Shown here in pieces: positions 1 to 64,000 of a stretch of 64,000 nucleotides of DNA. The translations under genes were made by a program, and so were the position numbers. Where the stretch lies: contig CAVUSO010000001.1 of NCBI GenBank assembly GCA_963744145.1, forward strand, positions 5,440,001 through 5,504,000, read 5' to 3'. The notes below the pieces were generated by a model. It was not told the origin of the DNA, did not search any database, and saw only the letters and a program-made list of their open reading frames with translations. The DNA is from an uncultured cyanobacterium (GTDB lineage: Bacteria > Cyanobacteriota > Cyanobacteriia > Cyanobacteriales > CAWUOF01). Within the stretch, counting starts at the first letter, position 1; every line of letters begins with the position of its first letter.

Positions 1-177
1 GCTCTATTTTTAGTCCCAGGGTGAAAATAGTCATAGGGTCAAAACCAGTAACTGTAACTTTTATCATTCCCAAACTCATTACTTTCTAGACTATTAGAAC
101 AAATTTTAAATAGCTATTCTAGCAACAGAAAACAAAACAACAACAACGCACTCAAAAATATCAGGAATTTCTCAACT

Positions 178-621
178 ATGAAACTCAAAGCATTTTTCTT
201 ATTACCCGGTCTAATTGCTCTAACTCTTGCTGTATCTCCCGTAATCGCTTCCTTTAGTCCCGCTCTTGCTGATTCTACTCAAACAGATGGATATGGTGGA
301 AGACATGAAGAACATGGAAGGGGAGATAGATTTGAAAATTTAAACTTGACTGATGCCCAAAAAGCTCAAGCAAAACAAATTTTTGAATCTAGTCGTCAAC
401 AAGAAGCTGCTGTTTTCACTGCTGATCAACAAGCTCAATTAGCAACAGCCAGAGCCAACCATACTAGACCTAATATAACTCTTAGTCCTGACCAAAAATC
501 ACAACTTAAAGCAATTCACGAAAGTGCAAGAAGCCAATTTGAAGCCATCTTAACGTCAGAGCAACTACAACAACTGAAAAATCAACATCACTCTAACGAT
601 AACTCAGATCAATCACACTAA
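178..621 (+). CDS. Spy/CpxP-family periplasmic chaperone (LTXXQ repeats)
   Basis: Signal peptide; repeated LTDAQ, FTADQ, LSPDQ and LTSEQ motifs. Confidence 0.8.
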   Translation: MKLKAFFLLPGLIALTLAVSPVIASFSPALADSTQTDGYGGRHEEHGRGDRFENLNLTDAQKAQAKQIFESSRQQEAAVFTADQQAQLATARANHTRPNITLSPDQKSQLKAIHESARSQFEAILTSEQLQQLKNQHHSNDNSDQSH

Positions 622-664
622 CCAGTCAATATTTAGGGTCTCCTATTTTCATCCTCGCTAATTT

Positions 665-690
665 GCCCCACTGTAATGGTGGGGCGTTTC
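665..690 (+). terminator. Probable intrinsic terminator
   Basis: GCCCCAC-7nt-GTGGGGC hairpin followed by a short T run, just after the Spy-like gene. Confidence 0.5.
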
Positions 691-851
691 TGATTGGGGA
701 TATTGGGGTTTGCCGATCGCTACCAATTCCTGATCACCCTTGCAAATCTTGATATCTGGACATCATGCTGATCGCATCCCCACCAAATCCCCAATTAATT
801 AAACTTATCAGTCCCATAAGAAACGGTAATGAGATAAACGCCCCATAAGTG

Positions 852-890
852 TTGACAGACTGTAAAGAAAACGTTACATTTATTTACATA
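852..890 (+). promoter_or_regulatory. Sigma70-type promoter overlapped by an HLR1 (RpaB) site
   Basis: TTGACA (852-857), N17, TACATT (875-880); GTTACATT-TA-TTTACATA (873-890) fits the HLR1 direct repeat (G/T)TTACA(T/A)(T/A). Confidence 0.75.
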
Positions 891-914
891 AGTTAACAAA
901 GGAAGGACAGAAAA

Positions 915-1082
915 ATGAAAACCATTAACAACGAAGGTCTACTAAACAACTACGCGAGCGAACCACAGATTTACTATGCAGAATATCCATCCCCAGAAAA
1001 ACAACAACGTTATTTACTGCAAGGTGGAATCTTTATTCTGTCGATCGCTGCATTAATCTTGTTCTCAATTGGCATTAGCTAG
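915..1082 (+). CDS. psb34: Ssl1498/Psb34-family photosystem II assembly protein, 55 aa (not in ORF track)
   Basis: Manual translation MKTINNEGLLNNYASEPQIYYAEYPSPEKQQRYLLQGGIFILSIAALILFSIGIS; GxLNNYAxEP and AEYPSPEQQ-type motifs plus C-terminal TM helix; AAGGA RBS. Confidence 0.85.
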   Translation: MKTINNEGLLNNYASEPQIYYAEYPSPEKQQRYLLQGGIFILSIAALILFSIGIS

Positions 1083-1129
1083 ATTTAGCAATCTAGAGCA
1101 TTAGTGACAGTTAAAAAGACCCCTCTTAA

Positions 1130-1160
1130 TACCCCAAAATATGCTTGGGGTAGTTTTTTG
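1130..1160 (+). terminator. Intrinsic terminator after psb34-like gene
   Basis: ACCCCAA-loop-TTGGGGT followed by a T run. Confidence 0.6.
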
Positions 1161-1230
1161 TTTCTGAGTTTTGATTGCGTGGCGATCGCCAGCAAAATAA
1201 TCAAATCGATTTGATTCATAAATGGCATCT

Positions 1231-1303
1231 AGGGCAAAGCATTGAGGTCATAGATATCTCGAAGAACCCGATCACTGATCTGCCTCAATGCTTTGCCCCT
1301 ACA
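1231..1303. repeat. REP-like long hairpin (GGGCAAAGCATT...AATGCTTTGCCCCTAC family)
   Basis: Inverted arms GGGCAAAGCATTGAGG / CCTCAATGCTTTGCCC; same family recurs near 1610, 5233, 32568 and 52521. Confidence 0.8.
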
Positions 1304-1353
1304 AATCCGGACAAAATTTTGTTAATGTTTTCTTGAGATTCACAAAACCATTC

Positions 1354-1426
1354 CAAAATCTGGCGATCGCAACGAAACTATCCCAAAATCTGGCGATCGA
1401 TATCTCCCTCAAAATCTAGCGATCGC
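1354..1426 (+). repeat. Three short HIP1-containing direct repeats
   Basis: CAAAATCTRGCGATCG occurs three times. Confidence 0.6.
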
Positions 1427-1436
1427 GCAACCCCTC

Positions 1437-1699
1437 GTAGGGGCGAAGCATTCGGGCGATAATTAATCACTTAAACCGATAATATTATACCCGAATGCTT
1501 CGCCCTTCTTCTGGCGATATCTCCCAAAAAACTTAACTGAATGGTATTTTTATATAGTTGACTGAATGGTATTTTTATATAGTTGATCTGCTGGCTGCAT
1601 AGATGGTGAGGGCAAAGCATTTCGGTAATACTATTCTTCGTTTAAGCAATCACTTATTCGCCGAAATGCTTTGCCCCTACGGGTAACTAAATTGGATTG
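1437..1699. mobile_element. Composite MITE/REP block, near-copy of 5087-5324
   Basis: Two REP-like hairpins; degenerate right end TAACTAAATTGGATTG; internal 25-bp tandem duplication at 1536-1585. Confidence 0.75.
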
Positions 1700-1726
1700 T
1701 AATATATTAGTAGGACTTATTTAGAA

Positions 1727-3706
1727 TCAATCCAAATCTATTTTGGCAAAGTGGTCTTGCAAATACTTATGTATAAAGCGATAGCGACCACCAATACGTT
1801 GCAATAAAAGACGTTCGGTGCAGTAGTTGAGCAGAAGATCATAGCGCAAGGGCACATAGTGATTCCAGGCAAGGATAAAACGCAGAGCAATGTGTTGTAT
1901 TAATGCTTGCCCACCACCTGCCTGAAAACATAAAAAAATTAAAATAGCTATAGAAGTCGCAATTAATATAGGGATAACTTGAGGATTAACGATACTGATA
2001 TTCGTGAGTATATGTTCTAAGAGGACCTTAAGGGGTATTGCTAACACCACGGCAATTAGAGTTAATACTACCATATTTTTCAGTGAGTTTTTGATGCCCT
2101 GATTAGGCTCAATCCTAGTTTGGATATCAGTTTTTAGCCCATGAATCAGCCCATGAATCAGCCCAAGAACCAGCCCAAAACCCAGCCCAAAACCCAGCCC
2201 AAAACTCAGCCCAAAACCCAGCCCATGAATCAGCCCAAGAACCAGCCCAAAACCCAGCCCAAAACTCAGCCCAAAACCCAGCCCGTAAGCAAGTGATCGT
2301 AAAATTTCTCGTCCTACTTTGTAGGACATTGAAATTGAAATTACTTCTACTGGCTCAATTTTCCCACCAACCAGACCACCAGCCAGCCCACCAGCCAGCC
2401 CAATAACCAGCCCAATAACCAGCCCAATAACCAGCAAACCAACCAGCAGACCAACCAGCCCAATAACCAGCCCAACAACGAGTTTATATGCCAATTTTTG
2501 CCGCCGAATAATAAGTTCGGTTGGCTGCATTTTTTCGATTAATAATTCCGTGCTAGATTCGCGAGAAAGCATCTTAGCGGTAAAAATAAGCGATCGCTTG
2601 ACTTGTTTATTTGATGGCAGTAACTTAGTACCATAAGTTTTGCTGCGAACACCTCGCCTTTTTTCATTAGGGTCAATAATCAATTCACGAGTAATAGTTG
2701 TTTCCCAATAAGTATTGAGCAAATATTCAATTCTTGTCTCGGAATCAATACGCGATCGCCAAGATTCAAGAGAAAACTTTCCTTGTGTCTGCACCAAACC
2801 AAACATAGATAAAAACAGAGGCGTTTTCAGCATCGCCTGCAAAGCTTCATCTTGCTGCACCGTTTGCCATACATCCTGCAACTGAAACTGAGTAAAATAT
2901 TCTTTAATTTGCTCAATAGTTAATGCTTGCAAATAAATCGCCCCATACAGATTCAGACGCTGCCGCACCGCATTCTCAAACTCTTCTCGCCGACAACAAA
3001 CTAACACACCGCAAGGTTGCTGCTCAATATCCCCCGTCAACCAAATATTAAGCATTTTTGCACAATCTTCTTGATACTGGGTTGCTACCTCATCCAACCC
3101 ATCCAGCATAGGTAAAAGTTGATTTTCCTTTAGCCATTGCTTTGCCAAATCCTGACCAATCCCATATTTTTCCTTCAACTCACCCAACAACCACTCATAA
3201 ATTGATTGCTGCGGATCTTTCCAAGAGGACAAACTAAGTAAAACTGGGATTGGCTCGATTTTATCTTTTATCGCTCTTTGCAACAAATCCTGTGCCAATT
3301 CCAGCATCATCGTAGTTTTACCAGAACCTGGTTCACCCAGAATTAGCAATTTACGCTCAATTTCTGGGCGATCGAATACCTCTACAATTCGAGTTCCAGC
3401 ATCCAAGGGTACTGCTAACTGGGATGCTTGCGCGATCGTTGCTGACCAAGGACGTTGGATGCGATAGTCTTGCTGTTCCATTCCCAGAATCAGCCATACT
3501 GCATTGTGCAACGACTGTGATAACCGCTCCTTTATCTCTGTTTTTACTGTTAGTAACAGTTTTTCTTGGGATGGTTCTCGTTTAGCTTTTAGTGGTTTTG
3601 GATCTTTTACTGTTAGTAACAGTTTTTCTTGGGATGGTTCTCGTTTAGCTTTTAGTGGTTTTGGATCAGGTTGAGAATTGCAGGTTAAGACTTTTTTGCT
3701 AGTGCC
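1727..3706 (-). CDS. NACHT (STAND) NTPase with C-terminal multi-TM Gly-Leu repeat region; frame open from 3706, first start codon only at 3511 (TTG), probably entered by -1 frameshift
   Basis: Walker A GEPGSGKTT; Walker B LLPMLDGLDEV; GLxx TM repeats; C-terminal LLQRIGGRYRFIH; protein-like coding sequence continues upstream of 3511 (QEKLLLTVKTEIKERLSQSLHNAV). Confidence 0.85.
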   Translation of the reverse strand, partial: GTSKKVLTCNSQPDPKPLKAKREPSQEKLLLTVKDPKPLKAKREPSQEKLLLTVKTEIKERLSQSLHNAVWLILGMEQQDYRIQRPWSATIAQASQLAVPLDAGTRIVEVFDRPEIERKLLILGEPGSGKTTMMLELAQDLLQRAIKDKIEPIPVLLSLSSWKDPQQSIYEWLLGELKEKYGIGQDLAKQWLKENQLLPMLDGLDEVATQYQEDCAKMLNIWLTGDIEQQPCGVLVCCRREEFENAVRQRLNLYGAIYLQALTIEQIKEYFTQFQLQDVWQTVQQDEALQAMLKTPLFLSMFGLVQTQGKFSLESWRSRIDSETRIEYLLNTYWETTITRELIIDPNEKRRGVRSKTYGTKLLPSNKQVKRSLIFTAKMLSRESSTELLIEKMQPTELIIRRQKLAYKLVVGLVIGLVGLLVGLLVIGLVIGLVIGLAGGLAGGLVGGKIEPVEVISISMSYKVGREILRSLAYGLGFGLSFGLGFGLVLGLIHGLGFGLSFGLGFGLGFGLVLGLIHGLIHGLKTDIQTRIEPNQGIKNSLKNMVVLTLIAVVLAIPLKVLLEHILTNISIVNPQVIPILIATSIAILIFLCFQAGGGQALIQHIALRFILAWNHYVPLRYDLLLNYCTERLLLQRIGGRYRFIHKYLQDHFAKIDLD
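2136..2476 (-). repeat. 12-bp coding tandem repeats (GLGF/GLIH/GLVI units) inside the NACHT gene
   Basis: CAGCCCAAAACC and ACCAGCCCAATA units in two blocks. Confidence 0.85.
3542..3667 (-). repeat. Perfect 63-bp in-frame tandem duplication
   Basis: 3542-3604 equals 3605-3667; encodes DPKPLKAKREPSQEKLLLTVK twice. Confidence 0.95.
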
Positions 3707-4176
3707 TTAGACCACTTTATAAAAGTTGGGAAATGCGATCGCAAAAAGTTCTCTGTGTCCAGCTCTGCTTCATAGGACACATTAACAAACGGTGGTAGTA
3801 GAGACAGTGCCCCCTTTAACTTAGCAGCCGCAGGTGTTTCCGGTTTACTCACTTCAGCATAAATTTTCTGTAGCCATTCCAAGACTTCATCAGAATATTG
3901 CTGACTCGTTTGCAGTTGTCCCACTTGTTCTACAATCTCAGCAACAACAACTTCTGGTGCTGGATCTAGTATCGTGGTTGTCGCGGGTTCATCCGCCAAA
4001 ATTTGCCAATATTCTCTTTCAAACGGTTGCATCTCTTTTTTCAAATCCTTAATCTGCTGCTTAATCCGAGCCCGTTCTTCGGGAGCAATCGTTATTAATG
4101 TATCTTCTTTTCCTGCCAATTGGTCACGCAAACGGGTCAAATTTCTTTCAAGTTGGCGCAAGCGATCGCTGGACAT
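3685..4176 (-). CDS. Helical/coiled-coil hypothetical protein; candidate N-terminal module of the NACHT protein
   Basis: 163-aa ORF ending GCA AAA AAG TCT TAA, overlapping the NACHT frame. Confidence 0.75.
   Translation of the reverse strand: MSSDRLRQLERNLTRLRDQLAGKEDTLITIAPEERARIKQQIKDLKKEMQPFEREYWQILADEPATTTILDPAPEVVVAEIVEQVGQLQTSQQYSDEVLEWLQKIYAEVSKPETPAAAKLKGALSLLPPFVNVSYEAELDTENFLRSHFPTFIKWSKALAKKS
3691..3697 (-). other. Candidate -1 ribosomal frameshift heptamer A_AAA_AAG
   Basis: Correctly phased in the 163-aa ORF, two codons before its stop; the -1 frame is the NACHT frame. Confidence 0.65.
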
Positions 4177-4344
4177 CTATCCACTCCAAAAGTTTTTAAA
4201 CCACTATATTCGGTTTTACTCCATCAATACCACTAGGCGGAAGCAAGCTACGCTTTTGACAGATCAGAATTTTCTCTCTTATCCTTAGTTAGTAAACGAC
4301 AATACAGTCAAGTTTAACTAGAAATAGAAATCTAGAAAAAAACC

Positions 4345-4938
4345 ATGTCTACCTTAATTCAAAACTTAACTGAAAACCCACCAGAGAAAAAAAATTGGAC
4401 TGATGACGAATTCATGACCCTGAGTCGAGATGGACATCGCTACGAAATTGTCAATGGCAAACTAATGGATATGGGAAACTCTGGCGCAAAACACGGTTAT
4501 ATTGCCATTATTTTAAGTGCTGCTTTGTTTAATTTTGTATCAACCAGAAAATTAGGAGTCTTGCTGGACTCTAGCACTGCATTTAAGATGAAATCAGGAA
4601 ATAAGCGATCGCCCGATATTTCCTTTGTGGATAAAAAACATTTACAAGGAATAGACGATCTCCCCAATGATTTTCTCGAAGGTGCCCCTGATCTGGCGAT
4701 AGAAATCCTGTCTCCTAGCAATACAGTGGCAGAAATACATGACAAACTGGTGGAATATTTTGAGAATGGGGCACGTTTAGTGTGGGTAATCCATCCTCAA
4801 GAACATTATGTTTTGGTTTATCGTTCTAGATTGGGACCCGATCGTCTGCTCAAGTCTACCGACTCCCTCAATGGTGAAGAAGTAATCCCTGATTTCACTT
4901 TCCCGATCGCGGATCTGTTTCAAAAACTCGCTTTTTAA
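4345..4938 (+). CDS. Uma2-family (DUF820) putative endonuclease
   Basis: RYEIVNG, RSPDISF, APDLAIEILSPSN and YFENGARLVWVI motifs. Confidence 0.9.
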   Translation: MSTLIQNLTENPPEKKNWTDDEFMTLSRDGHRYEIVNGKLMDMGNSGAKHGYIAIILSAALFNFVSTRKLGVLLDSSTAFKMKSGNKRSPDISFVDKKHLQGIDDLPNDFLEGAPDLAIEILSPSNTVAEIHDKLVEYFENGARLVWVIHPQEHYVLVYRSRLGPDRLLKSTDSLNGEEVIPDFTFPIADLFQKLAF

Positions 4939-5067
4939 GCGAATATCCGGTTTGTTAAGGATAGTAAAGTAATTTATTAATCAAACTATTTTTATATTGC
5001 AATACCACCGCGACAGCTTGTTGTTAACCTATCTACTTACCGGAGAATATTGATGCAAGTTATAGAT

Positions 5068-5324
5068 CAATACGGTTCAGTTAACTGTAGGGGCGAAGCA
5101 TTCGGGCGATAATTAATCACTTAAACCGATAATATTATCTCCGAATGCTTCGCCCTTTTTCTGGCGATATCTCCCAAAAAACTTAACTGAATGGTATTTT
5201 TATATAGTTGATCTGCTGGTTGCATAAATGGTGAGGGCAAAGCATTTCGGTAATACTATTCTTAGTTTAAGCCATCATTTACTCGCCGAAATGCTTTGCC
5301 CCTACAGGTAACTGAACCGTATTG
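5068..5324. mobile_element. MITE composite with 16-bp terminal inverted repeats
   Basis: CAATACGGTTCAGTTA ... TAACTGAACCGTATTG enclosing two REP-like hairpins. Confidence 0.8.
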
Positions 5325-5410
5325 AGTAACTATCGAGGAAAGCATTTCCGGTATTAGTAATACAACGAATTTTCATAATTAGATTCTACTGTTGTTTAGG
5401 GACAGTTTTG

Positions 5411-5455
5411 TGCTAGTGCCTTAGACCACTTTCTAAAAGTTGGGAGATGCGATCG
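5411..5455 (-). pseudogene. 45-bp remnant copy of the 3' end of the 163-aa ORF
   Basis: 43/45 identical to 3697-3741 by manual comparison. Confidence 0.8.
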
Positions 5456-5636
5456 GGCTTGCCCATAAGTAATTAGTTTAACTTATTTTATTTTAATTAC
5501 AACTAAATAAAAATTATATTTTAATTTTGGACTGACATAGTAACAAAACTTAAAGACTGATAATTACCTAGAAGTAGTAGGCTGAAAGACAAATAGCCAT
5601 TAAAATTGAAAAACCGTAACAAAAGGAAAAACTCTC

Positions 5637-5849
5637 ATGGTTCAACGCGGTTCTAAGGTTCGGATTCTCCGTAAAGAATCTTACTGGTTTCAGGATCTCG
5701 GTGTAGTTGCTTCTGTGGACCAAAGCGGGATCAAATATCCTGTGATTGTTCGTTTTGACAAGGTTAACTACTCTGGGATCAATACTAACAACTTTGCTGC
5801 CAGTGAATTGGTAGAAGTTGAAGCCCCAAAAGCCAAAGCCAAAAAGTAA
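5637..5849 (+). CDS. psaE: Photosystem I subunit IV
   Basis: [18 protein letters not shown]...[21 protein letters not shown]. Confidence 0.98.
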
Positions 5850-5938
5850 GCAGCTAAAAGGCTCGTGATTATACCATAAGGTAGCCAAAGCTGTCAAGTT
5901 AGGGCACGTCCAACCAATCAAGTCAACAGCGTTAAACT

Positions 5939-6796
5939 GTGCCAGAACTACCTGAAGTTGAAACGGTAAAACGGGGTTTAAATCAAAAAACCCTGATGCA
6001 AAAAATAGTGGGTGGGGAAGTGGTGCTTGATCGGACCATTGCTCACCCTCTTTCTTGTGCAGATTTTCTAGCTGGTGTGACTGGGACAGCGATCGCGAAG
6101 TGGTACAGAAAAGGAAAATATTTGCTAGCTGAACTTACTCAACTAGAAGGTGAATCACCCAGATCAGCAGGTTGGTTAGGTGTTCATCTCCGGATGACAG
6201 GACAACTGTTGTGGTTAGAGCAAGATACACCATTACAAAAACATACTCGTTTACGGCTATTTTTTGGCGATCGCCAGGAATTGCGTTTTGTCGATCAGCG
6301 GACCTTTGGTAAAGTCTGGTGGGTGTCCCCAGGAGTTGAACCAGCAAGTATTATTACTGGGTTAGGACACTTAGGACCAGAACCATTTACGCCAGAATTT
6401 TCCCTTCTATACTTAGTTAATAAACTCCAACGTAGTCAACGTGCGATTAAAACAGCCATACTTGATCAATCTCTAGTTGCAGGTGTGGGTAATATTTATG
6501 CTGATGAAGCACTATTTGTGAGTAGGATTCGACCGGAAACTAATTGCACCAAGTTAACGACCGAGCAGATTTCTCGTTTGCGATCGGCCATAATTGAGGT
6601 GTTACAAGCAGGGATTGATTCTGGTGGTACTACATTTAGTAACTTTCTCAATATCCATGGGGTAAATGGTAATTATGCCGGAATCGCTTGGGTGTATAAT
6701 CGGGCTGGACAACCTTGTCGTAACTGTAGTACCCCGATCGAAAGATTAAAATTAGCTGGTATATTTAGTCATTTCTGTCCAAAATGCCAACATTAA
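5939..6796 (+). CDS. mutM: Formamidopyrimidine-DNA glycosylase
   Basis: N-terminal PELPEVE; HLRMTG; GVGNIYADE; C-terminal CxxC...CxxC zinc finger. Confidence 0.97.
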   Translation: MPELPEVETVKRGLNQKTLMQKIVGGEVVLDRTIAHPLSCADFLAGVTGTAIAKWYRKGKYLLAELTQLEGESPRSAGWLGVHLRMTGQLLWLEQDTPLQKHTRLRLFFGDRQELRFVDQRTFGKVWWVSPGVEPASIITGLGHLGPEPFTPEFSLLYLVNKLQRSQRAIKTAILDQSLVAGVGNIYADEALFVSRIRPETNCTKLTTEQISRLRSAIIEVLQAGIDSGGTTFSNFLNIHGVNGNYAGIAWVYNRAGQPCRNCSTPIERLKLAGIFSHFCPKCQH

Positions 6797-6799
6797 CCA

Positions 6800-7435
6800 T
6801 TAAGGACAAGAACATTTAGTCACAGGTTGACAGTGTTGATGATGTCTAGGATGTCGGTGATTAGTATCCCAATCGTCATAATAAGTGTCAGTTGTACATT
6901 CCTGTTGATCTTGACAAACAGTACTTCGTCCAAAAGTACCAGTATCACGAATATTCACATAGAGAGTTAAAGAGCCTTTTTCAATCACACTTTTATTGTC
7001 CCAAATTTCATAATCAAAATTATTTTCTCCAGACACAACGGAAAAAGTCTGGTCGTGTTGTCGGAAGTTTAACTTAAAATCAAAGCCTTCGGAAGATTGA
7101 CCATGGTCATACTCTCGGTCAGTATAAGGGAAAGAATCGTGATAAACTTGCTTGGTCACATTGCGAATGATTACCCTTCTTCCTGGAGCAGGAGGGGTTG
7201 AATTTGACATAAAGTAAGCTTTGATGCTCGGAGGTTCAAAAGCAGTTCCAGGACATTGTCCCACATATTTAACTCGATTAAATTCTAAAGTATTGCTGGA
7301 ATTATAGGTATCTTGGTTTTCAATGAAAAATTTGGCTGAGGGTGTAGACTCGGGTAAGGAAAAATCAGCGCTGAACACAAATGCGATAGTAGTCGCGATC
7401 GCTGAACCAACCAACAAAAAACGTTGCAAATACAT
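6800..7435 (-). CDS. Secreted hypothetical protein with Cys/His-rich C-terminus (start probably ATG 7435)
   Basis: Hydrophobic N-terminal signal; tail CQDQQEC...HRHPRHHQHCQPVTKCSCP. Confidence 0.65.
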   Translation of the reverse strand: MYLQRFLLVGSAIATTIAFVFSADFSLPESTPSAKFFIENQDTYNSSNTLEFNRVKYVGQCPGTAFEPPSIKAYFMSNSTPPAPGRRVIIRNVTKQVYHDSFPYTDREYDHGQSSEGFDFKLNFRQHDQTFSVVSGENNFDYEIWDNKSVIEKGSLTLYVNIRDTGTFGRSTVCQDQQECTTDTYYDDWDTNHRHPRHHQHCQPVTKCSCP

Positions 7436-7542
7436 AGTGATAACTGGATATTGGACCAAGAAAATTGACTAAGGAGATTACTCCCTTAGTTCCACAAATA
7501 CTTTAAAATTAAAATTGTATCCCCAGATTTTTGAGCGAGCTT

Positions 7543-7758
7543 ATGACAGTTAAAAAAGGTGATCTAGTGCGTGCGATCCGGGAAAAGTTGGAAAATAGCT
7601 TAGAAGCAAAAGCTAGTGATTCTCGTTTTTCCCCTTATTTATTTGAAAGTAAAGGTGAAGTGTTAGACTTACGAGGTGATTATGCTTTGGTCAAATTTGG
7701 GTTAGTGCCTACTCCAAATATTTGGTTAAAGCTTGACCAGATCGAACCTTATCAGTAA
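7543..7758 (+). CDS. ndhO: NDH-1 subunit O
   Basis: [27 protein letters not shown]...[11 protein letters not shown] at 7543. Confidence 0.93.
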
Positions 7759-7788
7759 ACTAGTTGAATATCGACATTTTTATTTACT

Positions 7789-8760
7789 ATGACATCTACC
7801 CCTTTAGTCTCATCTGCTGGTAAATCTCCACAGGTTTCAGTTATTGGTGCCGGTCGAGTTGGTAGCACCTTAGCCCAACGCATTGCCGAAAAAAATATTG
7901 CTAATGTGGTATTACTGGATATTGTCGAAGGTTTACCCCAGGGAATTGCCCTTGATTTGATGCAAGCACGAGGGGTAGAAGGTCACGATCGGCAAATCAT
8001 TGGTACAAATGATTATACCCAAACCGCAGGTTCGGATATCATTGTGATTACTGCTGGTTTACCCCGGAAACCGGGAATGCTGCGAGAAGATTTAATTAAA
8101 ATCAATGCCAAGATCGTCACCCAAGCAGCTCAAAATACGATCGCTCAATCCCCCAATGCAATGGTAATTGTTGTTACCAATCCTTTGGATGTGATGACCT
8201 ATTTAGCTTGGAAAGTGACTAAATTACCATCTAGTCGAGTCATGGGAATGTCAGGGGTTCTTGACTCATCCAGATTTCAAACTTTTATCGCAATGGAACT
8301 GGGTGTATCTCCACAAGATGTCCAGACTTTAGTATTAGGAGATCACGGTAAATTAATGGTGCCGTTATCACGTTATTGTACGGTTCGGGGTATTCCTTTG
8401 ACTCAATTGCTACCTCAAGAGAAAATTGCCGAGATGGGAGAAAGAACTCGTAATGGTGGTGCAGAAATTATTGAATTAATGAAAAACAGTAGTGCTTATT
8501 TTGCACCTGCATCTTCAGCTTCTTTCATGGTAGAAGCGATATTATGGAATAGGTCTAGAGTTGCACCTGTATCAGCTTATCTCAATGGGGAATATGGCTT
8601 GCATGATATTTTTCTATCAGTTCCTTGTCAATTAGGTGGTGGTGGAGTAGAAAAAGTTCTAGAATTGGAATTAACCGATGATGAACGTAATGCTTTTTTA
8701 GCTTCAGCTCAATCAGTTCGTGAAAATATTGAATTCGCTCAGACGTTAACGATCGACTAG
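7789..8760 (+). CDS. mdh: Malate dehydrogenase (LDH-like)
   Basis: GAGRVG; TAGLPRKPGM; VTNPLD; GVLDSSRF; LGDHG. Confidence 0.92.
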   Translation: MTSTPLVSSAGKSPQVSVIGAGRVGSTLAQRIAEKNIANVVLLDIVEGLPQGIALDLMQARGVEGHDRQIIGTNDYTQTAGSDIIVITAGLPRKPGMLREDLIKINAKIVTQAAQNTIAQSPNAMVIVVTNPLDVMTYLAWKVTKLPSSRVMGMSGVLDSSRFQTFIAMELGVSPQDVQTLVLGDHGKLMVPLSRYCTVRGIPLTQLLPQEKIAEMGERTRNGGAEIIELMKNSSAYFAPASSASFMVEAILWNRSRVAPVSAYLNGEYGLHDIFLSVPCQLGGGGVEKVLELELTDDERNAFLASAQSVRENIEFAQTLTID

Positions 8761-8829
8761 AAAGCAGTTGCGAAATTGCAGATTGTTCCCCAAGTGATTT
8801 GTTGTGGCTACAGATAGTCATCAATTGTC

Positions 8830-9264
8830 ATACAGCGGATGACCTGTTGATGAAGTACAGTAAGATTTGGCATGAATGGTGGGACAGGCATCTTGCCTGT
8901 CCGAGATTGTGAGTGATCTGTGTTGGTTGGGCAGGTTTATGATAGTTATCTGTTTGCAGCAGAATTGATTGGTGAACCTGCCCCTACAAATCCCGGTTGA
9001 TTGTGATCATAAATTCATCGATCAGACATTTTTATGAGCTAGTAAGGGCGGGTTCACCGATGAATTCGCCACACACAAATAACTTTGATGAACCCGCCCT
9101 GCTTGAATGTCAGATTTTTCGGTGAATCCCTGTAGGGGCGGGTTCACCGTTTAATTTGCCCCACACAAATAACCCTTGTGCCGAGCGCAGTCGAGGTATT
9201 AATGAACCCGCCAGGAAACCACAGATCACCTTGATGAACTTCATAAACCTGGAATAGGCTGTAT
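8830..9264. mobile_element. Non-autonomous composite element with TACAGC...GCTGTA ends; related inverted copy at 32166-32754
   Basis: Imperfect ~30-bp terminal inverted repeats; internal GGGACAGGCATCTTGCCTGTCC palindrome and GGGCGGGTTCA...TGAACCCGCC hairpins. Confidence 0.75.
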
Positions 9265-9306
9265 CATCTGTAGTCACACTATAATTAAAGAAATTAGGAG
9301 ATTGGC

Positions 9307-10044
9307 ATGAAAATTCAAGGATCAGTTGCATTTGTGACGGGTACAAATCGGGGAATTGGTAAAGCATACGTGGAAGAGTTAGTCAAAGCAGGTGCTAGTC
9401 GCATTTATGCAACTGCCCGGTCAATTGAAACTCTCACAGATTTAGTCGCGATCGCCCCAGATCGGATCATCCCGATCGCATTAGATGTTACTAATCCAGA
9501 TCAAGTCAATGCTGTTGCCCAAAAAGCCCAAGATGTCAACCTATTGATTAATAATGCTGGTGTATTAGGTAGTGGTGGATTATTTATCGCTAGCAGTGTG
9601 GAAACAGCTCAATGGGAGATGAATACCAACTACTTTGGTACACTCTTGATGGTTCGTGCTTTTGCGCCAATTTTGGGACGTAATGGTGGGGGCGCGATCG
9701 TAAATTTATTATCAGTAGTATCTATTGCCAATGCACCTGTGTTTAGTTCCTACAGTGCTTCTAAAGCGGCTCTCTATTCTCTAACTCAAGGTATTCGGGC
9801 AGAATTGGCCAAGCAAAACACACAAGTGATTGGTGTATTTCCAGGTCCAGTAGATACAGCTATGGCTGAAAGTGTTTCTATGGATAAAGTTGCTCCGAAC
9901 AAAGTAGCTCAAATAACTTTACAAGCGATTGAAGAAGGAATTGAGGATGTTTATCCCGATCCAGTTTCCCAAAATACATTTGCGGCGATCGGGACTTCCC
10001 TGAAAGAAGTTGAAAAACAGTTCGCTAGCTGGTTACCTCAATAG
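9307..10044 (+). CDS. Short-chain dehydrogenase/reductase
   Basis: TGTNRGIG; LINNAG; YSASK. Confidence 0.92.
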   Translation: MKIQGSVAFVTGTNRGIGKAYVEELVKAGASRIYATARSIETLTDLVAIAPDRIIPIALDVTNPDQVNAVAQKAQDVNLLINNAGVLGSGGLFIASSVETAQWEMNTNYFGTLLMVRAFAPILGRNGGGAIVNLLSVVSIANAPVFSSYSASKAALYSLTQGIRAELAKQNTQVIGVFPGPVDTAMAESVSMDKVAPNKVAQITLQAIEEGIEDVYPDPVSQNTFAAIGTSLKEVEKQFASWLPQ

Positions 10045-10086
10045 GGATAGAAATCGAGCGATCGCGACAATACTATAGGATAAAAT

Positions 10087-10809
10087 TTACCACACATTCT
10101 GCATGACTATAGATCCGGTTGGATATCGACTTAATTGGGAAGATTCTAAGGTAATAAAAACTCCAGATATGCCATCTTCATAGAGATCAATAGGCAGGAA
10201 AAATTGCTCAGAAGTTAGTCCTTTAGTATTGATATTGACAATTCCACAAGGAATCTGATCGCGATCGACCATTACCCATAATCGATAGACATATCCCTGG
10301 GGTGGAATGGGGAGATCCTGAAGAGTAAGAATACCTTTTCCTTGTGCTAAATTCACCACAAAACTACCAGAGGCAAAGTTGGGTGTGATATGCTTTAAGG
10401 GGAACAGACGAGTTTGAGAATTTTGCAATAAAACGTTAATTTCACTAGCTGCATTTAACTCTTGTCGCAACCGATAATTATCAATACCTAATCCTAAAAT
10501 CAACAATATTGCAATGCTTCCCCAGATCGGTTTCCAGGATAAATAAGGTGATCTAGCTCTTGGAACCTGCTGAACTGAGTTATTAGCAACAGTAGCAATA
10601 GTAGACCAAAGATCGGGTGGTGGTTGGACTTCATGTAACCCACAAATCAAGCGATCGCAAATTTCATCTAGCTGCTTCACTTCTTGAGTTAATTCTGGAT
10701 GCTGAGTCAGCAATTGTTCAAACTCCTCTAATTCTGGTGAGGTGAGATTACCTACCACATAACCCGCGATCAGGAGTTCAATTGTTTGAGGAGTTAAAGG
10801 TTCTGTCAT
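10087..10809 (-). CDS. Anti-sigma factor, RskA/anti-sigma-K type
   Basis: LIAGYVVG N-terminus, single TM helix, C-terminal LPIPPQGYVYRLW domain; directly downstream of an ECF sigma gene. Confidence 0.85.
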   Translation of the reverse strand: MTEPLTPQTIELLIAGYVVGNLTSPELEEFEQLLTQHPELTQEVKQLDEICDRLICGLHEVQPPPDLWSTIATVANNSVQQVPRARSPYLSWKPIWGSIAILLILGLGIDNYRLRQELNAASEINVLLQNSQTRLFPLKHITPNFASGSFVVNLAQGKGILTLQDLPIPPQGYVYRLWVMVDRDQIPCGIVNINTKGLTSEQFFLPIDLYEDGISGVFITLESSQLSRYPTGSIVMQNVW

Positions 10810-10816
10810 ATTACAG

Positions 10817-11398
10817 TTAATCGATCGTAGTTCCTAAAATTTGCTTAAGTTTCAGTAGTCCTTGACGAGTCCAAGTTTTTATAGTCCCTAAAGGAGTATT
10901 CAATCGACGGGCAATTTCTGACTGACTTAATCCTTCGTCATAAGCCATTTTCAGTGCTTGACGGTGATCTTTTGGCAATTGTTCGAGCGCAAGACGGACT
11001 TGTTGAGCGCGTTCAGTTAAGGTTGCTTGGTCATAGAGAGAAGCCGTTTCTAGAGGTGTGATTTGTTGCCAACGTTGCAACAGATTGAAGTAGCGATGGC
11101 GCGATCGCAGTTTATCGATCGCACGGGAACGAGACATAGCAACTAGATAACGAATTAGATGTGGATGATCAGGGTTAGGTGGATGATGCCACAAAGCCAG
11201 AAAAATCTCTTGGGTCAAATCTTCCGCTTCCTGAGTAGTTTTTAAAACTTTCAATCCCATGCCATAAACAACTCCACTATAGCGGTAATAAAGCATCTCC
11301 AATGCCGACATTTTGCGGTTTTTGAGTGCCTGCAACAATTCTGTATCTGTCACTAGAGGTGACCCGGATAACTGCTCCTGGGAAGAATGATGTTCCAT
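10817..11398 (-). CDS. ECF sigma-70 factor (SigK-like)
   Basis: EAEDLTQEIFL; RSRAIDKLR; GLSQSEIARRLNTPLGTIKT. Confidence 0.92.
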   Translation of the reverse strand: MEHHSSQEQLSGSPLVTDTELLQALKNRKMSALEMLYYRYSGVVYGMGLKVLKTTQEAEDLTQEIFLALWHHPPNPDHPHLIRYLVAMSRSRAIDKLRSRHRYFNLLQRWQQITPLETASLYDQATLTERAQQVRLALEQLPKDHRQALKMAYDEGLSQSEIARRLNTPLGTIKTWTRQGLLKLKQILGTTID

Positions 11399-11487
11399 CT
11401 GTTAACAATTAATCGATTAAGTTGTGGCAACATCAGCCGCAATGTATGTTTCCCAACCTATTTTTAGATCAAACAGCTCCTTTTTAT

Positions 11488-11514
11488 AACGACTAAGCGG
11501 GTTGATTGGATTTA
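11488..11514 (-). promoter_or_regulatory. Candidate ECF promoter facing the sigma gene
   Basis: Minus strand reads TAAATCC-N16-CGTT. Confidence 0.6.
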
Positions 11515-11557
11515 ATTTTTGCAGATTAGATTTTAATTCCTTCACAATTCTTATTTT

Positions 11558-11584
11558 TAAATCCAAAATCAAATTTGAATCGTT
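11558..11584 (+). promoter_or_regulatory. Candidate ECF promoter facing the Rieske gene
   Basis: Plus strand reads TAAATCC-N16-CGTT. Confidence 0.6.
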
Positions 11585-11663
11585 TTCTGGAATAGAGCAA
11601 ATCTATAGTAGCCCAGATTAATCCGAAAGCTCTATTTACTCTAGTTTTTGGTGCAAGTAGACC

Positions 11664-12086
11664 ATGAAACGTCGTAATTTTTTAAGTTGGGTCGGAATTG
11701 GCTGGTTAACCAGTTTATTGCCCATGGCGATCGCGTCCTGTTCGGGTAAAAAAACTGAATCATCGACCAGAAGTGATGGATTTATTGCGGTGGGAAACTT
11801 GACCGCATTGGAGCCAAGCGGATTTCTGAAAACGAAAATAGGTGACAAATCGGTCATCATCTTGCGCGATCAGGCTCACCCAGATACCGTTCGAGCGATT
11901 AATCCCACCTGTACTCATGCAGGTTGCATGGTGGATTGGGAATCAAAGGATAAGGCATTTGAATGTCCTTGTCACGATTCTCGCTTTGCTGGGGATGGTA
12001 AGGTTTTGGAAGGACCGGCCCAGAAACCATTGCAAACTTATGTAACCAAGTTAGAAGACAAAACAATTCTGGTAAAGATTAGCTAA
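11664..12086 (+). CDS. Small Tat-exported Rieske 2Fe-2S lipoprotein (PetC3-like)
   Basis: KRRNFL Tat motif; lipobox IASC; CTHAGC and CPCHDS boxes. Confidence 0.9.
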   Translation: MKRRNFLSWVGIGWLTSLLPMAIASCSGKKTESSTRSDGFIAVGNLTALEPSGFLKTKIGDKSVIILRDQAHPDTVRAINPTCTHAGCMVDWESKDKAFECPCHDSRFAGDGKVLEGPAQKPLQTYVTKLEDKTILVKIS

Positions 12087-12101
12087 TTGGAGCAACAAAT
12101 C

Positions 12102-13007
12102 ATGCAACGGAGACAATTTTTGCAACATCTGGGCTGGACAGGTTTAGGGTTTGTGTGGACTGTGGGTACTAATGGCTTAATTACTGCTTGTCAAGTTGGT
12201 GGTTCTAAAGCACAAAAATCCTCCAGTTCTGCCCCCTTATCGTTTGTGCAGATCAGTGATTCCCATATTGGTTTCAATAAACCTGCCAATGAAAATGTGA
12301 TTCAAACCCTTGAACAAACGGTCACGGCTATTAATGCCCTCCCCAAACCCCCTGCATTTATCGTTCATACTGGAGATATTACCCATCTATCTAAACCAGC
12401 AGAATTTGATCAAGCCAAACAAGTGCTAAGTAAATTAAAAGTACCTCTGTTTACTGTTCCCGGAGAACATGATACTATCGGCGATCAGGGTAAAGCCTAT
12501 ACTCAAGCCTTTCCTGCTCAGAAACGAGAAGGATTACAATCGTGGGATCAAGCTGGGATTCATTTCGTCTCCCTAACTAATGTAATGGAGTTTGGGGTAG
12601 ATGGTAAAGGTAAAATCGGACAAGCACAGTTAGATATTCTGAAAAAAGATTTGGAACCACAAAAATCAGATACTCCGATTGTGATTTTCAGCCATATTCC
12701 CCTTTATGATATTTATCCCCAATGGGGATGGGCAACTGAAGATTCTGCTCAAGTGGTAGCTTTACTGTCCCGATTTGGCGCAGTGACTGTCTTGAGTGGA
12801 CATATCCATCAGGTGATTCAACATACGGAAGGGAAGATTCAATTTTACACAGCCGCTTCCACTGCTTTTCCCCAACCTCAACCCGGAAAAGCTGAAAAAC
12901 CTGGTCCAGTCAAATTGCCCAAAGATAGTTTATTGAAAGCTTTAGGATTTCGTACTGTTGACTTTATCCCAGATAGTGATCCTAAAGTTGCTGAACTGAC
13001 ACTATAA
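12102..13007 (+). CDS. Tat-exported calcineurin-like metallophosphoesterase
   Basis: QRRQFL; DSH, GD, GEHD, GHIH motifs; ATG at 12102 after GGAG. Confidence 0.88.
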   Translation: MQRRQFLQHLGWTGLGFVWTVGTNGLITACQVGGSKAQKSSSSAPLSFVQISDSHIGFNKPANENVIQTLEQTVTAINALPKPPAFIVHTGDITHLSKPAEFDQAKQVLSKLKVPLFTVPGEHDTIGDQGKAYTQAFPAQKREGLQSWDQAGIHFVSLTNVMEFGVDGKGKIGQAQLDILKKDLEPQKSDTPIVIFSHIPLYDIYPQWGWATEDSAQVVALLSRFGAVTVLSGHIHQVIQHTEGKIQFYTAASTAFPQPQPGKAEKPGPVKLPKDSLLKALGFRTVDFIPDSDPKVAELTL

Positions 13008-13096
13008 TTGTTCAAACATATCCGTAGGATACTCCTGGCTGGGGGAATGGGCGATCAATCACAGATCATGTTCAGTATTTAGGTGAGAAGAAATTC

Positions 13097-14119
13097 ATGG
13101 CAATTCATTTACAACAAGCTCTAGAAGTAGGTAAGTATTTATTTACCCAGCGTCTCAAAGGTCGGAAGCGTTTTCCTTTAATTTTAATGTTAGAGCCTTT
13201 ATTTCGCTGTAATCTTGCTTGCTCTGGTTGTGGTAAAATTCAACATCCTCCGGAAATCCTCAAACAGAATTTGACCCCAGAACAGTGTTTTAACGCAGTT
13301 GAAGAATGTGGAGCTCCGGTTGTTTCTATTCCAGGAGGAGAACCTTTGCTCCATCCACAAATTGATGAAATTGTCAAAGGGTTAGTTGAAAGAAAAAAAT
13401 TTGTTTATCTCTGTACTAATGGATTGTTGCTCGAAAAAACTCTCCATAAGTTTGAACCTTCTCCTTATCTAACCTTTAGTATTCATTTAGACGGATTGCA
13501 GCCATTACATGACAAATGTGTCGATCGCAAAGGTGTTTTTGAGATTGCTGTTGCTGCTATTCGTACTGCTAAAGCTAAGGGATTTCGCGTCACTACGAAT
13601 ACTACCATTTTTGAGGGGACAGATCCTCAAGAAATGCAGGAATTTTTTCAATTTCTTGATACCCTCAATATTGATGGGATGATGATTTCTCCTGGTTATA
13701 GTTATGAGTGGGCACCAGATCAAGAGCATTTTCTGAAACGGGAAAAGACCCGATCGCTGTTCCGAGAAATTTTAGCTCCTTATAAAACTGGTAAACAGCG
13801 TTGGAATTTTAATCACAATCCTCTCTTTTTAGATTTTCTTACTGGTGAAAAAGACTACGAATGCACTCCCTGGGGTAGTCCTAGTTATAGCGTTCTAGGT
13901 TGGCAAAAACCTTGCTATCTGCTGAATGAAGGTTATTATGCTACTTTTGAGGAACTGCTCGAAAAAACTGATTGGGACCAATATGGTCGAGCTAGTGGCA
14001 ATCCTAAATGTGCAGATTGTATGGTACATTGTGGCTATGAACCAACCGCAGCGATGGATGCTATGCAACCAGAAAATCTAGCACGTTCCGTTGGTAGTGT
14101 ACTTGGTATTGCTAATTAA
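13097..14119 (+). CDS. hpnH: Adenosyl-hopene transferase (hopanoid radical SAM)
   Basis: [35 protein letters not shown]. Confidence 0.95.
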
Positions 14120-14165
14120 CTATCTGGTTAAATTACCAGGAAGAATCTCATTTCAGTAATACAAT

Positions 14166-14201
14166 AGGTAGAGGTAATTGATTAATTACCTCTATTTTTT
14201 A
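14166..14201 (+). terminator. Intrinsic terminator after hpnH
   Basis: TAGAGGTAATT-loop-AATTACCTCTA followed by a T run. Confidence 0.7.
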
Positions 14202-14348
14202 TTTATAGCTCAACAAAACTTTATTAATTTTTTTAAGTAAAGTTTATTATCTTTTATGACCACAATTAAGGCGTTGCTGCTATTCTCAATTAACTAAAAA
14301 TCCAAACTAATTCGCCAAAAACTTGTAAAATAAAAGAGTTTGACGACC

Positions 14349-14660
14349 ATGAACCACTATTGTCAGGAATGGATTGAAGACTGGTGTCGTGAAAACGGTT
14401 GGACGGATTTAATTATCGAAGGAGAAAACTATTGGGCTTTTCCTCCCGGAGCTGTAGTGCCAGAACCGTTGCCTCCGAAAGCTTTAAAATTAATTAAGAT
14501 TGAAAAAGGATTAAGTAGATCGGAAAGACTGTGGTCGATATCAGCAATTATGGGAACAGCGATCGCTGGAGTTTTAGCTTATTTGTTAAAATCTCCAATG
14601 CCCTTGTTATTTGCCTTTGTCTGGGGAGCAGTAACTGTGGCTAAACTGGAAATAGATTGA
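14349..14660 (+). CDS. Conserved cyanobacterial hypothetical membrane protein
   Basis: YCQEWIEDWCRENGWTD...WAFPPGAVVP plus two C-terminal hydrophobic segments; ATG at 14349. Confidence 0.7.
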   Translation: MNHYCQEWIEDWCRENGWTDLIIEGENYWAFPPGAVVPEPLPPKALKLIKIEKGLSRSERLWSISAIMGTAIAGVLAYLLKSPMPLLFAFVWGAVTVAKLEID

Positions 14661-14795
14661 CACTCTACATATAGAAGTTTAGCAATTGAGAAAAAAATTT
14701 GTTAAGTTTTTCAGATCATAGAACCTTTTTGGGATAAGTTCCGTCTTTTATAGCTAATGACCGAAAATAATTATTAATGCTTACTCTCTTAGAGG

Positions 14796-15662
14796 ATGAT
14801 AACTGCAATGTACCCCCAACCAATTAAATCCGGCTTTAACCTTACTCTGACAGCAGCTACAGGGATTGGTTTATCTTTAGGTGTGGCGATCGTATTAAAT
14901 AGTAATATCAGTTTTGCGAGTGATTCAGCAACAGGGACAAAAGATATTCAGGTAGAAACTAAAACTGAACCTGTACCAAATCCGGGTAATAACACACCTG
15001 TTCCCAATAATCCCCCACCTGTTCCTAATAATCCACCTGCTCCTAATACTACTAAACCCACAGATTCTACCCAAAGTACAAATACCGGACGTCGTTTTAC
15101 TTGTGAAGTCCAAAATGGTCAATATACTGTCATGTACTATCCCCAAAACCAAAATGGACAAGGTTATGCTTGGGCAACACCGACAGGTATGGGAGATGGT
15201 TGGTCTCCAGAACGTCGATGTAATGAAATTAGTAATCGGTTAGAAACTTATCGACCTGACGGTTTGCTAGAAATGCAAATAGCTAAATATAATATCTATA
15301 ACATTGTTTGTATCACAACACAGAAAAATCCCACCTGTCGGATTGTGCTGACAGTTCCTCTGGATCAAGATCCCAAAATGGTTCGCGATCGCATTTTTAA
15401 TAACTTAACTGTAGCTGATAGCGGTCAAAAAACTGACGCGGTAAATACCTTTCTCCCTGGGGATAATGAAGGTAAAATTATCCAAGATACTTTGGGAATA
15501 AATATTCCTGGATTAGGAGGTAGAAGTAATTCAGTTTCTAGTCCCGATCGGATTAATCTCTTACCTTTCCTTGCTCCTACTGATGGTGGAACTGGGACAA
15601 AATTACGCTCAGGTATACCCATGGATACTCCCCATCGATTAAATCCCAATAATTTCCGCTAA
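14796..15662 (+). CDS. COP23-domain secreted protein
   Basis: Signal and Pro/Asn-rich linker, then RFTC...GWSPERRCNEISNRL...IVC. Confidence 0.8.
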   Translation: MITAMYPQPIKSGFNLTLTAATGIGLSLGVAIVLNSNISFASDSATGTKDIQVETKTEPVPNPGNNTPVPNNPPPVPNNPPAPNTTKPTDSTQSTNTGRRFTCEVQNGQYTVMYYPQNQNGQGYAWATPTGMGDGWSPERRCNEISNRLETYRPDGLLEMQIAKYNIYNIVCITTQKNPTCRIVLTVPLDQDPKMVRDRIFNNLTVADSGQKTDAVNTFLPGDNEGKIIQDTLGINIPGLGGRSNSVSSPDRINLLPFLAPTDGGTGTKLRSGIPMDTPHRLNPNNFR

Positions 15663-15738
15663 GAATTATTGAGTTAAAACTAATCAGGCGATCGCGATGC
15701 TAATATTTGTCCTCCCATCAATTTAATCATCTTAATTA

Positions 15739-15778
15739 CTCCCCCTTCCCTCCTAGGGAAGGGGGTTGGGGGGGTAGG
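15739..15778. repeat. REP-like palindrome (CCCCCTTCCC...GGGAAGGGGG family)
   Basis: CTCCCCCTTCCCTCCTAGGGAAGGGGGTTGGGGGGTAGG between convergent genes. Confidence 0.65.
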
Positions 15779-15896
15779 TCGTCAGATTTTAACCCGGAGT
15801 AGATAATCACCAAACAAAAATCTAGTTAAATTAGTAGGAAAAACACCCCAGTTTAGCTAGGGTGCTTGATTTACGAATAGATTAGACGCAACAAAA

Positions 15897-16316
15897 TTAG
15901 GGTTCGATCTTCACCGAAATGATCTTGTCACCTTGTTCGATTGCATTGACTACCTTTATATCCTCAGTTTTGCCAAAAACTGTATGTTGTCCGTCTAAAT
16001 GAGATTGGGGAGAATGACAAATAAAAAATTGACTTCCACCAGTATTACGACCCGCGTGTGCCATTGACAAAGAACCAGCTAAATGCTTATTCTGATTAAT
16101 TTCACATTTAATTTGATAACCAGGACCACCCCTGCCATCACCATTCGGACAGCCCCCTTGGATCATAAAATTAGGAATAACGCGGTGAAAATTTAAGCCA
16201 TCATAAAAACCTTTGGTTGCTAAATCAACAAAATTCTTGACTGTATTCGGGGCATCTTGATCGAACAACTCTAGATTAATTGTCCCTTTGGCAGTTTCCA
16301 TGATGGCACGAGTCAT
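15897..16316 (-). CDS. Cyclophilin-type peptidyl-prolyl isomerase (start probably ATG 16316)
   Basis: [40 protein letters not shown]. Confidence 0.95.
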
Positions 16317-16498
16317 AGTTTCTCCTAGATGATAGATCAGCAAATGATAGATGATTGCTGCTTTTTTTTGAGCGATCGCTATTATACCAAATCTGATCAT
16401 CTATGTAATTTAGACATATTACATATTGAAGTCGTCTAAGTCAGATGTAACGATCTGATAAATTTCCTTAAAATCAATACAGCGATCGCCTCTAAAAT

Positions 16499-17893
16499 AT
16501 GCACCTGGAATCAACACTTAACCAACTTAAAGCCGCGCTTCCCAATGGTGAATTACCCGCCAGCTATGGGGTCTATTTCAAAAATACCCTAGTTGCCCTC
16601 TGTCATGCCCTCGAAGATCACATTTTACAGACGAGTGCGGGATCTCCAGACCAATACCCCTTAGTTTTAGCGACCTTTCAACAAGGAAAGTGGTATCTCC
16701 AAGAAGCCGATCGCTATGAAGAAATTGCTCAGTGTTCCCGTCACATCGTGATCAGCGCCATGTCTGATAGTGGTTTTGTCACTCACAAAACCAGTCAACT
16801 TCCTAACGTATCCCTAGTAAATCTCGACCCACAAGATACTTTAATCAAAGAATGGAATTTAATTATTATTGCTCCTACTTATAAAGGAATGGTCTTGTGC
16901 CACGAGCTTTCGGAAGATGAGTATGTGGTTCAAGGTAAACCAGAAACAGATTCAGAGCGAAAATTCTATGGTTTGTGGACATTCGACCAGACAATCGTCC
17001 CAAAAGCTGCGGAAATTTTAATTGCTCGGATGCGCCCCAACAATCCGGAATTAGCCGATCGGGTGAGTGCAATATACCAAGAAATCCTGACTACTCCTGG
17101 TCCAGCGTTAGCGGATCTGAGTGGGGTGGTCTCGCGGATTTTGACCTATCTGCAAACTTCTCAGCAGCAAGTGATTACACTTAATCGTCAAAATCGGGAA
17201 ATGCGGGAATTAGAAGGTAAAGCTCTACGCATTAGTCGGAATTTAAGCGCCAATAAACTGCAAGCTTTTCTCCGGATGGCTCAAAGAGTTGATGAACGCG
17301 ATCGCGCTAATCCGGTTGCTTCTTTACAAGTATCTGCGCTGGCGGAAACATTAGGTCAAATTCTTGACTTACCCACATTACAATTACGTCGTCTCCGTCT
17401 AGCGGGATTATTGTTTCGAGTAGGCTTAGTTTCTGCTCCACCCCAAATTTTTACCCAGACCGCGAGTGAAATGGATGAGACGACCTTAGCATTCTGGCGC
17501 GATCGGGCGACCATTGGCGCTCACCTGCTCGAAGCGATGCCAGAATTAGCCGCAGTAGCGAATATTGTTGCTCATCAAAGGGAATACTGGGATGGTAGTG
17601 GTAAACCAAAAGGTCTTAGAGCGACAGAAATCCCCATTGAATCCCGGATTTTGGGATTAGTTGCTTATTTTCAAGAACTAACCAAAGCCAGGGGTACTAG
17701 GATTGCTCTGAGTTTAGGAGCAGCCCTGATCCAATGTCAAGAACTTAGTGGTAGTCGTTTTGACCCAGATTTAGTTGAGTCTTTAGCGACAGTAGTTCGT
17801 TTAACAGAAATTGGGATGATGCAATTACCTCAACGTCCCAGCCAAGTACCCACAGTTTGGTTAGAGGAATCCACTATTTCTAGTCCTTCTTAA
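16499..17893 (+). CDS. DICT sensory domain plus degenerate HD-GYP domain protein
   Basis: YFKNTLVALCHALED...FQQGKWYLQEADRY (DICT); WDGSGKPKGL...EIPIESRI...RFDPDLV (HD-GYP-like). Confidence 0.8.
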   Translation: MHLESTLNQLKAALPNGELPASYGVYFKNTLVALCHALEDHILQTSAGSPDQYPLVLATFQQGKWYLQEADRYEEIAQCSRHIVISAMSDSGFVTHKTSQLPNVSLVNLDPQDTLIKEWNLIIIAPTYKGMVLCHELSEDEYVVQGKPETDSERKFYGLWTFDQTIVPKAAEILIARMRPNNPELADRVSAIYQEILTTPGPALADLSGVVSRILTYLQTSQQQVITLNRQNREMRELEGKALRISRNLSANKLQAFLRMAQRVDERDRANPVASLQVSALAETLGQILDLPTLQLRRLRLAGLLFRVGLVSAPPQIFTQTASEMDETTLAFWRDRATIGAHLLEAMPELAAVANIVAHQREYWDGSGKPKGLRATEIPIESRILGLVAYFQELTKARGTRIALSLGAALIQCQELSGSRFDPDLVESLATVVRLTEIGMMQLPQRPSQVPTVWLEESTISSPS

Positions 17894-17907
17894 CCCTAAA
17901 TATCGAC

Positions 17908-18531
17908 ATGAATCATTCCCATTCTCTTGATCTTGAGGCAATTCGTCTCGGCAAAATTAAAACCCTTACCTATGCTTACTTAGCTGGTGCAGACTTAGCA
18001 GGAGCTAACTTAGCCAATGCTGATTTGTCTCAAGCTAATTTAATGGGAGCTAATCTTAGTGGTGCTGATCTACATAGAGCTATTCTCAGAGCTAATCTCC
18101 GCGGAGCTGACCTCACTGGTGCTGATCTGACCGGGGCTGATTGTCGCAATGCTGACTTACGTGGTGCTATTCTCCTTGATGCTCAAGTATTTGGTGCTAG
18201 TTTTGCTGGAGCATTTTTGGCTGGTGCTACCTGTGGAAGTTTAGATCTAAGTGCTGCTGATTTGCGTGGTGCTGATTTACGGGGCGCAAATCTGGCTCGG
18301 GCGATTTTGCAACAGGTAGATTTAAGTTATGCTAATCTGGCTGGTGCGGATCTATCTCAGTCAGATTTGGAAGAAGCTAATTTGAGTGGGGCTTTGTTAC
18401 GGGGCACTAATCTGACCGATGCTAATTTACTTTGTGTCTTAGTTGAGCAAACTCAATGGTCAGGAGCTTTACTTCAAGGTGCTTGTATTGAAGGAACTCC
18501 GATCGCAGCTCTGATTATTGATCCCCATTAA
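17908..18531 (+). CDS. Pentapeptide repeat protein
   Basis: Continuous A(D/N)LxG repeats. Confidence 0.95.
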   Translation: MNHSHSLDLEAIRLGKIKTLTYAYLAGADLAGANLANADLSQANLMGANLSGADLHRAILRANLRGADLTGADLTGADCRNADLRGAILLDAQVFGASFAGAFLAGATCGSLDLSAADLRGADLRGANLARAILQQVDLSYANLAGADLSQSDLEEANLSGALLRGTNLTDANLLCVLVEQTQWSGALLQGACIEGTPIAALIIDPH

Positions 18532-18681
18532 TTATCTTCACTACCAGTGTCGCTCCCCACTCAACCAACCGCTATTTTTACCTGAATAATTTTCGGATTG
18601 GGACAATTATGGCAGTTTGATCTACTTATCATGTCCATAAGCACAACAAATCGTAATAATTATTAATACAATGTTATAATG

Positions 18682-18850
18682 GTGATTGTTGACTAGCGCA
18701 AAGTAGTCGATGACGCACCGTTAAGTCTGTTGATGACGATCACGGAGGCTTAAATAAAACCAGCCGCGTCAATCACAGCCCCCATTAGTGTTGTGATCAA
18801 TGTCGCTCAAAAATATTCAGGGCGACAGTCCCCTTCGTTAGGAGGTTTAA
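18682..18850 (+). ncRNA. Candidate structured 5' leader RNA, family not recognised
   Basis: Five manually paired stems between a TGnTATAAT -10 and an AGGAGG RBS. Confidence 0.45.
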
Positions 18851-19612
18851 ATGGTGTCAGCTTGGTTTGGTAGCACTCCGTTTCCGGAACAAAGTGGCGA
18901 TCGGGTTGTCAGTAAAGTAGCCGCAACCGCGATCGCTGCACTGTTTAAGCGCTCTGAAAAGATTGAGACAAATGTCCGAGTTGAACCTGTAGCCAAACTA
19001 TTACAAGGTAGTTTGGATAGTTTCGAGTTTATCGGCAAAGGGATGTTAATGTACAATGGCTTGCGGATTGAAGCGATGGAACTTTATCTGCAAGCAATCT
19101 CAATTGATTTTAGTGCGATTTTTACTGGACAAGTAAAGTTACGGCAGCCAACTCAGGCAACGATGAGAGTATTATTAAGCGAATCAGATTTAACGACTTC
19201 GTTTAATACTCCTTTTGTAGTGGAAAAACTGCAACGATTAGAGTATCAAGGACAGTCCCTGCATTTTCACAATACACAGATGAGTTTAGGGAGTGACAAA
19301 TCCCTCCGCTTGAAGTCTGAAATTACGATTGGTAATGCTTCTGAAACCGTCGAGATTGATATTATGGCTAAATTGCAAGTAGAAGAACGACGGAAAATTC
19401 AATTTGTAGAGGTTGAATATCACGGTACAGAACAAGCGTTAGCTTTAGGTAAGGCTTTAATTGATCATGTGAATGAACTCCTCGATTTAGATAAATTTGC
19501 CCTGGAAAATGCTCAGTTACGGATAGATCGACTCAGAATTCAAGATGGTGCGCTAGTTTTTTATGGTTCTGCCCAAATTAATCAGTTTCCGACTAAAAAG
19601 GCTGTGGCATGA
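18851..19612 (+). CDS. DUF2993 / LmeA-like lipid-binding protein
   Basis: EPVAKLLQGSLDS...LRQPTQATMRVLLSESDLTTSFN pattern; strong RBS. Confidence 0.75.
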   Translation: MVSAWFGSTPFPEQSGDRVVSKVAATAIAALFKRSEKIETNVRVEPVAKLLQGSLDSFEFIGKGMLMYNGLRIEAMELYLQAISIDFSAIFTGQVKLRQPTQATMRVLLSESDLTTSFNTPFVVEKLQRLEYQGQSLHFHNTQMSLGSDKSLRLKSEITIGNASETVEIDIMAKLQVEERRKIQFVEVEYHGTEQALALGKALIDHVNELLDLDKFALENAQLRIDRLRIQDGALVFYGSAQINQFPTKKAVA

Positions 19613-19740
19613 TTAATCGATGATAATATTTGAGCATTAATGTTGATACTCATGGGAGAGTTGGCTGTAAATCCAAGGGTTTTTCAGAAAGCACAAGCGA
19701 TCGGATAGGGGCGTATGGCCATACGCCCCTATGGCCAGAG

Positions 19741-19950
19741 GAAATTGATGAGAAAAGAAATGAAGTTCAAAAATTTTTGCATTATTTAGAAACTCATAGA
19801 AACCGAATAATTAACTACCAATACGATCAAGAAGAAAGCCCTAAGTTCTATTGTTTCAGGAGCAGTTGAATCAGTAATTAAACAAATTGGGATACGAGTT
19901 CAACTATCAGGAGCGTAGTGGAATATTGAGAATGTTCCTGGTATCCTTGG
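19741..19950 (+). pseudogene. ISKra4-family transposase C-terminal remnant
   Basis: FLHYLETHRNRIINYQY, then after a frameshift SGAVESVIKQIGIRVQLSGA*WNIENVP. Confidence 0.75.
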
Positions 19951-20004
19951 CCATGGAGAGGAACAGACTGTCTTCCATTATTGAACAGGATTTTGAGTAA
20001 TTAA

Positions 20005-21363
20005 ATGAATCTAACCTTGAGAAACCGATATAACTTTATCCCTAACTTTTATCGATTGGTTGTGATCAACATTCTTTCCTCTATTGTCGTCCCCTTAGCG
20101 GGTTTAATGAGTACGGCTTTCTTGGGACATTTGCCAGAAATTGATCATTTAGCGGGGGTTGCCTTAGCCGCAGTGCTATTTAACTACATTTACTTCAGTT
20201 TTGGCGTTTTACGCATAGGAACGATTGGGATCACTGCCCAAGCGGTTGGTAGTGATGACCGAGAAACAATGCTGTTGATCGGATTGCGTAATAGCTTAAT
20301 TGCTTTTGGATTGGCTGTATTAATTCTAATATTGCAGGAGCCGATCCGAGAACTTTGGTTTGCCTTAGCTAATGCCACTCTCTTAGTCAAAGCTTCAGGA
20401 ATTACCTATTTTAATAGTCGAATTTGGGGGGCACCTGCTGTTTTAGTCAATTATGTTCTGATGGGTTGGTTTCTAGGTCAGAAGATGAGCGGTAAGGTGT
20501 TGCTGATGAGCGTAGTAGGTAATGGGGCTAATATGGTACTGAACTATCTTTTCATTATTCGCTGGGACTTGGCTAGCACAGGGGCGGGTATTTCTCAAGG
20601 GGTGAGTCAGTATTTAATGTTATTGGTGGGGCTAATATGGATCAGCCGGGAGGTTTCCTTACAAGAGATAGGGGCAGTTTTGCCCAAGTTTTGGGAATGG
20701 TCGGCTTTTCGGGATACATTAACCCTTAACGGTAATATTTTCCTCAAAACTTTCGTGCATATGTCCATGTTTGCGGTCTTAATCAATTTAAGTACCCTGA
20801 TGGGAACAGAAACCCTAGCGGTCAATTCTTTACTGATCGAGGTGATGGAACTAATTATCTTCTTTTTAGAGGGAATATCATTAGCTACCCAAACCCTGAC
20901 GGGCAATTTTCGCGGTCAAAACGCCACTGAGCAAGTTATACCTTTATTGCAGGTAGCTATAGCCAGTACCCTTGGGTTAGGACTCACAATTTCAGGGATT
21001 TTTGCTCTGTTTCCGCAAACTTTGTTTGGACTATTTACCAATCACGGGGACATCATACAGCAAACGGGAATCTATGTTCCTTGGTTACTGTTGATTCTGG
21101 GATTTGTGGCTATTACGATGATTCTTGATGGCTACTTTGCGGCGTTAGCCAGGGGAGAAGTCCTCCGTAATACTTCTTTAATCGCCGTTTTGTTAGGATT
21201 TGTGCCTCTAGCTTTTTGGGCGTCGTCTTCTCACAGTAATCATATCCTCTGGTTGGCATTATCAACATTTTATCTGATCAAAATGATCGCGATCGCTATT
21301 GAAATGTTATGGACATTGACTCAGGAAAAGCAAAAGATTCAAACACCAATTGAGGTCATTTAA
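20005..21363 (+). CDS. MATE efflux transporter (DinF-like; resembles the cyanobacterial group that includes GntT)
   Basis: VPLAGLMSTAFLGHL; GTIGITAQAVG; RIWGAPA; about 12 TM segments. Confidence 0.88.
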   Translation: MNLTLRNRYNFIPNFYRLVVINILSSIVVPLAGLMSTAFLGHLPEIDHLAGVALAAVLFNYIYFSFGVLRIGTIGITAQAVGSDDRETMLLIGLRNSLIAFGLAVLILILQEPIRELWFALANATLLVKASGITYFNSRIWGAPAVLVNYVLMGWFLGQKMSGKVLLMSVVGNGANMVLNYLFIIRWDLASTGAGISQGVSQYLMLLVGLIWISREVSLQEIGAVLPKFWEWSAFRDTLTLNGNIFLKTFVHMSMFAVLINLSTLMGTETLAVNSLLIEVMELIIFFLEGISLATQTLTGNFRGQNATEQVIPLLQVAIASTLGLGLTISGIFALFPQTLFGLFTNHGDIIQQTGIYVPWLLLILGFVAITMILDGYFAALARGEVLRNTSLIAVLLGFVPLAFWASSSHSNHILWLALSTFYLIKMIAIAIEMLWTLTQEKQKIQTPIEVI

Positions 21364-21522
21364 TTTATTGCCAAAAAGGCTATTTTGAGTGAAGTTGAAT
21401 ATTAATAGTATAAAGATAATAACGTAATAATGCCAATTGTTTGGCTGAAAAATCCGGCGTTGCTGAATTAGGGGATGATAGGATAGAATGTGAATAATAA
21501 AAAAAAGAACGCTTATCAACAC

Positions 21523-21646
21523 TAGACCTCTTGCAAAAATAAATAGGACAGGCAAGATGCCTGTCCCACAAAAGTGATTTTTTCTGGTGGGACAGGCATC
21601 TTGCCTGTCAATAAATAGATCAATAAGGACTTTTGCAAGAGGTCTA
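21523..21646. mobile_element. MITE with 16-bp terminal inverted repeats
   Basis: TAGACCTCTTGCAAAA ... TTTTGCAAGAGGTCTA enclosing two GACAGGCAAGATGCCTGTC palindromes. Confidence 0.85.
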
Positions 21647-21956
21647 ATGTATTTACTAGACCAGTTGGGTCTGTGTTGCTAGAGTTCAGTTCATCCAAAA
21701 AATCAGAGAACTTGGACTTCACAAACTGGGTTTTGTCTAATTCACGATTGCCATAGACCAAGGTGACCGATCGCTCACCACCTAGATCGGATAAATACTT
21801 GAAAGTCCAGCGGTCCAGTGCTGTCCACTGGTTTGCTACACCACGTAGCACAAGTGGTAATGTATCACCTATAACATCAGGACGAAAAACCTGAAGCTCC
21901 GCAACCCTAAGCATTACCTCTGTATCTATACCTAAAATATGGTCAAAACGTTGCAT
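21647..21956 (-). pseudogene. Truncated JmjC/cupin-8 oxygenase (N-terminal part only)
   Basis: PLVLRGVANQWTALDRWTFKYL...KFSDFLDEL resembles the cupin-8 N-terminus; no HxD...H core before the frame runs into the MITE. Confidence 0.65.
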
Positions 21957-22078
21957 AAACCCTACTTTCTAGCCCCAGCAAAGACAACAGCCTTTTCCAG
22001 AGCAGATGGTCTCTTGACTAACCCTATGCTATCTTATAAAATCCGAGCGATAAAATTTTCACTGTATCAGTACAAATT

Positions 22079-22729
22079 ATGATTTTGCAGCAATTATCCT
22101 TAAATTTTCTATTTGTATTCCTTAACGGGTTTACCATATGTGCTGGACTAATTGTTGCTATTGGTGCTCAAAATGCTTACGTTTTGCGTCAAGGTCTCAA
22201 GCGCGAACATGTTTTCGTGACGGCAAGCATCTGCTTCCTATGTGACGTGATTCTAATTACCATTGGTACTATCGGGTTCGGTACGGTAACCTCGAAGATT
22301 CCAGAACTAAGTGAGATAGCTGTATGGGCTGGCGTGATATTTCTTTCATTTTATGACGTCTATCTTTCATTTAAATCCGCTTTTGCCCCAGCAGCTATAG
22401 ATATAAATGAAGTGGATATTCAATCAACAAGTCTTTGGAGTAATGTTCTGACGGCGCTGGCACTTAGCCTCCTAAACCCACACGTTTACCTTGATACTGT
22501 GGTAATATTTGGTGGTTTGGTAGCTCAATACACCCTGAGTGAACGATTTTTTTTCGCACTTGGTGCAAGTCTTGCTTCCCTGATCTGGTTTTTCGGACTT
22601 GCATATGGCGCTGCTTGGCTAACGCCATTTTTCCAACGTCCATCTGCATGGCGAATTCTTGACATTATTATTGGCTGCATTATGTGGTTTATAGCTGCAT
22701 TACTAATTTTTCCTAGCATTGCACAGTAA
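22079..22729 (+). CDS. LysE/ArgO-family amino-acid exporter
   Basis: LIVAIGAQNAYVLRQGL; LLNPHVYLDT; WRILDIIIG. Confidence 0.92.
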   Translation: MILQQLSLNFLFVFLNGFTICAGLIVAIGAQNAYVLRQGLKREHVFVTASICFLCDVILITIGTIGFGTVTSKIPELSEIAVWAGVIFLSFYDVYLSFKSAFAPAAIDINEVDIQSTSLWSNVLTALALSLLNPHVYLDTVVIFGGLVAQYTLSERFFFALGASLASLIWFFGLAYGAAWLTPFFQRPSAWRILDIIIGCIMWFIAALLIFPSIAQ

Positions 22730-22845
22730 AAGTATGAATTAGTCAAATAGTAGGTAGAGTCTGATATTTCAAGTAGTAAACAACCAGCCGGACAGATCAG
22801 GTCAGCATTTCGAGAGATTTAGAATCGCAAAATTTTATGTTAGAG

Positions 22846-23225
22846 TTATTCTCCACTTCTTGTCAAAGATATTATCAATAATTTCCTCGTTTTCTGAGCA
22901 AAATCGCTGAGATAATGAAGCACTTCATTAGGGGGGAAATAAATTTTCTTCCTTGACTTTTTGATGTCTATATTCACTAATTTTTCATCAAAAAAATACC
23001 TTGATTGACTTTTTTTACTTGCTCTTTCAGATTTTTTTAATAATTCTCCTTTTGATCTTTGTATTCCTGTGTGTTACATAATGAAGGATCAATCCGACCA
23101 GCTAGCAATGCCAAAAGCAACTTTTGATAAGGCAATATCTGTCACTTTAATCAGCATAAATACTTATGATTTCTAGGATGATTTCCGACCAATTAGTGCT
23201 GTGGTGAGTGCAAAGTTTCGGTCAT
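22846..23225 (-). pseudogene. Degenerate ORF remnant, identity unknown
   Basis: Protein-like stretches (QILPYQKLLLALLAGRIDPSLC; DEKISEYRHQKVKEENLFPPNEVLHYL) broken by stops and frameshifts. Confidence 0.3.
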
Positions 23226-23717
23226 TCATGAGTATAAATGCTCAGATTTATATGTTACAAAGTATATTACAAATTGACGTGCGGAATGTGGGTTTGAAAT
23301 ATTCGCTAGGCTTCATGGTTAAAGAAGTAGAGGCGATCGCGCCTAGCTTAACATGAATGCGATCGGAATAACAGAGAACTGATGTAAATATTTATTTAAG
23401 AATCGTTAAAAAATGGGGACACCTCAATCAAGGAGTAGGCAATTCAATAAATAAAAATACCCCTTGTTTTTTGTAATATAATTTCCCAAAAGAACTCCCA
23501 TTCTTACTCTCCAAAACTATCACATTATGGTTCTCTTCAATCGGATATATAAAAGATACTAATAGATAGTCTTTTTTAATAGTCTTTTCTTTTGAGAAAA
23601 ATTCAAACCCAACTTATGATCCAATTTGGTGTATATTGGGAAAAGCTTTTTGTTAGACAGACAAAGCAGGGTGGATTTGCAAAGAAATGTAAAGCAATTT
23701 TAGGGAAAGCAAAAATC

Positions 23718-24704
23718 ATGCACAATCAAGAGCAGGTTAATGAACAAAATTTCCGTCCAATTTATACTGGTAAGCGGAAGTTTCTAGGATTAAAAGATTT
23801 AGTCATTTCTTTCTATGCCAGAAAGTGCCCATTTCAATGCTCTTTTTGTATTTTACCGATGAAATCTCATGACGGATTAGTATCCAATGATAGTCTGAAA
23901 AAGCAAATTGATTTAGTGTGGGCAGAATATGAAAAAGAATTAACCAGTTTTCAGCAACTTTCAGTAGGAGTAGAAGGCTCTATTCTAGATCAGGAAAGGT
24001 TTCCCAAGGAAGTCATGAACTATTTACTAGAGCAAAGTAAGGCACTTTCTTCTTTAAAAGTTTTATCCTTAGAAACCCGTCCCGAATATATTTTTCCAGC
24101 AACTCTTGAAAATATTTTGAATTTAACCCAGGCAGAGATTGTCGATTTAACTATTGGTTTTGAAACTCAAGAGGATTATTTAAGAGAAGTTATTTTAACC
24201 AAAAGTATTAACCGGAAAATTTTTGAAAAAAAGATCAAAATTCTCGGTGAAATGGGAGTAAGAATGACCAGCTATGTCCTGTTGAAACCCGGCCCTACCA
24301 TGACCGAAGAAGAAGGAATTCAAGAGGCGATCGCCACCATCGAATATTTAGCAGAAATCTGTCAAAAATTTGGAACGGATTTAGTCATTTATCTCAACCC
24401 AGTTTATGTGGCCGAAGGTTCACCTTTAGCCCAAGCCTTTGCCTTTTCTAATTACATACCCGTCCGAATCCAAAGCGTCCTTGAGGTGATTTTAGCTACC
24501 CGATATTTAGAAGTACCTATTTATACCGGACTTTGGTCTGAAAACAACACCAATCGCTATGGGGATTACACCATTCATTCAGATTACGAACCCGCTATTC
24601 GTAATGCTATTAAAAAATTCAATCAAACTCAAGACATTTCTTGGCTTAATCCCTTTACCTCCAGCAAATGGGCAGGTAAGAAATACCAATTACAATTAAC
24701 TTAA
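23718..24704 (+). CDS. Radical SAM protein, RaSEA/TIGR01210-like (start probably ATG 23718)
   Basis: CPFQCSFC; LETRPEY; IGFET; YVLLKPGPTMTEEEGIQEAI; LNPVYVAEGSPL. Confidence 0.75.
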   Translation: MHNQEQVNEQNFRPIYTGKRKFLGLKDLVISFYARKCPFQCSFCILPMKSHDGLVSNDSLKKQIDLVWAEYEKELTSFQQLSVGVEGSILDQERFPKEVMNYLLEQSKALSSLKVLSLETRPEYIFPATLENILNLTQAEIVDLTIGFETQEDYLREVILTKSINRKIFEKKIKILGEMGVRMTSYVLLKPGPTMTEEEGIQEAIATIEYLAEICQKFGTDLVIYLNPVYVAEGSPLAQAFAFSNYIPVRIQSVLEVILATRYLEVPIYTGLWSENNTNRYGDYTIHSDYEPAIRNAIKKFNQTQDISWLNPFTSSKWAGKKYQLQLT

Positions 24705-24730
24705 GGCTGACAGAATTTAGGCAAGCAAAG

Positions 24731-25471
24731 GTGTTAGATAATTTTGATTGGGTTAAGATTCCATCCGGAGTGTTTTGGATGGGAACCGACTTAAAAATCG
24801 ACCAAGTAGCGGCTAATTTTGATTGGGCGAAGCAAGTGGAGCAACCCCAACACCAAATCTTTTTACCCACCTATAAGATTAGCCGTTATCCAGTCACTAA
24901 CGCACAATGGGGGCAATTTTTAGCTCACACTGATTATAATTGGGCAGATCAGGATAAACTCTGGAAAGATGGCCTACCCAAAGGACTAGAAAACCATCCC
25001 ATTGTCTGGGTAACATGGTATGATGCCCTGGCTTTTTGCCAATGGACAGGTGTTCGTTTACCGACGGAAGCTGAATGGGAAAAAGCCGCCCGTGGAACCG
25101 ATAAACGCCTTTATCCTTGGGGTAATGATCAACCCACTGCCCAATTAGCTAATTATGACAATCAGGTAGGTCAAACCACCCCCGTCGATGCCTATCCCCA
25201 AGGAACCAGTTATTATGGAGTATGGGATATGGCAGGTAATACTTGGGAATGGACGAGTACAATTTGGGGAACCGATGCCCATAATCCTGAATTTAGCTAT
25301 CCTTATCAAAGTGAGGATGGGCGAGAAACCCTAGATCAACCCGATATTTTGCGAGTTGTGAGAAGCGGTGGTTGGAAATACAGCCCTAATTTAATTCGTA
25401 GTGCTTACCGTGATTGGAATAAGCCTCATCTGAGAGGAAGCGGACTGAGTTTTCGTGTTGTTGCATTCTAA
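24731..25471 (+). CDS. Stand-alone FGE-sulfatase (SUMF1/EgtB/PvdO-type) domain protein
   Basis: IPSGVFWMG; YPVTNAQW; RLPTEAEWEKAARG; DMAGNTWEW; FRVV. Confidence 0.9.
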   Translation: MLDNFDWVKIPSGVFWMGTDLKIDQVAANFDWAKQVEQPQHQIFLPTYKISRYPVTNAQWGQFLAHTDYNWADQDKLWKDGLPKGLENHPIVWVTWYDALAFCQWTGVRLPTEAEWEKAARGTDKRLYPWGNDQPTAQLANYDNQVGQTTPVDAYPQGTSYYGVWDMAGNTWEWTSTIWGTDAHNPEFSYPYQSEDGRETLDQPDILRVVRSGGWKYSPNLIRSAYRDWNKPHLRGSGLSFRVVAF

Positions 25472-25480
25472 ACAAAGCCT

Positions 25481-26053
25481 ATGAGTACCACAGTCACCTT
25501 AGAGTTACCTGATCCAATTACCGATGATTATCTACAAACCCACGCTAACATAGATAACCTTAAAGATCAGTATGACAAAGCTTATCAATATATGCGCCGC
25601 TCAGTAAAACCAGGAGGTTTTTTAGTCCATGAGAAATTGGTGCTAAAACTTTATTATATGTTGAGAGAAACCGAGCCTTTACCCCAAAATCTGCAAGATA
25701 ATTTGCAGACTATTCTCCTCAATGAAATTAATCAAGGGCGTGTAGATCCAAAACAAGGGGTAGGTTTTGCTATTTTGTCCCAAGGATTTTTAAGTATTAA
25801 TATTTGGGGACGGGGTAACGTCTTATTCACTCAAACTTATACGATTGAAGATAGTTTTCCGGAATTGTCGCCGCAACCCCTAGAAAAAACTGGGGTAGCT
25901 TGCACATGGGAAATTAAGATCATGAATCATGAATATAGTTTATGGCATCATTATCTTGAAACTGAGATGAACATTGCTAATAAAAAGGCTTATTTGGCAA
26001 GTTTCATTACAGGGGATTTATTTGAGAAAATTGGGGATATACTGTGCAGATAG
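25481..26053 (+). CDS. Hypothetical protein
   Basis: 190-aa ORF 9 bp after the FGE gene; LKLY, GVGFAIL and ACTWE...HE..LW motifs. Confidence 0.75.
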   Translation: MSTTVTLELPDPITDDYLQTHANIDNLKDQYDKAYQYMRRSVKPGGFLVHEKLVLKLYYMLRETEPLPQNLQDNLQTILLNEINQGRVDPKQGVGFAILSQGFLSINIWGRGNVLFTQTYTIEDSFPELSPQPLEKTGVACTWEIKIMNHEYSLWHHYLETEMNIANKKAYLASFITGDLFEKIGDILCR

Positions 26054-26198
26054 ATCGAGTTTTCAGGCTGATTATGTGATAGTAACTCTGCCTTTTTCAC
26101 TCAAGAGCTAATTGATCGCTCAGAAAACTTGCTGAATCAACTTCCTATAATTTCAATCGAGCAAAATGCCGCTAATCAATTTGATCGCCTTTTGATGT

Positions 26199-27317
26199 TT
26201 AATAATCAATCATCCGGAAATCAAATGCTATATGTTGTCCTCCCAGGGAACGGGTCACAATCTCTTCACAAATTTTTAGTCCGTTAGCGCTATTAGTTAA
26301 AATCACAATCCCACTTCTATGTTGTTTCGATCCGAAGGTAATACATTTAAAAATTCCACTATCTCCCCAGTGCCAAAAAAAATCTCCATTTGGGGTATGT
26401 TCTACTCCCCATCCCAGTCCCCATCCCAGATGCTGACTAATTTTAATATTTTCATGCACCATCAGGTTTAAACTTTTTTCTTCTAACTCAAAAGGATCAT
26501 TAGGTCTAGACTCCATCATCGCGATCAAAAATTTGGCAAAGTCGATCACAGTAGTACGCAAACTACCAGCAGAAACTGCTTGACGCGGTCTCGATAAAGG
26601 TTGCGGATTCCCATCCCGATCGTGTCCTTTAGCAGCAGAAAATTCGTAGGCTTTTTGCCAAATATAGCTACTATTTGTCATCCTCAAGGGAGTAAAGACA
26701 TTGTGAGTCATGTAATCATTTAATAGCTGTTGAGTAATCCCCTCTACTACACTCTGTAAATAAATATAGCCTTCACTAGAATAACTAAATTTGCTCCCAG
26801 GAGGAAAATCGATCGATAGAGGATCATCCCCACTCCAGTTCGGAAATCCACAGGTATGACTTAAGATCATCCTGGTGGTAATTAGGTTAATTCTGGGATC
26901 ACTAATATAAGGTTTTTTGGTATATTCTGTTAAAGGTGTATCCAGCTCTAATTTTCCCTGTTCACACATTTTCATTACTGCATAAGCAAAGATTGGTTTG
27001 CTTAAAGAAGCGGCAGAAAATACGGTATGAGTATGAACAGGATCTTTACTATCATTATCCTTCACCCCAAAACCTTGGCTCCAGACAACTTCCGCATTTT
27101 TAATCAAAGCGATCGCGATTCCGGGAATAACCGCTTGTTCCATCATCCCTGGAATGTCTTTTTCTAAAGCTGCGATCGCTGGAGAAATAGCGCCATTATT
27201 TACCTGAGATCGAGCCGATTTTTGACCCAATTCTCCTAAACTCACACCAGCAAAACTGAGAGCTGTAGCACTACCATATTTAATAAATTGTCGCCGAGAA
27301 AACAAATAGTGATTCAT
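26199..27317 (-). CDS. Tat-exported serine hydrolase (class C beta-lactamase fold)
   Basis: SRRQFIK; SxxK in AASLSKP; FSYSS; WHWG. Confidence 0.9.
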   Translation of the reverse strand: MNHYLFSRRQFIKYGSATALSFAGVSLGELGQKSARSQVNNGAISPAIAALEKDIPGMMEQAVIPGIAIALIKNAEVVWSQGFGVKDNDSKDPVHTHTVFSAASLSKPIFAYAVMKMCEQGKLELDTPLTEYTKKPYISDPRINLITTRMILSHTCGFPNWSGDDPLSIDFPPGSKFSYSSEGYIYLQSVVEGITQQLLNDYMTHNVFTPLRMTNSSYIWQKAYEFSAAKGHDRDGNPQPLSRPRQAVSAGSLRTTVIDFAKFLIAMMESRPNDPFELEEKSLNLMVHENIKISQHLGWGLGWGVEHTPNGDFFWHWGDSGIFKCITFGSKQHRSGIVILTNSANGLKICEEIVTRSLGGQHIAFDFRMIDY

Positions 27318-27397
27318 TTTTAGCCCTAATTGCTGCTACTATTTTTTTCAGGTAAACCCAGCCAGATTCAGGAAATTTCTCTTGCCCAAATTTCACC

Positions 27398-28744
27398 TCA
27401 AATACTATCAGTAATACTACTAAAATTAAACTTTTGCACTCGTACTCCTGGCACCACACTATTACCAAAGCGATCGCTTTGACTTAACGCATCAATATCA
27501 TGTAAAAGCTCTGGTAAACTTTGATTAAAACGAAAATTTTTAATCGGGTAGGCGATGGCACCATCAGCAATCCAGAAAGTGCCATCCCGAGTCATACCTG
27601 TGACTTCCAAAGTGCGTGGATTAACATAATGCACATACCAAACCCGACTGACTAAAATTCCTCGTTCTGTAGTCCGAATCAAATCAGTCAGATTTTGATC
27701 AGAACCTAGCATCACCATGGGATAGAGCGGACCAGTGGGCTGTCGGTCTTGGTGTTGAGCCCAATAACGACTATAAGATAGAGTTTGGGGAACGCCATCT
27801 TTAATAATATCTAAATAATTATTTTTCCATCCATCATTAAAAAAAGTGTACCCTTGTAGCAAGGGATGAGCCGGATCGCGCTGTACCTGTACTAAAGGGC
27901 TAAAAATTGCCTCACCGATCCGATTACCCTTTGGTTGATCAAATTCATCGAAACTAGACATAAAGGATGTACCTTCGTCAGCACTACGTGCATCTAAGTT
28001 CCAGATGACCCAGCTCAGTAAATCTGCAAAAGCTGCACCAGTAAAAATCACCGGATAGATCCCAGGACTAATCTCACGCGGATGACGGGATAATAAAGCA
28101 GTTTGAATTACTTCCTCAGTTAAAGATGCGATCGGTAATTGACACAGAGCATAAGCACTCCGACTCCCCCAAGATGATCCATCCTCAATCCGAGCTGTAA
28201 AACTAAATTCAGCGTTAGTTTTTTGATTACAAGCTAACAATCCTTGAGAATTACCAATAGCTAGGAGTGACCGAGCTGTACTCAAAGTACCCGATCCACT
28301 CACTCCAGCTTGGGTACTCATTTTACACACCCCCTGGACAATTTCTCCTCGCTCTACAGGATGAAGTTGAGCAGTCGGAACATCAAAAGCTGGGGTCCGC
28401 TCATCGTAAACTTGAGGTGCTAATAGGGGGACCCATTCTGGATCTTCAGGAGCAATTTGGGCTAATGCTTCTGAACGTTTAATTGTTTGAGCGATCGCTT
28501 GTGGATCGGTTTCTGTGGTTGCTGCCGTAGCACTACGGTTGCCAAAATAACTGGTAATGTTAAGATTAAACTGAGTTTTACTAACATTCTGGCTAATTTG
28601 ATTTTCCGAATAACGACTGAGGGATTCTTCCCCAGTGCTTAGAGTCACAAAAACTCCTTCAGCTTGAGATTGTTTGATGACTGTTTCAACTAGAGATAAG
28701 GCTTGCTCGTCGCTTTGTAAAATAGTTGCTGTAGCTAGACTCAT
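27398..28744 (-). CDS. pmbA: TldE/PmbA-family protein
   Basis: TldD/PmbA fold features without HExxH; TGMTRDGTFWI; NFRFNQS. Confidence 0.85.
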   Translation of the reverse strand: MSLATATILQSDEQALSLVETVIKQSQAEGVFVTLSTGEESLSRYSENQISQNVSKTQFNLNITSYFGNRSATAATTETDPQAIAQTIKRSEALAQIAPEDPEWVPLLAPQVYDERTPAFDVPTAQLHPVERGEIVQGVCKMSTQAGVSGSGTLSTARSLLAIGNSQGLLACNQKTNAEFSFTARIEDGSSWGSRSAYALCQLPIASLTEEVIQTALLSRHPREISPGIYPVIFTGAAFADLLSWVIWNLDARSADEGTSFMSSFDEFDQPKGNRIGEAIFSPLVQVQRDPAHPLLQGYTFFNDGWKNNYLDIIKDGVPQTLSYSRYWAQHQDRQPTGPLYPMVMLGSDQNLTDLIRTTERGILVSRVWYVHYVNPRTLEVTGMTRDGTFWIADGAIAYPIKNFRFNQSLPELLHDIDALSQSDRFGNSVVPGVRVQKFNFSSITDSI

Positions 28745-29026
28745 TAGAATTTGGTATTTCCCAAGAGGAGAATTGATGTTGGCCGGGTTGATTGCCCCTA
28801 TGAAATTTTAACTTGATCAAAGCTTAATTTAAAGTTATTTCTCCGAAATTTTTTAAATTTAGAAGCCAAAATTGATTTGGGATGTATAACTTAAAGAAGA
28901 GAACAAAATATCTGCTTAGTGGTTCTCTACTAACTGGCCAATCTGATTAAAGCAGTGGTGCCTAGTTTAGCTCAAGATCCCAGGTGATTTTTTACAGTGG
29001 TTGTGGTTAAAAAAGGAGTTGACAGG

Positions 29027-29890
29027 ATGAAACGCTTAGCGAATTTGGTTAAACCAGCTACATTACTTACCTTAGCTTCGACGATCCTAGGAGTAGGTTT
29101 TAATAGTACCGCCATAGCAAAACCAACTTTATCTCAGACAGAAAATAATTTTTCAATTGCTCAACCAACAGTTCAAGTAGCCCAAGTCACCTGTAGCGTG
29201 ACTAGCAAAGTACCATACTATGCTTCTGTTGACGCAGGTATTAAGCCTGCTGGCTATCTGAATGCGGGTGATCAGATTAGTTTTAATGGCCCTAACAACG
29301 GCCCTAAAACTGTTACTGGATCTGACGGTCTTACTTATATTGGCATTAACCAACCACAAGTAGGATACATTCCCGTCACCTTTAATGGTACGAATACTCT
29401 AAGCAACGACTGTAATTTTAGTGTAAACGGTTCTAATTCTAGTAACGGTTCTAGTTCTAGTTCTAGTTCTACTGTAAACAGTTCTAGTTCTACTGTAAAC
29501 AGTTCTAGTGTAATAATAAGAAAAGTAGGGGTTAATCCTGCCCCCATACCACAAAATAATTTTCCAATTGCCCAACAAACAACATTTCAACCGCCCCGAT
29601 CAAGCTGTCGCATGATTAATACCAACGCTGTCACTGGAAGTTTACCATACTATACTTCTGTTGGAGCCAACCAATCGCCCGCGGGCTTTGTGAAGTCAAC
29701 TGATGTGATTAATCTTGACGGCTATAAAACTGTTACTGGGACTGACGGTCTTACCTATATTGCCATTAACCAACCACAAACAGGGTACATTCCAACCACC
29801 ATTAATGGAGCGAATACCCTAAACTATTGTAATGGTTATAGTGCAAGTACCAGTAGTAGCACTCCTAGACGTGTTCGTGCTTTATGGTAA
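29027..29890 (+). CDS. Secreted protein with two Cys-bracketed SH3-like repeats and a Ser-rich linker
   Basis: AAGGAG RBS and ATG 29027; signal peptide; duplicated PYYxSV...PAG...KTVTGxDGLTYIxINQPQxGYIP...NTL..C. Confidence 0.75.
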   Translation: MKRLANLVKPATLLTLASTILGVGFNSTAIAKPTLSQTENNFSIAQPTVQVAQVTCSVTSKVPYYASVDAGIKPAGYLNAGDQISFNGPNNGPKTVTGSDGLTYIGINQPQVGYIPVTFNGTNTLSNDCNFSVNGSNSSNGSSSSSSSTVNSSSSTVNSSSVIIRKVGVNPAPIPQNNFPIAQQTTFQPPRSSCRMINTNAVTGSLPYYTSVGANQSPAGFVKSTDVINLDGYKTVTGTDGLTYIAINQPQTGYIPTTINGANTLNYCNGYSASTSSSTPRRVRALW

Positions 29891-29918
29891 ATAGCTGTTT
29901 TTTAGTCATTTGATCACC

Positions 29919-29945
29919 AAGCCGTCCCGATAGTGGACGGCTTTA
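29919..29945 (+). terminator. Intrinsic terminator
   Basis: AAGCCGTCC-loop-GGACGGCTTT. Confidence 0.65.
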
Positions 29946-29990
29946 TTAAAAAATATATGATCGGGTAACAATCTCCTCAGATTTGCATAA

Positions 29991-30635
29991 ATGAGCGATA
30001 AATGGCGATCTAGTCTTTTTCTATTGGCTTCCTCTAGTGTGGCAATTATTTTGAATTCGGGTCAAGGACAAGCATCCAGTTCTATTCTTGAAGGCTCAAC
30101 AGATAAAGCGGTAAAAGTTGAAATCGAATTGTTATACATTCAAAATCTACCGGAACCCAAATTGCCACCTTTAGCTGAGATGTCGAAATATATTCCTACA
30201 GAAGAATTATATCGGGGGAAAATATCTCATTTAAGTAAGAATTCTCAGGCTATTCATCTGGTGATCAAATTGAGCGATCGCCATGTTTATGTTTATCAAA
30301 AGGATCAAGTAATTAATGTTTATCCAGTCGCGATCGGAAAAGCGGGCTGGGAAACTCCGACAGGTGATTTTATCATCCTGAATAAAATCATTAATCCTAC
30401 TTGGCAACACCCGTTAACTGGGAAAATTATTCCCCCAGGAGCAGATAATCCTTTAGGAAGTAGATGGATCGGTTTTTGGACAGATGGAACGAATTTTATT
30501 GGTTTTCATGGTACTCCCGAGGAAGAATTAATTGGACAGGCGGTTTCTCACGGTTGTGTGAGGATGCGAAATCAGGATGTACAAGCTTTATTTGAGCAAG
30601 TAGAGTTAGGTACAACCGTGACAGTGGAGCCTTAA
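29991..30635 (+). CDS. L,D-transpeptidase (YkuD family)
   Basis: YPVAIGKAGWETPTG; IGFHGT; SHGCVRM. Confidence 0.93.
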   Translation: MSDKWRSSLFLLASSSVAIILNSGQGQASSSILEGSTDKAVKVEIELLYIQNLPEPKLPPLAEMSKYIPTEELYRGKISHLSKNSQAIHLVIKLSDRHVYVYQKDQVINVYPVAIGKAGWETPTGDFIILNKIINPTWQHPLTGKIIPPGADNPLGSRWIGFWTDGTNFIGFHGTPEEELIGQAVSHGCVRMRNQDVQALFEQVELGTTVTVEP

Positions 30636-30636
30636 G

Positions 30637-32133
30637 TTAACCAATTTGAATATGACGCACTCGGACTGGAACACAAGCATGGGTCATTTGGGCGATTTGC
30701 ATCGGTTCACCTTTACCACACACCTCAGTACCACATTGTTCCAGTTCTGATGCTGGACCGATCGCATCGATGCTATTCCAAAAATCAGTAGTCATCGCGT
30801 GATAAGTGACATTTTTTAACATTCCCACCACTTGACCTTTTTCCACCTTCCAGAAAGCATCACCACCAAATTGAAAATTTCGTCGTTGTTGGTCGATCGA
30901 ATAACTCCCAATCCCATCAATTAAAATTCCATCTTCAGTATCAGCGATCATTTCGGCTAAAGTTGCGGTATGACTACCACCTAATGGTCCTGGTTCTAAC
31001 CCGAGATTGGGAATTCGCACCATCGGGACACTGTCCCAACTATCAGCATAGCTACAACCATTGCTACTAGGTCTTCCCAATCGATGAGCGGTCTCTCGAT
31101 CAGTTAGATAATCTACTAAAATTCCATCCTTGACGATGAACCAATCTTGTGCTGGGACTCCCTCATCGTCATAACCAATGGTACTACGTCCTCCTGGTTG
31201 GGTGCGATCGCAACGGAAATTAATCCAAGGTGCTGCATATTGCAGTTTACCTAATTGATCAGTAGTTGCAAAGCTAGTACCAGCAAAGTTAGCTTCATAA
31301 CCATATACCCGATCAAGTTCTGTTGGATGTCCGACCGACTCGTGGATCGTCAACCAGAGATTAGTTGGTTTGAGAATTAAAGTTGTCTGAAAATTACCAG
31401 GACATGGAGGAGCGGAAACTTTTGTGATCGCTTCTTGAGCAACTCGCTCTACTTGACTAAAAAGATCTACCTGATTAACTTGTTCGTAACCACGATTAAC
31501 TGCTGGATGTTCATAACTGCGACTTTGAGCATCACCATTAATTACTGCTGTACAATTAAATCCCGAATAGCTCCGATAAATTGTCTGTTGAATTAATGAA
31601 CCAGTGGTGGAAGCAAAAATTTTATCTTCACGGGTAAATTTCAGGAATGAAGCCGCTTTTTTAATCCCCTGATCGCTAAACTGAAGTAACTGATCATTGA
31701 GACTTAGGATTAGTTCTGCTTTGTCCATGATCGGGACAGTAAATGGATCAATCTCGATCGGGGTAATATAGGAATCCTGAACTGATTCTACCGGTACTAG
31801 CTGGACGGGATTTTGTTGAGAAAGATGACTACCTTTAGCAATTTCTATAGCTTGCTGGACAATTCTAGTTACTTCTGCTTCGGTTTGGTTATGACTTGCA
31901 GCAAAACCCCAAGATCCATTCCACAAAACCCTAACTCCAAAACCAGAATTAACTTGATCTACTAAATTTTTGAGTGAGCGATCTTTAGCGATTAAATTTT
32001 GGTGACGATAAGTACAAAAACGCAGATCTCCATACTCACATCCCCCTTGACGAATTAACTCGATCGCCAATTGAGCTAATTGAGTCATCTTCCCTGGAGT
32101 TTTCACGTTAGTAATTTGTGGTGTAACTAGCAT
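30637..32133 (-). CDS. tldD: TldD metalloprotease
   Basis: IHESVGHPTELD (HExxxH); YDDEGVP; CGKGEP. Confidence 0.9.
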   Translation of the reverse strand: MLVTPQITNVKTPGKMTQLAQLAIELIRQGGCEYGDLRFCTYRHQNLIAKDRSLKNLVDQVNSGFGVRVLWNGSWGFAASHNQTEAEVTRIVQQAIEIAKGSHLSQQNPVQLVPVESVQDSYITPIEIDPFTVPIMDKAELILSLNDQLLQFSDQGIKKAASFLKFTREDKIFASTTGSLIQQTIYRSYSGFNCTAVINGDAQSRSYEHPAVNRGYEQVNQVDLFSQVERVAQEAITKVSAPPCPGNFQTTLILKPTNLWLTIHESVGHPTELDRVYGYEANFAGTSFATTDQLGKLQYAAPWINFRCDRTQPGGRSTIGYDDEGVPAQDWFIVKDGILVDYLTDRETAHRLGRPSSNGCSYADSWDSVPMVRIPNLGLEPGPLGGSHTATLAEMIADTEDGILIDGIGSYSIDQQRRNFQFGGDAFWKVEKGQVVGMLKNVTYHAMTTDFWNSIDAIGPASELEQCGTEVCGKGEPMQIAQMTHACVPVRVRHIQIG

Positions 32134-32165
32134 GATATTATTTATTTTCTGAGTTTGATTCTATT

Positions 32166-32754
32166 ATACAGCCTATTCCAGGTTTATGAAGTTCATCAAG
32201 GTGATCTGTGGGGCAGGGCGGGTTCATTAATACCTCGACTACCCTTCGACTACGCTCAGGGCAAGCGCTCGGCACAAGGGTTATTTGTGTGTAGCAAGTT
32301 CATCGGTGAACCCTACAGAGATTCACCAAAAAATCGATCAGGATTAGAGGATGACAAGATTAACAGGATTTGTAGGGGCAGGTGAATGAATTTATGATCA
32401 CAATCAACCGGGATTTGTAGGGGCAGGTTCACCAATCAATTCTGCTCCAAACCGATCACGGACAGGCAAGATGCCTGTCCCACTCATAAACCTGCCCAAC
32501 CAATACAGATCACTCACAAGCCAATACGGTTCGTTTAAGGATATTTTGGGAGATATCGACGGAAGAAGGGCGAAGCATTCGGACATAATATTAACGGGTT
32601 TAAGCAATAAATTATCGCCCGAATGCTATGCCTCCGGCACGCTACGCGAACGCCCCTACACTTAACCGAACCGTATTGACTCACAAGCGACTTTAACCGA
32701 TCGCAATTCATGCTAAATCTTACTGTACTTCATCAACCACCGAATCCGCTGTAT
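32166..32754. mobile_element. Composite non-autonomous element, inverted relative of 8830-9264, with nested insertions
   Basis: Same ends ATACAGCCTATTCCAGGTTTATGAAGTTCA ... TGTACTTCATCAA...ATCCGCTGTAT. Confidence 0.8.
32522..32678. mobile_element. 157-bp MITE with 10-bp target-site duplication (Nezha-like)
   Basis: TIRs CAATACGGTTCGTTTAAG / CTTAACCGAACCGTATTG; ACTCACAAGC at 32512-32521 and 32679-32688. Confidence 0.88.
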
Positions 32755-32809
32755 CGCCATTCTCTCAGAGTTGGCAACTATTTTCGCGACTAGATTGGTT
32801 GACTCATCC

Positions 32810-35458
32810 TTAACTATTATAGACAAAAACTGGTAAATAAACAGTAAAAGTAGAGCCTTGCTCCATATCGCTTTCTGCGATAATATCTCCTCCCATCATT
32901 TGACAAAAGCTGAGACTATTAGCAAGTCCTAATCCTGTACCACCATAAATCCGTTTAGTTAAATCTAGATGACCCGGATATGCTTCAAAAATTGTTTTGA
33001 GTTGTTCTACTGTAATTTTTGTCTCCAGATCATTAATTGAGAAGCGAATCCATTCTAGATTATTTTCGCTGGCGTGATGATGTCCAAAAGGAGCAATTTG
33101 ATTGCTTCTTGACTGAGTATTAAGAACGCGAAAATCCGGATTATGTTCCTGGATAATATCCAATTTGATTGTACTCCCATGACTAGATTTAGCTGCATGA
33201 TTAAGTAAATTAATCAGAATCTGCTTGACTTTTTCTCGATCAGCATACATATTGATAATTGCTGGAGAAAAGTTAATCTGTAACGAGTTTTGATTAGCTT
33301 TAAATAACGGTTCAATTGAGTTTTTAACTTCCTGAATTAATCCCGATACATCAAAGTAAGCAGGATGAAACTTAATCCGGTTTAATTCAATATTTGATAA
33401 GTCAACGATATCGTTAATTACCGCTAATAATTCTTTACCAGATGTATTAATCGATTGCAGATCACTGAGAAATTCCGGTGTCACTGATTCAAATGCTTGA
33501 GCATCTTCTTGGAGCAATTCACTATAACCGATAATCGCTGTTAATGGTGTCCGTAATTCGTGGCTCATATTAGCAAGAAAGTTGCTTTTAGCTTCATTAG
33601 CTGCATCAGCTGCTGATTTAGCTGCATATAATTCTGTTTCACCTTTTTTCCGTTCACTAATATCACGAGCAAAAATACAATTGTATTCTTTATTGTTAAA
33701 TTTTAAATAACTAACGGTGATTTCTACAGGAAATGGTTCTCCTACTTTCGGACAATGATAGGATTCTAATCTGACGGAACCAAATTCTTTAATTTCTTCC
33801 CAATAATCGGGCCAAACTTCCGGAGGAAAATCAGGGTTGATATCATGTAATGTTAAGGAAACCAGCTCTGCTAGAGTATAACCTAAAGATAGACAAGCGG
33901 CATCATTAACGTAGAAAAATTGACCATTTTTGGTCACCCAAAAGATCGCATCCGCTGCTTGATTAACAGCAAATTGGGTAAATTGTAAAACTTCTTCAAC
34001 TCGTTCCCGATGGACAATTTCTTCTTCTAGTTGCTCGATCGCTGTGGTTAAATCTGCGGTTCGCTCTTCTACTCTTAATTCTAATTCTTCATTCGCTTGT
34101 TGCAGTGCAGCTTCGATTTGTTTGCGTACCGTAATATCAAACCCAATGAAAACTGCTGCTTGTCCTTGCATATATTTGTGAGCAACTACTAAAAAATGTC
34201 GCGGTTCTCCCCCAACTATTGTTTCAATTTCGTGACTATCTTCGATCGCTGGACTGGCAAAAAATTGGGGTACTAAATCATTAAATTTAGGACTACCGGA
34301 GAGAAATCCGATTTTTTTACCAATAAAATCTTCGGGGGAGCATTTGAAGGTTTGTGCTAAGTATCCATTTACCCCCAAATAAATTAAATCCGAATTAAAC
34401 CAGGAAATACAACCTGGTACAGCATCTAAAACAGCTTGTAATTGATCGAGAGTTTTTTCTAATTCAGCTTTAGCATGGGTGCGATCGTAAGTTCCTAATA
34501 CTAATGCTGCATAATCACCGATCGACGCAGCAAAATGTTGTTCTCCTAATTTCCATTTTCGAGCTGGACCAATATGTTCACAACATAAAAACCCGACTAA
34601 TTGTCCCTCGATCCGAATTGGTACAGCTAACATTGAGGTAATTTCGATCGGAATTAAATCTGATTCTAAAAATTCGGCTACTTTTGCATCAGTTTTAACA
34701 TCATTAATGATGATTACCCTTTCTTGTTCTAACAGGTGCAAATAATTTCTCAACTTAGCAGTTGCTAGTTCTTTTCCGCTAGAATGATCTTTGGTACTTT
34801 TCTCGTATAACTCAATACAATATAAATGAGTATTAGTCGCAGAACTGGGTTGCTTTGCGATTCCACTTTCCTTGACTAATTCTAGATTTCCCCATAACCA
34901 TAAGCTGACTTTTTCTATATCTAAAGTTCGGGATGTAGCTTCAGTAATTTCCTGTAAAGCAGCTTTTAAATCTCTGCTATTTTGGGTTTTGCTCCGCGCT
35001 AGTTCTACTAAAACTCGTTCCTGTTGACGTAGTTCGATTTCATTCGCATGGATTTGAGCAATATCAGCAATAGGTATAGGTTGAGTTTCTGTTGCTAAGA
35101 CAATTAATCCTCCAATTTCACTATTGGAATTAGTCCAAGGAGAGATTTCCCATTTGATTCTGATCAAATTGGTTTCTGTTTGATATTCTTCTTCCCACTT
35201 TTCTACTTTTCCAGTTAAACTAGAAGTACAAACTTTTTGCCATTGCTCAGAATCGATCACTAAATGATGCGGTTTTCCCCAGGATGGACGAATTTCTTTG
35301 AGCGATCGCCCAATTAATTTTTCTGGAGCTATACCACACTGTTTCATCCACTGTGTACTTGTGAGCAAATAACGCAGTTTATGATCTACCATTGCGATCG
35401 CAATTGGTAAAGATTGTAACAACTGTGCAAATAGTTCTGGGGAATTGGGAGCATACAT
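32810..35458 (-). CDS. PAS-GAF-PAS-PAS sensor histidine kinase
   Basis: H-box FLANMSHELRTPL; G2 box GGTGLGL; several PAS domains and one GAF. Confidence 0.9.
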   Translation of the reverse strand: MYAPNSPELFAQLLQSLPIAIAMVDHKLRYLLTSTQWMKQCGIAPEKLIGRSLKEIRPSWGKPHHLVIDSEQWQKVCTSSLTGKVEKWEEEYQTETNLIRIKWEISPWTNSNSEIGGLIVLATETQPIPIADIAQIHANEIELRQQERVLVELARSKTQNSRDLKAALQEITEATSRTLDIEKVSLWLWGNLELVKESGIAKQPSSATNTHLYCIELYEKSTKDHSSGKELATAKLRNYLHLLEQERVIIINDVKTDAKVAEFLESDLIPIEITSMLAVPIRIEGQLVGFLCCEHIGPARKWKLGEQHFAASIGDYAALVLGTYDRTHAKAELEKTLDQLQAVLDAVPGCISWFNSDLIYLGVNGYLAQTFKCSPEDFIGKKIGFLSGSPKFNDLVPQFFASPAIEDSHEIETIVGGEPRHFLVVAHKYMQGQAAVFIGFDITVRKQIEAALQQANEELELRVEERTADLTTAIEQLEEEIVHRERVEEVLQFTQFAVNQAADAIFWVTKNGQFFYVNDAACLSLGYTLAELVSLTLHDINPDFPPEVWPDYWEEIKEFGSVRLESYHCPKVGEPFPVEITVSYLKFNNKEYNCIFARDISERKKGETELYAAKSAADAANEAKSNFLANMSHELRTPLTAIIGYSELLQEDAQAFESVTPEFLSDLQSINTSGKELLAVINDIVDLSNIELNRIKFHPAYFDVSGLIQEVKNSIEPLFKANQNSLQINFSPAIINMYADREKVKQILINLLNHAAKSSHGSTIKLDIIQEHNPDFRVLNTQSRSNQIAPFGHHHASENNLEWIRFSINDLETKITVEQLKTIFEAYPGHLDLTKRIYGGTGLGLANSLSFCQMMGGDIIAESDMEQGSTFTVYLPVFVYNS

Positions 35459-35503
35459 AATTAGATTCCATTTTCTGATTGTTGAATTCAGCCCAATCTC
35501 AAG

Positions 35504-36673
35504 TTATAGATCGACTATTGCTTGTAAACCTCGTACTAATCTACCAATTCCTGCTACTACGGTTTCTTTTTGTAAAGACCCATAAGCGATCCGCACATAA
35601 CAACCATTTTCCATCCCAAAGGTGGTGCCGGGAATGACTGCTACCTGATATTCTCTAATTAGGCGCTCTACTAACTCCATTGTGGGTATGTTACTATAAA
35701 TTTTAACGAGAAAATAAAATGCTCCATTAGCGGTGGGTATATAGCATAAATGTTGAATTTTGTCAAGTTCATGGAGGACAATCTCGCGAACTTGGGCGAT
35801 CGCGTTTAATTTGTCACGACAATAACTTTTACCAGCTTGTAAGGCTCCTAAAGCAGCATATTGGGAAATTACAGGTGGACAGATTAAAATTGTATCTTGG
35901 ATTTTATTAACTGACAGGAGGAGATGGGGAGGAATGACCATATAGCCTATTCTCCATCCTGCGAAACCGTATGCTTTAGATAGGGTGAAAAGTGAAATTG
36001 TATATTCGCTACTATTTGGGATGCTACCAGGAGAAAAATGTGGGGTGTCGTTGTAAGTAAAATATTCATAAGCTTCATCATGGATATGATAAATATTATA
36101 CACTCGGCAAATTTCATTGATTTCTGTTAAGATTTCTCGCGGGTAAACCGCACCAGTCGGATTATTAGGTGAAATGGTCACGATCGCTCGGGTTTTGGGA
36201 GTGATTGCTTGTTTAATTATTTGTGGTTGCAATTGATAATTTTCATCAGTTGGGACAAGTACCGGGTGACAATTAGCCATAGTAATGGCCATCTCATGAT
36301 TAAAATAATAAGGTATTTGCAGGATAATTTCGTCACCGGGATTAGCGATCGCGAGGATCGTATTCATAAATGCCATATTACTCCCAGCTGTGATCACGAG
36401 GCAATTTTGGTGATTGATCGTGATCCGGTTCTCAGCTTGAAGTTTATCGGAAATGGCATTTAATAAACTCGGAATCCCAATTACTGGTTTATATTTATGA
36501 TTGTCTAAATTAGCTAGAAATAGAGGAATTTGCGCGATCGCTTGTGGTGGTGGTCCATAATATACCACTCCCTGTCCTAAAGAAATTGTACCGGGATGAT
36601 TCCGGATTAATTCTGCGACAATAGGAATGATGGGAGACTGAACCAACTGCATGCGGTAGATTTCACTTTTCAT
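35504..36673 (-). CDS. PLP-dependent aminotransferase, class I/II
   Basis: SPNNPTG; DEAY; LSKAYGFAGWRIG. Confidence 0.92.
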   Translation of the reverse strand: MKSEIYRMQLVQSPIIPIVAELIRNHPGTISLGQGVVYYGPPPQAIAQIPLFLANLDNHKYKPVIGIPSLLNAISDKLQAENRITINHQNCLVITAGSNMAFMNTILAIANPGDEIILQIPYYFNHEMAITMANCHPVLVPTDENYQLQPQIIKQAITPKTRAIVTISPNNPTGAVYPREILTEINEICRVYNIYHIHDEAYEYFTYNDTPHFSPGSIPNSSEYTISLFTLSKAYGFAGWRIGYMVIPPHLLLSVNKIQDTILICPPVISQYAALGALQAGKSYCRDKLNAIAQVREIVLHELDKIQHLCYIPTANGAFYFLVKIYSNIPTMELVERLIREYQVAVIPGTTFGMENGCYVRIAYGSLQKETVVAGIGRLVRGLQAIVDL

Positions 36674-37494
36674 ATTACGATCTTTGGGTGTTTAAATTGA
36701 TAACCTGCTACTTGCAATTTTTGATTTGATACTCGCGCATTATAAGGACGATCGCTAACCAGATTAGTATCCCAAGTTACGGGGGGTAACCCATTTTTTG
36801 CTAAGACTCCATCAATCAATTCTCGATTTGTTAATTCTCCATGATCGACCAAGTTATAAATACCTTGTAATCGATGTTGACGGGCAAATTCGATCGCGCC
36901 AACAATATCATCAAGATGTATCCAATTAGTTGCTTCTGCACCATTTCCAGCGCGAGTAGTACCTGCAATCCGTCCAAAGATTTTTACTAATTCCCGTGAT
37001 GGTCCATAAATTCCTCCTAACCGAAATATACAAACCTTCAGGTTTGCTGAAGATACTGATAATAATAATTGCTCGACTTGTGCTAAAATTTCGCCATTGC
37101 GATTTGCTGGTGCTAAAGATGAGTTTTCATCTACCCATGCACCTTTTCGGTCACCATAAACAGCATAACTACCTGTATAAATTAACTGTCGCACTTCTGG
37201 ATGTTGTTTTAAAACTCCGATCAGAGTTTTGGCGGTATTTAAGTAGGTTTCTTCATAGAGATTGGCATTTTTAGCACCAATACTTAACAAAATTGTATCT
37301 TGATTTTGGACTACAGATGCTAACCCAACTTGATCATTACCCTCAACGACTATTACCCGATCCGCGATCGCTTCTAATTCCCTTACTTTAGTGGGACTAG
37401 TTGTCGTTACGGTTACGGACAATTTTAAATCTTGATACCAGTAACAAGCAACTTTTTTACCGACATAACCACAGCCAATAATTGCCACATTCAT
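36670..37494 (-). CDS. NAD-dependent epimerase/dehydratase (atypical SDR)
   Basis: IIGCGYVG; RLGGIYGP; NWIHLDDI. Confidence 0.88.
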   Translation of the reverse strand: MNVAIIGCGYVGKKVACYWYQDLKLSVTVTTTSPTKVRELEAIADRVIVVEGNDQVGLASVVQNQDTILLSIGAKNANLYEETYLNTAKTLIGVLKQHPEVRQLIYTGSYAVYGDRKGAWVDENSSLAPANRNGEILAQVEQLLLSVSSANLKVCIFRLGGIYGPSRELVKIFGRIAGTTRAGNGAEATNWIHLDDIVGAIEFARQHRLQGIYNLVDHGELTNRELIDGVLAKNGLPPVTWDTNLVSDRPYNARVSNQKLQVAGYQFKHPKIVI

Positions 37495-37527
37495 TGTTAA
37501 TCACCAAAATATATTACTATCTTATTG

Positions 37528-37965
37528 CTAGTTACCTCTTGATGGTTCTTCACTAAATAGATCAAGAGGTAAATGACCATACATATCCCTAATTCCTTCA
37601 TCCCTACTAGATTGACAAGATACTAAGACTCCACGATGATTACCTAAATAGGATTCAGCATAACATAATCCCGTTTTGGGGTTAAATTTTAGATAAATTG
37701 GTCCGGGAATGTGAGGAATTTTTTGGTTGACTTCATACCCAAGGAATTTGGTATAAGCTGTTAAAGCAAGTAATCCTTCCTCGATGGTATTAGCACAAAT
37801 CCCAAAAATTTGGTAATCTGATTGACTGGTTAGCAACAATAAAGCTGTCCGAATTAGCATTTTATTTGGGATTTCCTCGGTTGGGTGATCTGTTATCCGA
37901 TCGAAGCTCTTGAGAATTTTTTGAGCTGTGGTAATATTCATGAAGGTCGAATTTGGTAGGGACAT
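37528..37965 (-). CDS. DUF1824-family protein
   Basis: SDYQIFGICA; GPIYLKFN; YLGNHRGVLVSCQS; YGHLPLDLF. Confidence 0.8.
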   Translation of the reverse strand: MSLPNSTFMNITTAQKILKSFDRITDHPTEEIPNKMLIRTALLLLTSQSDYQIFGICANTIEEGLLALTAYTKFLGYEVNQKIPHIPGPIYLKFNPKTGLCYAESYLGNHRGVLVSCQSSRDEGIRDMYGHLPLDLFSEEPSRGN

Positions 37966-38137
37966 AGACTTGGTGGGATGAGGTTTCTAGTATTTTACTA
38001 TAGTCTGTGGTTAAATTTGTCTGGTTAATGATATTCTGGATCGATCAGCAAAGCAAGTTGGGTTAAGATTGAGGTAATCTATCTTAATAATTAAGTCGAT
38101 CGCTGTATAATCATATATTTGGTCGAGGAAAAAATAG

Positions 38138-39589
38138 ATGTTAATTCGCTTAAATCTCAGAGGAAAACTATTAGCAGGATATACTGTTCCCATGATATTA
38201 TTGTTAGGTATAGCTGGGATAGTTTACAGTAATGGTAAACAAGTAGCTAAGACATTTATAGAAGTTGAGAGGGTACAAGCTCTTTTAATTGAAAGCAATA
38301 AAATGTCTTTGGCTACGGAAGGAATGATTCGGAGTGCTAGGGGCTATATGATTGATAAAAATGAATCATTTCTCAAAGAATATCAGCAAAATATAGATGC
38401 AGCAAAAACAGCAGCTAAGTCAGCCGAGCCATTAATTAAAATCCCTGCTCAGAAAAAAAGTCTTGATGAAATGGTGCAACAAATTAATTTATATGAAGAT
38501 TTTCATAATCAAATTATTCAGTTGCTCGAAAATGGTAAACAAGCCGAGGCTTTACAAGCATTTAAAAGTGGGAAAGGAACTAGTTTTGTCCGTAAATTTG
38601 AGCAATTAAATCGGGATTTTAACAAAATTGAGCAACAGGTACTTAATCAAGAAACTAACAAAACTAAAGCTGATATGAATTTATTAATTTTAGTGACGCT
38701 GGGGGGATTTTTATTAATAATAATTTTTAAGATATCTTTTGTTTTATTACTTTCAGCAACCGTCACTCAGACAATTAATCAAGTCATCAATTCCATCGCT
38801 TCATCTTCAACAGAAATTGCGACAACGGTGGAAGAGCAAGAGCGAATTGCTAGTCAGCAAGCTGCTTCGGTACATGAAACTACTAGCACAATGGATGAGT
38901 TGGGTGCATCCTCTAGAGTGACAGCTGAACAAGCAGAATCAGCTGCGGTAGCGACCCAACAAACATTACAGTTAGCTGAAACTGGAATTCATGCGGTAGA
39001 TCAGACTTTAGAAAAAATGGAAATGTTAAAAAATAAAGTAACCGCGATCGCTGAACAGATTGAGCGTTTGACTATTCATACTAGCCAAATTGGTAATATT
39101 AACAGTTTAGTCAGGGACTTAGCTAACCAAACAAATATGTTAGCACTAAATGCTGCGGTAGAAGCAGTACGTGCTGGAGAACATGGGAAAGGTTTTGGAG
39201 TAGTAGCACTCGAAATTCGCAAATTAGCTGACCAAAGTAAAAAATCGGCGGAAAAAATTAGTAATTTGATCGATGATATTCAAGTCTCTATTAATGCGAC
39301 AGTAAAGGTTACTGGTGAAGGAAAAACAACTGTAGATGAAGGGTTACAGATTACCCAAAAAACCGCCGCAGTCTTTACTGATGTATCTGATGCAATTAAC
39401 AGTATTGTAGTCAGCACTCAACAAATTTCTTTTACTGCTAAAGAACAAGCGATCGCGGTTCAACAAGTTATCGATGCGATGAATAATATTAATCAAGGAG
39501 CTGTCGAATCGGCGACAGGAATTACTCAAACCAAAATCGGTACTCAAAAATTAAATGAAGCAGCTTTGAGTTTGAAAGCAATTGTCTAA
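38138..39589 (+). CDS. Methyl-accepting chemotaxis protein with CHASE3-like sensor
   Basis: Two TM helices; QTNMLALNAAVEAVRAGEHGKGF. Confidence 0.95.
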   Translation: MLIRLNLRGKLLAGYTVPMILLLGIAGIVYSNGKQVAKTFIEVERVQALLIESNKMSLATEGMIRSARGYMIDKNESFLKEYQQNIDAAKTAAKSAEPLIKIPAQKKSLDEMVQQINLYEDFHNQIIQLLENGKQAEALQAFKSGKGTSFVRKFEQLNRDFNKIEQQVLNQETNKTKADMNLLILVTLGGFLLIIIFKISFVLLLSATVTQTINQVINSIASSSTEIATTVEEQERIASQQAASVHETTSTMDELGASSRVTAEQAESAAVATQQTLQLAETGIHAVDQTLEKMEMLKNKVTAIAEQIERLTIHTSQIGNINSLVRDLANQTNMLALNAAVEAVRAGEHGKGFGVVALEIRKLADQSKKSAEKISNLIDDIQVSINATVKVTGEGKTTVDEGLQITQKTAAVFTDVSDAINSIVVSTQQISFTAKEQAIAVQQVIDAMNNINQGAVESATGITQTKIGTQKLNEAALSLKAIV

Positions 39590-39660
39590 GCGATCATCAC
39601 AAATTGATTGAGGATTGGAAGAATTAATTTCTAATTTGGCGATCGCTTAAGTAAGTCTAG

Positions 39661-41241
39661 CTAATCATGGAACAAAGTTTGGATGATTTGGTCAAAATCG
39701 CGACCATAGACTTGTTGACCATATTCTTCCCATGCTTGCTCAGAAATATAGGGCGATCGCATCACAGTAGCTTGTTGAATACTCACCATAAAAGAACGAC
39801 GTAGATTCTGATATTTCTCAAAAGCTTGCTCTATTGCTTTTAGATCATTCCCAAGGTTTTTCTGGGCAAGATCGGCAATTAAAGCTGTTACGATCATCCC
39901 ATCTTCTAATCCTTGATTTGCTCCTTGAGCCATAAATGGGGGCATTCCATGGGCAGCATCTCCAACTAAAACGGCTCTTCCTCTATACCAATTTGGTTGA
40001 TTTTCAGTTGAAAAATCTACTGAATTTAAGCAAGCTGTATTTGGAAACTGAAGCGAATCAGAAAGTGTACTACGGTGAATATAAAATGGACGCTTATAGA
40101 CAAGCTCTGGGGGAGAGTTTCCTACTAATTGTTTAATTGCATCAGGAAAACCATTTTGTTCTAGGATTGACAATACTACATCAATCAATTTCCTGCCCGA
40201 TTTAGTTTGTAACAAGTCAAAAGAAAAAGGTAAATGAATAACATATCCAGGTTGATAATTAGATATTTGAAATAAAATTAGCCTAGGGCTGATCATATTG
40301 GTAGTATGATCAGCACAAAGATCGGAACTGATAGTCACAACTCGTTCATTGTGAAAAAATGTTTGCTGAAGCTCTTGCAAAATAGCTGTAGATAAATTGG
40401 GTATATATTGACATCCGATCGCTGCAAATCCACTATATTCAGGTTTGGCGAAAATTTCATACTGACTATTTTGATACAGCGATTTCCGCACTTGAGAATT
40501 AATTCCATCTGCTGCTACAAGTAGCTTACTACGAATCGATTTCAGGTTTAGTTGTTGGGGATCATTTTCTGAATTATTAAGTTGATTCTCTAAAGATTTT
40601 TGGGGATTTTCCCAATGAGCATAGGGATTTAATTCTAGGTTGCTGCTAGAAACACAATCGACGCTGATCCAGTCTAACTCAGGATCATCTACGACATTGA
40701 TACAGCGATGGTTTGCTTGGACTTGTGCTGATGGTAATAAACCTCTTAAAGTTGTCTGTAAATTATACCAGGAAATTGATATTCTTCCCTCTCCATACTG
40801 TTGGAACCAATCATCATAACTTAAAGAAATTGCATGGATCTTTTCTCCTTGAAAATTTCTTTGTATCCATTGGGGTGCAGCTTTGGGTGCAGCACTAGGG
40901 TGTTGATTTGGAGAACTGATGAAATTAGCAAACTGGGTACTAGCTTGTTTCACTGCTTCATAAGCCTTGAGCGATAAATATTTTAAGGATTGTAAACCAT
41001 TAGGAAGTAGATCAATAATTTGACCTACTTGACGAAAAGCACGAGCTTGATCAATGACAAGGATATTTTTAATTCCCCGTTGATATAACCCGATCGCAGT
41101 AGCTAATCCAACTGGACCAGCACCGACAATCAGGACATCATAGACCTGATCAGGATCTGATAAAACCGGATTTTCTTCCTTGACGACTAGGGAACTTGAT
41201 GGATTGAGTTCAAGCAGAGAATTTGGTTGAGGTTCTGACAT
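39661..41241 (-). CDS. FAD-dependent monooxygenase
   Basis: GAGPVG; AADG; GDAAHGMPPFMAQGANQGLED. Confidence 0.9.
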   Translation of the reverse strand: MSEPQPNSLLELNPSSSLVVKEENPVLSDPDQVYDVLIVGAGPVGLATAIGLYQRGIKNILVIDQARAFRQVGQIIDLLPNGLQSLKYLSLKAYEAVKQASTQFANFISSPNQHPSAAPKAAPQWIQRNFQGEKIHAISLSYDDWFQQYGEGRISISWYNLQTTLRGLLPSAQVQANHRCINVVDDPELDWISVDCVSSSNLELNPYAHWENPQKSLENQLNNSENDPQQLNLKSIRSKLLVAADGINSQVRKSLYQNSQYEIFAKPEYSGFAAIGCQYIPNLSTAILQELQQTFFHNERVVTISSDLCADHTTNMISPRLILFQISNYQPGYVIHLPFSFDLLQTKSGRKLIDVVLSILEQNGFPDAIKQLVGNSPPELVYKRPFYIHRSTLSDSLQFPNTACLNSVDFSTENQPNWYRGRAVLVGDAAHGMPPFMAQGANQGLEDGMIVTALIADLAQKNLGNDLKAIEQAFEKYQNLRRSFMVSIQQATVMRSPYISEQAWEEYGQQVYGRDFDQIIQTLFHD

Positions 41242-41294
41242 GGTTGTAATAATTATTTATGATCGTAATTTTAGTTGGCTCACCTGGAATAAAA

Positions 41295-42503
41295 TTAATC
41301 ATCAGAAACTACTGCAACTGGTGATAATATTCTAGTAGTAGCAACAACTAGCAATAAGGCAACTAGAAATGCGATCGCACCTCCTAATGTGCTAGCTGTC
41401 AGAATTAGTGGTTGACTGAAAATGGCTGCAAATAAACTCATTCCAGCACTAAAACCACTAAAATATATCCCTACTCCTAATCCTCCCCAACCTGGTGGAA
41501 CCAGAGATAGGGCTAAAGGAACTGGACTATTTAAAACTAAACTGAAACAAGGAATTAGTGCGATCGCAACTAATACTCTCATCTCATTCTCCATGATTCC
41601 CATCAATAATAAAAATCCAGCAGTTGTACCCAATCCGATTAACATGGTCTGGACATTACCCCAGCGGACCGCCAATGCACCTGCGGGAATTGCTAAGATT
41701 GCTAAACCAAAACTTACTCCAAACATTAATAAATCGATCGGGATTCCTGGGATTTGGGTCTTAAACACTAAAGGGATGCTTCCCATCAATAATCGTAATC
41801 CCCAAGCGATACTTAATCCTGTGCCAAATAACAAACTTAACCCTGGAATTGAAAGTAGTTGAGTCTGACGGGAATGATCACTAATTTCTTCTATAGTTGC
41901 ATCAGGAGAAATTATCCTTAATACCCAGATCGCTCCTAATAATACGACTGAACCGATAAAAAATGGAATTCCAGGTCCAGCACTTAAAATTACTTTATCT
42001 ATAAAAGGCTTGATCGCACCAATTACTCCACCTATTAAAATTAACACACTCATCGCTTGGGGTAATTCCTTTGGAGTTGCATATTGTCCTAATAAAGCGA
42101 TCGCTGGACTCCGAAATAGGGCCATTGCTATTGTCCATAGGACCAATACTACTAACAATAACCAGTGTAAGGTCTCTCTGGGCTCCAGAAAAATAAAGAT
42201 TGCAGGAATGGCAATAAATAGAACTGAAGATAAAATCACACCGATCGCAATGAGCGGAAAACGAGTCCCCATCCACTGTCTAGTGCGATCGGACAATCCT
42301 CCCATCAGCGGTTCGATCAGAATAGCTAGAGCATCTTCTCCTATTTGTACTACTTTATCTAATCCTGGAAAACCAAAACCAGCTAGCAATTGTGGTAACC
42401 ATACCCGATAAATTAACCAGGTCAAACTAATTGCCCATTGGAGCACCATTAACCCACTAACTTGTCGCCAGAGAATTTTATCTGGGGTAGGAGAGGCTTC
42501 CAT
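41295..42503 (-). CDS. MFS transporter
   Basis: About 12 TM segments; GGLSDR motif. Confidence 0.85.
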   Translation of the reverse strand: MEASPTPDKILWRQVSGLMVLQWAISLTWLIYRVWLPQLLAGFGFPGLDKVVQIGEDALAILIEPLMGGLSDRTRQWMGTRFPLIAIGVILSSVLFIAIPAIFIFLEPRETLHWLLLVVLVLWTIAMALFRSPAIALLGQYATPKELPQAMSVLILIGGVIGAIKPFIDKVILSAGPGIPFFIGSVVLLGAIWVLRIISPDATIEEISDHSRQTQLLSIPGLSLLFGTGLSIAWGLRLLMGSIPLVFKTQIPGIPIDLLMFGVSFGLAILAIPAGALAVRWGNVQTMLIGLGTTAGFLLLMGIMENEMRVLVAIALIPCFSLVLNSPVPLALSLVPPGWGGLGVGIYFSGFSAGMSLFAAIFSQPLILTASTLGGAIAFLVALLLVVATTRILSPVAVVSDD

Positions 42504-42604
42504 ATTTTTCCTTATGCTTGTAATATGGTAATAAGTTCATTATGCAAATTCTCAGGACAAAGTTAATAAAAATTAAAATTTGATTAACTTAAAAACATCA
42601 AATT

Positions 42605-43069
42605 ATGAGCGGGAAGTTTCAATTTGGATTAATAGCAAGATTGGTCATGTCAATGGCGATCGCCATGGTTGAGTTGAATTCGATCTCATCATCAGCTTTA
42701 AGTGCATCTAAACCAACTCTACAAAGTTTACCTAACGGTGATTATTTTTACGGAGAATCTCGTTCTCCGAACATCAGTGGAGCTAGATATCTAATTTTCC
42801 GCAAACATGGTCAGATCATTATTGGACGTAACTACATCGATCATTCCGATGAATGGACTTGCTTTCGTGGTAAAGCTAATGGGTTAAAAATTACCAACAT
42901 CACAGCCGGAATTCAACCTATTCCTGTGGATAAAGGATCTGTATCCTGGGAATTTAGCCCCAGTGTAGCGATCGATCTGAGTAAATTTTCTCGATTGCTA
43001 TTTAACCAAGCACCTGCAAATATGAAGCAAGGTTTCCAAACTTGTGTACAATTATTTCAAAATCAGTGA
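42605..43069 (+). CDS. Secreted hypothetical protein
   Basis: Signal peptide; LPNGDYFYGES; two Cys. Confidence 0.65.
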   Translation: MSGKFQFGLIARLVMSMAIAMVELNSISSSALSASKPTLQSLPNGDYFYGESRSPNISGARYLIFRKHGQIIIGRNYIDHSDEWTCFRGKANGLKITNITAGIQPIPVDKGSVSWEFSPSVAIDLSKFSRLLFNQAPANMKQGFQTCVQLFQNQ

Positions 43070-43170
43070 TAATAGATGCTGTTGCTCAACTTTTGCATCT
43101 GGTGAGCAACAACAGCATCTTTTCCAGAAGTTAAACTTCAGCAAACTATCGCTAAATTGGAGTAGGTCAA

Positions 43171-43338
43171 ATGACTTTAATTCGCATCTTAGCTGCAATC
43201 TTCATCCCTCCGTTAGGTGTATTTTTAACAGTTGGGATTGGTGGTGCTTTTTGGATCAACCTAATTCTGACCTTATTGGGATTTATTCCCGGTATTGTCC
43301 ATGCGATCTGGGTAATTGCGAAGCATGATGGTGATTAG
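43171..43338 (+). CDS. YqaE/Pmp3 (UPF0057) small membrane protein, 55 aa (not in ORF track)
   Basis: Manual translation MTLIRILAAIFIPPLGVFLTVGIGGAFWINLILTLLGFIPGIVHAIWVIAKHDGD; GGAG RBS. Confidence 0.92.
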   Translation: MTLIRILAAIFIPPLGVFLTVGIGGAFWINLILTLLGFIPGIVHAIWVIAKHDGD

Positions 43339-43472
43339 TTTGTCTCGTACTTATGGTGCTCATTAAACCCGATTAATTCATAAAGAACTGGGTTTTTCAC
43401 CACAAGTACGAGAAACTTGGATATTAATGGGAGCCCGCTAGCGACATTTTTGAAGTGTGAACTTACTGATCT

Positions 43473-44645
43473 TTAATATTCAGGAACCGAAGCATCTATT
43501 TCTCGACTCCAAGCAGTAATTCCACCTTTGACATTAATTCCTTCAATCCCAACATTTTTGAGAATTCCTAAAGCTTTAGCAGATCTTCCACCTAGCTTAC
43601 AATGGGCAATCAACCGATGACCATTTAACAATTCCTTGATCTTACTTACACCAGCACCACTTTCAATATCAGGTAAAGGTACTAAAATCGATCCGGGAAT
43701 TTTGGCAATCTCATATTCATTAGGATTGCGTACATCAATTAAAACAAAATCTTTAGTGCCGCGATCGAGAATTTCCTTGAGTTCTTGGACGGTAATCTCT
43801 TGCATTTCCATTTGTTGTTTAGCCTCTGCTGCTTTAGCTTGAGTAACCCCACAGAAAAATTCGTAGTCGATTAATTTTTCAATTACTGGACGGATCGGAT
43901 TGGGACGCAATTTTAATTCTCGGAATTTCATTTCCAAAGCATTAAACAACAATAGTCTACCACTCAGAGTCATCCCTTGACCCAGAATAATTTTGATCGT
44001 CTCGGTTGCTTGAATACAGCCAATAATCCCTGGTAAAATTCCTAACACACCACCTTCAGCACAGGAAGGAACCATCCCTGGAGGTGGTGGTTCTGGATAG
44101 AGGTCACGGTAGTTTGGTCCATCTTGGTAGTTAAAGACTGTAGCTTGTCCTTCAAACCGGAAAATAGAACCGTAGACATTAGGTTTATTTAACAAAACAC
44201 AAGCATCATTAACTAGATAGCGTGTGGGAAAATTATCAGTCCCATCAACAACGATATCGTAGGGTTTAATCAGATCAAGAGCGTTTTCGGAAGTGATCCG
44301 GGTTTCGTAAAGATCAACCTGACAATCGGGGTTAATTTCCAAAATCCGGTTTTGAGCTGAAGCAATTTTTGGTTTACCTACCCAGGATGTACCATGAATG
44401 ATTTGTCGTTGTAAGTTGGAACTATCAACCACATCAAAATCAACTATCCCCAGTCTACCAATCCCAGCTGCGGCTAGGTAAAGTAGTAAGGGAGAACCAA
44501 GTCCACCTGTGCCAATACATAATACACTAGCGGCTTTAAGACGTTTTTGTCCTTCTAATCCGACTTCGGGGAGGATTAAATGACGGGAGTACCGCTCGTA
44601 TTCTTCTTTATTGAGTTGGATTTCGTTTAAGTTTGGGTTTAACAT
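43473..44645 (-). CDS. moeB: Molybdopterin-synthase adenylyltransferase with rhodanese domain (MoeB/MoeZ)
   Basis: RYSRHLILPEVG; GTGGLG; SNLQRQ; C-terminal HCKLGGRS. Confidence 0.93.
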   Translation of the reverse strand: MLNPNLNEIQLNKEEYERYSRHLILPEVGLEGQKRLKAASVLCIGTGGLGSPLLLYLAAAGIGRLGIVDFDVVDSSNLQRQIIHGTSWVGKPKIASAQNRILEINPDCQVDLYETRITSENALDLIKPYDIVVDGTDNFPTRYLVNDACVLLNKPNVYGSIFRFEGQATVFNYQDGPNYRDLYPEPPPPGMVPSCAEGGVLGILPGIIGCIQATETIKIILGQGMTLSGRLLLFNALEMKFRELKLRPNPIRPVIEKLIDYEFFCGVTQAKAAEAKQQMEMQEITVQELKEILDRGTKDFVLIDVRNPNEYEIAKIPGSILVPLPDIESGAGVSKIKELLNGHRLIAHCKLGGRSAKALGILKNVGIEGINVKGGITAWSREIDASVPEY

Positions 44646-44720
44646 CGCAGCCTATGTAGCGCAGAGCAAGTCATTATAACATAGTAGATAAAATACTAGC
44701 TCATTAAGTTGGGATTTCCA

Positions 44721-45260
44721 ATGACTGGTAGTAGGGCAACATCAACGAATTACAATGCTGAAGTTCTAGACCAAAAAATCTGGACGAATAGCTATTATGG
44801 ACTGCTGGGACTTCATCCCTCTGCATCATCCCTGGAAATTAGACGCTCCTATCGGGAATTGAGTAAACTCTACCATCCTGATACAACGGATCTACCTACA
44901 GCGATCGCTTGTGCTAAGTTCCAACAACTAAATGAAGCTTATTCCACCCTGAGCAGTCCAGAAAAACGACTGCTCTATGACCAAAAAATTCGTTATTCTA
45001 GGATGGCGGTGATTCAACCCCTAAATCAGGTCAGGAATTCACCCAATGTCCCCCAATCCTCATCCTCTGCTTATCTTGATCCCACGGATCGTCCTCTTTC
45101 CCCAGGGGAAATATTTGTTCTATTGATTCTTGGTCTGACCCTAATTGGCTGTCTAGTTTTAGCGATCGCTATTGCTATAATTCGTGGTAATAATTCTTTC
45201 CCAACACCAGAATTAACTCATCAAATCATCCTCAACCAGCTCCATCACTTCCATTTTTAG
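44721..45260 (+). CDS. J-domain protein with C-terminal TM helix
   Basis: YYGLLGL...YHPD...FQQLNEAY; start taken at ATG 44721. Confidence 0.85.
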   Translation: MTGSRATSTNYNAEVLDQKIWTNSYYGLLGLHPSASSLEIRRSYRELSKLYHPDTTDLPTAIACAKFQQLNEAYSTLSSPEKRLLYDQKIRYSRMAVIQPLNQVRNSPNVPQSSSSAYLDPTDRPLSPGEIFVLLILGLTLIGCLVLAIAIAIIRGNNSFPTPELTHQIILNQLHHFHF

Positions 45261-45310
45261 TGTTTCCTCAAAAAAAACCTCAGTAATTAACTAGATTAAC
45301 CACATCCAAT

Positions 45311-45583
45311 ATGACTTTACCGACAGCTAACACACCCTTATACAATCATCCCCTCCCCAAGATCGAATTTTGGCTCGCATCTCAAGGATGTCAACAAGAT
45401 CGAGAAAACTTACACTGTTGGTCTTTAGTTCGACCAACTTGGAAAGCTGAGATTTCCTTAGATATCGATCAAATTAACGTCTGCTATGTCGGTGCGGGCA
45501 CAAATGGGCACGATATCAATCGCGCTTTCAAATATTCCCTCAGTCGTGAAGATATTGAAAATGCGATCTTTTCCGGACCCTAA
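45311..45583 (+). CDS. DUF3143-family protein
   Basis: TPLYNHPLPKIEFWL...FKYSLSREDIENAIFSGP. Confidence 0.8.
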   Translation: MTLPTANTPLYNHPLPKIEFWLASQGCQQDRENLHCWSLVRPTWKAEISLDIDQINVCYVGAGTNGHDINRAFKYSLSREDIENAIFSGP

Positions 45584-46333
45584 TTAAACCTTACCAAAAC
45601 GGCGATCGCGCTGTTGGTAATTACTCAAAGCGCGATGAAAATCAGCTCGGTCAAAATCAGGCCACAAAGTATCTGTAATATATATTTCTGCATAAGCAAC
45701 TTGCCAAAGTAAGAAATTACTAATCCGCATTTCGCCACTAGTCCGAATTAATAAATCCGGATCACCAATCTCAGCTGTATAAAGATGATCCGCAAACAAC
45801 GCTTCATTAATATCTTCCGGTGCTAATAACCCTTGCTTGACTAGAGTCGCGATCGCCCGAGTTGCTTGCAAAATTTCCTGACGACCGCCATAATTAGTCG
45901 CGACCGTAAACTTAATCCCCTGATTATCACGAGTCACTTCCACCGATCGCTCAATTTCTGCGAGTAAAGAAGCAGGGAGTGCCCTTAAATTCCCCACACA
46001 GCGAATTTGCACATTTTCTTGCATCAAATACTCTATTTCTTGACGAATCACTTGTTCAAACAAAGTCATTAAAAAATTGACTTCCTCCATCGGTCTACCC
46101 CAATTTTCCGTCGAAAAAGCATAAACCGTTAGTGCTTGAATCCCCCAATCATTACAACAACGCAGCAATTTTTTCAAAGCAGACACCCCTTGACGATGGC
46201 CAATAATCCGGGGTAAACCCTGGCGTTTTGCCCAACGACCATTACCATCCATAATTACAGCTACATGGTGAGGGAGTCGCTCCCGATCTAAATCAGCTGG
46301 CAACTGTTGTAAAAAAGTTTGCTTAATCGTCAT
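45584..46333 (-). CDS. uppS: Undecaprenyl/isoprenyl diphosphate synthase (start probably ATG 46333)
   Basis: [38 protein letters not shown]. Confidence 0.96.
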
Positions 46334-47253
46334 TTTTTCTCCCGAGACGTCGATGCAGAAAGACGAAATAAACGTGAAATCAGTGCCCATCCCTTTGACC
46401 AAATTTGACGTCCTAGACTGCGAATTGGAGCAGCAACTGCACTCTCGTCCAAGGATGGCGAAAATCGGGCTTCTAGCATTTCTTTCAGCTTACTGCTAGT
46501 TAAAGGTCGATTCAGCCCTCCTCGTTCAGCTAAAGAAATAGAACCTGTTTCTTCAGATACAACAACACAAATACAATTTTCGACTCGCTCTGTCACTCCC
46601 ATCGCTGCACGATGACGTGTCCCTAACTGACGGGAAGCCGTGCGATCAGAAATTGGTAAAATGACTCCAGCTGAGACAATCCGTGATCCCCGCACCAAAA
46701 CCGCCCCATCATGTAATAAAGTTGTAGTTTGAAATAAGGTTTGAATCAATTCCTTAGAAACCTCAGCATTAAGTTTCACCCCAGGAACGGAAAAATCGCG
46801 CTCATCAATGGGAGCCCCGGTTTCTAAAATTAACAGCGCTCCAGTCCGATTTTGGGAAAGTTCTTTCACTGCATCAACAATTTCATCAATTACACTATCC
46901 GCTTTGGGAATAGCTCCACGACGCGATGGTTGAAATAACTGTAAAATTTCGCCACGACCCAATTGTTCTAAAAAACGACGGAATTCTGATTGTAAAATTA
47001 CTGCCATGGAGACAGCTGAACCAATTACCAAATTATGGAGGACAAAACTTAACAGGGTCAGCTCCAGTTTGGCACTGATGGTAGCAGCAACCATTAAAAT
47101 AATCAAGCCCCTCACCATCCACAGGGTACGTCGCTCGCCAATAATGACGAGTACCATATAAGTAAGGGCTAAAACTGACCCAATATCGATCGGGTCTTTG
47201 AGCCATTGCTTCCAAAATTCAATAATATGAAGCAGCAAGGATTCACTCAGCAA
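46330..47253 (-). CDS. cdaA: Diadenylate cyclase
   Basis: Three TM helices; LHDGA; GTRHRAA; VSEETG; located between lysA and uppS. Confidence 0.95.
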
Positions 47254-47351
47254 TTGCTTGAACGCACCCCAACTAAATCGAAGATTTTAGTTGAGGATTC
47301 TTACGTCAAGAACTCGTCTTAACGTCGTTAGCTACTCTTGGGAAAGTGTAC

Positions 47352-47375
47352 GGGTGTATGGCAATACACCCCTAC
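47352..47375. repeat. REP-like palindrome; related copy at about 19706-19731
   Basis: GGGTGTATGGCAATACACCCCTAC versus TAGGGGCGTATGGCCATACGCCCCTA. Confidence 0.65.
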
Positions 47376-47532
47376 CAGCGATCAGGCTCACAGAAAATCT
47401 GTTGATCGCATCGGGTCTATGTTATAGTACCGTGAGGCGATTACCTGATTCTCTAATTATACAAGTACAGAGGTATTGCCATAGGTATCTATCGAGCTTT
47501 TATTGGTTGGTTCGCTCACCCCAAAAATGCTC

Positions 47533-48921
47533 CTATGCCAATCTTTCGGGTAATCGATCTTGTCGGATTAAGTCTTGATATGTTTCTCGCTGCAAAATCA
47601 GGTTAGCTTCTCCAGACTTGGCTAAAACTGCTGCTGGTCGAGGTAACCGATTGTAGTTAGAAGCCATGCTATAATTATATGCTCCTGTTGACATCACCAC
47701 TAAAATGTCTCCGATCGCAAAATTTGGTAATTGAGCATTTTGAATGAGAATATCTCCAGATTCGCAGTGTTTACCAGCGATCGTGACTGTTTCCGTGATG
47801 GGAGCTGACATCCGATTAGCCAGAAGACAGCGATAAACTGATTGGTAGGTAATCGGACGGGGATTATCAGACATTCCTCCATCAACAGATAGATAGGTCC
47901 TTACTCCCGGTACAATTTTATGACTACCCAATGTGTAAGCAGTCAGACCAGCAGGACCGATGATCGATCGACCAGGTTCACATAAAAGTTTAGGTAAAGG
48001 GATCTGTTCAGCTTGACAAGCTGTGGTGACACCGACACTGATGGTCTTTACCCATTCATCAATACTGGGAGGATCATCATGTTCAGTATAGCGAATGCCT
48101 AATCCGCCGCCGATATTTATTTCTTCTATAGATAAACCATAAGTTGTGGCTAATTTGAGCCACTGTGCCATTAAAACTGCTAAATCTTGATGGGGTTGAA
48201 GTTCAAAAATTTGGGAACCAATATGAGCGTGTAACCCGATCGTCTGAAGTAGAGGTTGCTGACTGACAAAGGTAAATACTTCGGTAATCTGATCCGGATC
48301 GAACCCAAATTTGTTATCTAAATGTCCAGTCCGGATATATTCATGGGTATGACATTCAATTCCTGGAGTCAATCTGAGCATGACTCGGACAGGATGAGTA
48401 GCAATTTCTACTAATTTATGCAAGTCTAACCAATTATCGGCGACGATCGTCACCCCTGAGTCAATGGCAAGCTGAAGTTCTGCTAAGGATTTATTATTGC
48501 CATGGAGGTAAATTTTGGCTGGACTTACTCCTGCACTTAGAGCTGTGTAGAGTTCTCCTCCGGAAACTACATCAATTCCTAACCCTTCTTGAGCAGCGAT
48601 CGCACAGATGGCAATACAATTCCAAGCTTTAGAAGCATACAATACCTGAGATTGCCCCTGATAATACTGTTCTAAAGCATTTCGATACTGACGACAAGCG
48701 GTGCGGAGGGTTTCTTCATCGATAATATAGAGGGGAGAGCCAAATTGTTGCACCAGAGTGGTAACATCACAACCACCAACTTCTAGGTGATCTTGGTGAT
48801 TTACTTGGGCTGTGAGGGGTAAAAGTTGCTGATTGGGAGAACGGTCTGTGGGATTAATGTTTGTCTGAGTGAGATACTGACTTCCTGAGTTTTGTACTAT
48901 AGCTGGGTAAGTTGATACCAT
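47533..48921 (-). CDS. lysA: Diaminopimelate decarboxylase
   Basis: YASKA; HIGSQ; EPGRS; HCESGD; GAYNYSMASNYN. Confidence 0.97.
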   Translation of the reverse strand: MVSTYPAIVQNSGSQYLTQTNINPTDRSPNQQLLPLTAQVNHQDHLEVGGCDVTTLVQQFGSPLYIIDEETLRTACRQYRNALEQYYQGQSQVLYASKAWNCIAICAIAAQEGLGIDVVSGGELYTALSAGVSPAKIYLHGNNKSLAELQLAIDSGVTIVADNWLDLHKLVEIATHPVRVMLRLTPGIECHTHEYIRTGHLDNKFGFDPDQITEVFTFVSQQPLLQTIGLHAHIGSQIFELQPHQDLAVLMAQWLKLATTYGLSIEEINIGGGLGIRYTEHDDPPSIDEWVKTISVGVTTACQAEQIPLPKLLCEPGRSIIGPAGLTAYTLGSHKIVPGVRTYLSVDGGMSDNPRPITYQSVYRCLLANRMSAPITETVTIAGKHCESGDILIQNAQLPNFAIGDILVVMSTGAYNYSMASNYNRLPRPAAVLAKSGEANLILQRETYQDLIRQDRLPERLA

Positions 48922-49019
48922 GATGAATTAATTATCCTTGCTTGAACCAATCCGAATAAGTCTCGCTTTTTAGTGTACAATTGGAGATTGTGCATTCGAC
49001 CATCTTTAAGTTCTTTCTC

Positions 49020-49625
49020 GTGACTTTTCTGCAAATTAAATTTCTGAGCGCTGATGGGCTTGATCGGGTAGTCGCACTTGATCAACTTTGTTTTGGTAAA
49101 CTTTGGACTTTTGATGGTTATCGTCAGGAGTTGGATAATCCTCAATCTGATCTGTTGGTTGCTTATTTGTCTACCGAGCCAGAAATTACCCAGGAATCTT
49201 CTCCCTTAGATCCGCTCCCTCTAGTTGCGTTGGGCTGTGCTTATGCTATTCTCGAAGAATGTCATATTACTATTTTGGGCGTTCATCCGAGCTATCGACA
49301 GCAAGGATTAGGACAAGTGATGTTATATAGTCTATTAATGGTGGCACGCGATCGGCAATTAGAAAGGGCAACCTTAGAAGTCGCAGTTTCTAACCATTCA
49401 GCTCGCTCTCTTTATCAAAAATTTGGGTTTCGGGAAGCAGGTCGCAGGCAAAATTATTATCAACAGACGGGAGAAGATGCTCTAGTTTTGTGGCGTAATG
49501 GTTTGCATCGGGCAGAATTTAGAGAAGAATTGGTAGCATGGCACCAAAAAATTACCGATCGAGTTGATCGATCTGGTTGGATTTGGTCTGGCTTAGGCTC
49601 AAAATTATCTGACAAAAATAACTAG
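49020..49625 (+). CDS. rimI: RimI-like GNAT acetyltransferase (start probably GTG 49020)
   Basis: EECHITILGVHPSYRQQGLG; ATLEV; LYQKFGF; GEDALVLW. Confidence 0.85.
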   Translation: MTFLQIKFLSADGLDRVVALDQLCFGKLWTFDGYRQELDNPQSDLLVAYLSTEPEITQESSPLDPLPLVALGCAYAILEECHITILGVHPSYRQQGLGQVMLYSLLMVARDRQLERATLEVAVSNHSARSLYQKFGFREAGRRQNYYQQTGEDALVLWRNGLHRAEFREELVAWHQKITDRVDRSGWIWSGLGSKLSDKNN

Positions 49626-50019
49626 GATATTGATACTAATTATAGTGATTTAATGCTATTTCCATCAGTCCAGATTGGCTCAGAATGCGAATCGATTAAG
49701 ATTCTTTGGGGAGACAATCACAAATTTCTTGGGGTGTGACGGGATTGCGAAATGGTTCTAAAATACAAGGTGTTGCTGCTAATCTGCCTAATAATCCTAA
49801 CAGTTCGGGATGACCTGTGCTATTTGATGTTGGCTCAAACCAAATGTTGAAGGGGGTAGTGGAAATAAAGTAATGGGAGAGAGGAAAAATAGGATTTCCC
49901 CCCTAAAAATATACGGAAACCTGGATTAAAGGCGATCGCCCAAGATGGCAACAGGACAAAAGATTTCGCTATGCTAAGATTATTGGCTACCGGCACTCAG
50001 CAGGTGATGGGAACTTATC

Positions 50020-52497
50020 ATGTTTGAACGCTTCACAGAAAAAGCTATAAAAGTAATCATGTTGGCCCAAGAGGAAGCTCGCCGCTTGGGACACAATTTT
50101 GTGGGAACAGAACAGATCCTCCTGGGTCTGATTGGCGAAGGTACTGGGGTCGCGGCTAAAGTCCTCAAATCGATGGGGGTCAATCTCAAAGATGCTCGGA
50201 TTGAGGTTGAGAAAATCATTGGTAGAGGTTCTGGATTTGTGGCTGTGGAAATTCCGTTCACCCCCAGAGCTAAGCGTGTACTCGAATTATCTCTCGAAGA
50301 AGCTCGTCAGTTAGGACATAACTATATTGGCACAGAGCATTTGCTGTTAGGCTTAATTCGCGAAGGAGAAGGTGTAGCCGCCCGCGTGCTGGAAAATCTG
50401 GGGGTCGATCTATCGAAAGTCCGAACTCAAGTGATTCGGATGTTAGGAGAAACCGCAGAAGTATCCGCTGGTGGATCGCAAGGACGGACAAAAACACCAA
50501 CTTTAGATGAATTTGGCTCAAATTTGACCCAAATGGCAGCCGAAGGGAAGCTAGATCCAGTCGTAGGTCGTCAAAAGGAAATTGAACGGGTAATCCAAAT
50601 TCTCGGTCGTCGGACTAAGAATAATCCCGTGTTGATTGGAGAACCAGGGGTAGGAAAAACCGCGATCGCCGAAGGATTAGCTCAACGCATCGCTAATAAT
50701 GATATCCCAGATATTCTAGAAGAAAAACGGGTAGTTACCCTAGATATTGGGTTGTTAGTAGCAGGAACTAAATATCGCGGGGAATTTGAAGAACGTCTGA
50801 AAAAAATTATGGATGAAATCCGCTCGGCGGGAAATGTCATCCTAGTAATTGACGAAGTTCATACCCTGATTGGTGCAGGTGCGGCTGAAGGTGCGATCGA
50901 TGCAGCAAATATTCTCAAACCAGCTTTAGCTAGAGGTGAATTGCAATGTATTGGTGCTACTACTTTAGATGAATACCGCAAACATATTGAACGCGATGCA
51001 GCTCTAGAACGTCGTTTTCAACCAGTGATGGTGGGTGAACCGAGTGTGGATGAAACCATCGAAATTCTCTATGGTCTCAGAGAACGCTATGAGCAACACC
51101 ATAAACTAAAAATATCTGATGCGGCTCTGTTTGCTGCGGCTAAACTCTCCGATCGCTATATTTCCGATCGCTATCTACCCGATAAAGCGATCGATTTAAT
51201 CGATGAAGCAGGATCAAGAGTACGTCTAATTAACTCCCAACTTCCCCCCGCAGCGAAAGAATTGGATAAGGAGCTACGTCAAGTTCTGAAGGAAAAAGAC
51301 GATGCAGTCCGCTCCCAGGATTTTGATCGTGCTGGAGAACTTCGCGATCGGGAAATGGAAATTAAAGCAGAAATCCGGGCGATCGCCAGTAACAAAAAAA
51401 CCTCTGGGGACAGTACCGATGACTCTCCGGTTGTCGATGAAGAAGATATTGCTCAAATTGTCGCTTCTTGGACTGGAGTCCCAGTTAACAAACTGACCGA
51501 GTCGGAATCAGAGAAGTTACTCCACATGGAAGACACCTTGCACCAACGTCTGATTGGTCAAGAAGAAGCGGTCAAAGCTGTTTCCAAAGCAATTCGTCGC
51601 GCTCGGGTAGGGTTGAAAAATCCGGCTCGACCGATCGCAAGTTTTATTTTCTCTGGTCCGACTGGTGTGGGGAAAACTGAGCTGACTAAATCTTTAGCTG
51701 CTTACTTTTTCGGTTCGGAAGACGCGATGATCCGGTTGGATATGTCCGAATATATGGAACGTCATACTGTTTCCAAGCTAATCGGTTCTCCTCCGGGTTA
51801 TGTTGGTTATAACGAAGGTGGTCAACTGACTGAAGCAGTCCGTCGTCGTCCCTATACGGTGGTGCTATTTGATGAAATCGAAAAAGCTCACCCTGATGTC
51901 TTCAATATGCTTCTGCAAATTCTAGAAGACGGACGTTTGACGGATGCTAAAGGTCGGACAGTAGACTTCAAAAACACCTTACTGATTATGACCTCAAATA
52001 TCGGTTCTAAGGTGATTGAAAAAGGTGGTGGTGGAATCGGGTTTGAGTTCTCTGATAATCAAGCAGAAGCTCAATATAATCGGATTCGTTCTCTGGTGAA
52101 TGAAGAACTTAAGCAGTATTTCCGTCCAGAGTTTCTTAACCGTCTAGATGAAATTATTGTCTTCCGTCAATTAACCAAGGAAGAAGTCAAGCAAATTGCT
52201 GACATTATGCTGAAAGACTTGTTCAAGCGGTTAACTGACCAAGGTATTGTCTTGGAAGTAACAGAACGTTTCAAAGATCGCTTAGTCGAAGAAGGTTACA
52301 ATCCCAGTTATGGGGCTCGACCTCTACGTCGTGCGATTATGCGTTTGCTGGAGGATGTTTTAGCTGAGGAAATCCTCTCTGGTCGAGTTAAAAATGGTGA
52401 TACTGCTACAGTCGATGTAGACAATGAAGGTCAAGTGAAAGTGCTACCCCAAGAAAAACGGGAATTACTTCCTTTTTCTAGCAGTGCTGAATCGTAA
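50020..52497 (+). CDS. clpC: ATP-dependent Clp protease ATPase subunit
   Basis: [29 protein letters not shown]; two Walker A motifs ([16 protein letters not shown]). Confidence 0.98.
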
Positions 52498-52502
52498 TTA
52501 AA

Positions 52503-52599
52503 CGGAGATCTCGGTGAAGAAGGGCGAAGCATTCGGATATAAATTAACTGGTTTAAGTGATAAATTATCGCCCGAATGCTTCGCCCCTACACTGTATTG
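52503..52599. mobile_element. Degenerate copy of the CAATACGG-ended MITE / REP hairpin
   Basis: GGGCGAAGCATTCGG...CCGAATGCTTCGCCCCTACA. Confidence 0.75.
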
Positions 52600-52619
52600 A
52601 TCTATGACCTGGAAAAATG

Positions 52620-52655
52620 AAAAAACGGTAGAAATTATCTTCTCTACCGTTTTTT
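52620..52655. terminator. Bidirectional terminator between clpC and Uma2
   Basis: AAAAAACGGTAGA-loop-TCTACCGTTTTTT. Confidence 0.75.
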
Positions 52656-52744
52656 CGCTGGAGCTAATACCAATTTAATAACGACGGGCGATCGCTTGAT
52701 TCCGAGCATCAAAGAGTCCTTATAAAAAACACAAACCTCAATCT

Positions 52745-53305
52745 CTACTCAAACAATTCGCCTACCAATACATTAAAACCTGGTAACAACGGACTGGTTA
52801 AATGATCTTCTTTAAATAACGTCTTGGCTAATTTCAAAGTTCCATCTTCCCGACGGTAAACCTCAATTTTTTCTTCTTTCCAGTCAAAAATCCAATATTC
52901 CCGTACTCCTTGGGCTGAATACAATTTTAACTTTGACTGCCGATCGCGTTTTTCATTTTCCTTACCCGGAGACATTACTTCTACCACCAACTCTGGTGCT
53001 GCGTTTAAATGTCCGGAATTATCTAATATTTTTGCTAAACGTTCATTGCTTACCCAAACTACATCAGGAATAACATTATCAGCATCTGTAAAGATAATAC
53101 CTGGAGCGGGTACAGTCTTACCTAAGCCTGTCTGTCTTGACCAATTTTTTAATGCCGTATAAGCATTACCAGCAACTTCTTGATGACCCCAGTGTGGTGC
53201 TTTTGTCACAAATAAGTCTCCATCAATTATCTCATAACGGTTGCCATTATCAGGGAATAATTCTAAATCAGCGGTTGTCCAGTAGACTTTTTCGGTAATT
53301 GACAT
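52745..53305 (-). CDS. Uma2-family putative endonuclease
   Basis: RYEIIDG; VIPDVVW; APELVVEVMSPG; GVREYWI. Confidence 0.9.
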   Translation of the reverse strand: MSITEKVYWTTADLELFPDNGNRYEIIDGDLFVTKAPHWGHQEVAGNAYTALKNWSRQTGLGKTVPAPGIIFTDADNVIPDVVWVSNERLAKILDNSGHLNAAPELVVEVMSPGKENEKRDRQSKLKLYSAQGVREYWIFDWKEEKIEVYRREDGTLKLAKTLFKEDHLTSPLLPGFNVLVGELFE

Positions 53306-53545
53306 AGCTTTTACTCTCCTGGAGAAAATGCGATCGGCTCATAATTATTTAACAATCCGATATAATCATAATACCTTTACTTTGTTCAAGGCATAAAAAT
53401 TGGGGTAAGCTTCGACTCGCTGAGCGGTTAAACGAGCGGGCAAACTTTTGATTATTTATGCACCGAAATGCTTCCATCCCCTACATTTAACTGAACTGGA
53501 TTGATTTATAATATTTTAATTTCCATGAATCATCAGCAGGAATAA

Positions 53546-54154
53546 ATGACAACCGAGAAAAAAGATTTAGAAAAAACATCGTTGATCGAACAAATATGGC
53601 AGCAAATTCGAGAAAATATCCAGATTTTGGCGATCGCTTTAATCTTAGCTCTGGTGATCCGCACTTTTGTAGCTGAACCCCGGTATATTCCTTCTAATTC
53701 GATGGTGCCAACTTTAGTGATTGGCGATCGCTTAGTTGTGGAAAAAATTTCCTACTATTTTCATCCGCCGACGACAGGTGATATTATTGTATTCACTCCT
53801 CCGGAACAATTACAAAATACCGGATATAGCCAAGACCAAGCATTTATTAAACGTGTGATTGGTGAACCGGGACAGACTGTGCAAATTCAAAAACACCAAG
53901 TTTATCTCAATCATCAACCCTTAGAGGAAGATTACCTGGCTCAACCACCTACCTATGAATGGGGTCCGGCTCAAGTTCCAGAAAATGAATTCTTTGTGAT
54001 GGGAGACAACCGTAACTATAGTTTAGATTCCCACAAGTGGGGGTTTTTACCAAAAGAAAATATTATCGGTCGCGCTTGTTTTCGGTTTTGGACTTTTGAG
54101 CAGATTTGGACCGATTTAATTCATGCTCAGGAATTGATAATTGATAATGATTAA
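53546..54154 (+). CDS. lepB: Signal peptidase I
   Basis: IPSNSMVPTL; FIKRVIG; GDNRNYSLDS. Confidence 0.95.
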   Translation: MTTEKKDLEKTSLIEQIWQQIRENIQILAIALILALVIRTFVAEPRYIPSNSMVPTLVIGDRLVVEKISYYFHPPTTGDIIVFTPPEQLQNTGYSQDQAFIKRVIGEPGQTVQIQKHQVYLNHQPLEEDYLAQPPTYEWGPAQVPENEFFVMGDNRNYSLDSHKWGFLPKENIIGRACFRFWTFEQIWTDLIHAQELIIDND

Positions 54155-54180
54155 TGCTCCATTATCAATTATCTAATTAA

Positions 54181-54942
54181 TTAGCGGACAATTCTAACCG
54201 TCCAAAAATCTGTAGCTAAATCTGGATTTAAAATATAATCATAGGGCATGGTAAAATAGCCATTCATTCCCCAATCACTTCCCCAAGAATTCCGAATGAT
54301 AAATCTTTGTTGAGCATCATCATAGCCAGCAATTAAAACCGCATGACCCCCAAGTTGTTTTTCATCACTTCCTGGTAATTGGAGAACACCTGTATTAGCT
54401 ACCTCCTGACTTTCAAAACTATCATAAACTGTCATGCCAAAAACTACCGGATAGCTATCAGCGAGACATCCTTTAATTTGGTTTAAATCCTGTGCTACCT
54501 GACTATAAGATACGGCAGTATGTCTACTGGCAGTATCATAGCAAGTTACAGTCGGTTTAGCTGTAAATTTATCGGGATTATAAGGCCAGATTGATTCCGG
54601 GCAAATCCCAAATTTATTAACAGATTTGATCGCATCTCTAATCATCGCCCCGCTATCTTGGTCTGTGGTGCCTTCAATATCTCTAGTAACATAGTAAGTA
54701 AATAGACGACTGGGTGTAAAAGTAAATAACTTTTCTTTTTTTTGGCAATACTGAAAGGCTGCACATACAGATTGGGCAGTACAACTACCAATACTACCTT
54801 GATCATAAACTGGTGGTAATTGTTGACGGATATCGACTTTGGCTGGTAAACTGTGAACCACATGGGCTGGTGCTGCATAGCGAACGTCTCTATGGTCTTT
54901 AGCATCAGGAATGTAGCCGTAACCCCGAGGTGTAGTAGTCAT
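54181..54942 (-). CDS. Papain-like C1A cysteine peptidase
   Basis: DQGSIGSCT; GGHAV; RNSWG. Confidence 0.93.
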   Translation of the reverse strand: MTTTPRGYGYIPDAKDHRDVRYAAPAHVVHSLPAKVDIRQQLPPVYDQGSIGSCTAQSVCAAFQYCQKKEKLFTFTPSRLFTYYVTRDIEGTTDQDSGAMIRDAIKSVNKFGICPESIWPYNPDKFTAKPTVTCYDTASRHTAVSYSQVAQDLNQIKGCLADSYPVVFGMTVYDSFESQEVANTGVLQLPGSDEKQLGGHAVLIAGYDDAQQRFIIRNSWGSDWGMNGYFTMPYDYILNPDLATDFWTVRIVR

Positions 54943-55296
54943 AAAATAATTAATGTGAAAACAACAGGTTAAATGAATTTAGCTGATCTAGTGATTTAAT
55001 TGCTAGTGTTTCCTGCAAAAATCTTTTGAGATTTATTTCCTACAGCACTACTACCAAAACTTTGCTCTCTCTTGTCTATCTAGCTTTTAGGGATCGAGGG
55101 AAATGTGGAAAATTACCTGAAGTAGTCTTGCCCCATTTTATAGCAACGAGAATCTGTTGTCAAGGAAAGGGGGGAAAAATCTTGCTTCTGTCAATTTTCC
55201 TTGATTTAATCACATACTTTCTTGAAAGTCCCACCAAGATCACCGATCATTAATCCCGAGATTCTTGTCCTGTATGTATTTAGTCACTTGACCAAT

Positions 55297-56634
55297 ATGC
55301 TCCAAAAACAGTATAATTTTTTACCGCGATTTTCCCAACTGGCGATCGCGAGTGTTGTTTCTAACATCATGGTGCCATTAGAAGGCTTAGTTGATTTAGC
55401 GTTTCTTGGTCACTTACCTGATATTAGCTACTTAGCAGGGGTAATCTTAGCTACTATTTTATTTGATTACTTATACAGAGCAATTCCTTTACGGACTAGC
55501 ACCAACGCACTGACAGCTCAAGCTGTAGGTTTGAATGATCCAAAAGGAATTCTGCTAGCGGGATTACGCAGTGGTTTGATTGCTTTGGGTCTGAGTGTAA
55601 TAATCTTAGTCTGGCAATATCCGATCGAAAAATTAGGATTTTCGCTGCTGAATGGTTCCCCAGAAATTGAAGCTGCGGGGGTTGGTTATTTTTATGGTCG
55701 AATTTGGGGAACTCCTGCGGTATTTCTGAATTTTGGTTTATGTGGTTGGTTTTTGGGACAAGAGATGAACCAGATCGTTTTATGGACATCTGTGATCTCT
55801 AATGTGAGTAATCTGGTGTTAGATTATATCACCATCATGCAGTGGGGCTGGGGCAGTATGGGTGCAGGACTAGCCACAGCTTTAAGTCAATATATAGCTT
55901 TGATCACGGGTTTAGTGTGGGTAGGATCTAAGATTGATCGGCAATATTTATCAGCCGCTTTTAAAGAAGTTTTTCAGTGGCAATCTTTGCAGGCAATTTT
56001 ATTTTTTAATACTAACATTTTAATCAGGTTTTTATGTTTATTTTCGGTCTATGGTATTATTACAAACATCAGCGCCACCATGGGAACTACCCTATTAGCA
56101 CAGAATGGATTATTGCTGCAAATCGTCATTTTGAATCAGTTTATCATGCAAGGAATTAGCATGACTACTCAAACCCTGACGGGTAATTTTTATGGCAAAG
56201 GAGAAAAAGAACTACTCAATCCTTTGTTGCAAGTTTCCCTAGCTATCACTATTTCTATTTCTCTAACTTGTGCCCTGGTAACAGCTTTATTTCCAGCACA
56301 AGTATTCGGAATTTTAACCAATCATACAGAAGTAAGTGCAGATATCAACCGATATATTTTCTGGCTCTTACCACTATTGACGCTTACTGGTGTGGCTTTT
56401 ACAATGGAAGGTTATTTCATTGGCTTAAAAGAAGTAGTAATTATCCGCAATGCCGCATTAATGGCTTTTTTTATCGGATTTTTACCCTTTGTAACCCTCG
56501 CCTTTTACTGGCATAATAATCACATCTTATGGTGGTCTTTAGTGTCTTATCTGAGTACGGTAATTATTGTTTTAGTAGTCGAATTTGTAAAAAGATTAGG
56601 TCTGGCATCTACGAAACCTCAATTACTATCATAA
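55297..56634 (+). CDS. MATE efflux transporter, paralogue of 20005-21363 (start probably ATG 55297)
   Basis: YNFLPRF...MVPLEGLVDLAFLGHL; TAQAVG; RIWGTPA. Confidence 0.88.
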   Translation: MLQKQYNFLPRFSQLAIASVVSNIMVPLEGLVDLAFLGHLPDISYLAGVILATILFDYLYRAIPLRTSTNALTAQAVGLNDPKGILLAGLRSGLIALGLSVIILVWQYPIEKLGFSLLNGSPEIEAAGVGYFYGRIWGTPAVFLNFGLCGWFLGQEMNQIVLWTSVISNVSNLVLDYITIMQWGWGSMGAGLATALSQYIALITGLVWVGSKIDRQYLSAAFKEVFQWQSLQAILFFNTNILIRFLCLFSVYGIITNISATMGTTLLAQNGLLLQIVILNQFIMQGISMTTQTLTGNFYGKGEKELLNPLLQVSLAITISISLTCALVTALFPAQVFGILTNHTEVSADINRYIFWLLPLLTLTGVAFTMEGYFIGLKEVVIIRNAALMAFFIGFLPFVTLAFYWHNNHILWWSLVSYLSTVIIVLVVEFVKRLGLASTKPQLLS

Positions 56635-56643
56635 TATTGTCAA

Positions 56644-56671
56644 AATCGGGTAGGTATATCCTACCCGATTT
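56644..56671. terminator. Bidirectional terminator
   Basis: AATCGGGTAGG-TATAT-CCTACCCGATT between convergent genes. Confidence 0.7.
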
Positions 56672-56694
56672 AATAGAAAAACAAGCATAACCAA

Positions 56695-57669
56695 CTAATT
56701 TGGAGCTAATCCCTTAGTAGCTAACCAGTCCAGATTAAACAACCGTGATTGATAACGGGCACCACCATCACAAAGTACAGTTACAATCGTCTTCCCAGGA
56801 CCAATTTTTTGAGCTAGTGCGACAGCAGCACCAACATTAATTCCCACCGATCCACCCATAAACAATCCATCTTTTCGCAATAGTTGGTAAACTACTCGCA
56901 CTGCTTCTTGATCATCAATTTGAATTGCATCATCAATCGGTACATCTTCCATATTCGCAGTGACTCGACTATTACCAATCCCTTCGGTAATGGAATTTCC
57001 CTCAATTTTAATTTCCCCAGTTTTCACATAACTGTAAAGTCCACTACCTTTTGGGTCAGCTAAAATATTTTGAATCTGAGGATTTTTTTCTTTCAGAAAC
57101 ATCGCTACACCAGCAAAAGTTCCACCTGTACCTGTTGCTGCTACCCAAGCATCAACTTTACCATCAGTCTGTGCCCAAATTTCTGGTCCAGTAGTTTTAT
57201 AATGAGCGCATCGGTTCGCTAAGTTATCAAATTGATTAGCCCAAATTGCATTTTCCCTTTCTGCGGCTAATCTACCAGAAAGTTTCACATAATTATTCGG
57301 ATCTTTATAAGGTACAGCAGGAACAGTTATTACTTCTGCACCTAATGTTCTTAAAGCATCAATCTTTTCTTGAGATTGGGTTTCTGGAATGACAATTAAA
57401 CACTGATAACCTTTAGCATTGCAAATATGAGCTAATCCAATTCCCGTATTCCCTGCGGTTCCTTCGACTACTGTACCTCCAGGTTTAAGTAAACCTTTTT
57501 CTTCTGCATCTTGAATAATATAAAGAGCTGCTCGATCTTTTACTGATCCACCTGGATTGAGAAACTCCGCTTTACCAAGAATTTCGCAACCAGTTTCCTC
57601 ACTGAAACTATTTAACCGAATCAATGGGGTATTTCCGATTGTACCAATAAAACCTGCTTTGATATCCAT
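56695..57669 (-). CDS. cysK: Cysteine synthase (O-acetylserine sulfhydrylase family; start probably ATG 57669)
   Basis: IGNTPLI; KAEFLNPGGSVKDR; GTGGT. Confidence 0.88.
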   Translation of the reverse strand: MDIKAGFIGTIGNTPLIRLNSFSEETGCEILGKAEFLNPGGSVKDRAALYIIQDAEEKGLLKPGGTVVEGTAGNTGIGLAHICNAKGYQCLIVIPETQSQEKIDALRTLGAEVITVPAVPYKDPNNYVKLSGRLAAERENAIWANQFDNLANRCAHYKTTGPEIWAQTDGKVDAWVAATGTGGTFAGVAMFLKEKNPQIQNILADPKGSGLYSYVKTGEIKIEGNSITEGIGNSRVTANMEDVPIDDAIQIDDQEAVRVVYQLLRKDGLFMGGSVGINVGAAVALAQKIGPGKTIVTVLCDGGARYQSRLFNLDWLATKGLAPN

Positions 57670-57694
57670 AATTCCCAATTTCTCGATCCTAATC

Positions 57695-57739
57695 AAAAAA
57701 AAACCTGACAGTTAACCAATGGTAATTTGTCAGGCTTTT
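57695..57739 (-). terminator. Terminator after peroxiredoxin
   Basis: CCTGACA...TGTCAGG stem preceded by an A run on the plus strand. Confidence 0.6.
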
Positions 57740-57786
57740 GTTATTTTAGGTGTATACCTAAACACTACTAAAGCAGATGCTCAATC

Positions 57787-58425
57787 CTATTTATTTGGTT
57801 GAGGAGTTAGACGTAGATAGGGTTTGACCGCATTGAAACCTTTGGGGAATTTTTCTGCTAATTCTTGCGGATCTTGAATCGAAGGGACAATTACACAGTC
57901 ATCTCCATCTTTCCAGTTCGCAGGGGTCGCAACACTATATTTATCAGTAAGTTGCAGAGAGTCAATCACTCGGAGCAATTCGTCAAAGTTACGTCCAGTG
58001 CTAGCAGGATAGGTTAGGGTAAGACGAAGTTTCTTTTGGGGATCGATAATGAAAACCGAACGCACAGTTAGGGTGTTATTAGCGTTAGGATGGATCATGT
58101 CGTAAAGATCGGAAACTTTCCGATCTGGATCTGCCAAAATTGGGTAATTGAGGGTAACTTTCTGGGTTTCCTCGATGTCTTTGATCCAACCTAGATGAGA
58201 TTGCTCATCATCAACGCTCAGAGCAATGGTTTTGACGTTACGTTGATCAAATTCTGGTTTCAAACGGGCTACTTCACCCAGTTCCGTGGTACAAACCGGG
58301 GTAAAATCCTTCGGATGAGAGAATAATACTACCCAACTGTCTCCAGCCCAGTCAAAAAATTTGATTTCTCCGGTTGAGGATGCTTGCGTAAAATTAGGTA
58401 CTGTATCGCCTAATCGGAGGGTCAT
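57787..58425 (-). CDS. 1-Cys peroxiredoxin (Prx6 type)
   Basis: FSHPKDFTPVCTTE; YPASTGRNFDE. Confidence 0.95.
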   Translation of the reverse strand: MTLRLGDTVPNFTQASSTGEIKFFDWAGDSWVVLFSHPKDFTPVCTTELGEVARLKPEFDQRNVKTIALSVDDEQSHLGWIKDIEETQKVTLNYPILADPDRKVSDLYDMIHPNANNTLTVRSVFIIDPQKKLRLTLTYPASTGRNFDELLRVIDSLQLTDKYSVATPANWKDGDDCVIVPSIQDPQELAEKFPKGFNAVKPYLRLTPQPNK

Positions 58426-58580
58426 AACCGATTACCTGTGTTCTAAGTTACAAAAATATTTAAGTCTACTTGGAAATCTTGACACAATACTCTGGTTTTC
58501 CCATCGGTGTTAAGATATTTTTTACAATTCCTTACAATACCCAATTTCCGGAAAAATTATCCTTGGTCAAAGGGTTGCCT

Positions 58581-58859
58581 ATGTTACAATTATTATCTTC
58601 TGTCATCCATGCGATCGCACCTTTTTTAGGACCTGTTTGTTTTGTTTGTGCTTGGCTAATTATATTTTTGATATTTTGGAGCATTTTTAGTGCGATCGTT
58701 AGTACGATTAAGATTGGGAAACAAATGCACCAAATTCCCTGTGCTAATTGTGTTTTCTTTACCAAAGATTATCATCTTAAATGTCCAGTTCAGCCGAAAT
58801 TAGCTCTGACCGAAGCAGCGATCGGCTGTCTAGACTTTCGTTCCCATCATCAAAACTAG
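58581..58859 (+). CDS. Conserved hypothetical membrane protein with Cys motif (start probably ATG 58581)
   Basis: TM helix, then MHQIPCANCVFF...LKCPVQP...C. Confidence 0.7.
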   Translation: MLQLLSSVIHAIAPFLGPVCFVCAWLIIFLIFWSIFSAIVSTIKIGKQMHQIPCANCVFFTKDYHLKCPVQPKLALTEAAIGCLDFRSHHQN

Positions 58860-59809
58860 CTAAGATCGAGGAGAACTTTTAATATTCCTTTTTGTTGAGC
58901 GCGATCGAAGGCAATCAGTCCGTCGGTTAAACTATATCTGGCTTGAACTAAATAATCAACATCTACAGTTTTTTGTGATAGTAACTCTAACGCTGGGGAG
59001 AAAGGACCACAACGAGAACCGATTAAAGTAATTTCATCTACTACTAAAGCAGAAATATCAAGAGTGAGTTGATTGGCATAGGTGCTTTTCAGAACTAAAA
59101 TACCACGGGGACGTAAAGCACGACGCGCGATCGCAAATCCAGCGGTATTACCAGTACATTCTACCGCAATATCAAAAGTTTTATCGGTAACTTGTGCTGA
59201 TGTACTTGTTTTAATTCCCCTTGCTTCTAGATGAGCTAATTTCTCCTGATGCCGTCCAATTACCAGTAAATTACAACCAGTTAATGCTAAGGTTTGTGCA
59301 ACTAACTGTCCTAATTTGCCATCTCCAACTACTAAAACTTGGTGACTAGAATTAATTTTGACTTGTTGTTGAATTTCTAAGGCAGCTGCGATCGGTTCTG
59401 TGAATGTAGCTGCATCAGTAGATATATGATCAGGGACAAGATGTAAATTGGCAATGGGTAAAGTCAGATATTCAGCAAAAGCACCATTCCGATTGACAAT
59501 TCCCAGGACAGTTCGGTTTTCACAGTGGGTAGATTGCTGACTTAAACAGTAACGACATTTACCACAAACAGCATTGATTTCACCAACAACACGTTGGTTA
59601 ATCAGGTTAGTCGGTCCTTGTTCGACCACTCCGACAAATTCATGTCCTAATACACCTGTGTAGGGATAATATCCTCTCATTAATTCTAAATCAGTATTAC
59701 AAATTCCGGCACATAAAACTTTAATGAGTGCTTCTCCGGTTGGGGGTTGGGGAATGGGGATATCTGTGCGTAGTTGGAGTTGGTTATTGTCTAGATATAG
59801 GGCTTTCAT
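58856..59809 (-). CDS. Zinc-dependent alcohol dehydrogenase (MDR)
   Basis: GICNTD; GHEFVG; CGKCRYC...C; GDGKLG. Confidence 0.92.
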   Translation of the reverse strand: MKALYLDNNQLQLRTDIPIPQPPTGEALIKVLCAGICNTDLELMRGYYPYTGVLGHEFVGVVEQGPTNLINQRVVGEINAVCGKCRYCLSQQSTHCENRTVLGIVNRNGAFAEYLTLPIANLHLVPDHISTDAATFTEPIAAALEIQQQVKINSSHQVLVVGDGKLGQLVAQTLALTGCNLLVIGRHQEKLAHLEARGIKTSTSAQVTDKTFDIAVECTGNTAGFAIARRALRPRGILVLKSTYANQLTLDISALVVDEITLIGSRCGPFSPALELLSQKTVDVDYLVQARYSLTDGLIAFDRAQQKGILKVLLDLS

Positions 59810-59940
59810 TATTGATGAACAAAGACTGACAGAAAATGGTTAATTGATTAGTATTGTAGCTAGAAAAATTGCTGATTATAATTCCAGCGAAAAAAGGAGT
59901 GGAGATTTGATTCTCCACACCATTATTTACCTCTAGCTGA

Positions 59941-60084
59941 TTAAATCAGACCCAATTGGGCTAAAACCCCATGACCAGTCAGATATTCAGTAGCTACAGC
60001 AATCACAAACCCCAACATTGCTAGACGACCATTCCAGGTTTCGGCAAATTGGGTAAAGCCAAACTTTGATTCTTGATTTTGCAT
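59941..60084 (-). CDS. hli: High-light-inducible protein (HLIP/SCP), 47 aa (not in ORF track)
   Basis: Manual translation MQNQESKFGFTQFAETWNGRLAMLGFVIAVATEYLTGHGVLAQLGLI; ExxNGRLAMLG. Confidence 0.95.
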   Translation of the reverse strand: MQNQESKFGFTQFAETWNGRLAMLGFVIAVATEYLTGHGVLAQLGLI

Positions 60085-60113
60085 AGATCAGATATCGTCC
60101 TTTAAATCAATAC

Positions 60114-60131
60114 TCTGTAATTAAATTTAAC
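60114..60131 (-). promoter_or_regulatory. Imperfect HLR1 (RpaB) site upstream of hli
   Basis: Minus strand reads GTTAAATT-TA-ATTACAGA. Confidence 0.5.
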
Positions 60132-60233
60132 ATATGCTTGCCAAATCTGCAACATTAATTTATAATTCGAGCGGGGAGGCAACATCCACCAATAAACAAA
60201 TTTGAGCGATCGCACAGTTGAGAAACAAAAAAT

Positions 60234-60305
60234 AAAAAAAGACTAGGAGACCCATACCTAGTCTTTTGAGAAGTTGATGCGGAGGATGTAACTGATCTTT
60301 AGATT
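60234..60305 (-). ncRNA. Candidate small RNA ending in an orphan terminator
   Basis: CAUCCUCCGCAUC, then GACUAGG-loop-CCUAGUC and U7; no CDS ends nearby. Confidence 0.4.
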
Positions 60306-60560
60306 TATATGATATATACTTACTCTTTTTAAAAAAAGTGACAAAAGTAATATTTTTATGAAAAAATCAAGAATATTATACTAGGAAAATAGTCTGAGTG
60401 AGCAGCAATAAAAAAAAGGAACTTTGCTAGAGTTCCTTTTCATCCAGGGTAATAACACAAGCATTTTTACAATATATACATTAGTCGGTTAATTAGTAGT
60501 ATCAAAAGTCATTAGTTTAAGTAGGATAAAAGTCATAGTTATGAGGGAGACTAGATTTAA

Positions 60561-61139
60561 CTAATTCCAGATTTTTTCTAAATTGATCACCAAACCCAGT
60601 AACACATTTTCACCGGATAAGGTAGATGGAGATTTGAGAATTTCTACTTCTTGACCAGGACGATAAATTTCTACTTCTTGTTTTTTTCGGTTGATCAACC
60701 ACCCCAAACGACAGCCATTTTCGCGGTATTCTTTCATTTTTTCTTGAGTATTTTTTAAGCTATCACTGGGAGAAAGCAGTTCAATCACAAAATCAGGACA
60801 TAAAGGAATAAATTTTTCTTTTTCTTCAATACTCAAACTTTCCCATCGACTTATTTCGATCCAAGATACATCTGGAGAACGATTTGCTCCATTAGGGAGA
60901 ATAAAACCCGTGGAAGAATCAAATACCTCCCCAAGATGATATTGCTCATTCCATAACTCTACTTGGACAATTAACTTAACATTTTTTCGACCACTTTCTC
61001 CCCCTGTAGGTGCCATAATAATTAATTCACCTTTAGCATTACGCTCAAATTTTAAATCAGAATTTTCTTGACAGAGTTGATAAAACTCTGCATTAGTTAG
61101 ATTGATTACAGAGTTGAGGTTTACAGTTATCGCATTCAT
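60561..61139 (-). CDS. Uma2-family putative endonuclease
   Basis: FERNAKGELIIM; FDSSTGF; RSPDVSW; CPDFVIELLSPSD. Confidence 0.92.
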   Translation of the reverse strand: MNAITVNLNSVINLTNAEFYQLCQENSDLKFERNAKGELIIMAPTGGESGRKNVKLIVQVELWNEQYHLGEVFDSSTGFILPNGANRSPDVSWIEISRWESLSIEEKEKFIPLCPDFVIELLSPSDSLKNTQEKMKEYRENGCRLGWLINRKKQEVEIYRPGQEVEILKSPSTLSGENVLLGLVINLEKIWN

Positions 61140-61164
61140 TTATTTTGACTCTGAATTAGACAAA

Positions 61165-61971
61165 TCATGATAAAGGTGCGATCACTGATGTAAATAGGGG
61201 AATTAGTTCAGGTTGACTAACCACTAAAGTTGGATAATTGCGATCGCGATAATTTTGACCAATTTCCAGAGGAAAAATTGGTGTTGATTCTAAGGGGTGC
61301 CAAACTCCATTTGCGGCTTTAACTATCACCCAAGCTGCGGCAATATCCCAAATTTTGGGTGTTGCTTCTATTCCTCCTAATGTCAATCCAGCAGCGACCA
61401 TTAGAAAGTTATAACTCGCTACTCCTAACATTCTAATTTTAGTCGGAAAAGGATGTTTAATTGCAGAAATACTCCGGGAACAAAAACTAAAAAAGTGATT
61501 TCCAGAAGGAGCATCTTGACTGGTATAAATCCGAGCAGACTTGAAAAAAGCACCTTGAGGTAAATTAAGGTTGTTTTGCTCATCCCAAAAACCATGAAAG
61601 GTCTGATTGAGTGGTGGTAAAGAAATATAACCGAAAACGGGTGTTCCTTGGTAAAGTAAAGCTAGACATATTCCCCAAATTGGAATTCCCCGGGCAAAAT
61701 TGGTAGTACCATCTAAAGGATCAATAATCCAGCACCAGTCGGAGTGGGGAAATATATGTTGACTTTCTTCACTTAAAATTCCATGAGTAGGAAAAGCATT
61801 CGCGATCGCTGCTCGAATTTCTTGATCTGCCCATTGATCTGATGCTGTTACTAACGAACCATCGGCTTTTTCTGCTGCTTGAACTTGACCAAAATCTGCC
61901 ATTAATTGGTTACCAACCTTAGCACAAGTTGCCTCAGCAAAAGTTAAAATTACAGTAAAAAAGTCATTCAT
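61165..61971 (-). CDS. Inositol monophosphatase family protein (start probably ATG 61971)
   Basis: ILSEE; WIIDPLDGTTNF; WDIAA. Confidence 0.93.
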   Translation of the reverse strand: MNDFFTVILTFAEATCAKVGNQLMADFGQVQAAEKADGSLVTASDQWADQEIRAAIANAFPTHGILSEESQHIFPHSDWCWIIDPLDGTTNFARGIPIWGICLALLYQGTPVFGYISLPPLNQTFHGFWDEQNNLNLPQGAFFKSARIYTSQDAPSGNHFFSFCSRSISAIKHPFPTKIRMLGVASYNFLMVAAGLTLGGIEATPKIWDIAAAWVIVKAANGVWHPLESTPIFPLEIGQNYRDRNYPTLVVSQPELIPLFTSVIAPLS

Positions 61972-63388
61972 TGATAACACCTTGCATCACCGATGCGATC
62001 GCTTGTTTAGCATTGGTACGAAATTCTACCACATTAACTTGATTAAGCAAGGTGACAGCACCAATCATCCCTAATCCAGATACCGCAAATACTAATCCAT
62101 AAGCCAAAACTGGGATCGAAAATAAAGAACGACCTAAATCTAGTAATGCTCCTCCCGAGACAGTCGCGATCGCTTGAGATATTGCTTGTGCTAATCCCCA
62201 AGCACCTAGAAAAGTTCCTGCTGTTTCTGCTGCGGTTAAATCTAACATTAAACTAACTGCGGAATTAGTCATGATTCCGGAAGCTATTCCAAACAAAAAC
62301 AAACTAATTTTGAGGACTATTACATTAGCGGTGAAACCAGCAGCAATTAATAATCCAAAACTACTTGTTACTAACCAGCATCCGATCCGAGCTGTGGTCA
62401 TTTTCCCTAAGCGTGGGATGATGAAAAAACCAGTTATACTCATTCCTATTAATACACCAGTACCCCAAAAAGCATGTAAAGCTGCACCTTGAGCTACACT
62501 CATTCCAAATACTTCTCCACCATAAGGTTCTAAAATTGGTTGTTGTAAGAACAAGCAAATGGTCATTAATGAGAGAAAACTAAAAAATAGTCCAGTTTGA
62601 CGACTAGCGGTCAAAACTTTTAAAGCTATACTTAAAGTAATTCTATCTTCTCGGTTTACTATCATGGAGCGAGAACTATATTGTGAATATTTATTTTCTA
62701 CTCCTATAGTCCCGATCAATCCCAAGCTAACGACCAGCAAAGGTAAAATAATAAACAAATGATTTACGGATGTTTGTAAAGTTTGGAGAGTTAATGATTC
62801 TAATAATTTTTTACTAATAATTGCACCAGCTACAATACCGACCATTAACATCGACCAAACAACTCCGACTAATTTAGAGCGATTGTTTTCCTCAGAAACA
62901 TCTACTAAAAGAGCTGCAAAAGGAGTAGAACTTAAACAAATACAAAGACCATATAAAGCTAACATTAAAGCTAAAGCTGCTGCCCAAATAGTGCTGTCTA
63001 AATTCCAGCCAGCACTGATACTAGCACCTAATTGCCATAGAATTTGCACTGCTGAAAATATGCAAATTACTAAAAAAGACAATCCTGTCCAAATATATCC
63101 CGTCCGATGATAACCCCAGAGTTTTTTACTGTCAGACATTTGTCCAAACCAGACTCGTGCTGGAGCTACAAATTGACTCATCGCTAAGATCGCTCCACTA
63201 ATTGTAGCTGGTACAGCTAATAATTTTGGATCAATCATGACTCGACTAAGTACCCCCATGACTAAGACAGACATCATTCCTAAACCCATCTGAAATAGTC
63301 CCAAGCGAAACATGGTTAATAAATTAATCTGGGAGACTTGTTTTTCTGCATCTTCTAGGTATAAATTGGGTAAATCATCTTTTGCCAT
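61964..63388 (-). CDS. PucC/BCD-family MFS protein
   Basis: MFRLGLFQMGLG; PARVWFGQMSD; ILEPYGG; AGTFLGAWG. Confidence 0.88.
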   Translation of the reverse strand: MAKDDLPNLYLEDAEKQVSQINLLTMFRLGLFQMGLGMMSVLVMGVLSRVMIDPKLLAVPATISGAILAMSQFVAPARVWFGQMSDSKKLWGYHRTGYIWTGLSFLVICIFSAVQILWQLGASISAGWNLDSTIWAAALALMLALYGLCICLSSTPFAALLVDVSEENNRSKLVGVVWSMLMVGIVAGAIISKKLLESLTLQTLQTSVNHLFIILPLLVVSLGLIGTIGVENKYSQYSSRSMIVNREDRITLSIALKVLTASRQTGLFFSFLSLMTICLFLQQPILEPYGGEVFGMSVAQGAALHAFWGTGVLIGMSITGFFIIPRLGKMTTARIGCWLVTSSFGLLIAAGFTANVIVLKISLFLFGIASGIMTNSAVSLMLDLTAAETAGTFLGAWGLAQAISQAIATVSGGALLDLGRSLFSIPVLAYGLVFAVSGLGMIGAVTLLNQVNVVEFRTNAKQAIASVMQGVINE

Positions 63389-63590
63389 AACTACTTCTCC
63401 AAAAAAATATTACTTTATCTATTTTCTGATTAAAAAGTTAAACTTGATCAATATCTTTGAGCCGATGGTCTAAAAATTCTAGTGATTGACCGAGGTATGG
63501 AGCGGTTTTCTGCTAAACAAGTTGGTAGTAAGTGCAATATTTTCTTGATTGTCATCGCTTACTACCAACAATATACTGCTAATCTTGCTA

Positions 63591-64000
63591 CTAGAAAATC
63601 TGAATATCACTACCAGCCAAATTTCCTCCTGCTAATTGCAGAAAAATTCCACCTTTAAAAGCAACTAAACCAGAGGTCGGATCAAAAAGAATTTGTCCAT
63701 TATTAAGTGAAGTGCCAGAAAAATTACCATTTGCTGGTAAAGCTCCAGGACTACTAATGAACGTATAAGTGCTATTTGCTAAGAAATCAGAAGATAGATC
63801 AATGCGAGAGACTCCAGTTTGGAAACCGGTAATTGTATCAGCCTTAGCTGAGGTCTGTCCAGCACCGATAAATGTCGATGTCGTACCACCAAAGAGAAAT
63901 GTATCAGCCCCATTACCACCAACTAACAGATTACCAGAACCGCGCGGTGCTAACAGATCATTTCCATCACCACCATTTAAAGTTTCTGCACCACTACCAC
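63591..64000 (-). CDS. C-terminus of an RTX/hemolysin-type Ca-binding protein (runs off the window)
   Basis: Manual translation GSGAETLNGGDGNDLL...LVGGNGADTFLF...ADTITGFQTG...GSDIQIF*. Confidence 0.8.
   Translation of the reverse strand, partial: GSGAETLNGGDGNDLLAPRGSGNLLVGGNGADTFLFGGTTSTFIGAGQTSAKADTITGFQTGVSRIDLSSDFLANSTYTFISSPGALPANGNFSGTSLNNGQILFDPTSGLVAFKGGIFLQLAGGNLAGSDIQIF

Follow-up and report, generated by a model that had tools for sequence, protein, structure and literature searches.

Chromosomal bacterial genes known to be expressed through programmed −1 frameshifting are few, e.g., dnaX and csoS2 (passages of Antonov et al. 2013, PMC3711429, and of Atkins et al. 2016). In Escherichia coli dnaX, the shift is stimulated by a hairpin downstream of the site and by an SD-like element upstream of it (Antonov et al. 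2013, PMC3711429). Among IS3-family elements, frameshifting is a very common device, and in autotrophs, cyanobacteria among them, CsoS2 of alpha-carboxysomes is made as two isoforms at a set ratio through a cellular −1 frameshift (passages of Atkins et al. 2016). A 2026 Avs paper mentions long and short TAC isoforms that arise from programmed frameshifting. A separate line of work concerns effector-associated domains (EADs), small noncatalytic helical modules located N-terminally on VMAP/STAND cores and also present on effector/signaling domains (Kaur et al. 2020, PMC7159879; Kaur et al. 2021, PMC8195603); the word "frameshift" occurs 0 times in both papers. In filamentous bacteria, an NLR N-terminus and an adjacent partner protein share an amyloid motif, which suggests templated signaling from sensor to partner (bioRxiv 10.1101/2020.01.06.895854).

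The window analyzed here (i.e., the whole 64,000-nucleotide stretch, from an uncultured filamentous cyanobacterium) carries on its minus strand an open reading frame of 163 codons (ORF163) that ends GCA AAA AAG TCT TAA (Table 1). The first-pass annotation had placed a phased slippery heptamer at this end and a long, start-less −1 frame behind it, and our analysis confirmed both. The −1 frame is closed by a TAA at 3709-3707, is open from 3706 (i.e., 19 nt before the ORF163 stop), and continues unbroken for 659 codons, with no ATG, GTG, or TTG until 65 codons in. The +1 frame at the slip site is open for 10 codons only. A slip at 3697 would add 654 residues to ORF163 residues 1 to 162; the proposed 816-aa fusion and its predicted junction peptide (ALAKK followed by VLTCNSQPDPK) both follow from the sequence. 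The TAA at 3709-3707 is itself part of the SD-like TAAGG. A Logan contig of run X1 spans 3638-4200 with 0 differences and 0 gaps relative to the window, and the heptamer run is therefore A6 and not the A7 that an assembly error would have hidden; X1 is probably the source sample and hence offers a separate assembly but not an independent confirmation.

Table 1. Features of the recoded locus, in positions of the window
Feature	Position	Strand	Remarks
ORF163, 163-aa all-helical module, zero-frame product	3685..4176	minus	ATG 4176, TAA 3687-3685
Slippery heptamer A_AAA_AAG	3691..3697	minus	in X_XXY_YYZ phase of the zero frame
−1 frame ORF (product P0001), 659 codons plus stop	1727..3706	minus	stop 1729-1727
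TAAGG, SD-like 5-mer	3705..3709	minus	7 nt 5' of the heptamer; may act as 5' stimulator
Perfect 63-bp tandem duplication, 2.0 copies, in frame, NACHT linker	3542..3667	minus	DPKPLKAKREPSQEKLLLTVK twice
TTG, first ATG/GTG/TTG of the −1 ORF	3509..3511	minus	65 codons in; rival start
NACHT NTPase domain, P0001 residues 120-274	2885..3349	minus	Pfam PF05729
Walker A GEPGSGKT	3337-3314	minus	
Walker B-like LDGLDE	3106-3089	minus	
Hydrophobic Gly/Leu-rich membrane region, P0001 residues 403-604	1895..2500	minus	Kyte-Doolittle scan
16-nt perfect inverted repeat, 51 nt past the NACHT stop	1610..1676		possible transcript end, no T-run

The 63-bp duplication, which went unmentioned in the first-pass annotation, adjoins the slip site on its 3' side and has no counterpart in the 11 other aligned NACHT-type loci; it is of recent origin. 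In run X1, depth at the repeat was 2 to 3 times that of the flanks, and the contig breaks there. A consensus scan of the locus for promoters and terminators gave nothing above shuffles and no terminator-like site.

The −1 product had been described as a membrane NACHT NTPase, and this assignment held. Pfam NACHT matched P0001 with 46.8 bits (E = 3.8e-12; cut-off, 26.7 bits), both Walker motifs are present, and hydrophobic stretches follow. The membrane region is partly made of 12-nt-period repeats and is succeeded by the C-terminal motif ...GGRYRFIHKYLQDHF (YRFIH at 1783-1769). The peptide that precedes the domain, recognized earlier as a usual lead-in to NACHT, is conserved: LLLTVKTEIKERLSQSLHNAV of the window aligns with SQEKLLQAVTTEVRERLAQSLHNAVW in 10 of the 11 other NACHT-type loci (L076 deviates). 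The score of P0001 against NCBIfam EruA was 29.6 bits, with a cut-off of 1000 bits. PADLOC returned PDC-S60 only (E = 2.9e-6) and no match for ORF163.

Homologues of ORF163 were surveyed in 103 distinct loci (68 after 7 duplicate records were dropped and 35 after 5 partial ones were dropped), which are relatives and not independent samples. An in-phase X_XXY_YYZ heptamer beside the stop, together with a −1 ORF of at least 200 aa, was found in 62 of the 103; four more had the heptamer and a −1 ORF that reached the end of the locus without a stop, and another four had the heptamer and a −1 ORF of 80 to 199 aa. The remainder comprised 13 loci with a heptamer and no long −1 ORF, one (L119) with a long −1 ORF and no heptamer, and 19 with neither. 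A long +1 ORF, which served as a control, occurred in only 2 of the 103. The start-less −1 ORF behind a phased slip site, for which the first-pass annotation had proposed a search, is thus a recurrent arrangement, and the outcome that it named as damaging, in-frame fusions with no conserved slip site, was not seen: most homologues are unfused and retain the site. Within the 70 loci that combine a heptamer with a −1 ORF of at least 80 aa, or one open to the locus end, the heptamer is A_AAA_AAG in 64, A_AAA_AAA in 3, G_GGA_AAG in 2 (L078 and L121), and A_AAA_AAT in 1; the stop follows it directly in 32 and one codon later in 28.

The proteins encoded by the −1 frames are diverse. Pfam content was NB-ARC (22), NACHT (11), TPR only (3), nSTAND4 (1), nSTAND5/AAA_16 (1), Peripla_BP (1), and none (10) for 49 −1 ORFs, and VMAP-C (7), nSTAND1 (6), TPR (3), nSTAND4 (1), and none (1) for a further 18. 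The slip site appears to be a property of the module and not of the NACHT gene. A cassette composed of the module, the heptamer, a stop 0 to 1 codon on, usually a hairpin, and in many cases an AAGG of SD type 7 nt before the heptamer precedes, in filamentous cyanobacteria, NACHT, NB-ARC-TPR, nSTAND1, nSTAND4, nSTAND5/AAA_16, VMAP-C, and TM-TPR proteins.

At −1 sites of the tandem-slip type, a stimulatory RNA structure 5 to 9 nt 3' of the heptamer is usual, though not obligatory. Potential stimulatory elements were evaluated in subsets of these loci. Folding of the 42 nt behind the heptamer placed 23 of 46 loci in the top 10% for stability relative to other windows of the same ORF (4.6 expected). 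A binomial figure for this excess overstates its significance. In about half of the 46, a hairpin begins 3 to 8 nt downstream of the heptamer, with stem sequences that vary between clades. The window copy has no such hairpin, as had been noticed at first reading: its minimum free energy over these 42 nt is 0.0, the least structured of the 46, and seven relatives among the 46 also rank above the median, i.e., on the less structured side. RNAalifold predicted 0 pairs for 13 NACHT/NB-ARC-type sites since the alignment does not hold their stems in register, and per-sequence folding was used instead; for the nSTAND1 group, 15 pairs were predicted, 2 of them with double changes. SD-like 4-mers at positions −20 to −4 occurred in 41 of 61 loci (14.3 expected) and 5-mers in 27 (4.7 expected), counts that are confounded by conserved Ser-Lys-Ala codons. 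The genome encodes tRNA-Lys(CUU) in addition to two tRNA-Lys(UUU). In E. coli, the shiftiness of AAG is owed to the absence of a CUU tRNA, and an E. coli-like efficiency is therefore not to be assumed here, where it may be low. Given that the window copy lacks a 3' hairpin and carries the 63-bp duplication in its place, its efficiency may also be lower than that of its relatives. Two further ideas were considered and rejected: that the hairpin terminates ORF163 transcription intrinsically (the stems are not followed by a T-run) and that a tRNA with a 4-base anticodon causes the shift (its acceptor stem is poor, and it would act in the +1 and not the −1 direction).

The AF2 model of ORF163 (pLDDT, 90.5; pTM, 0.83) consists of a helical hairpin (residues 2-62) and six short helices (residues 74-162). 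Residues 4-55 matched Pfam EAD9 (PF19962) with 20.6 bits (E = 3.8e-4), below the 25-bit cut-off, and residues 74-162 matched no family. EAD9 matches at E ≤ 0.01 were obtained for 17 of 86 members of the module family (best, 6.3e-5), and a CHAT protein encoded at another place in the genome carries a bona fide EAD9 (29.3 bits). Foldseek of the module model against the PDB gave no match at E ≤ 0.001. The best hit of a wide VIA-align search had a Z of 7.7 (generic helical hairpins), and UPF0147 proteins reached a Z of 6.9 over residues 70-159; these values are within the range common for helical models, and no fold was assigned. A Death-like six-helix bundle, considered for the module, was not supported. 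Matches in the ESM Atlas were only to unnamed cyanobacterial clusters.

We found 390 homologous clusters of a length similar to that of ORF163. The module family comprises 288 clusters at 50% identity and was found in 35 of the 119 genera sampled, in one cyanobacterial order. In other genomes, the module forms the end of proteins with TIR_2 (P0022), TRADD-like_N (P0017), EAD11 (P0026), and an SNF2 helicase (P0002), and it is C-terminal in 24 of the best 150 representatives (counted by eye). A search of the window's own genome detected a single copy and no second module-bearing protein. As for EADs, the module is a small N-terminal domain on a core NTPase or VMAP, via the frameshift or in frame (L021, P0020, P0211, and P0221), and the same domain is carried by separate effector/signaling proteins, in other genomes but not in its own. 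Judged by this distribution, it appears to behave like an EAD in the sense of Kaur et al. 2020.

With the observed anatomy, conservation, and domain content taken together, ORF163 and the NACHT ORF are most likely one recoded gene, in which programmed −1 ribosomal frameshifting probably yields an EAD-like adaptor of 163 aa in free form and an 816-aa protein in which the adaptor is fused to NACHT. Translation would start at ATG 4176, and most ribosomes would end at the zero-frame TAA, releasing the free helical module. A minority would slip back one base on the heptamer, with tRNA-Lys re-pairing from AAA to AAA in the P site and from AAG to AAA in the A site. The shifted ribosomes would stay in the −1 frame and produce the 816-aa protein, in which the module is N-terminal to a NACHT with a membrane-embedded insert. 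The fusion may be an NLR-like sensor; its N-terminal modules, when clustered, would recruit partners that carry the module, through homotypic contact. The free zero-frame product is the only module-bearing partner in its own genome, and frameshifting would thus set a fixed excess of free module over sensor. We infer the slipping, its efficiency, the homotypic binding, and the immune role from sequence.

An unlikely extension of this scheme would make the slip site itself a sensor as well as a ratio-setter. The share of shifted ribosomes would change under infection or stress (through tRNA-Lys supply or modification, or through pausing at the adjacent stop), converting a harmless free adaptor into the fusion; the free module would be a polymerizing unit nucleated by the activated, oligomerized fusion, and the cassette a portable "recoding plug" for STAND/VMAP sensors. 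Such a system would be akin to the Death-fold filaments of animal inflammasomes, with nucleator and subunit derived here from one gene.

That ORF163 and the NACHT gene are instead two ordinary genes, the second starting at TTG 3511 or a noncanonical codon and the A-rich end being a Lys-Lys tail, is improbable. The TTG does have an AAGGAG 15 nt upstream. However, it sits within the conserved lead-in (...ERLSQS-L-HNAVW in the NACHT-type alignment), no start codon is positionally conserved in the aligned NACHT-type loci, and the Pfam model for nSTAND1 (E = 1e-108 to 1e-120) matches the −1 read of relatives from residue 8 to 10 onward; the independent start at 3511, named at the outset as a competing outcome, was thus not borne out, given that conserved peptide and, in relatives, the nSTAND1 domain lie ahead of any start codon. 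The first ATG, GTG, or TTG lies more than 30 nt past the stop in 49 of 69 −1 ORFs. In the others, a −1-frame start codon is found upstream of the stop (8 loci) or within 30 nt after it (12 loci), and independent initiation is possible in those 20. Five related loci carry a ParE-toxin-bearing insertion between the slip site and an NB-ARC ORF that has its own ATG, which indicates that the NTPase can work uncoupled. Against two separate genes, the long open frame is the −1 frame in 62 loci and the +1 frame in 2, in most loci it opens just 13 to 37 nt ahead of the stop and in a few as much as 334 nt ahead, and the same parts occur as in-frame fusions (module-nSTAND1 in P0211, module-nSTAND4 in P0020, and module-AAA_16/TPR in P0221).

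Codon usage bears on the same question. The KK residues are themselves conserved, also in proteins with a C-terminal module, and part of the heptamer conservation is therefore at the protein level, as a Lys-Lys tail would have it. Nevertheless, synonymous codons are nearly fixed at the slip site (A160 GCA, 40/42; K161 AAA, 43/46; K162 AAG, 39/46) and mixed elsewhere, both in other Lys columns (AAA/AAG 27/18 at K23, 29/35 at K119, and 37/25 at K121) and in the Ala column A116 (GCG, 25; GCA, 25; GCT, 8; GCC, 6). The third-position A ahead of AAA AAG is retained even where the residue is Leu, Val, Pro, Gly, Thr, or Glu, and the heptamer is broken in long module-terminated proteins with an empty −1 frame behind them (GCA AAG AAA in L027; GCG AAA AAG in L055 and L057). 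The heptamer is thus conserved among homologues beyond what the protein requires.

Programmed transcriptional slippage, in which RNA polymerase would add an A within A6 so that some mRNAs carry A7 and the same two products result, is likewise improbable. Some relatives have longer runs (A7 in L011; A9 to A10 in L049, L062, L063, L085, and L088), and runs of more than 7 A residues are tied to transcriptional realignment by Antonov et al. 2013 (PMC3711429). A natural A7 allele (L021/L022, two metagenome records) encodes an in-frame 730-aa NACHT fusion (...KALAKKALACDPEV...SQAKLLQAVTTEV...), which shows that an extra A gives a sensible protein. The run is nevertheless exactly A6G in 64 of the 70 loci, shorter than those of Antonov et al. 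2013, and G_GGA_AAG in two loci is a canonical tandem-slip heptamer and not a homopolymer run. The hairpin 3 to 8 nt on in half of the loci and the stop 0 to 1 codon after the heptamer point to ribosomal and not to transcriptional slipping.

Mutation, i.e., an in-frame fusion decaying through a frameshift or assembly error, or a phase-variable A6/A7 DNA switch in subpopulations, is very improbable: the A7 records, the decayed relatives known (L010, L012, L024, L061, and L066), and the lost hairpin and recent duplication of the window copy would suit it, but the out-of-frame layout recurs in 62 to 70 of the 103 loci across many genera, which random mutation does not explain, A6 reappeared in the second assembly of the reads, the 659-codon −1 ORF is intact with its Walker motifs and a frame-preserving duplication, DNA-level switching leaves the hairpins and the G_GGA_AAG variants unexplained, and A6 is short for efficient slipped-strand mispairing.

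If programmed ribosomal frameshifting does join the module to its NTPases, this would be the first programmed frameshift within NLR-like/STAND immune-type systems and would add a 288-cluster family to the few frameshifted chromosomal genes known; our literature search found no paper tying frameshifting to EAD, NACHT, NB-ARC, or STAND genes, though a GeneTack cluster (Antonov et al. 2013) that includes this family is possible. Hundreds of "hypothetical 163-aa proteins" would be reannotated as N-terminal adaptor domains, and the NTPases behind them, whose current annotations begin at internal starts, would acquire an adaptor of EAD type and with it a link to TIR, TRADD-N, and helicase partners. 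The family would offer a natural setting in which to test why a sensor should require its own adaptor domain in free form and in fixed excess, as well as a small cassette (heptamer in two types, stop next to it, and hairpins specific to each clade) for the study of frameshifting in the presence of tRNA-Lys(CUU).

Among described systems, E. coli dnaX (tau/gamma) has the identical heptamer and is likewise one chromosomal gene with two products that share an N-terminus. In dnaX, however, a ribosome that shifts meets a stop immediately and its product is the shorter protein, whereas at the window locus it would make the long one; the window copy also differs in having no hairpin, an SD-like motif 7 nt away instead of 10, and a tRNA-Lys(CUU) in its genome. 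OrfA/OrfAB of the IS3 family shares the short ORF ending at an A_AAA_AAG-type site, the start-less −1 ORF, and the fusion with a catalytic part. The −1 ORF here encodes a NACHT/STAND NTPase and not a DDE transposase, and of the IS3 hallmarks, terminal inverted repeats were not found and the genome holds one copy. Phage lambda gpG/gpGT similarly attains a low fixed long-to-short ratio by a −1 slip near the end of the short ORF; its heptamer, G_GGA_AAG, is the alternative one of L078 and L121, but the window locus has no phage context and the proteins are unrelated. CsoS2 is unrelated to the window locus in protein and function, and its frameshift product is the shorter isoform. The resemblance to EADs lies in fusion to TIR, TRADD-like N, and EAD11 and in enrichment in multicellular cyanobacteria; the difference is that the link to the core would be made by recoding rather than by in-frame fusion. 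For the amyloid NLRs, the shared element is encoded twice, in two genes. Here, the shared element is a 163-aa helical fold instead of an amyloid motif, and it is encoded once and would be shared through a change of frame.

A 163-aa helical protein (ORF163, also called the module here) ends on an in-phase slip heptamer, behind which the -1 frame encodes a NACHT NTPase (P0001). The first-pass annotation, which had proposed that -1 frameshifting joins the two, was borne out in all its coordinates on the minus-strand reading: the end of ORF163, the phase of the heptamer, and the limits of the -1 frame. The absence of a -1 start codon for 65 codons was also confirmed, and the +1 frame is open for just 10 codons at the slip site. 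A tandem slip would join ORF163 residues 1-162 to P0001 residues 6-659, giving the same predicted 816-aa fusion and junction (ALAKK|VLTCNSQPDPK) as had been reported. Most probably, as judged from sequence, ribosomal -1 frameshifting at this site yields mostly the free module and, less often, the module-NACHT fusion.

Features of the window locus and of the contigs from sequencing run X1 that match it
Feature	Positions	Strand	Details
ORF163	ATG 4176, stop 3687-3685	-	3' end ...TCT AAG GCA CTA GCA AAA AAG TCT TAA
Heptamer A_AAA_AAG	3697-3691	-	phase X_XXY_YYZ
-1 frame ORF (P0001)	opens after TAA 3709-3707, stop 1729-1727	-	659 codons open
First ATG/GTG/TTG of -1 frame	3511	-	TTG, 65 codons in
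Perfect tandem duplication	3542-3667		63 bp (21 codons), 2.0 copies, 100% identity, in frame
12-nt-period arrays	2136-2284 and 2363-2479		~12 and 10 copies, 82-84% matches
Perfect inverted repeat	1610-1676		16 nt, 35-nt spacer
Perfect tandem repeat	1536-1586		25 bp, 2 copies
Divergent neighbor	4345-4938	+	putative Uma2-family endonuclease (Pfam E 4.7e-32)
1,460-nt X1 contig	3638-4200		0 differences, 0 gaps
514-nt X1 contig (record 5)	3692-3741		last 50 nt of module ORF, 3 differences

Residues 120-274 of P0001 are a NACHT domain (Pfam; E 3.8e-12, 46.8 bits versus a cutoff of 26.7), and the protein has a Walker A motif (GEPGSGKT) and a Walker B-like motif (LDGLDE). Residues 403-604 form a 200-residue Gly/Leu-rich hydrophobic region, which is followed by a C-terminal ...GGRYRFIHKYLQDHF motif. 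In this protein, the membrane segments GLGFGLSF... and GLVIGLVI... are encoded by the two 12-nt-period arrays, whose copy number could make the length of the membrane insert variable. The 25-bp tandem repeat and the inverted repeat lie shortly 3' of the NACHT stop, with no T-run after them.

Homologous loci were collected from species-representative genomes (12 loci), metagenome contigs (37 loci), and genomes of the same order (301 genomes, 61 with a match, representing 35 of 119 genera; 30 loci were taken, and 40 more). After removal of 7 duplicate records and 5 partial hits, 103 distinct loci remained, including the window. A heptamer was scored when an X_XXY_YYZ sequence lay in phase, no more than 45 nt from the stop and within the stretch where the -1 frame is open; the run of the -1 frame was measured at each locus, with the run of the +1 frame as a control. 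A phased heptamer with a -1 ORF of at least 200 aa past the stop was found at 62 of the 103 loci, versus 2 loci of any class with a long +1 ORF. At the other loci, a heptamer was accompanied by a -1 ORF open to the end of the locus (4 loci), of 80 to 199 aa (4 loci), or of <80 aa (13 loci); one locus had a long -1 ORF without a heptamer, and 19 had neither. Four loci (L010, L012, L024, and L061) are decayed. The two long +1 ORFs behind the module, of 817 aa after a T6 run (L110) and 206 aa after an A9 run (L092), could reflect an indel or recoding of another kind.

Among the 70 loci with a -1 ORF of at least 80 aa or open ended, the heptamer was A_AAA_AAG in 64, A_AAA_AAA in 3, G_GGA_AAG in 2, and A_AAA_AAT in 1, and the zero-frame stop followed directly in 32 and one codon on in 28. 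The codons of the slip site were nearly invariant (Ala160, GCA in 40 of 42; Lys161, AAA in 43 of 46; Lys162, AAG in 39 of 46). Counts at well-conserved columns elsewhere in the module were 27 AAA and 18 AAG for K23, 29 and 35 for K119, 37 and 25 for K121, and 25 GCG, 25 GCA, 8 GCT, and 6 GCC for A116. Where Leu, Val, Pro, Gly, Thr, or Glu precedes the lysines, the third base of its codon stays A. The heptamer is broken in long proteins that end with the module and have an empty -1 frame (GCA AAG AAA TAA in L027; GCG AAA AAG TGA in L055 and L057). The TRADD-N-type protein of L066 is an exception: its gene retains the heptamer, along with one half of the hairpin of a relative, and lacks a -1 ORF, which gives it the look of a remnant of recombination. 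These codon counts indicate that the heptamer is more than a Lys-Lys tail.

The constraint on synonymous codons contradicts the view that the module and the NTPase are two independent genes, as does the want of a conserved start. In an alignment of 12 NACHT-type loci, no position-conserved start codon was found for the -1 ORF; candidates were scattered, and the conserved peptide SQEKLLQAVTTEVRERLAQSLHNAVW began upstream of the possible starts in 11 loci, the exception being L076. In the window, the earliest possible start is the TTG within ...SQS-L-HNAV. Relative to the stop, the first ATG, GTG, or TTG of the 69 loci scored lay 0 to 30 nt downstream at 12 loci, 31 to 90 nt downstream at 23, >90 nt downstream at 26, and upstream at 8. 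Domain boundaries also speak against separate genes. In six loci, the nSTAND1 Pfam model (E 1e-108 to 1e-120) starts just past the slip, at residue 8-10 of the translated -1 frame. In-frame fusions occur as well: at L021/L022, an A7 run gives an in-frame 730-aa protein (...KALAKKALACDPEV...AKREPSQAKLLQAVTTEVQGRLDQSLHNAV...) of the window's own NACHT type, and others join the module to nSTAND1 (P0211, 1,169 aa), nSTAND4 (P0020), or AAA_16/TPR (P0221). Five related loci (L038, L042, L043, L048, and L073) are exceptions, in which a 0.7- to 0.8-kb insertion parts the slip site from an NB-ARC ORF with its own ATG. The insertion carries a ParE-family toxin gene (82 or 89 aa; Pfam E 8e-8), lies about 360 to 625 nt past the module stop between similar linker segments, and is missing from the sister loci L037, L040, L041, and L044. 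Two independent genes are an unlikely account.

In most clades, a stem-loop begins 3 to 8 nt past the heptamer, with stem sequences unrelated from clade to clade (e.g., CCCTCGA/TCGAGGG, AGCCCCTT/AAGGGGCT, GACCTGGA/TCCAGGT, and CCGGAG/CTCCGG) and stems of 12 bp in L031 and 14 bp in L045 and L058. When the 42 nt past the heptamer were ranked at 46 loci by stability among windows slid along the -1 ORF of that locus, they fell in the most stable 5% at 19 loci, in the most stable 10% at 23 (4.6 expected), and above the median at 7, a binomial figure being indicative only because the loci are related. RNAalifold predicted 15 pairs in the nSTAND1 group, 2 of them with double changes, and none in the NACHT/NB-ARC group, because the stems there are out of register. 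Shine-Dalgarno-like 4-mers lay 4 to 20 nt upstream at 41 of 61 loci versus 14.3 expected, chiefly TAAGG at 7 nt, a signal that is only suggestive because it overlaps conserved Ser-Lys-Ala codons. The window retains TAAGG and lacks the hairpin; relative to close relatives, both the GCCC half and the GGGC half of the stem are mutated, in agreement with the earlier remark that no clear 3' hairpin was visible. The window's genome encodes one tRNA-Lys(CUU) and two tRNA-Lys(UUU). In Escherichia coli, AAG is highly slippery owing to the absence of a tRNA-Lys(CUU) species, so frameshifting efficiency here may be low. ARAGORN also called a tRNA in this genome whose anticodon has 4 bases (tcta) (contig positions 3136396-3136470), probably a false call or pseudogene because its acceptor stem is mismatched.

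Slippage of the RNA polymerase rather than the ribosome would fit the few loci with A7 to A10 runs. It is at odds with A6G in 64 of the 70 loci, with G_GGA_AAG in two, and with the downstream hairpins, and we consider it quite improbable. The two G_GGA_AAG loci are distant relatives (L078 and L121), with the heptamer 7 nt before the module stop; L121 has a GCCCCGA/TCGGGGC hairpin 6 nt past the heptamer and an 830-aa nSTAND1-WD40 ORF in the -1 frame.

The 63-bp tandem duplication, which the first-pass annotation had missed, begins 24 nt 3' of the heptamer in the NACHT linker and doubles DPKPLKAKREPSQEKLLLTVK, a piece of the conserved NACHT lead-in. It is real, because Logan contigs of sequencing run X1 break at the repeat and their depth there is 2 to 3 times that of the flanks, and it is recent; it was missing from all 11 other NACHT-type loci aligned. 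The 1,460-nt X1 contig matches the window without differences or gaps, and A6 rather than A7 is therefore present in a second assembly of reads, although X1 is not independent of the genome because it is probably its source sample. The 514-nt X1 contig has flanks unlike the window on either side; it may represent a further cassette, from a different locus or another organism. A mutation, an assembly error, or a DNA-level phase switch is the least plausible origin of the layout: the natural A7 allele of L021/L022 is consistent with phase variation, but the layout recurs across genera, a second assembly also has A6, and the 659-codon ORF is intact.

The proteins encoded behind the slip site belong to several unrelated classes. 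Among 49 -1 ORFs scanned, 11 were NACHT, 22 NB-ARC (mostly with TPR), 1 nSTAND4, 1 nSTAND5/AAA_16, 3 TPR only, and 1 periplasmic-binding-like, and 10 had no family; a further 18 comprised 6 nSTAND1 (with WD40, pentapeptide, or FGE-sulfatase sensors), 7 VMAP-C, 3 TM-TPR, 1 nSTAND4, and 1 with none. The slip site is therefore linked to the module rather than to any one NTPase. According to passages in Kaur et al. 2020 (PMC7159879) and 2021 (PMC8195603), "core" proteins such as these usually bear N-terminal effector-associated domains (EADs).

Homologs of ORF163 form about 390 clusters of 89 to 286 aa, mostly 161 to 165 aa, all of them from filamentous cyanobacteria (e.g., Coleofasciculus, Allocoleopsis, Symploca, Microcoleus, and Trichocoleus). 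Searching 1.84 billion representatives with a profile matched 288 clusters at E ≤ 0.001. The module also forms the C terminus of longer proteins (SNF2 helicases, TIR, TRADD-like-N, and EAD11 proteins), which finish in ...KALAKK(S) like ORF163, and more rarely is fused in frame to the N terminus of STAND NTPases. AlphaFold2 (86 sequences) confidently predicted an all-helical fold (pLDDT 90.5, pTM 0.83), in which a hairpin of two long helices (residues 2-62) is followed by six short ones (74-162). Pfam EAD9 is a weak match to the hairpin (20.6 bits, below the 25-bit cutoff), with 17 of 86 family members matching at E ≤ 0.01; the rest of the module had no match in Pfam, NCBIfam, PADLOC, PDB, or Atlas. 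At L012/L074, where the -1 frame is closed, a diverged second copy of this N-terminal hairpin starts in the +1 frame directly behind the module ORF (103 to 343 nt past its stop), in what looks like a tandem module arrangement.

An EAD is defined by Kaur et al. 2020 (PMC7159879) as a small, noncatalytic domain on core components and also on effector proteins, and by that definition the module behaves like an EAD in its distribution. By analogy with the EAD literature and from the domain context, the fusion would sense in an NLR-like manner via its membrane insert, and clustered N-terminal modules would then recruit module-bearing partners. The window's genome has one copy of the module and thus no EAD-style partner on an effector protein, so the free zero-frame product is the fusion's sole possible homotypic partner here. 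Elsewhere in this genome (contig positions 3480856-3483344; L080) lies a textbook EAD pair: a 485-aa TCAD3-CHAT protease with a bona fide C-terminal EAD9 (29.3 bits) and, in the next gene, an iSTAND domain with an N-terminal stretch that is EAD9-like by eye and uncalled by Pfam.

A full-text literature search, with subscription journals and one GeneTack supplement outside its scope, found no report linking frameshifting to EAD, NACHT, NB-ARC, or STAND genes. The word "frameshift" does not occur in Kaur et al. 2020 (PMC7159879) or 2021 (PMC8195603); in the available text of a bacterial NACHT preprint and a 2026 Avs paper, it appears once each, concerning phage escape mutants and phage tail chaperones, respectively. 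The available portions of Antonov et al. 2013 (PMC3711429) and Atkins et al. 2016 contained nothing relevant. The frameshift mechanism itself belongs to an established kind. What seems not to have been described before is its deployment in a portable cassette for attaching an adaptor to many NLR-like sensors.
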